Part shown: positions 1 through 64,000 of the stretch, in pieces | How positions within the stretch are numbered: position 1 is the first letter of the stretch | How the letters are laid out: every line of letters starts with the position of its first letter | Notes under the pieces: model-generated | The model's input: the letters and a program-made list of their open reading frames with translations, nothing else | Told to the model about the DNA's origin: nothing | The model's database searches: none | Program-made: the position numbers and the translations under genes | Origin: Macrostomum lignano | Lineage: Eukaryota | Assembly: GCA_002269645.1 (NCBI GenBank) | Contig: NIVC01002460.1 | Span: 62,001-126,000 of the forward strand | Length of the DNA stretch: 64,000 nt | Direction of reading: 5' to 3'

Positions 1-12
1 GCGCGTTCGTCT

Positions 13-87
13 CTGCTTTGCTGCTTTGCAAAACTGCTTTGCTGCTTTGCACAACTGCTTTGCTGCTTTGCAAAACTGCTTTGCTGC
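13..87. repeat. Short tandem repeat, 21-bp unit ctgctttgctgctttgcaaaa, ~3.5 copies
   Basis: Direct repeat visible in the sequence. Confidence 0.8.
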
Positions 88-659
88 GTTCGTTGCCTTG
101 TCACTTCTTGCTGTTTATAGCTGTACTGGAAAGTGTCCTTTGTACTTTTCCTTCCTCTGAGCCATTCATCCATCCAGTTCCATGCTTTACAGGGAACAAC
201 CAAAGTGCAGTGCAGTACTTCCATCGCTGCACGTGTTTGTATTGACTAACTTTTTAACACGGAAATTGACTTCCGGTTTTACTCTTCTAGAAAGGCTTGT
301 CTATATCCCCATATGTACCTTCTCTGCACATGCATTTAGCCCATATTTGCTCTTATTGTGCAAACTAGAAATATGGGTAACTAGCTTGAAAACTAGCACG
401 ACTTGCAGAGTCAGGTTCGTGTTTATTGTTGGAAGTAAATAGGACTGCGATTCTGGGTATTTTGTTTAAAATGTTTGCACTAGGTTTAGCATTTTCCACT
501 CACCCATTTTCCCCATAGTAGCTACGCAGTTTACTTGTGTCTAGACAAAACTTTTCGTCATTTTCACATGAATTCATGCTATAAATTCTTTGAGGCCTAC
601 TGTGAGTAGCCAGGTTTAGAAATAAAACAAGTTTTTATACAAAATAAAATCAATAAAAC

Positions 660-1127
660 ATGTCGCAGCCAAGTTCAGCGGTCATTGTGGAAGGCGAGGC
701 GCCAGAATCGGACGATGAAGAGCAGCAGCTGACTGACTCGCCATCCTCCGATGTCAGTTCAAAGAAATCGACTGCTCCAACTGTTGCAAAAGACGCCGTA
801 GCAACAGAGCACGGGGCGCAGTCTCGGCTGCAGCAGCAGCAGCAAAAGACTAGCCAGCAGGAGCAGCAGCGTCGCTACGCTAGCAGCGCGTTGCACGCCA
901 GATTTTTTCAAGACGCCGGCAAACTGCAATCCGCGCTGGTTGCTAGGCGAGCGTCAACCTACGAGGCGGCTACTAAAGAGCTGCGCGGAGTTGCTAGCCA
1001 ATTAGCTAAGACGCACGCGTGCATTCAGGACGCCTCGCATGCACTGCGGCTGACTACTAATGATCTATACAAGCTTGACGACCGGCTGCAAGCCCTGACT
1101 AAGACTGACTGGCTGGCTGGCTTGTGA
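660..1127 (+). CDS. BLOC1S3: BLOC-1 complex subunit 3 homologue, intronless, 155 aa
   Basis: ATG-TGA ORF. N-terminal VIVEGEAPESDDEE resembles the BLOC1S3 VVxGEAxETDxE motif; the C-terminal coiled coil (SALHARF...ASHALRLTTNDLYKLDDRL) resembles the BLOC1S3 C-terminal domain (recalled similarity). Confidence 0.72.
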   Translation: MSQPSSAVIVEGEAPESDDEEQQLTDSPSSDVSSKKSTAPTVAKDAVATEHGAQSRLQQQQQKTSQQEQQRRYASSALHARFFQDAGKLQSALVARRASTYEAATKELRGVASQLAKTHACIQDASHALRLTTNDLYKLDDRLQALTKTDWLAGL

Positions 1128-1464
1128 ACGGCTATATTAAACTGATAGTTTTCACAATTTGCTACAAATTACTGGCAAAACTTTCACTAACTCACTCGTT
1201 AGATCATACATTGTTCAGTCGGTTTTTTAGTGCTTTCCAATACTATATGTGTACTATATGTAAACTTTATGGTTTTTGATAGATTGTCTGTCTCGTTAAA
1301 GTATATGATTATTTTTTGTATATAATTCAACCTATTTATGATTTTCAATATTTAAAAACTGAAATTAGAAAGTGTTCGATTTGATTTTAAGAAAATTTCA
1401 GGTGGATCCTATAATTCATGGAGGCTATATTTAATCCCAGCAATAATTAGACTGAGGAATAGAT

Positions 1465-2190
1465 CAGCAACCCAACAACAGACTAGGGGATAGAGCGACT
1501 CCCTAGCAATAGACTGAGGGATAGAGAGGCCCCCTCTACAACAGACTGAGGGATAGAGAGGCCCCCTCTACAACAGACTGGGGGTAGAGAGGCCCCTCTA
1601 CAACAGACTGGGGGTAGAGAGGCCTCTCTACAACTGACTGGGGGGGTAGAGAGGCCCCTCTACAACAGGCTGGGGGGTAGAGAGGCCCCTCTACAACAGA
1701 CTGGGGGGTAGAGAGGCCCCTCTACAACAGACTGGGGGGTAGAGAGGCCCCTCTACAACAGACTGGGGGGTAGAGAGGCCCCTCAACAACAGGCTAGGGG
1801 TAGAGAGGCCCCTCTACAACAGACTGGGGGGTAGAGAGGCCCCTCAACAACAGGCTAGGGGTAGAGAGGCCCCCTCTAGAACAGACTGTGGGATAGAGAG
1901 GCCCCCTCTAGACCAGACTGGGGATAGAGAGGCCCCCTCTATAATGGATAGAGAGGCCCCCTCTATAATGGATAGAGAGGCCCCCTCTACAACAGACTGG
2001 GGGGTAGAGAGGCCCCTCTACAACGGACTGGGGGTAGAGAGGACCCCTCTACAACAGGCTGGGGGATAGAGAGGCCCCTCTACAACTGGCTGGGGGATAG
2101 AGGCCCCTCAACAACAGGCTGGGGGATAAAGGGCCCCTCAACAACAGACTGGGGGGTAGAGAGACCCCCTCAACAACAGGCTGGGGATAG
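1465..2190. repeat. Minisatellite, ~31-33-bp unit ctctacaacagactgggggtagagaggccc
   Basis: About 20 imperfect copies between BLOC1S3 and COQ2; each contains the self-complementary tagag..ctcta motif. Confidence 0.9.
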
Positions 2191-2258
2191 AGCGGCTACC
2201 CAAAAACATTTTTAAGTTATTGAAATTGCAACTTCATTAACCCCATGGATTTCTTCTG

Positions 2259-2908
2259 TTGTCCAAAGCCACAGCTCGATTTGGTAGCAGCCTTGCCGCT
2301 ACCGCGCGCTCAGTTGCTGGTCATAGGCTGAGTACCAACTGCTTATTGTTGCGTCAGTCATTTTCGCCGGCGCTTTGTAGGCGATGGGTAGCAACGGAGC
2401 CGGCAATTTTCTCGTCCACCGCAGCGTCAGTTTACACGGTTGCTAGGCGACAGAAACACACAGATTTGCGCCCGCCAAAGCCAACAATTGCTTATCGACT
2501 AGTGGCCTCAGCGCCAGCCGGTCTGCAACCTTACCTGAGACTGGCTCGATTAGATAGGCCTATTGGCACCTGGCTATTGTACCTGCCTTGCGCTTGGAGC
2601 ATCACCTTGGCAACTCCGGCTGGCCTGCTGCCAGATCCGCTTGTGCTGGGCCTGTTCGGCTGCGGCGCCCTGCTGATGCGAGGCGCCGGCTGTACTATGA
2701 ATGACATTTTAGATAGGTGAGCCGGACAGAGAGTAGGGGAAGGAGAAGAAAAAGGAGATGAGAGATGAGAGGCGAGATGAGAGGAGGGAGGAGAGGAGAA
2801 AAGAAAGGAGAAAAGCGAAGAATGGAAAGTGGAGAGGAGAGAAGAAAATATAGATAAGAGGATAGAGGAGAGAAGAGAAAAGATAGATAAGAGGAGAGAA
2901 GAGAAGAA

Positions 2909-2962
<54 letters not shown>

Positions 2963-5900
2963 AGGAAAGGGGATAAAAGAGAAGAAAGGAGAGAGATGAG
3001 AGGAGAAAAGAAAGGAGAAGAGAGGAGAGAAAAAAGAACAGAGAAGGAAGAAGGGAGGAGAGAAGAGAAGAAAAGAGAGAGAGATGGGAGGAGAGGGGAT
3101 AGGAGCGAAGAAAGGAGAGAGAAGAAAAGAGAGGAAAAGAGAGAGATGAGAGGAGAAGGGAGAGAGAAGAGATATAGAGCTGTGAAGAGAAGCGGGATTA
3201 GTATTGTGAAGTTTCAAGAACCCAAGGGGCTGCATAGTGAGGCTTCGCGGCCGCATGCTGTAACATTGCTGCTATTAGTATTGGCCAGTGCTGAACAACT
3301 AAAGTTGGGACACTCTTAACCAAAGCATGCTACTAATAGTATTGAAAATTGAATGTCTCTCCTACTCAGGGATTATGACAAGCGCGTAGAACGCACCGAG
3401 GACCGGCCGATACCTTCAGGCCAGGTGACTGTGCCCCGAGCTACAGCCTTCCTAATTGGCCAATCGCTGCTGGCCGCTTGCGTTCTGTTCCAATTCGACT
3501 GGTTCACCGTCGGTTTGGGCGTCGCTTCGCTCGGCTTAGTTGCCACTTATCCGCTGTTTAAACGGTTCACTTATTGGCCTCAGGCGGCGTTGGGTATGCC
3601 TAATTTATCGGTTTCATTTCTTCTTAATTATCTTCTAATTTATAAAAGAAAGCCCTGGCACTATTGAAAAGTCGCTGCTAGTAAGCTACTTTTCTCGGAT
3701 CTCCCTTGCAAGTTGCTCAACTCTGCGTAACCAGAAAATAGAATGAATCAAATGAGGTTTTACCATAGACTCAGGGGTCGGCAAACTTTTTATCTTAATG
3801 GCCAGATAAAGAATCTCGACCATTACTGTGGGCCAGATGAGAAAGGAAAAATGAATGGATAGAGAGAGAAGAGAAAAAAATGAGAGATGCGATGAGAGAA
3901 GATGAGACGAGAGAGGAGAGAGGAGAGGAGAGAAAAGAGAGGAGGGGAGAGAGGACTGAGAAGAAAAACAAACTTTGAGCGGGCCAGATTGCTATTTTGA
4001 AGTTTCAGAGGACCCAGGCCGGGAGTTTGCCGTCCCCCTGCCATAGACAACAGACCATTGCACTACTGCGGTATGGAGTGAGGATCGTTCTTAGTTAGAT
4101 AAAGAGGCAAGGGACTGTGTACACCCTGACATTGTCACACAACCGGTGAGAGGCATTGCTGCTCATTCCGCCAACTCCCCTGAGCAGGCACACAAGCGCG
4201 CGGATACGTACGCAGTCATACGCACAGGCACACACTCACACAGGAGTGTACAGCGGCCCCTGACTTTATTTATCATTAGGCATGTACACTTCACTGTGCC
4301 TTGGGGGTTGGCCCTCAAGGCCGTTAATTGCACGATCAGAGCCAAGCCGAGACTTCAATTTAGCCCCAAATTAATGTGACTGCACTTGGAATCGAGCCTG
4401 GGCCGCTGACACGTCAGAGCGCCGCGCTAGACCGCTGGGTAGATCAAGGAAACAAAAAAATAGCAAGGCCTGTCATTAACTAAAGTTCACTAAATAGTTG
4501 AACTTCTGCTGCTGTAGTGCGATGAAACCTCACTGCTAGGTGTCTATCTAGTACTTATCTCCAAAAAACTTACCTTGCGCGTCGCAGGAGTTACACTCAA
4601 CTTCGGCATTCTGATTGGTTACTCAGCTATTCAAGCTCACTGTGATTGGCCAGTAGTGTTGCCACTGTACGGAGCGGCTATCCTGTGGACTATGATTTAT
4701 GACACAATCTATTCGCATCAAGTATGAATTTCTAATATTGTACACAATACTTAACAACCTTATCTACGAGTGCCTCTGTTGTGTGCGTTTTTTTCTAGAG
4801 TTTTTTTAACTCCCAATAGGACACCTACAGTTGCGTTTAGCTCCTAGCTGCATAGCAACTAGATTTAGTTATTGTTGTATCCTGTTGTTTAACACTGTCA
4901 AGCCAGTTACCATGGGCCATTGTGGGACACTTTTTGTTTCTTAGGAAACTTTTTAAGGCTGTGTTCTATATTCCATACAAGTTGATTCTCATATTGTTGG
5001 ACTTTCTGCCAAACTTTGCTAACGGAAAAGCAAAAAAAACTATTGAATGTAAATATTCTGCACAGTCTACTATTGTGGTGAAGGTTTCAATAGATAAGCA
5101 TCGCATTTTAATGATATAATATATAATTGTCGATAGGTTGTAGCCTAACGGTTAGAGTGTCGAACTCATTACTGAAAAGTCCGGGGTTCGATTCTCAACC
5201 CACTCGAAACAATTTGTGTCCTTTAGCAAGACACTTAACTCTGCATTGCTTCAGTTCACCCAGCTGTAAAATGGGTGCCAGCATTAGCTGGGGTAATTGA
5301 GGGTGTGTGTGCCGACCCCCCCCCCCCCCAGTCCTTGGACTGGACAGCCGTATTACCAAAAGCTCCTGTATGTTACAATATATCTTTGAAGAATCTTTTT
5401 CAAGCATTTCTGGAACAACAAGCCTTTAAGAAGTTTTCTAAGAAAATGTAGTGCCCACTCTGTACTTCTACTTGTAGTAGTTCTTAAAATGCTTGCGCGC
5501 CGATGTGTTCACTTATATTGACGCACATAAACTTTAGGATTGCTAAATACCTACTTACAGTAATCAACCAGGTAGTTGTCTTGCATTTTTGAAAATGTTT
5601 TGTAAACATCTATATGAAATATGAAAGCTATTTCTTACTTAGTAGCAGCATCGAGTATTTAATTAGTTTTTCTTCGCGTTTTTGTGGCGCTCCAGCTCCC
5701 AGTTCTGTCACCTGTTGTGTGGAGCGATCAGGCTTTCATATTCTATTTGGATAGCTTCTCTCTGGATATCACAGTGAGCTGAGTAGCCTCAAATCTCTGA
5801 AATGAGCTTGAGAGTTAACTATAATAATGGAACTGCATTTATTCACAGTATCGTTCAACATAAACATGTTGTTTTATTAAAGAACATTTTCAACTCTTTC

Positions 5901-6853
5901 ACAGGCTTCACATTTAACTATGGGGCTCTGCTAGGCTATGCAGCACTAACAGGCACTATCGACTTGTCCGTTTGCCTGCCCCTGTATGCTGCCGGCTTTT
6001 GCTGGACAATGGTCTATGACACCATCTATGCTCACCAGGTGACCGAACTGGGAACTTGGAGAGATTTCTACTTTATCCAGTTATTTTTTTATATTATACT
6101 AATCATTTTATGTTATAATCTTATTTTTTACAAATTATATCGAATTTAAAGCTTTATTTTTCATATTTTCTACTTAGAGTAGGCTATTCAGCTTTGGAAA
6201 CATTGATTTCGCAAAACAATCAATATAGGAATGGCACTATGCTTGTGCGTATAATGGATTACACTAATTACAAAGGAATATTATAGTTGTGTTGTATTTA
6301 TTGTTTTATTTTTATTTGCAGCTGTTTAATTATGATTTATCACCAGGCTTTGTTGCGCATGAAGTGGCTTCTAACGCACGTTTTAACGCCCTTTCAAAAA
6401 CCAAAGTGCTTATTTTGCTTTTCATCACCTTACTAACAGTAGTTTTAACTACCGAAATATTTTGTACTTTAATTGATTGTGCTATGTAAATTGTAGGACA
6501 AGGAGGACGATCTCATAGTTGGCGTTAAGTCTACCGCTTTGCTGTTTGGCGACGCGACAAAGTCCTGGCTGACCGGCTTCACTCTGGGCATGTCGCTGCT
6601 TCTTGCCACGGCTGGCGCCAACGCAAACTGCGGCCTGTTTTATCACGCCGGCGCGCTGTACGCCTCGCTGCACCTTGCCCAGCAGGTGGCCAGCGTTCAG
6701 TTGGACAATCCGGCCGACTGCTTGGCCAAGTTCAAGTCCAATAGGAATCTGGGATTGGCCTTCTGGCTGGCTATCGTGCTGGACAACTTCTTTGGCCTGC
6801 CCGTGCCCGGCTTTGGGGGCGGCTTTGAGGAGTCTCTGTTTGCTGATGACTGA
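2259..6853 (+). CDS. COQ2: 4-hydroxybenzoate polyprenyltransferase, mitochondrial. Exons: ~2259/2358-2716, 3370-3593, [4588-4721 OR 5905-6038], 6497-6853
   Basis: UbiA motifs: [60 protein letters not shown](A/S)[17 protein letters not shown]. All junctions are GT-AG and in phase. The start codon is uncertain (no in-frame ATG upstream of the first conserved motif). Confidence 0.95.
2725..3175. repeat. Purine-rich (GA)n/low-complexity tract in COQ2 intron 1
   Basis: A/G-only stretch including a perfect (GA)n run at ~2910-2957. Confidence 0.9.
3771..4040. mobile_element. Non-autonomous hAT (Charlie-like) MITE with purine-rich core
   Basis: Termini caggggtcggcaaact ... agtttgccgtccccctg; 8-bp direct repeat ccatagac at 3763-3770 and 4041-4048. 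Confidence 0.75.
4588..4721 (+). CDS. COQ2: COQ2 alternative exon, rhodoquinone-type (coq-2e-like): [45 protein letters not shown]
   Basis: Flanked by cgcag| and |gtatga; 134 nt, phase 1 to phase 0; not in the ORF track; Leu codon 4596-4598 and Ser codon 4713-4715. Confidence 0.92.
5135..5352 (+). mobile_element. tRNA-derived SINE with CORE-like body, between the two COQ2 alternative exons
   Basis: A-box-like tagcctaacggttagag and B box ggttcgattc; body gtgtcctt.agcaagacacttaactct...cagctgtaaaatggg; second copy at 30108-30314. Confidence 0.8.
5905..6038 (+). CDS. COQ2: COQ2 alternative exon, ubiquinone-type (coq-2a-like): [45 protein letters not shown]
   Basis: Flanked by ctctttcacag| and |gtgacc; 134 nt, phase 1 to phase 0; Phe codon 5913-5915 and Ala codon 6030-6032. 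Confidence 0.93.
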
Positions 6854-7204
6854 GTGTGTCTGTCTGTATTTTCAAGGCTTTCGCTAGACCGAGTTTTGTT
6901 ATAGCTTAGACTTCATGGCTCTTATCAAATTTTGAGCTTTTTAGCATTTCGATTCTATGTTTGGTAATGTAGTTGCAACTATGTTGTGTGAGTTTTATCC
7001 TCGTATGAATTTACAATACTGTTAAACCAAACGTGTTGATTTTAGATGTACCATCACATGGTTAAATGCATCTTTTATATCGCTTTTTTAAGCAAAGTTA
7101 ATGTTAGATTTTAGACGAAAAAATTTCAGCTGTAGCTAAAATGATTTAGAAGTCGTTTTCAATCTTCTTTTTATTTACGAGCGTACATGCTTCTTTATCT
7201 ATTG

Positions 7205-7550
7205 GCGCACCCACCTCACTCCACCACTGCCCCGTGGGCTGTACATTTGTGCACCCACCTCACTCCGCCAATCTATCCCTTTGGCTGTAAAATAGCGCAC
7301 CCACCTCACTCTGTCACTCTCTAACCTAAGCTGTACATTAGTACACCCACCTCACTCCGCCACGGCCCCGTTGGCTGTTCATTTGCGCCCCAAATCACTC
7401 CGCCACTCTGTCCCCTAGGCTGTATAATAACGCACCCACCTCACTCCGCCTCTCTGTCCCCTAGGCTGTACATTAGCTTACCCACCCCACTCCGGCACTC
7501 TGTCCCCTAGACTGTACATTAGCTTACCCACCTCACTCTGCCTCTCTCTC
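7205..7550. repeat. Minisatellite, ~42-bp unit gcacccacctcactccgccactctgtcccctaggctgtacatt
   Basis: About 8 degenerate copies; the same family recurs at 9955-10322 and 11097-11412. Confidence 0.8.
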
Positions 7551-7878
7551 CCAGATTTCAGGTTGGTAAGCTCACCCTTTTTGCCTAAGTCGTTTACTTC
7601 CTACATTGAAATCATTTTTTTACTTGCATGAAAATCACTTTTACAAAATAGTTTTAGCTTGTTCAGGCAAAATTATTGTTTCAAACGAAGCAAACCAGAT
7701 CAATAAAGTTCAGACGCTGTCATGCAACAGCTAGGCAAGGAAACATCTGCTGCTCTTGCTACTACTGGCAGTGCCACCTCGACGGCAACAGCGGCCGCTT
7801 CATGACTGTTCGATCCAGTGTCAACTCCAGCTGCTAGTCTAACTTAATCGCAGTTTAATAACTGATCGGATTAGCGCG

Positions 7879-35016
<27,138 letters not shown>

Positions 35017-35039
35017 TTAAGACTGTGATTTATCAGCTC

Positions 35040-35045
35040 AATAAA
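35040..35045 (+). promoter_or_regulatory. Candidate SMG1 polyadenylation signal AATAAA
   Basis: Located 24 nt after the TAG stop. Confidence 0.5.
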
Positions 35046-35384
35046 AATACCGTGTCGCCATGGCAACATGCGTCTGTATAAACAAATATTCAAGCCCCCG
35101 TGTGCCACACCAATCCATTGATCGATTTTGCAGTTTGCTTCCAATCTTCCTCTACCGTATTCAATAATAATTCATTGTTGTCTGATCCGTTTGGCATTCC
35201 GAACTCTACAATGAATTCTCTGACCATTCATTGCTGCTGCACTCAGTCAGCCGGCGCGATTGGCCGCTGCGAACTGGCTCGTTTGATTTTGCAAAATGCT
35301 TGTTTGGAGAGCTGCTTCACTGTTCCGCGTGTTTTTCATTTTTATGGACAGATAGACAGATAGATTGATTGGTTGATAGATTGA

Positions 35385-35393
35385 TAGACAGGC

Positions 35394-35456
<63 letters not shown>

Positions 35457-35489
35457 AAGACAGAGAGACAGACAGACAGACAGACAGAA

Positions 35490-35542
<53 letters not shown>

Positions 35543-35563
35543 CAGACAGACAGACAGACACTA

Positions 35564-35616
<53 letters not shown>

Positions 35617-35649
35617 CAGACAGACACTAAGACAGACAGACAGACACTA

Positions 35650-35690
<41 letters not shown>

Positions 35691-35788
35691 GTAGACAGAC
35701 AGACAGACAGACAGAGAGACAGACAGACAGACAGAAAGACAGAGAGACAGACAGACAGAAAGACAAACAGACAGACAGACAGACACTA

Positions 35789-35829
<41 letters not shown>

Positions 35830-35846
35830 CAGACAGACAGACACTA

Positions 35847-35925
<79 letters not shown>

Positions 35926-35950
35926 AAGACAGAGAGACAGACAGACAGAA

Positions 35951-35999
<49 letters not shown>

Positions 36000-36016
36000 C
36001 AGACAGACAGACACTA

Positions 36017-36049
<33 letters not shown>

Positions 36050-36399
36050 CTAAGACAGACAGACAGACACAGACAGACAGACAGACACTAAGACAGACAA
36101 ACAGACAGACAGGTCGGTCATCGCAAGTGCGGCACTCACTGCTACAATCCCCGGATGTACCGCTGCACCTGAGCGCTCGCTGACTGACCCTGGCGGCTCT
36201 CACCTGATCAGAGGCTGAACGATGCATCATTCATTTCAGTTTTATGGTTTTAATTGTCAATTAATTTGGTCTCTCTGACAGACAGACAGACAGAAAGACA
36301 GACAGACAGACACAAAGACAGACAGACAGACAGACAGACACACAGACAGACAGACAGACAGACAGACAGATAGACAGGCAGACATACAGACAGACAGAC

Positions 36400-36444
<45 letters not shown>

Positions 36445-36445
36445 C
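35385..36445. repeat. (GACA)n microsatellite blocks (35385-36112 and 36277-36445)
   Basis: Direct reading. Confidence 0.95.
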
Positions 36446-37799
36446 ACGTGTTAGTGTCATTCGGTTATACTATGTGAATTATCCTTAGCTGTATTGCAGT
36501 GTACACAATATTTATGTAATGCATGTAAAATTTATAACACTATAATGTTGCGCTAGTGCTATTTCAGCCTCAAAGTTCCCCCTCTAAACTAGAGCAGTGC
36601 TGCTTATTTTTTAGGCATTGTTGCAGACTGTTGCGAAACTGCTGCCAATCAGATCTGCATGGCTGAGCTGCCCTGCGATGCTTTTTGCTTAACAAAAAAA
36701 CTGCAGCATGCTTTTGCTATTTACAAGGGGATGAATTGGCAGAAACTTGTCTAGTTGTTTTAACAACCTGGCTGCTACATTTGTATTGCATTCCGTGTGA
36801 AGCATTGTTGACTTTGCTGCTAAAGTTGCACTCCATGCCTACATGGCTTAACCGAGTGCATGCAGTTTTGCAGATTCTGGAGAGGCTGCATGGCAATTTT
36901 CAGTACATGCAGACCGCGACAGCAGCAGGTGCAGTGAGGAGATAAGAGCATTCGGGTAAATAGGAGAAGCTGGGCTGAGGGGTGAGAGTGTGTATGAGAT
37001 GAGATGGTAGGGGATTAGAGATCACTACACAATTGGCATTGATTAGATTCATTCAGAAGTTATAATACATGTACATGTAAATTTGAAGTATCAACTGTAC
37101 TTTGAAACGATAACAGATTTTCGTTACTGCCAGCTGGTAAGGGGTTGCCATATAGTTTTCAGCAGCCGATACCGATCAGAGACATTTAGATATAAAATTT
37201 CCATAATTCCTATCGATAAGCCATGCCGCATAGCAAACGCAAATATCGGGAACAATTCTGCGACTGGTTAAAGTAACAAGAAATTATTTCCACTTTTTGA
37301 GAACATCTCATCCTACAGCAGCTTGCTGCAAGCATGCTTGAAGCTGCCAGAGCAAACAACCGCGTACTGCATGGTTTGCCAGACTGGTTTATACCAGTTA
37401 TATTTGGCTATTCTCAATATATGCATCGATCCGCTCTCAAGTCCAATTCTTAATCAACAATTCACCTGCCGTTCCTTGCCGGGTGCAGCGCCTGTCATTT
37501 AGACAAATAATTGAGCCAAAATGAGAGGCACCAATAGCGTGGCTCCGGCTGGTTGCTATTGCGTGCCCATTGCGCCCCCCCCCTGGCAACTTACACTGTA
37601 TATACAGTGTGTTGGCTCTGTCTGCAAGAGCTACTGGGCATGCAACAACTCGTTGAAAAATAATTTGAGCAATTTCTGAGAACTATGCGAAATTCATGTA
37701 AGTGATTTGCACCTGGATTCTATACTGCAATTTGGCGACAAACCCTGCGCGCAGGATTGTTATCCCCAATTATCATCTTTCTCTGCAGCGAACTGCCGG

Positions 37800-38014
37800 A
37801 TGCGCCTTCTAAACTCCTGCATGCTGCTGGAGCTGATGGCAACCTTGGCTGCGGCTGGCACCACCGTCTCTAGCGTCGCCATGACAACTACGAGCAATAG
37901 CAACGCGGCTGTCAACAGGATTAAATGCTACGTTTGCGACCCCTGCAGCATCTCCGATCCGCCAACGATGGCTCAGGCCAACAATAAGTCCGTGTGCGAG
38001 CACTGTGGGGTGAG

Positions 38015-38046
<32 letters not shown>

Positions 38047-38071
38047 AGATAGACAGACAAACAGACAGACC

Positions 38072-38105
<34 letters not shown>

Positions 38106-38655
38106 AAGAAACACAGACACTAAGACAGACACTAAGACAGACAGAGACACACAGACAGACAGACAGACAGACACTAAGACAGACAGACAGAGACAGACAG
38201 ACAATAAGGCAAACAGACAGTAGGCAGATAGAAACAGAGAAAAAAGAAAAGCCCTAATGCAGCTACTTTAAGTAGGAAGATGACAATTACGATCGTATTT
38301 AAGAAGGCATGACGCGGCTCCAAGTGTGCATGCGCTCGACGTATGCATAAAAATTACAATGATAATGAGAGCTACCAGCAACCGTACTGCGGCAAAATTG
38401 CTGATTCGATTCCAACCCGTTCAACAGAAGTCCGTAGTGGGCTACTTGGGCACCGTCACCCGGGTAACCAGGCGCTGCTACAGACGCGAGGACCCATTGT
38501 ACAAAGTCTGCCATGCCGGCATAGCTAAGGACGCCACTGACACGTGCTGCAGCAATGAGGACTATTGCAACCGAGCCTGTGGAATCGCTGCTGTTGCTGC
38601 TTTTGCGCCTGCTCTGGGATTGGCGGTGATCGCTATGGCACAGCTGATCAGCTGA
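37800..38655 (+). CDS. Ly6/uPAR (three-finger) GPI-anchored protein, exons 37800-38009 and 38428-38655, ~145 aa
   Basis: Hydrophobic N-terminus; IKCYVC...C...C..C / ...C...C...CC....YCN gives 10 Cys with terminal CCxxxxxCN; hydrophobic C-tail; ggg|gtgaga and caacag|aag phase-0 junctions. Confidence 0.85.
38018..38235. repeat. (GACA)n microsatellite in the Ly6 intron
   Basis: Direct reading. Confidence 0.9.
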
Positions 38656-38704
38656 CAATGCACCTTTAATTGTACCTAATCGTGTCTATGCTTTGACTGG
38701 GCCA

Positions 38705-39440
38705 TGTGTCTAACAGGTTCCTAACCCTAACAGGTCACGTGACTAACAGGTCGTGAGATCGTGTCTAACAATTTGTATAACAGGTCATGAGGTCGTGTCT
38801 AACAATGTGTCTAACAGGTCGTGAGGTCGTGTCTAACAATGTGTCTAACAGGTCGTGGAATCGTGTCTAACAATGTGTCTAACAGGTCATGGGGTCGTGT
38901 CTAACAATGTGTCTAACAGGTCATGGGGTCGTGTCTAACAATGTGTCTAACAGGTCATGAGGTCGTGTCTAACAATGTGTCTAACAGGTCATGAGGTCGT
39001 GTCTAACAATGTGTCTAACAGGTCATGGGGTCGTGTCTAACAATGTGTCTAACAGGTCATGAGGTCGTGTCTAACAATGTGTCTAACAGGTCATGAGGTC
39101 GTGTCTAACAATGTGTCTAACAGGTCATGAGGTCGTGTCTAACAATGTGTCTAACAGGTCACGAGGTCGTGTCTAACAATGTGTCTAACAGGTCATGAGG
39201 TCGTGTCTAACAATGTGTCTAACAGGTCATGAGGTCGTGTCTAAGAATGTGTCTAACAGGTCACGAGGTCGTGTCTAACAATGTGTCTAAAAGGTCATGA
39301 GGTCGTGTCTAACAATGTGTCTAACAGGTCATGAGGTCGTGTCTAACAATGTGTCTAACAGGTCATGAGGTCGTGTCTAACAATGTGTCTAACAGATCAT
39401 GCGTCTAACAAATCATGTCTATGTCTAACAATGCGTCTAA
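38705..39440. repeat. ~34-bp minisatellite gtctaacaatgtgtctaacaggtcatgaggtcgt
   Basis: About 20 copies. Confidence 0.92.
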
Positions 39441-39783
39441 TAACAGATTAACTCTCAAAAATCCTGTTCAGTGCTTTACTAAAGTTACTTTTTTCTTTAT
39501 TTTTTCTAAGTGCAAACCCCTTAAAATTTAACAGAAAGAAAAAGTACTAGAAGTACTTCAAAATTGCTCTTATTTAAAAAGCGCATTTTTAACTTTCAAA
39601 ATTTTAGCTGTAAGTTAATACCTTTGAAATGCGCAATCAGTTGATGGGAAGAAAATTGATTAAAAATGTATTTTTTTGTTTTTAAAAAATTGATAATAAC
39701 TACTAAGAGAACCATTTTTCGCGTTATTTTCCTAGAGCCGTCAAATTGTGCTTTATTTACAGACTCAATCTAATCAGAACAAT

Positions 39784-40287
39784 TCACAGCAGAGTGCACT
39801 GGCTCATCCGGGCCCCAATAGACATCGGGCCCAATACGCCGTACTGCTCAAACGAAGAGTTCAACGCCTCGTCAGCTCCGGTCAGAGTCAGACGATCGAC
39901 AGTCGACGCTTCGGCAGCGCCGGACGGCAGGGGAGAATTCCACTCAGCAGGTGGCTGATCCCGGTACTGCCAAACATCGTTGCCGGTCATTGCCCGCAGT
40001 CTGGCATGCCGCCGACGCATCTCGCTGAGCACAAGCGCCTCAAATGCCGGTCGATCGTCATTCTGCTGCAGGCAATTGTCGTAGTCTACGGCCCACTGGC
40101 TGCAGTCCGGCGGCGTGCCGTAAACAAACTCGTGATGCCTGCGGTAGGCCCGGCTGCGGCAGACTCTGAGCTCTTCTTTGTAGATTGAGCAGGGTCGGAT
40201 CAACCAGCTGTACCTGTCCAGTTTGGGATTGGGCTGCTGACTCTGCTGCTCTCCTGCCGGCTTTGTTGAGGCCTCGGCGATAGGCAT
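39784..40287 (-). CDS. C22orf39: C22orf39/UPF0545 (DUF3128, PANTS) homologue, intronless, 167 aa
   Basis: RPCSIYKEELRVCRS...HHEFVYGTPPDCSQWAVDYDNC...SEMRR...VWQYRDQPPAEWNSPLP matches the recalled family pattern RPCxxYxxExxxC...YxxGxxPxCxQW...WxxRxxPPxDW. Confidence 0.82.
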   Translation of the reverse strand: MPIAEASTKPAGEQQSQQPNPKLDRYSWLIRPCSIYKEELRVCRSRAYRRHHEFVYGTPPDCSQWAVDYDNCLQQNDDRPAFEALVLSEMRRRHARLRAMTGNDVWQYRDQPPAEWNSPLPSGAAEASTVDRLTLTGADEALNSSFEQYGVLGPMSIGARMSQCTLL

Positions 40288-40414
40288 GGTTGCTAGATAG
40301 TCAGTAGGATTAACTGAATTAACATGAATTCAATTTGAGCTGGGGAGTTGGCTTTGTGCGCTTTAATTGGTTCCTGTCTATTAAACCATAATGAATGGGT
40401 CTGCTTTGACACCT

Positions 40415-40855
40415 GACACCCTAGCCTAATATTCAGAAAAGCTTCTGACACCCTAGCCTAATCTTTATATAGGCTTCTGTCACCCTAGCCTAATCTTTAT
40501 ATAGGCTTCTGACACCCTAGCCTAATCTTTGGATAGGTCTCTGACACCTAGCCATCTTAAGATAGGCTTCTGACACCCTAGCCTAGTCTTTAGATAGGCC
40601 TCTGATACCCTAGGCTAGTCATTAGATAGGCCTCTGACACCCTAGCTTAGTCTTAAGATAGGCTTCTGACACCCTAGCCATCTTAGGATAGGCTTCTGAC
40701 ACCCTAGCCTAGTCTTTAGATAGGCTTCTGAGTCTGACACCCTAGCCTAGTCTATATAGGCTTCTGACACCCTAGCCTAGTCTTTAGATAGGCCTCTGAT
40801 ACCCTAGCCTAGTCATTAGATAGGCCTCTGACACCCTAGCCTAGTCTTAAGATAG
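40415..40855. repeat. ~33-bp minisatellite ttctgacaccctagcctagtctttagataggc
   Basis: About 13 copies. Confidence 0.88.
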
Positions 40856-40925
40856 GAACAAATGATCAATTATATAGGCTTAAACTTTTGGTACTGCAAT
40901 ATTAATTCTTAAACTTTATTTTCTA

Positions 40926-41327
40926 TAATGGGTGATCCAAAAAAATGGACAAACTTTGTAGTGAAACTGTGCCAAGGCAATATAGTGAATCTTTACAGGC
41001 TCGCAGCAGGTGAATCCTGACACCTATAAGATTTTTTCTGCCAACTTTGGAATGGATATCTTTATCCAGTTTTCTAAAATAGCCATTCTAAATTTAGCCA
41101 GCAGTCACTTTCAACTTGAAGCCATAGACAGTAGATGTGTAATTATAGAAACAACCAAAGACACTTTCAACTTAAAGCCAAAGACTATTTGGAATATTCA
41201 TTCCAAAGTTGGCAGAAAAAATCTTACAGGTGTCAGGATTCACTTGCTGCAAGCCTGTAAAGATTCACTGTATTGCCTTGGCACAATTTCACTACAAAGT
41301 TTGTCCATTTTTTTGGATCACCCATTA
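40926..41327. mobile_element. MITE with ~130-bp inverted repeats and TA flanks
   Basis: taatgggtgatccaaaaaaatggac... at the left is the reverse complement of ...gtccatttttttggatcacccatta at the right; TA at 40924-40925 and 41328-41329. Confidence 0.85.
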
Positions 41328-41329
41328 TA

Positions 41330-42648
41330 CGAGGGGTGATCAAAAAGTTCTGCAACCTTTTGTTATAGCTTTTAGTTATAGAATTGGGAAAAGCCAAAAA
41401 CTTACACATATGCAGCTGTATCTGTTTGCTATATTTATATGCATTTTTGGCTTCCAAATGTGCTCCAGTAAAATTTCACAGCCATATATTTTCCATGTGT
41501 TTTCAGTAGCTGATGGAAACAACAAAAGACAGTGTTCGCTTCTATATCTTTATGTGCATGCAACTTGGTTGCAAAGTGACTGAGATTCACACCGATCTGG
41601 TGAATGTTTTAGCTGACTCTGCTCCATCATTTGACATGGTTGCCCGCTGGCTGCACCATTTCTTGGAAGGCTGGGACAGCTTCAACGATGAACCGAGGTC
41701 TGGCTAACCCCGGACATCCGTGACCGAAGATGTCGTGGCCCATGCCGATGCAATAATTCGTGAGGATTGGAGCATTATGCTAAGATTCATTGCCTATGAG
41801 CTTGGTGTCAGCTGTGGAAGTGCTCATAACATCATGCATGAGCAACTAGGCCGCACAAAGACCTGCGCTCGGTGGGTACCCCATCTTCTCACTCCGGAGC
41901 AGCAAGCAGAGAGGGTGCGCATCTGTCGCTTGTGGCTGCAAATTTTTGAGCCCCACGGCCCACGACGACTGTCGGATGTCATCACAGGGGACGAATGTTG
42001 GATCTCCTTCTTTTACCATGAAGGATAAGCAGTCCAACATGGTCTGGCTGGCAGAAGATGAGCCAAGGCCTGAGGTGCTGAAGACCGGATTCCGCAGTCG
42101 GAAGCGGATGTTCACCATTTTTTTCAACTCTCAGGGTGTTGTATCGGTAAACATCCTTCCAGCGGGTGCCACAGTGACTGCCAGGTACTACACAGACACT
42201 GTTCTGCCAGGCGTGCTGCAGGAGCGGCAGGAACGTGCGCGAACCAGGCATGGACCTCGACTCCTGCTGCACCATGACAATGCGGCACCGCACAGAGCGG
42301 CCTCAACCATGACATACCTAGAGCAGCAGGGGGTCCGGCTGCTGCCCCATCCACCCTACTCTCTAGACCTAGCACCTTGCGACTTTTGGCTGTTCCCGAG
42401 GATCAAATCCATCATTTCTGGGAGGCCATTTTCACGCATGCAAGACCTTGCCCAAGCGGTACATTCAGCTCTACAGGGCATACCAACTTCGGAGTACCAG
42501 GACTGCTTTCAGACATGGTGCACACGGATGCGACGGTGCATAGATAGTGGTGGAAAGTACTTTTAGGGAATGTGACACTGATTAGATGCCTTGGCTGCTG
42601 TAGCACAGAGTTGTGAAGTCACTTGCAGAACTTTTTGATCACCCCTCG
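41330..42648 (+). mobile_element. Full-length (1,319 bp) mariner transposon, inactive
   Basis: TIR cgaggggtgatcaaaaagttctgcaa and its exact complement; TA duplications; transposase motifs WVPHLL, TGDE, HHDNA and PYSLDLAPCDFWLFP (DD34D). Confidence 0.95.
41513..42566 (+). pseudogene. Mariner transposase pseudogene
   Basis: In-frame TAA at 41705-41707 after DEPRSG, a frameshift near the T run at ~42010, and YSPDL changed to YSLDL. Confidence 0.9.
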
Positions 42649-45600
42649 TATATGTAACATGTTTATAGGTTTTGTAAAGATTATCACAATTAGAAAAAAA
42701 ATTAATTTTTATTTTATATCTATATTATAATTTATATGTCTTATTTAAAATAAGATTTTAACTTACAATATAAACCTATTGTCTTAGGCCTTGATTATAC
42801 TAATATACTATTATAATATAACCTATAGTGTAGAATATAAAATTACATTCTACTTACACTAAAGTCTATGCAAAATTCCTATTCTAATTTAAAATAACTA
42901 TTTTAATGTTAAAATATTTTGTTGCTATTATTATTTTGTTTGGCCTATCTTTTTGTATTATTATATTTATCAAAAAGCATAATGGCTATGCAGCAAGCTG
43001 CTCAAATGAAGAGTTCATTTGAGGCCTTGGCCTTGGCCTATTTAATATATTATATTTATATTATATATAGGCCTCTATATCTAATAAAAGCATATAGGTC
43101 AACTGACTTTTAATCAAGAATTAGCCTAGTCTGATACATAAAGTCATAACTATAAGTTTGAAATTGAATTTGAACAGCTCATTAACAACTTGATTAGACT
43201 AAGATTTTGAACTCATTTTACAGGTTTCAGCCAAGAACAAATAAGACAAATTAAATTACGAGTATGAATTGCAACATCGATCATTTTACAAGCAACAAAT
43301 GGATGTAATTAATTGATGTAGGCCTATTTATGAAAGATTATTTGATGAAAAATAGCAACTAGCCCTAAAGTTTTGTTTTGTCTTGATCTTGAACTGCTAC
43401 CAAGATTTTGCCTCTTAGACCCCTGCCCTGCCATGCCTCCCCACTGTAAATTTAGTTAGATGTATAAGTGTGTAAAATCAGAATGAAGTGGTGTAAATTG
43501 CAGATAAATGAAAACGTGTAGATCCTTTGTTTGCTTGCACTTTTATTCATCCTGTGATTAATACTATTAATAATAGTTATAGTAATAGCTATTCACACAT
43601 GATCTTGCATAAAAGAAAGTATTCTCTTATTCAGTCAAAGCGAAAAAGACTGCGTCAGACGTAATATTTTATTTTACTGACATTTGATAACTTATTTTGC
43701 ATGTTTTCAAATAAACTTATAATGCAGATTATTAATTTATCGTGCATTTTACAGATTCTATCGCTAAGTATAAAGGGTTTAATAGATGAAGGAATTATCA
43801 CAGAATTAAAGCGAATTTTATTTTACCAAAATTTTGATTTTTCATGATTTTCAGCATCTTTTATACCTTCTGTTCCTTTTAAAAAATATTTTTATAACTG
43901 CAGCCGAAGGTGCATTCATACTGTACATATGTACATGTAGTCTTTTGATCAGCTGCTCAGCACACATGATGCTTAGCACCATATCCGGTATAATATTAAT
44001 GAATCACCTTTTTGTCTTTGCTTTTGGTTCAGTTTATTTGTTTTTGTTGGCGTGCATTCATAGAATTATTAATAATGTTCGTTTGCAGAAAGTGCCAAAC
44101 ACAATGCAAAGGAGCATAGATAGATAGAAAGGATAGAACAAATAAAAAAACTAGAGTTCTTGCGCACGCGCGCTCACGAAAAGGCAGGAGGGGCAGGCAG
44201 CTGTAGTCTGGGGGCTGAGACCCAGCGCCTGCAAGTCAGACATGAACAGCCACTCAGCGTCACAGCTCACAGTACAACATTGGCCATGGCGCTTCGTTCT
44301 GCAGCGCAGGAGGACCTGCAGGATGAGCCACTGCCATGCACTGTCTCAAATCAAGAACATCAATACAAGTATCATGCACTTACGTTGCACTGTTTTATAC
44401 TTACATTGTTATACTAAAGTGCATGGTCCTTGTTTCCACAGCGTCGCTTACATGTAATTACATGTATTAAAAATATAGGTACAATTTTGATTCAATGTTG
44501 ACAACTTGAAAATTGAGAATCCTGATTGCTGATGATTAAGCAATACAGTAACTATGTAATTCAAAATTAATGATGATCGATAGGTGTGCTCGTAATTTAT
44601 AGATAGTCGCTTGACAACCAAATACAGCGGCTGCAAATACAAATGTTAAAATTTGTTTTTAAAGCTATTTAAAGCTGTTTTAAAATGTCTGGTACATGTG
44701 TAACTGAAAAGAATGACATCGAACAATACGATCATATAGGACCTTGTTTCTTGATCACGATTCCAAAAAAGATCTATTTAATTCCAAAAACTCATTAATC
44801 AGAAATTTGCTAGTTTTGGCTTAGTTGCTTATAAGTTCTTTTAAATCACAGATAGTGGTGCCATTTTAAGACCTCCTTTTAAATGATTCAAAATTGATAT
44901 CTTTACTTCAAGAACTATATAATTAATACTGAGTCTTATTTCGCAAATATACCAATTGTATAGTTACATGCCAAGCAAAAGCTTGTTGGTGATAGCATAC
45001 TGTACTTTAAAATACCGCCGATAAACACAAAAGTATGTCACGTGATGTTTACATACAAATGCATGGCATGAGAGCCTAGAGACAGGACGGAGGCGTGTCT
45101 CTGATTCAGTCAGCTGTTTTCTGATATCAACAATGAAGCATATAGAAAGCTTGAGTACAGTAGTGTGATCAGAGAAACACTTGCTTTCGACAAATATATA
45201 ATTTTCTTGAGCTCAAACTAGGCATTGCAAATCTATAGAGTGCGGCATTACCACTCAAGCGGCTTATTTGATGTTTGGTCTTCTTATCAGCTGTAAGACT
45301 AAATCAAATGTGAGTTCGAATTAGACTCATATTAAAATGAATATGACAGTAAAAAAACAGCTAAATTTCTAGATAATACCGGAGTACGCCGGGTGTCGGA
45401 AAACAGAGCGGAAAATCTACCGTCACAAGGTCAGAGCAGCTCTATTGAACAGATTTGAGTACAATTTGAGTTGGTTTCACCTTGACCTGGCTGCTTGGCC
45501 ACGCGCATAAATGCCGGACCATGAAAGACATATACATGTAGCAAACCAGTCAGCAAAATAGCTGTAAATAAAAAGCTAAAAATAGCGCCTAAAAATTCTC

Positions 45601-46210
45601 CGAGATAGGCAAGCAGGTTAATGATATTAAATTTGATTTCACCGCTTTTTATTGTTCAATATCATTTGCATCTCCTCATTACCAATTTTAATGTTTGTCT
45701 GCGAATTCTGAAACAAAAAGAAAAAAGTGTTGCTAATTCGATAGTAACGTACTGAATGTACTAAAATTAATTGTAGCAATATATTGGTTTATTTGATTCG
45801 ATTGTCAGTTTATTGTTCGTCAACAGTTGGAAGAACAATTTAATATGAATTGAGAAGGGATACTGTGCGAGAAAGTAATCGAAATAAAACTACTCACAAC
45901 AGAGAGACAATAAATTTAAATTTACATATTTACATGCAAAAATTGCTGCAGATTATTTTTGCATTTAATTAAAACATTAAAAACATAAAACAAAGACTCC
46001 AGTGCCATGGATGCTTAATGCATACACGCAACAAAGACAACTAAAAAGTAAGAATGAATAGCAATTAAATAATTCTAAAAAAATGTGACACTTGTGAAAC
46101 GCTCGCACAACATTTTCTCGCATCATATCTATGAAGTACCTGCACTTAGCAACTGAGTAGCATCTGCTGGCTGCCTTCATCATGCTGCAAGAGTTCTCTT
46201 GTGCTCAAAA

Positions 46211-47791
46211 TTACACTCTCGGTTCCATCACCAGCTGATAGTTCTTTGGCGACCAGACCAGGCCGTCGGAGCCCTCCATCAGCCTGGCGACATACTCCGG
46301 GGTCACGTCGCCCGCCAGACGAAATCGGTAGCGTCGAATGAGCTCGACAGTCACCAGAGTGATCTGCAGCTCGGCCAGGCGCTCTCCCGGACACGAGCGC
46401 GGCCCGACAGAGAACGGGATGACCTCAGCCGGCTTCTTGAACTGGCCGCCGGGTCCGGTGAGGAACCTGGCCGGATCGAACTGGTCTGGCGCAGCGCCGA
46501 ATACTGTCGAACTGCGCAGGGCCTCGCGCAGATTGGGGAAGACCCATGCGCCTGCTGGCACCCGGTAGCCTAGCACCACAATGTCCTCCTTGGCGCAGTG
46601 ATTTATGGCTGTAGGCAGCGGCGGATGAAGTCGCAGCACCTCGGTGATCAGAGCGCGCAGGCCCGGAGCTTCTTGGCAATCGGCAGCAGTGAGCGCACTG
46701 AGCTCCTTGAACAGCTCATCCTGGTAGTCTCCATTCCGATGAGTTGCCAAGTAGAGGAAGATCCACTTCAGACAGCTCGACGTCGTGTCAGTTGCTCCGA
46801 TGAGAAGGTCAAAGATGGTCACGGCCAGGCCGCTGTCGCTGTAGTTCTCCATGCTGGCCAGCTCCGCGCTGTTCACAGCCGTCTCAACGAAGAATGTCGC
46901 ATCGCCGCAGCCGCTGTTGGAGAGCTGATTAGCCTGACGAATCTGGTCCTCGATGAAGCTTAACAACAGTTTGATGCTGCGCTGGGCCGCTCGAGTCTTC
47001 TTCACCAGGTAGAAGAGCAAGTTGGGAAATGCCATCAGGTAGGGCAGCAGGACGGATGTGGCGAAGGAGGAGTAGATATCCTTCTGCACAATGGTTTGCA
47101 CAGCCTCGAGTCTGCTGGTGAAATTCTGATTGTCGGAGGCGCGCTGACCGAAAATGATGCGGAACACGATGTTGGCGGTGATGCGGGTGAACAGCTCGCT
47201 GGGGACTGGCTCCCCGGGAACCTGTTCCTCCAGGCTCAGCTGCAGCTCCTCGTGCATCAAGGACTCCAGGTTGCCCCGATGCGAGCGAATCTGCGATATG
47301 AACCGGTGCACAAACTGCCGCTGCTTCCTCCAGGCCGGGCCCTCGCCCAGGGCCAGTCCGTTGCCATTGAACAGCTTCTTGGACCACAGCCCCTGCGGCC
47401 GGCCCGACAGCGCCTCGCCGTGCTCCTTCAGCGCGTCAATGGCTTTCAAACTGTTCAATGAGACCCAGCAGTTGCCGGCTAGTTGGAAGACGAATATTTC
47501 GCCGTACAGGCGCGCACCTTCGGGCAGCCAGCGTCGGTACGGCAGCTGCATGAATGGGTAGGAGCCGACAACTGGCAGACTGGGAGGTCCGGGCAGCTCC
47601 CGTCCCGCCGGCCTGTCTGTCGCAGATTCCTCAGCAATCGATTTGCGTTTCTGTCGAAGTTTTCGACGCAGTTTGGACGCCGTGCAGCCGGCCGCGGTGA
47701 GCAGAATGGTGGAGACGAGCAGAATTTTGAGTAGGGCGATGGCTGAATCGGCTAATAACAGGTCGTACGGGTGCACGTTGAGCTGGTCCAT
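46211..47791 (-). CDS. Cytochrome P450, CYP2 clan, intronless, 526 aa
   Basis: N-terminal TM anchor, PGPPSLPVVG hinge, WxxxR (WRKQR), I-helix GATDTT, ExxR (EVLR), FDPARF, and heme motif FSVGPRSCPGE. Confidence 0.95.
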   Translation of the reverse strand: MDQLNVHPYDLLLADSAIALLKILLVSTILLTAAGCTASKLRRKLRQKRKSIAEESATDRPAGRELPGPPSLPVVGSYPFMQLPYRRWLPEGARLYGEIFVFQLAGNCWVSLNSLKAIDALKEHGEALSGRPQGLWSKKLFNGNGLALGEGPAWRKQRQFVHRFISQIRSHRGNLESLMHEELQLSLEEQVPGEPVPSELFTRITANIVFRIIFGQRASDNQNFTSRLEAVQTIVQKDIYSSFATSVLLPYLMAFPNLLFYLVKKTRAAQRSIKLLLSFIEDQIRQANQLSNSGCGDATFFVETAVNSAELASMENYSDSGLAVTIFDLLIGATDTTSSCLKWIFLYLATHRNGDYQDELFKELSALTAADCQEAPGLRALITEVLRLHPPLPTAINHCAKEDIVVLGYRVPAGAWVFPNLREALRSSTVFGAAPDQFDPARFLTGPGGQFKKPAEVIPFSVGPRSCPGERLAELQITLVTVELIRRYRFRLAGDVTPEYVARLMEGSDGLVWSPKNYQLVMEPRV

Positions 47792-48421
47792 GATTGCTCA
47801 AAATTTTGCAAGCTGGGTCGCACTGCAAATTATACGGGCCTTCCTTCTTGAGCTATGCGCTTAAATAGACAGGCTGGCCTCTGCCCACCTGCTGACCTTC
47901 ACTGTGCGTATCGGTCGGAGCCACGTGAGCAGATTGCCTAGCGTTCGCTCGCGGTGAGCAGTAGTGGTCAGTGATTACTGAAATGAAAAAAACACACACA
48001 TTCTCCCCGGCTACTCACACGACCCTACGCTATTTATCTGCGTCAGTAAGTGCTGGCGCACCAGTTGCAGAATTGGCTTGGAGCAATGGCTAGTATTTTT
48101 AGAAATGAAGAGATAATAAAAAATTCTTTTAAACTCAACTTGATTGATTACGAAATGGACAAACTACTGTAGAAATACGGAGGCTCTTTGGGACTCTGAA
48201 AGCATGCCTGTAAAAACCCAGGCAGGCCCCTTGAGCACCCTTGAGAACACAGTTTTTTTCGCCACAATTTCGTGCTAACCCAGCTCAACGGTCCTTCATC
48301 CCTATTTTTGAGGAGGAAGTCAAGGCGCGGTCATGCCCATTCCGCTGACCCTTCAGCACACAATGCGCACGCTCACACAGGGTGTACAACGATCCTGACT
48401 TTCTTATTGTCAGGCGGTGTA

Positions 48422-49031
48422 CACTCAGCAACAGTCAAAACCGCCACCCTACCGAGAGAGGCGACTTCTCTCACACCTCAACTGCAAGTGACGTAACTTG
48501 CGCCACGGCGTGGCTAAAGCTGGGTGAGAGTGAATGCAGGAGAGGGCAATCAGGGGATGCAGGGGATGCCCCATCTCTTTTTTTCATTAGACGGAGCAGG
48601 GTGGCTGGCGCGGTCGGAGTTCGCCTAACAATCCGCAGCAGACGTCGATTTGCCCTGGCTGTTGAGCCGCGGAGATCATGGCGCTGGCTGCCTATGGCTG
48701 CGTGCTGAACACTACCAGTCTCTTGGGACTTCGTTAACAGCGCTCGAATTGTTGAACGTGATCGGCCAGATTGGCGAGCAACTGCACTGATGGATGCACC
48801 AGCATCTAGCATGCCAACAGCGCGCCATCGTTCAGCGTCTGTCATATGCCTGACTATTGTCACGTGTACTGTTGCACCCCCAACCCCAACCCGTTCCCTT
48901 TGTACTCTCACCCTGGAATTCACTCTCACCCAGCTTTAGCCACGCCGTGGCGCAAGTTACGTCACTTGCAGTTGAGGTGAGAGAGAAGTCACCTCTCTCG
49001 GTAGGGTGGCGGTTTTGACTGTTGCTGAGTA
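48422..49031 (-). mobile_element. Non-autonomous Tc1-family element (610 bp) with a truncated transposase N-terminus
   Basis: 114-bp TIRs (48422-48535 / 48918-49031) with TA on both flanks; the minus-strand peptide AVGMLDAGASISAVARQSGRSRSTIRALLTKSQETGSV resembles the Tc1 paired-like HTH. Confidence 0.85.
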
Positions 49032-49600
49032 TACATACGTCTCTCTGTCCATTGTTAGTCGAACTACATGGGAGCTCGTTGTTTGTATGGACTACTAAGA
49101 GCACGATATATCTTATTCTGCAAAACTATTCGTTGATTTCCGGCCCTAAAACTGCCAAACATTTGAAGTTTGAGTGCTGAAAAATGTCATAGATGCTTTC
49201 TTTGCGGAAAAGTTGACTCAACTTTCTTAAAATTATAAATTTATACGATTGTGAACTGTGGACGTAAAAATGCTGAACTGACTGTAGGACCAGTGCACTT
49301 GAAAGTGACTCAAATTTTCTTAACGAATCGTGGAGCTGCCCCTGAAGGTGAGTGACAGGTAAGTAATTGATAAAATCTTGCTTACAATCACAGTAATTAC
49401 AGCACAGAGTACCGAAGAAGAACTTAAAATCAAACTTAAAGTGGGGCCTGCTTGGCATATGCGCCCGCGTTTGCCAACCAAAGCAACCCCTCACGCATGG
49501 GTGCCAACTTTGCACCCGAATCTGTGTCTGATTAAAGTTTAATAGCACTCTACTGAGGCACTCGCTGGTTCAGCATTAAGAGAAACTACTTTAATACTAG

Positions 49601-50425
49601 GATGCTTACTGCAAGACCAAGATGCTTACTGCAAGACCAAGATGCTTACTGCAAGACCAAGATGCTTACTGCAAGACCAAGCTGCTTACTGCAAGACCAA
49701 GCTGCTTGCTGCAAGACCAAGATGCTTAATTTACTGCAATACCAAGTCAAGGATGCTCACAACAAGTCGATGATGCTCACAGCAAGTCAATGATGCTCAC
49801 ATGCTCACAGCAAGTCGATGATGCTCACAGCAAGTCAACGATGCTCACAGCAAGTCAACGATGCTCACAGCAAGTCAATGATCCTCACAGCAAGTCAATG
49901 ATCCTCACAGCAAGTCAATGATGCTCACAGCAAGTCGATGATGCTCACAGCAAGTCAACGATGCTCACAGCAAGTCAACGATGCTCACAGCAAGTCAATG
50001 ATCCTCACAGCAAGTGAATGATGCTCACAGCAAGTCAACGATGCTCACAGCAAGTCAACGATGCTCACAGCAAGTCAATGATGCTCACAGCAAGTGAATG
50101 ATGCTCACAGCAAGTCAATGATGCTCACAGCAAGTCAATGATCCTCACAGCAAGTGAATGATGCTCACAGCAAGTCAATGATGCTCACAGCAAGTCAATG
50201 ATCCTCACAGCAAGTCAACGATGCTCACAGCAAGTGAATGATGCTCACAGCAAGTCAATGATGCTCACAGCAAGTCAATGATCCTCACGGCAAGTCAATG
50301 ATGCTCACAGCAAGTCAATGATGCTCACAGCAAGCCAATGATCCTCACAGCAAGTCAATGATGCTCACAGCAAGTCAATGATGCTCACAGCAAGTCAATG
50401 ATGCTCACAGCAAGTCAATGATGTT
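49601..50425. repeat. Two adjacent 20-bp minisatellites: gatgcttactgcaagaccaa (49601-49728) and gatgctcacagcaagtcaat (49755-50425)
   Basis: Direct reading. Confidence 0.92.
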
Positions 50426-53400
50426 TACTGTAAGTCTAAGATTATCACTACAAGGCTCTCCAAATCACTGCAAGTAAGACACAAGGACAACTAAAGTGAC
50501 ATATAACTTTAGTAGTCCTTGGTAAGACATTAAACCATTAGACACAGAGTAACACATTAGAGCCGTACAAGTGCAGCTGCACTTTGCTTACTTGAAACTC
50601 AGACTTATTGCGCCTTCATAACGAAGCTTCACTACTGCTACGTCATTTAGGACAGGCTTTTAATCTGCATGCCAATCAAGCGCTATCAAATCTCTGCAGC
50701 TAGGGGTGCAATGATAGTAACCACGGTAACCACGGTAAATCAGTGATATCTGGTTTATTCAATATATTAAGGTACAAGTATAACTGCCGCGTGGAAAGAA
50801 CTTTGAAATGTTTGTATGTAATGCCAATTTGTTGGTTGAGTGCATACGTATACTCATGCGCATTCGTGCTTATATCTGCGTGGATGTCAAGGCTCATGGA
50901 ATTTTTTTGAAATTCTGTGACTCAAGGGGGATTTCTGACACTTCAAGGCTTATGGGCGGTTGCTCAGCTGATTTAAGCCAAAGTTCAAAGCGGATGCTGA
51001 TATCTAGGCTAGATAGCACTGGCTTTCAGGGTAGATGCTTTATTTGCTCGAAACATTTTTTTCCTTAAAAAATTAGCAATATAGTGACTGTACAAGTTGA
51101 CAAGGTCTAAACTTTTACCTGCATTATTATTCCTTAAAGCAACTAGTATAGCACTTAGCACATGACGTGAATTCTACGAACTAGTTCATACATGTACCTA
51201 CATGTACGATCGCGATGCTGATCCACCTCCAAGTGGATAGCGAACGGCGCGATTGTACAAATTACATGCAAGCCATCAGATGCAGTAACTAATTAAGGGT
51301 TCGCTGTAATTATACTGAGTTCTGCTAGCGGATTCAGGGCGTCAAGGGGGGTTTGCTTGTTGGCTGACGACCCAATTAGATCACTGTACAAACGTATTTG
51401 TACCACTGCAGCTGTACCTTGAGTAGTCCTTAGAAGCTGGATGATAGGAATTCAAGGGGTACTTCTAAGTTTTCTTTTGTTTGCCTCGTTCTGCCTGCCT
51501 TTACATTGGATAATTGTTGGGTTTGCCTATTTTCTCAGGGGTTCAGCCCAAGGACCACCACTGTAATACTAGGACTACATATGTGCATGTTTCTATACTT
51601 AAGGAGAAGGAAATGTGGCTGGTGGCTGCCCCTGATAATCAATCAATTAATAAGACAAATTAAATTTTTTAATTCTGTGTGCTAATAATTTGTTCCAGCC
51701 CCAGAAATTATTTTACTTCTCCGGTACCACCTTGTTTGTGTTTAATTACAATGTAGTCAATTTTCTGACTCAGCCTACTTTACTCATTAGCTACTAGCAC
51801 CGCGGCTCCGCCAAATCAACTCTCGTAGAAGAAATAATCAAAATTTTATAATTTTCTTAAGCCTGCTCAACAAATATTAATAAATAAGTAACAAGTTGCA
51901 CCTTATTATTCGTTGATCCATAAGCCATAGCCTATCTTGAGTTATTTGTCCGTGGGACGTAAAACAACAAAAGTTCTCAACTCAAAGAAAGCTCTGAGAC
52001 TAATTTCGTTCCGAATACGAGAATTACGGTTGGTGGCAGCTCTACCCTACTGATAGTAAACCAGCTTAACAAATCGACGCATTAATTTACGGTGACAGAA
52101 TCTTCGGTGTCTACCATTTGAACAACCGTGCCGCTAAACGACCGCTCAGCTACGATTGCGACTACCCTCCCCCCGGACTTGAGACCCCGGCAGTCGGAGT
52201 AAAACAGGAGAAAATTTCGTTCTGATTCGTCTGCGATTTCCGGATTTATTCGTGCGAACGCAACGCCGGCGGAATTTAAAAGTTGAAACCGCCCCACCTC
52301 ATTAGTGTCAGCAACCGACCTTATTATTCCCAATCTCATTATTTTTTCTCCGCAACCACCTCAGAAACATAGCGGGATCACTATGTTTCTTAGAAAATGT
52401 TTGAGGCAGATTTTTTTCCAAAAAATACACTACGGAAATAGGAAGTTTTCTTCTTGTAGCACAAAAATTGTAATTGCTTTCGATAGGAGGCAGACTACCA
52501 CTTGAATAAACCTCGCCAGCGTCAATATTGCACAATTTTAAAACGATTATTTCATTTAAAAATTAGCTAAGAGCAAAGTTATATAGTCTTTTTCTAAACT
52601 AAATTGTTAGCATATTTTAAAATTGTTAAGCATAAAATCTCATATTTGTTATAATTTGTAGTTTATAATGTCTACGATTTTCAACGGTTTCAAATCTCGA
52701 ATTTCTTGTGTTTTTACTGATCACCTGATTGAATAAGATAAATTTTTCGCCACAAATTGCAATCTAACCGCCTAAACTACGAACGAAAATTGTAAAAATG
52801 TAAAATACATCATTATAAAAATGGTACAAAAACAATGTATTGTAGCAGTTGTAACAATATTGTAACAATGATTCTTATTCTTATTACATTTAACAATTAT
52901 GATATGATAACAATGCAATGCCTAACATTGTCGCCGAAGTGACTGTCGCCGAAATGTCTTGTCGCCGAAGTGACTGGTAGCCTCGTTTTTACATTTGGCT
53001 TTATCTTCATTTTTAGGCTCCTTCAATCAGATTAGGTTTAAATGACTTTTGACTTAAGCATGGCTAATGGCTTTTGTTTGTCTTTTGATTTTTTGTCAAC
53101 GTCAACAGTCAGCAGTCACCCAAGTCCAAGACAGTCAAGACCAAAAAACTTTTTAATGCTTTAAAATGTTCAAGAATCAAAACTTCCAACTACTAACTAT
53201 CTATATTTATCTTAACAAAAGTAGCACTAAATAAAAAAAAATAGATGGTTTTTTTGCAGCAAATACACTACTCTTTGCACCATTAGGCTTATATGCTTTA
53301 TTACTTTATTTCTGGGTTAGGTTGTGTTGGACACAATACTCAATAGCAAACAAACTATATACCCTAACAGGGACTTTTGGTAGACAAATTGACAACAAAC

Positions 53401-53594
53401 AAAATGACCTGCACCTTTTTATCAATATCAATCATAGTAATTGCTTTCTAAAAAGGATATTAAAGCATATAAATTTCTAGTTTACTATTTATTATATTTA
53501 GTTTATATGCAAGTAGCATTAATACTAATAGGCCTAATTATTAGTGTTCTACTGTAAGGAAGGTCTATATACTGTAGCCGTAGCCATAAGCAGA

Positions 53595-54315
53595 ACGGTA
53601 ACAGTCCACTTTGGTAACAGCCATTTCGGTAATAGCCACTTTGGTAACAAGTGATAATAATATATAAAATGTATTAATTGATAGGTCTGTGCTCCAAAAG
53701 AATGTGCAAACTTTGAAGAAAGAATGACAACAACAACGCAGGTATGCATTTGTTTAAGTTGTTTAAAAATGTTTTAACTGATCTATTTAACTTTTGGATG
53801 AGTCAAAAACATGTATGCATGCACCCAAGACATCTTGTAATTGACCAAATATTGTGTACCATGTACATTAGAATCTCTGATCTAGTTAGTGAATAGTGAC
53901 TTGATACTACAGAATCTACTTTCTTTATTAATACTTCTTATTACTTTCTTTACTTTATTAGTTATTTAAAATATTTAAAATATTTTTTTTCAATTTCAAT
54001 GTATGGCCAGGCAGGCCAGCTCGCGCGCGGTTTGCTTAATTTTTTTTGCCTTTAAATTTTTCACAAAGTTAACATGCAAGTTTAAGCAAAGTATAACACA
54101 GTTTAACTAGAAAGTTTAACGATATGTGACAATAAGATATTTAAGATGTTAATTAAACTAACTATAGCAAACCTAATTATTATAAAAATAAAGTGTTGAC
54201 AGTCATAAATTTGCATTACTGAAGTAGCTATTACCAAAATGGCTGTTACCAAAGTGGTCATTTTTTGTTACCAAAGTGGCTATTACCGAAATGGCTATTA
54301 CCGAAGTAGATTGTA
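53595..54315. mobile_element. Putative non-autonomous DNA element with inverted 14-15-bp subterminal repeats
   Basis: Left (ggtaatagccacttt)n versus right (aaagtggctattacc)n; true ends and target duplication not resolved. Confidence 0.45.
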
Positions 54316-55790
54316 TTCAGCAGAACTATGGCTTATTCCAATTCTCCATAGAACCATATTCCCATTGTTCCTATAGCCATAGCTGTAGTTTTAACAAAAA
54401 GTCTAGAAAACAAAATATTTGAATCACTTAGTGTTTAAACAACTAGAAAATTAAGTTAGAAAATGAAAAAACACTTAATTGACTTTGTAAGATTATATTT
54501 CATCTTTTTACAAAGCAACAATACTTAATCACTACTGAGAGTACTTATTCTGAACTTTTTCATATTAAGAAAAATTAGAGTTTGCTAGTTTTTTATTGTA
54601 GCTTACTCTATTAGGTATATTCTATAAGTTTCTAACTTGATAATACAGTTTACTAAAGTATCTTTGTTTTACTCTACCTGTTTCTAGTATTTTTCATTTT
54701 TTTAAATTAATAACTATGGCTATAGGAAGCTACAAAATATGACAACAGCTACCATATTTCCATAGTTATAGCCATAAGAGCAGCTAGTTACCATAGGCAT
54801 ATCTGTAGCTGACATAGGCACCTATTTTACCATATTTGTGTGGGATCCTGTAGCTGTAGCTACGGCTATAGTGGAACACTACTAATTATAATATAAACTA
54901 TAAATAATGCATTGTTAGGGCCTATCCACCATTTTTTATAAAAAGTAGATAAACTTATAACTATCATATTTTATTTTAAAAAGCATGTTTTATTACTCTA
55001 TTGATTTTTAAAGCTCTATTATTATCAATGTTTTTAATTAGACTAGTCAAAAATCATATTTGGCAATATTTTTTATATAAAAATTTATTATTATAAAATC
55101 ATTTTTGATTGTATTATTCAAACAACATTATTCTTTTTAATATAACAAATTTAGGCTAAGGGCTAAAAGAAACTATATAATGGACTAGTTTCTAGTTTTT
55201 TTAATTAGTATATTAGGCTTCTAGTCTATTTTAAAATCATCCAAATTTTCCTATATCAACATTTGTAACCATATCAATTTTTTAATGTTTATGTTTGTAT
55301 ATAGAGCTAATTTATTTTTTATAACATAACTTTAGAAATGCTAAATTCAATGGTAATAATTATATTATCTTAACTTATACCCCTATCATCCTAACTACAC
55401 AAAAATATATAGTATTGAAAATCTATTGTTTAAATTCCTAAACTCTGTACTTAAGGTAAGGGTTCTCATTACAAAGGCTTTGACACTAGCAGTATGAACT
55501 CATTCTTATTATCTTATTGCTTCTATAAAATCCAGGGCTCTAATGATCTTTTTTGAGTCTTTTAACTCTATCATTGATTATCTAATATTAACAGATATAA
55601 GAAATTTTTTCTTGTACCTATATTTGTATACATTAATCTTTAATTATATTACATTTGTCTAATACAAACTCAACAGAGCACCACTTCAAACTCTTCATTT
55701 ATGCTATTTAGCATCTAGCCATCCAGCATCATCTTTTACTCATCAATAGTAGTGAAATCTAATATAATTAAAAAAACCGCACTCAAAGAC

Positions 55791-56360
55791 ATGGCCAGTA
55801 GCAACACTAACAGCTCTAAGACCCTCACCACTGTCGAGGATCACGATGGCTGGACGCTGGTCAACTATGATGACATTAGCGACAATGTTGACGAAGGCTT
55901 CCTGCTGGCTGGCGGCGCCAGCGGTGGCAATCGAAGCGACAGCAGCAGCTCCGCCGAGGTGCTGAAATCGCCAACTCCGACTTCCGGCATCGACGCCAAT
56001 GACGATGAAGTCGAAGGCCAGCCGGAAGCATCGCCGGCGGGCAACCAGGAGCCGGCTCCTGCTGCAACTGCTCGCGCTGTTGTGGCCGCAGCCGCCGCTG
56101 CCAGCGGTCACCGGGCCGCGGTCGCCGCCTCGTCTTCGTCGAGTTCATCATCGGCTGTGGCACTGTGCCATTCGGCTGCCTCCAGGGCTGCCAGCCGCAC
56201 CCGAGCCAAGCTGGAGCTGAGCCGGGCCAGCCTGGCCCGCAGGAACCAGGTGGCCACCCTGCGCTGCTCAGCCGGAAGCGGCGCCTCCGCTAAGCGCCAA
56301 ATGAAAATGCGCGGCACCGTCAAGTGCCCGCAGGCCCGCTCCGCTTCTAAAAAGTGCTGA
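55791..56360 (+). CDS. TP53INP1/2 (DOR)-like LIR-motif protein, 189 aa from the first ATG, apparently intronless
   Basis: GC-rich ORF in AT-rich surroundings; acidic LIR EDHDGWTLV; C-terminal LSRASLARRNQ resembles TP53INP LSRxxLxRxN. The family WF(I/V)TPP box is not seen. Confidence 0.55.
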   Translation: MASSNTNSSKTLTTVEDHDGWTLVNYDDISDNVDEGFLLAGGASGGNRSDSSSSAEVLKSPTPTSGIDANDDEVEGQPEASPAGNQEPAPAATARAVVAAAAAASGHRAAVAASSSSSSSSAVALCHSAASRAASRTRAKLELSRASLARRNQVATLRCSAGSGASAKRQMKMRGTVKCPQARSASKKC

Positions 56361-56435
56361 ATGAACTTTTCATAGCTCAATTGTGAGCTAGCTGGGGGCT
56401 ATCTGACCCTGCTGGGAGTTTGTAAGTGTAACCAC

Positions 56436-57363
56436 TAGAGATGTTCCGAAAGCGAATTTTCTGTCGAAATCGAAATCGAAATCGAAATTCGCTACTTTCC
56501 GAAATCGAAATCGAAATCGAAATTTTCCGAAATCGTAATTCAGAAAAACAAAGTTTAGTACAACCGACACTCACTTTTCTACTTTCGATTTACTGCTCAT
56601 GCAAAACAAAATACATGTATGTTTAGCAGAAGTTCGTTTATTTTCGGCCACTAAATAAGTAGAATCCCTCATTGCCACTTTTAAATGCAAAATTTTTTTT
56701 CGACGCGAAAACTACATATACTGTAAATGTGTTAAGTAATTTATTTGAACTAGTGCCTTTAAAAGAAACACTAAGGCGCGTATATTGCATATATTACTAG
56801 ACGGTATTAAAGCACGGCAGCCTTTTCCCTGCTAGACAAAACAAATTTCTCTGCCTTTATCCGTCTAGGCGGTAGGGTATAGGGTGTATACTGAGTTGTA
56901 CATGTATAAAATGTACAGTTAAAATGTACATGTATCAGTACTGCATGACTAGCAATAACTGAGATCGTGTAAACGATAATGCATGTACATGTACGGTAAA
57001 TGTACATATATATACTGTAAAATGCGAAAAATATGCAATATATCAGCAGACGCTTTTGCAGCTTTAAAGTGCAACAAAATTTACGAAAATTTACAGTTCC
57101 ACATGTACAAACTACCATGTTACATGTCCTACATGCATGGAACAGTTTTAACAAATTCAAAAAGTTTTACATGTAAAAACTGTATAATATCACCGATAAA
57201 AGACAGTAACGAAGTTCTAAAAAAACTAAAATTAGATAAAAATTTCGGAAGTAGGCACTTCCGAAATTTTGACTTCCGAAATTTTTTCGAAATCGAAATT
57301 TGCTCTAAAAAAATCCGAATTTCGGAAAATCGAAATCGAAATCGAAATTTCGGAACATCTCTA
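56436..57363. mobile_element. Non-autonomous hAT element (928 bp)
   Basis: 16-bp TIR tagagatgttccgaaa / tttcggaacatctcta; perfect 8-bp TSD gtaaccac at 56428-56435 and 57364-57371; subterminal (tcgaaa)n. Confidence 0.92.
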
Positions 57364-57371
57364 GTAACCAC

Positions 57372-57815
57372 CCCATGATTCTTGGGTGGCTGCCACCCCC
57401 TCCACCTCATGATCCTTGATTGGCTGTTACCCCCTCCAAAATCTCGACCCCATGATCCTTGATTGGCTGCCATCCCCTCCACCCCATGATCCTTGATTGG
57501 CTGCCACCCCTCCACCCCATGATTCTTGATTAGCTGCCACCCCCTCCACCCCATAATCCTTGGGTGGCTGCCACCCCCTCCACCTCATGATCCTTGATTG
57601 GCTGCCATCCCTCCACCCCATGATCCTTGATTGGCTGCCACCCCTCCACCCCATGACCTTTGATTGGCTGCCACCCCTCCACCCCATGACCTTTGATTGG
57701 CTGCCACCCCTCCACCCCATGGTCCTTGATTTGCCGCCACCCCTCCACCCCATTCCTTGATTGGATGCCATCCCTCGACCTCATGATCCTCAAGTGGTCT
57801 GCCACCCTCCACCCC
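57372..57815. repeat. ~33-bp minisatellite ccacccctccaccccatgatccttgattggctg
   Basis: About 13 copies. Confidence 0.88.
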
Positions 57816-59219
57816 ATGTGTTTAAGTTGGCTCATAAGTTTACGATTTGTTAAGCAGAATAGTTTTTATAGTCCGTGATTATGTGGTTAGCTCTGAAGCC
57901 ACAGTATTGTTGAAGTTCTGCGTCTAGTTTTTAGTCACTGGTTGTTTTAGTGTGTTTTAAGAGTTATGGAAGCTGAATGATATTGAGGTCGGTGTAGACA
58001 ATATCAAATTTCAAGAGTAGCGGTTTTTTGTTTTCGTATTTATTCGGTCCGTTGTTAAATTCCCCCCCTTCGTGTTGTGCTCTTTGTAACACCTCTTAAC
58101 TCTTATATAAATCCTTATTTATATTCATAATTCAACTTTTAACTGTCGTCATTAGGCACACATGCTAGGACCCTCTGTGTACTCTTGAGTTGTTTTGGTT
58201 TGAGTAGCTAACGAGAGTCGGTTGGTTTGTGAATTTAAGATTGCTACAATAAATTCAAGGTTAAATTGACGCGTTCTTTTGTTAATCTGTGATAAAAAAG
58301 GGTTTGTTAATGCTTTTGTACTACTGTTTCAATATGCAATCTGTATAGTAAGAAAACTCCTAATAAAGGCTATAATTGTTCTTTCAATTTTATTCGGAAA
58401 CTTCATTGTCTGTGCAAATATTAATAATATTTCGCAATTTGTCAATTTTGTTATAACTGTTCATAGAGAACAGTGTAGATTTTGTGTTTGCTGAAAAATC
58501 AATTTATAAATAATTTTATTACTTGATATTCAGCTAGAAGCCCAAGTCTAAATTACAGAAGCCTTTCAATTTATTAAATTTAATACAGAGCTGCTGAATC
58601 ACAGGCCATCATAGTCATAATCTGAATTCTCGATTACAATTTCCATTGTATACTTTTTGCTCCTTTAAGATTATCTTGCTAACTGCCTAGAATTAGCTAA
58701 CATCTGTTCTGTTTGACACAATTAGAAATCATTGTTACAATTTATTTATCAAATTTTGCTACTTACAGGCGCTTTCAGAGTCAGTTTTTTTATATAGTTT
58801 TCTGTGTTTATATAGTGATAATTTACTAAACGAGTTGACCAAGTTTAACTGATTATAATAATTTATGCTAATTAATTTGATTAATGTTAACAGTATTATT
58901 AACTACTAAAGTCTATATCAGCTGATTGTGTAATTAAATCTCATAGTTTCCGCAGTAATTAAGTTACTTTATTAAGAACGCGTCGGGAAAACAAAATATT
59001 ATTTCCTATTAAAATCTTAACGGTTGACTGGTCTGATTGTGTGACTTGACTCTTCTCTGTTAATCTCTCTTTTATTAATCCTGCTCTTATTAGCGTGTGT
59101 TGTCCTGTAGCCTCTTAATTCGTCTTTAAACTCTGTTTTGCCTGAACTTTATCACTGTTATTTTTGGCTATTTTTTTCGAGACATCGCTGCGTTGAAGAG
59201 TGAGAGTCTTACTCTTAAA

Positions 59220-60552
59220 ATTGGCCCTGAACCATCATGAGAATTGGCCCTAAACCATCATGAGAATTGGCCCTGAACCATCATGAGAATTGGCCCTGAA
59301 CCATCATGAGAATTGGCCCTGAACCATAATGAAAATTGGCCCTGAACCGTCATGAGAATTGGCCCTGAACCATCATAAGAATTGGCCCTGAACCATCATG
59401 AGAATTGGCCCTGAACCATCATGAGAATTGGCCCTGAACCATCATGAGAATTGGCCCTGAACCATCATGAGAATTGGCCCTGAACCATAATGAAAATTGG
59501 CCCTGAACCGTCATGAGAATTGGCCCTGAACCATCATAAGAATTGGCCCTGAACCATCATGAGAATTGGCCCTGAACCATCATGAGAATTGGCCCTGAAC
59601 CATCATGAGAATTGGCCCTGAACCATCATGAGAATTGGCCCTGAACCATAATGAAAATTGGCCCTGAACCGTCATGAGAATTGGCCCTGAACCATAATGA
59701 AAATTGGCCCTGAACCGTCATGAGAATTGGCCCTGAACCATAATGAGAATTGGCCCTGAACCATCATGAGAATTGGCCCTGAACCATCATGAGAATTGGC
59801 CCTGAACCATCATAAGAATTGGCCCTGAACCATCGTGAGAATTGGCCCTGAACCATCATGAGAATTGGCCCTGAACCATCATAAGAATTGGCCCTGAACC
59901 ATCATGAGAATTGGCCCTGAACCATCATGAGAATTGGCCCTGAACCATCATGAGAATTAGCCCTGAACCATAATGAAAATTGGCCCTGAACCGTCATGAG
60001 AATTGGCCCTGAACCATCATGAGAATTGGCCCTGAACTGTCATGAGAATTGGCCCTGAACCGTCATGAGAATTGGCCCTGAACTGTCATGAGAATTGGCC
60101 CTGAACCGTCATGAGAATTGGCCCTGAACCGTCATGAGAATTGGCCCTGAACCATCATGAGAATTGGCCCTGAACCATCATGAGGCTAGAATTGGCCCTG
60201 AACCATCATAAGAATTGGCCCTGAACCATCATGAGAATTGGCCCTGAACCATCATGAGAATTGGCCCTGAACCATCATGAGAATTGGCCCTGAACCATCA
60301 TGAGAATTAGCCCTGAACCATAATGAAAATTGGCCCTGAACCATCATGAGAATTGGCCCTGAACCAAAATGAAAATTGGCCCTGAACCGTCATGAGAATT
60401 GGCCCTGAACTGTCATGAGAATTGGCCCTGAACCGTCATGAGAATTGGCCCTGAACCATCATGAGAATTGGCCCTGAACCATCATGAGAATTGGCCCTGA
60501 ACCATCATGAGAATTGGCCCTGAACCATCATGAGAATTGGCTCTGAACCATC
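59220..60552. repeat. 23-bp minisatellite gaattggccctgaaccatcatga
   Basis: About 57 highly homogeneous copies. Confidence 0.95.
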
Positions 60553-61077
60553 CTGATAATGGTAGGAAAGTGTGCAGTAAGACTAGCAAATTTTAGCAGT
60601 GTTGTCATGCTCATTTTTTTAATTTCGAGACTTGAATATAAGTTATTCAATTTGTTTGTTCAGTACATTTTTTTCTCTTGTAAATTTAGCCTCATTAGCT
60701 GGTCTTTGCCAATTTGAGTTTTTTATTCTTAAAAGTACTTTTTAGTGCTTTTTTAGACAAAGAATTTTCTGCTCCTTTGTGCGCTGTTGAAAGATTGTGT
60801 TAAGATGAGTGTTTTCTGTAATACAGCCCTCGGTTCATTTGGTAGTTTTCTATTAGAACTAAAAAATTTTGTGTGCACTGACTAATAAAGTTATCCAGAT
60901 AGAATAAATTTTTTGCTTGTCTATTATTTAACTTGTTTATCTTTGCCACAAGTTAACCCTTTGTAATCTAAAAATAAACATTTTTAGTAGCTCAGCCAAT
61001 TTAATATATTTAAAAAGCCGCTCTGTTGATTTCTTTATAACTTTTTTTAAGTTTCAAAGTTTTTAATAATTTAATAA

Positions 61078-62153
61078 TGGGAGAGTGGGTCAGTGGAGAG
61101 TGGGTCAGTGAGGGAGAGTGGGTCAGTGAGGGAGAGTGGGTCAGTGAGGGAGAGTGGGTCAGTGAGGGAGAGTGGGTCAGTGAGGGAGAGTGGGACAGTG
61201 AGGGAGAGTGGGTCAGTGAGGGAGAGTGGGTCAGTGAGGGAGAGTGGGTCAGTGAGGGAGAGTGGGTCAGTGAGGGAGAGTGGGTCAGGGAGGGAGAGTG
61301 GGTCAGTGAGGGAGAGTGGGTCAGTGAGGGAGAGTGGGACAGTGAGGGAGAGTGGGTCAGTGAGGGAGAGTGGGTCAGTGAGGGAGAGTGGGTCAGGGAG
61401 GGAGAGTGGGTCAGTGAGGGAGAGTGGGTCAGTGAGGGAGAGTGGGACAGTGAGGGAGAGTGGGTCAGTGAGGGAGAGTGGGACAGTGAGGGAGAGTGGG
61501 TCAGTGAGGGAGAGTGGGTCAGTGAGGGAGAGTGGGTCAGTGAGGGAGAGTGGGTCAGTGAGGGAGAGTGGGTCAGTGAGGGAGAGTGGGACAGTGAGGG
61601 AGAGTAGAACAGGGGGAGAGTGGGTCAGTGAGGGAGAGTGGGTCAGTGAGGGAGAGTGGGTCAGTGAGGGAGAGTGGGTCAGTGAGGGAGAGTGGGTCAG
61701 TGAGGGAGAGTGGGTCAGTGAGGGAGAGTGGGTCAGGGAGGGAGAGTGGGTCAGTGAAGGAGAGTGGGTCAGTGAGGGAGAGTGGGTCAGGGAGGGAGAG
61801 TGGGTCAGTGAGGGAGAGTGGGACAGTGAGGGAGAGTAGAACAGGGGGAGAGTGGGTCAGTGAGGGAGAGTGGGTCAGTGAGGGAGAGTGGGTCAGTGAG
61901 GGAGAGTGGGACAGTGAGGGAGAGTAGAACAGGGGGAGAGTGGGTCAGTGAGGGAGAGTGGGTCAGTGAGGGAGAGTGGGTCAGTGAGGGAGAGTGGGAC
62001 AGTGAGGGAGAGTGGGACAGTGAGGGAGAGTGGGACAGTGAGGGAGAGTGGGACAGTGAGGGAGAGTGGGTCAGTGAGGGAGAGTGGGACAGTGAGGGAG
62101 AGTAGGACAGGGGGAGAGTAGGAGAGGGGGAGAGTGGGACAGTGAGGGAGAGT
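61078..62153. repeat. 18-bp G-rich minisatellite gggagagtgggtcagtga
   Basis: About 58 copies, ending ~130 bp upstream of the ATP2C1 ATG. Confidence 0.95.
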
Positions 62154-62283
62154 GATGCTGATATCTGTTATCTCACCGTGCTCAAATGCCCACCGCTTTC
62201 CATGGTTGTGCAGCCAGCAGGCCGCATATGCAGCAAAGCCGCTACTAGTGTCCCAGCTACCCGCAGCTGCGCACCACAGTTAG

Positions 62284-64000
62284 ATGACAAGCGCCCAGTC
62301 AGCTGACATAGCAGCAGCAGCAGCCGAATCGTCCCTGCCTGTGTCGTCGAATTCTACCGCAGTCAATCTGGAGAGTGGCCAGCCGCCTGACATGCAGGTT
62401 CGTGCGCCGCTAATAGCTGCTGTTCATTCTCTTGGAGATTAAATTTTTTGCTTGAGTCGTGCATATAGTAGCGTCTGTTTTACCTTCCTAAAGAATTCAC
62501 CTAGCTAGTGAGAATCGCCCTCTCTCTCCCTATGAGAATGGTTCTCCCTCCCTATGAGAATCGCCCTCTCTACCTATGAGAATCGCCCTCTATCTATGAG
62601 AATCGCCCTCTCTATCTATGAGAATCGCCCTCTCTCCCTATGAGAATCGCCCTCTCTACCTATGAGAATCGCCCTCTCTACCTATTAGAATCGCCCTCTC
62701 TCTACCTATGAGAATCGCCCCCCTCTCTCCCAATGAGAATCGCCCTCTCTCTCCCTATGAGAATTGCCCTCTCTCTCCCTATGAGAATCGCCCTTTCTAC
62801 CTATAAGAATCGCTCTCTCTACCTATGAGAATCGCCCTCTCTCTCCCTATAAGAATCGCCCTCTCTACCTATTGGGTTCCCATCTCTCCCTATGAGAATC
62901 GCCCTCTCTTCCTATGAGAATCGCCCTCTCTACCTATGAGAATCGCCCTCTCTCCCTATGAGAATCGCCCTCTTTACCTATGAGAATCACCCTCTCTACC
63001 TATGAGAATCGCCCTCTCTATCTATGAGAATCGCCCTCTCTATCTATGAGAATCGCCCTCTCTCCCTATGAGAATCGCCCTCTATCTATGAGAATCGCCC
63101 TCTCTATCTATGAGAATCGCCCTCTCTCCCTATGAGAATCGCCCTCTCTACCTATGAGAATCGCCCTCTCTACCTATGAGAATCGCCCTCTCTACCTATG
63201 AGAATCGCCCTCTCTCCTTATGAGAATCGCCCTCTCTACCTATGAGAATCACCCTCTCTACCTATGAGAATCGCCCTCTCTATCTATGAGAATCGCCCTC
63301 TCTCCCTATGAGAATCGCCCTCTCTACCTATGAGAATCGCCCTCTATCTATGAGAATCGCCCTCTCTATCTATGAGAATCGCCCTCTCTCCCTATGAGAA
63401 TCGCCCTCTCTACCTATGAGAATCGCCCTCTCTATCTATGAGAATCGCCCTTTCTACCTATAAGAATCGCCCTCTCTCTCCCTATGAGAATCTCCTCTCT
63501 CCCAATGAGAATCGCCCTCTCTACCTATGAGAATCGCCCTCTCTACCTATGAGAATCGCCCTCTCTTTCTATGAGAATCGCCTTTTCTACCTATAAGAAT
63601 CGCCCTCTCTCTCCCTATGAGAATCTCCTCTCTCCCAATGAGAATCGCCCTCTCTACCTATGAGAATCGCCCTCTCCCGATAGAGTTTAAGTTGCTGCCG
63701 CCGCATTCATTTGCTCAGGTGTACAGCCTGAAAGCGCCGCAGGCGGCAGTCCGCGGCGTAGACGAAGTGGCTGGCAGCCTGCGCACCAGCCTGCGCGACG
63801 GTCTGTCCCAGGCCGAAGCCGACGTCCGCCTTCGCCGCTTCGGCCCGAACGAGATCGAATCGCCGCCAGACGATCCGCTTTGGCAGAAATATTTGGAACA
63901 GTTCAAGGATCCGATGATTCTGTTGTTGCTATGCTCGGCGGTTATTAGTCTGCTCATGCGGCAGTTTGATGACGCTGTCAGCATCTCTTTGGCTATCGTT
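62284..64000 (+). CDS. ATP2C1: Secretory-pathway Ca2+/Mn2+ ATPase (SPCA, P2A), 5' part only: exons 62284-62397 and 63719->64000
   Basis: GLSQAEADVRLRRFGPNE...DPLWQKYLEQFKDPMILLLLCSAVISLLMRQFDDAVSISLAIV matches the SPCA1 N-terminus; cag|gttcgt and gctcag|gtg junctions are in phase. The assignment of exon 1 is less certain. Confidence 0.88.
62515..63678. repeat. ~20-24-bp minisatellite atgagaatcgccctctctccct (ATP2C1 intron 1)
   Basis: About 50 copies. Confidence 0.93.

Follow-up and report, generated by a model that had tools for sequence, protein, structure and literature searches.

The COQ2 gene of the free-living flatworm Macrostomum lignano very likely carries the conserved a/e switch between two mutually exclusive exons, with an upstream exon of the rhodoquinone type (exon E) and a downstream exon of the ubiquinone type (exon A). 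The gene lies in the window, by which we mean the whole 64 kb of DNA that was analyzed, taken from M. lignano scaffold NIVC01002460.1. The a/e switch of coq-2 was described by Tan et al. 2020 (eLife 9:e56376) for exons 6e and 6a of C. elegans, and M. lignano is a further species with this known switch, for which a free-living planarian is also on record. Worms, snails, and annelids use such a pair to form rhodoquinone for respiration when oxygen is low. E and A encode alternative versions of one 45-residue stretch of the enzyme, which extends as far as the active site's second Asp-rich motif.

Gene Structure and Reading Frame

The COQ2 in the window is a member of the UbiA family with a PF01040 domain, and both Asp-rich motifs were found. 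The e-isoform spliced from the window is 100% identical to PAA57658.1, a M. lignano protein in GenBank, which in turn is 54-58% identical to vertebrate COQ2 with 89-100% of the query covered. The M. lignano gene is orthologous to coq-2/COQ2, whose product is a mitochondrial polyprenyltransferase that carries out the first step of quinone synthesis. Its exons are listed in Table 1 with the other features discussed below. The frame of the first coding exon is open after a stop at 2238-2240, and the GenBank CDS of PAA57658.1 begins at 2295; the exon ends in ...NDILD-R with the donor AG/GTgagc (slashes mark exon boundaries), and the first Asp-rich motif, NDxxDxxxD, spans its junction with exon 2. 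The constitutive exon on the 5' side of the alternative pair ends in ...YWPQAALG, where G3593 is base 1 of a split Gly codon. The last coding exon has the second Asp-rich motif at its start and the stop codon at 6851-6853. ARAGORN and Rfam gave no RNA genes in the window, and its 64 kb contain no genes for TDO/IDO, KMO, or kynureninase, the kynurenine-pathway enzymes that would provide 3-hydroxyanthranilate.

Table 1. Features of the COQ2 locus in window coordinates
Feature	Position	Strand	Basis or content
COQ2 first coding exon	2241..2716	+	open frame, PAA57658.1 match, tblastn
COQ2 constitutive exon, 5' of the alternative pair	3370..3593	+	splice reconstruction, tblastn
Exon E (e-type, rhodoquinone signature), 134 nt	4588..4721	+	splice sites, tblastn, PAA57658.1
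S1 stem, 5' arm (candidate regulatory element, E-A intron)	5691..5714	+	predicted long-range pairing
Inverted exon-E-like fragment	5768..5790	-	reverse complement GGCTACTCAGCT/CACTGTGAT
Exon A (a-type, ubiquinone signature), 134 nt	5905..6038	+	splice sites, tblastn, A0A1I8GS08 (another copy)
S1 stem, 3' arm (predicted)	6036..6060	+	last 3 nt of exon A, GT donor, 20 nt of intron (CAG/GUGACCGAACUGGGAAC...)
COQ2 last coding exon	6497..6853	+	splice reconstruction, tblastn

An earlier note on this DNA had proposed the two homologous exons of equal length and phase, joined through the junctions 3593-4588, 4721-6497, 3593-5905, and 6038-6497. Splice sites, tblastn, and reading frame bear out the exon pair, and the four junctions are correct, as is the note's guess of a Macrostomum-like animal. 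The splice sites are canonical AG/GT for both exon E (cgcAG/GA...CAA/GTatga) and exon A (cacAG/GC...CAG/GTgacc), and in each the first two bases complete the Gly codon opened by G3593 while the end falls on a codon boundary. The two exons share 25 of 45 residues and 77 of 134 bases (reciprocal tblastn E-value 8e-15), and tblastn over the 64 kb detected these two copies only. When either E or A alone is joined to 3593 and 6497, the COQ2 frame stays open to 6853; the inclusion of both, or of neither, leads to a frameshift and premature stops. The exclusivity of E and A is imposed at least through the reading frame, since a length of 134 nt is not divisible by 3 and transcripts with both exons in or both out reach early stops. 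The intron between them measures 1183 nt, and the G+C content is 0.45 in exon E, 0.51 in exon A, and 0.57-0.59 in the constitutive exons.

Constraint, Expression, and a Second Gene Copy

A second M. lignano locus (L003, on NIVC01002758.1) keeps both exons intact. Between the window and this paralogue, exon E shows 2 changes in 134 nt (one synonymous, one V->I), with Leu and Ser kept, and exon A shows 4 in 134 nt, all synonymous. Over the whole CDS there are 13 synonymous versus 3 nonsynonymous changes, and the introns differ by 2.8-10.5% mismatches plus indels. Judged from these sequence comparisons, both exons are under purifying selection. Among the 25 residues common to E and A, 15 are encoded by different codons, which argues that the duplication is old and that the protein sequence has been held.

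PAA57658.1 is the only GenBank protein at the window locus, and it includes exon E and not exon A. The GenBank annotation of M. lignano was built from RNA-seq assemblies only (read sets SRP082513 and SRR2682326), via StringTie/TACO/TransDecoder, and the pipeline dropped isoforms below 0.75 of the major isoform (PMC5730564). The earlier note would have been refuted by a lack of reads with exon E; this is not the case, as the exon is part of this RNA-seq-derived model. Putative use of exon A is seen in the UniProt gene model A0A1I8GS08, which comes from another copy. The models comprise an e-only transcript model, PAA57658.1, and this a-only gene model.

It is possible, though in our view rather unlikely, that the window copy is a decaying paralogue that is transcribed and poorly translated, with the working a/e switch at NIVC01002758.1; this is a claim at the level of the copy only. 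The window copy has no in-frame ATG between the stop at 2238-2240 and the catalytic domain, and PAA57658.1 is flagged as partial in GenBank. At a putative acceptor, the paralogue reads TTTCTTCAG/TTG TCC, and the window has CTG there (2256-2258). Use of the paralogue acceptor would set the terminal AUG of the spliced leader (CGGTCTCTTACTGCGAAGACTCAATTTATTGCATG) in frame and lead into a plausible mitochondrial presequence; in the literature, the spliced-leader AUG is a known initiator in flatworms. The acceptor itself is a prediction from sequence, however, and the window copy may contain a single-base assembly error or use a CUG start. The exons of the window copy have zero frameshifts and zero stops, and the 13:3 ratio between the copies, in which all replacements are conservative, also speaks against decay. 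Moreover, the transcript model is assigned to the window copy, and the other locus has only a fragment model of 112 residues.

Signature Residues and Comparison with Known Systems

In exon E, residue 4 is Leu (CTC) and residue 43 is Ser (TCG); exon A has Phe and Ala at these positions, which gives T-L-N...Y-S-H-Q and T-F-N...Y-A-H-Q, respectively, as had been read earlier. The two diagnostic sites are 39 residues apart, a spacing equal to that of sites 204 and 243 in C. elegans. In PAA57658.1, they correspond to L219 and S258, and these columns hold Phe/Ala in 225 of 272 aligned COQ2 homologues. Leu/Ser occurs among the 272 only in e-forms, namely PAA57658.1, isoform X2 of Aplysia californica, and the nematode Soboliphyme baturini. 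The assignment of the locus to COQ2 with the exon pair of Tan et al. holds, the sites falling in the same alignment columns as those of the e- and a-forms of other phyla. C. elegans has L204 and S243 where the human protein has F and A at the equivalent sites (PMC10136121 Table 1). By transitive alignment via other e-forms and this published residue table, the M. lignano sites appear homologous to L204/S243, and the sites agree with those named in the earlier note. In a HMMER alignment to A. pernix UbiA (4OD4/4OD5), Ser258 is three residues ahead of the DKEDD motif; archaeal UbiA (4OD4/4OD5) provides the only solved structures that match COQ2 by sequence. Both signature residues adjoin the substrates (Tan et al. 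2020).

Like that of M. lignano, the C. elegans gene has a pair of mutually exclusive internal exons, each of 134 nt and with e on the 5' side of a; the Leu/Ser versus Phe/Ala pairs are likewise spaced by 39 residues and directly precede the second Asp-rich motif, and the frame logic is alike. It differs in belonging to another phylum and in the length of the E-A intron (678 nt vs 1183 nt), and its switch is backed by genetics and quinone data, whereas that of M. lignano is known here from the gene. In Schmidtea mediterranea, a free-living flatworm, the e and a exons of SMESG000018280 are both 134 nt with e upstream (Tan et al. Supplementary file 3). Schmidtea belongs to the Tricladida and has a 5.5-kb e-a intron, whereas M. 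lignano belongs to the early-branching Macrostomorpha and has two paralogous loci with the exon pair kept at both. In A. californica, COQ2 isoform X1 is the a-form and X2 the e-form, and the e exon has Leu/Ser as in M. lignano. Exon boundaries and order in Helobdella, Aplysia, Dirofilaria, and Bradybaena are those of M. lignano, all four a exons have Phe/Ala, and the boundary codons G-x-T-x-N ... Y-x-x-Q are common to M. lignano and these four loci. The e-before-a order matches 17 of 17 species of Tan et al. Supplementary file 3, and order and boundaries also agree with C. elegans, Fasciola, Schistosoma, and Schmidtea in that file. The e exons of the four compared genera are 131 nt, one codon shorter than exon E, and 40-51% identical to it, whereas the identity of exon E to a exons is 56-58%. 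Since exon E is no nearer to e exons than to a exons, a shared origin of the e exons is unsupported. The RquA pathway of bacteria and protists likewise ends in rhodoquinone for fumarate respiration, but RquA acts by aminating ubiquinone that is already complete and has no relation to the splicing of COQ2, and the M. lignano locus has no RquA-like feature.

The genus and the order Macrostomorpha appear to be new for the switch; beyond that, the earlier note put its novelty too high, as the planarian e and a exons are already listed by Tan et al. and RQ9 was chemically detected in planarians in 2015 (Shiobara et al., PMC4635435). We found no paper in the literature searched that links Macrostomum with rhodoquinone, RQ9 being documented in planarians only. 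The coq-2 a/e switch now extends to the Macrostomorpha, among the earliest-branching rhabditophoran flatworms. The presence of the pair in Macrostomorpha, Schmidtea, and parasitic flatworms suggests that it is older than the rhabditophoran radiation and was not gained with parasitism. The worm regenerates, is small and transparent, and has working transgenesis, and with these traits it could serve as a harmless, free-living model for the regulation of the rhodoquinone switch and for tests of helminth COQ-2e inhibitors.

With Phe/Ala, exon A would give the enzyme common to eukaryotes, in which 4-hydroxybenzoate is prenylated on the way to ubiquinone. From its homology with C. elegans COQ-2e, exon E with Leu/Ser would give an enzyme that accepts 3-hydroxyanthranilate and leads to rhodoquinone, the carrier of low potential on which fumarate reduction depends at low oxygen. 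C. elegans loses its rhodoquinone when exon 6e is deleted; there, the substrate switch was argued from genetics, without purified enzyme (Tan et al. 2020). M. lignano is intertidal, and hypoxia responses are documented for it in the literature; our literature search turned up no measured rhodoquinone, no RNA-seq under hypoxia, and no counts of junction reads for this species. By inference, M. lignano would switch substrates and make rhodoquinone, and it may have hypoxia-tolerant mitochondria and an exon choice that responds to oxygen.

Both exons could instead be used while the E isoform has a role other than starting rhodoquinone synthesis, Leu/Ser being an insufficient predictor; the isoform might differ in substrate preference or kinetics or be a tissue-specific ubiquinone enzyme. 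The e-type exons of rhodoquinone phyla, annotated or predicted, do vary at the two sites, with Q/S in Helobdella, S/S in Dirofilaria, and L/A in Bradybaena in place of the Leu/Ser of M. lignano, which makes the two-residue rule less absolute than claimed. These exceptions in a leech, a filarial nematode, and a land snail matter for any use of two residues as a genomic mark of rhodoquinone capacity. The overall similarity of exon E to a-type exons (as great as to e-type exons), the genetic rather than biochemical footing of substrate specificity, and reports of rhodoquinone in taxa without coq2 splice variants point the same way. We nevertheless hold this alternative to be quite improbable, given the restriction of Leu/Ser to annotated e-forms among the 272 homologues, the loss of rhodoquinone on deletion of exon 6e in C. 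elegans, and the production of rhodoquinone in the flatworm phylum, free-living planarians included. That exon E is a relic duplicate spliced in as noise, with the functional enzyme always containing exon A, has in its favor the lower G+C of exon E and is very improbable, because the frame is intact and the splice sites canonical, the catalytic-region residues common to COQ2 proteins are all kept while synonymous sites relative to A are near saturation, the paralogue retains the exon with its Leu and Ser (in surroundings where introns up to ~250 nt from exon E differ by 0-3 per 100 nt between the paralogues), and the sole RNA-seq-derived GenBank model, from a pipeline that removed minor isoforms, includes E and not A.

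A Predicted RNA Stem at the Exon A Donor

A predicted stem, S1, would pair a segment ~200 nt on the 5' side of exon A with the exon A donor. In the predicted fold, positions 5697-5714 pair with 6036-6053 at probabilities of 0.92-0.97, and the core of S1 is kept in the paralogue. Tentatively, and with considerable doubt, we propose that this pairing loops exon A out and partly sets the a/e choice, making the E isoform the default even in normoxic culture; such a default would fit the retention of exon E as the sole isoform in the RNA-seq-derived annotation. The chance significance of S1 is modest, as 6 of 100 dinucleotide shuffles also contained an inverted repeat that matched at 21 or more of 24 positions, and other windows come close to it in duplex energy. 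We found no paper on the regulation of coq-2 exon choice in any species in our literature search. If real, S1 would be the first cis-acting mechanism for this choice, in a flatworm ready for transgenesis.

The predicted stem that masks the exon A donor is specific to M. lignano. The donor window ranks at 0.6-0.9% of background in the two M. lignano copies and at 12-39% in Helobdella, Aplysia, Dirofilaria, and Bradybaena. A donor-masking stem is absent from these four, which rules out S1 as a conserved mechanism.

The E-A intron also contains the inverted exon-E-like fragment. Pairing of this fragment with exon E (S2) was rejected at a base-pair probability of ~0.02 in a 1.57-kb fold. A third exon copy was likewise rejected, since MAFFT similarity is limited to two short blocks and tblastn gave none. 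The fragment matches 4617-4628 plus 4638-4646 at 20 of 21 positions, with a 9-nt gap.

Structure and use of the paired COQ2 exons

The COQ2 exons were joined by hand from a plus-strand reading of window positions 3000-8000 (see table). Splicing in only exon E (e-type, rhodoquinone signature Leu/Ser) or only exon A (a-type, ubiquinone signature Phe/Ala) keeps the frame open as far as the stop codon, and inclusion of both exons, or of neither, leads to premature stops. The first two bases of each exon complete a Gly codon begun by G3593, and the 3' end of each is a codon boundary. The two exons encode the same amino acid at 25 of 45 positions and agree at 77 of 134 bases, and their peptides match each other by tblastn (E = 8e-15); no third copy was found by tblastn across the 64-kb window. 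Residue 4 is Leu in E and Phe in A, and residue 43 is Ser in E and Ala in A, a spacing of 39. The G+C content of exon E (0.45) is below that of the other coding exons (0.51-0.59). The coordinates, phases, motifs and junctions read in the earlier note are all correct, which confirms the paired alternative exons as an observation.

Features of the COQ2 region and of compared loci (window coordinates unless a locus is named)
Feature	Location	Strand	Remarks
BLOC1S3	660-1127	+	1.1 kb upstream of COQ2, same strand
BLOC1S3-COQ2 spacer	1475-2196		31-nt tandem repeat, ~23 copies (ACAACAGACTGGGGGGTAGAGAGGCCCCTCT)
COQ2 first coding exon	3' end 2716	+	ends ...NDILD, donor AG/GTgagc
Intron 1 and 2 tracts	2755-3172, 3835-3964		long, purine-rich GA/GGA microsatellites
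COQ2 second exon	3370-3593	+	ends ...YWPQAALG
COQ2 exon E	4588-4721	+	134 nt, AG/G acceptor, GT donor
tRNA-like stretch	5135-5215		in E-A intron
Inverted E-like fragment	5768-5790	-	reverse complement copies two exon E pieces, 20/21 with 9-nt gap
COQ2 exon A	5905-6038	+	134 nt, AG/G acceptor, GT donor
COQ2 last coding exon	6497-6853	+	stop 6851-6853
COQ2 stop-SMG1 spacer	7201-7552		46-nt tandem repeat, ~8 copies (...GCACCCACCTCACTCCGCC...)
SMG1 kinase gene	~7860 to beyond 24451	+	downstream of COQ2; SMG1, PI3_PI4_kinase domains; 3794 residues annotated
Mariner-type transposase fragment	41946-42566	+	PF01359
Cytochrome P450 ORF	46211-47791	-	526 residues, apparently intronless
Paralogous BLOC1S3-COQ2-SMG1 locus	L003 (NIVC01002758.1) 11700-16260		exons E and A both intact
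Helobdella e-type exon	L004 5452-5582		off Leu/Ser
Dirofilaria e-type exon	L006 4564-4694		off Leu/Ser
Bradybaena e-type exon	L007 32479-32609		off Leu/Ser

The gene sits on scaffold NIVC01002460.1 of assembly GCA_002269645.1 (Mlig_3_7), and the 16,853 bases that were compared are the same in scaffold and window. The e-isoform spliced from the window matches PAA57658.1 ('hypothetical protein BOX15_Mlig002721g3, partial [Macrostomum lignano]') at 100% identity over its full length; this protein contains Pfam PF01040 (UbiA), and the best matches after it, vertebrate 4-hydroxybenzoate polyprenyltransferases, are 54-58% identical. The sole GenBank model at the locus includes exon E but not exon A. 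The Mlig_3_7 annotation was built from RNA-seq only, by merging a genome-guided StringTie/TACO assembly with a de novo transcriptome, cutting transcripts at trans-splice and poly(A) sites that had been mapped by experiment, and calling ORFs with TransDecoder (PMC5730564). Both exon E junctions were thus assembled from reads, which disposes of the concern, raised in the earlier note, that no reads might include 4588-4721. The TACO isoform fraction in this annotation, 0.75 (PMC5730564), suggests that exon E is not a minor form. In the UniProt gene model A0A1I8GS08, which derives from another gene copy and is fused to SMG1, exon A is included and E is skipped.

Diagnostic residues and likeness to the coq-2 a/e switch

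In C. elegans, coq-2 exons 6a and 6e are each 134 nt long, and the Phe to Leu and Ala to Ser replacements (L204, S243), which adjoin the substrates, are invariant in the e exons studied (Tan et al. 2020). Among the 120 best COQ2 homologues, 115 contain F...A exactly 39 apart in the same motif, and L...S is found in the M. lignano protein only. When 272 sequences, 150 of them cluster representatives obtained by exhaustive search, were aligned with MAFFT, the two diagnostic columns held F/A in 225 sequences and L/S in three: the M. lignano protein, isoform X2 of Aplysia californica and a protein of the nematode Soboliphyme baturini. In a published table (PMC10136121), the human counterparts of C. 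elegans L204;S243 are F;A. Through this transitive chain of homologue columns, spacing of 39 and published table, the Leu/Ser pair corresponds to C. elegans positions 204/243, as had been proposed. Aligned by HMMER with the UbiA structure of Aeropyrum pernix, Ser258 falls three residues ahead of the second Asp-rich motif. The "invariant" pair is broken in three e-type exons: that of Helobdella robusta has Gln/Ser, that of Dirofilaria immitis Ser/Ser and that of Bradybaena similaris Leu/Ala. We note that a JGI metagenome protein, P0110, has Gln/Ser at the diagnostic sites, and that the Helobdella and Dirofilaria gene models erroneously read through both e and a exons.

The COQ2 loci of these three species and of A. 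californica were compared with that of M. lignano. In all four, as in M. lignano, the e-type exon is upstream of the a-type exon, and the boundaries of both exons fall at the same codons. The e exons are 131 nt long in the four species, against 134 nt in M. lignano, and the a exons are 134 nt long except in Helobdella (131 nt). In Supplementary file 3 of Tan et al. (2020), e is upstream of a in every species, and both exons are 134 nt long in C. elegans, Fasciola hepatica, Schistosoma mansoni and Schmidtea mediterranea; the M. lignano exon order and lengths are exactly those of the flatworm pattern described there. The exon pair, the diagnostic residues and the architecture across species together support well the proposal that E and A are the coq-2 a/e switch.

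By homology, the exon A isoform would be the usual ubiquinone-making enzyme, and in the exon E isoform the aromatic-substrate pocket would be reshaped so that the enzyme prenylates 3-hydroxyanthranilate from the kynurenine pathway, a product that would lead to rhodoquinone. Transcripts with both exons or neither would be removed by frame incompatibility, presumably with nonsense-mediated decay. The data establish the gene structure, the diagnostic residues and the expression of exon E. For M. lignano we infer that the substrate switch would operate, that rhodoquinone would be present and that oxygen may control exon choice; the proposed physiology of rhodoquinone and low-oxygen respiration is plausible. 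M. lignano dwells in intertidal sand and its responses to acute hypoxia have been described (PMC5043416), an ecology compatible with a rhodoquinone role. As to novelty, our literature search found no relevant paper tying Macrostomum to rhodoquinone, in keeping with the earlier note, but the free-living planarian Schmidtea mediterranea has already been analysed and its e and a exons tabulated (Tan et al. 2020), and RQ9 was demonstrated in planarians by HPLC in 2015 (PMC4635435), so that the M. lignano pair is a further case of a known switch, of limited novelty. It adds modest value as a switch kept at two paralogous loci in an early-branching flatworm lineage and a genetically tractable host.

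The paralogous locus and the start codon

The paralogous locus was reached via the neighbouring BLOC1S3 (P0276, scaffold NIVC01002758.1); its COQ2 is annotated in GenBank only as a 112-residue fragment (last exon). Its introns differ from those of the window by 2.8-10.5% and many indels. Exon E differs at 2 of 134 positions (one synonymous, one Val to Ile), neither of which alters Leu, Ser or a splice site, and exon A at 4 of 134, all synonymous; over the whole CDS there are 13 synonymous and 3 conservative non-synonymous differences in the e form, and 16 and 2 in the a form. The intron flanks ~250 nt either side of exon E (window 4350-4950) show 0-3 differences per 100 nt between the paralogues. 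Low divergence in flanking introns is typical of regulated alternative exons. Fifteen of the 25 residues common to E and A are encoded by different codons, and the third base is the same in only 9 of 22 degenerate shared residues, indicating that the duplication is old and that the amino-acid sequence of both exons has been conserved. All of these sequence comparisons, in a selection test of modest power, favour E and A each being functional at the two loci.

Downstream of the stop at 2238-2240, the window COQ2 has no in-frame ATG. The paralogue (L003 11750-11800) reads TTTCTTCAG and then TTG TCC, with a putative acceptor at the junction that would put the AUG ending the M. lignano spliced leader in frame, giving MLSKATARF...; flatworm spliced-leader AUGs are established initiators. 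Window 2256-2258 is CTG where the paralogue has CAG, and the acceptor is absent. Given this base and the missing ATG, the window copy may be poorly translated, or the difference may be an assembly error.

A candidate RNA stem and surrounding repeats

The strongest local pre-mRNA pairing, candidate stem S1, joins 5691-5714 (intron, ~200 nt upstream of exon A) with 6036-6060 (exon A donor). Its core, identical in the paralogue, has 21 of 24 Watson-Crick pairs, with base-pair probabilities of 0.92-0.97 in a 1571-nt fold and a z-score of -3.7 for 5680-6070; 6 of 100 shuffles reached 21/24 somewhere in the region, so that its significance against chance is modest. The exon A donor window ranks within the top 1% of windows for the two M. 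lignano copies and is unremarkable in four other species. If formed, S1 would hypothetically mask the donor of exon A and shift the choice towards exon E. The inverted E-like fragment, ~50 nt from an S1 arm, consists of GGCTACTCAGCT and CACTGTGAT, reading GYSA..HCD, and may be what is left of an exon duplicated in inverted orientation, or a pairing element under selection; its pairing with exon E is not predicted by the fold.

The paralogous BLOC1S3 copy and COQ2 have a common transcriptional-unit prefix, Mlig002721, which suggests that the two genes form a polycistronic unit. The tRNA-like stretch (tagcctaacggttag ... ggttcgattctc) resembles box A/box B and could be a tRNA-derived SINE; ARAGORN and Rfam made no call on it. 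A similar unit (...tattgtgaagtttcaagaacccaagggg / ...tattttgaagtttcagaggacccaggcc) follows each of the purine tracts of introns 1 and 2; the tracts are the most diverged segments between the paralogues and are probably repeat-element remnants.
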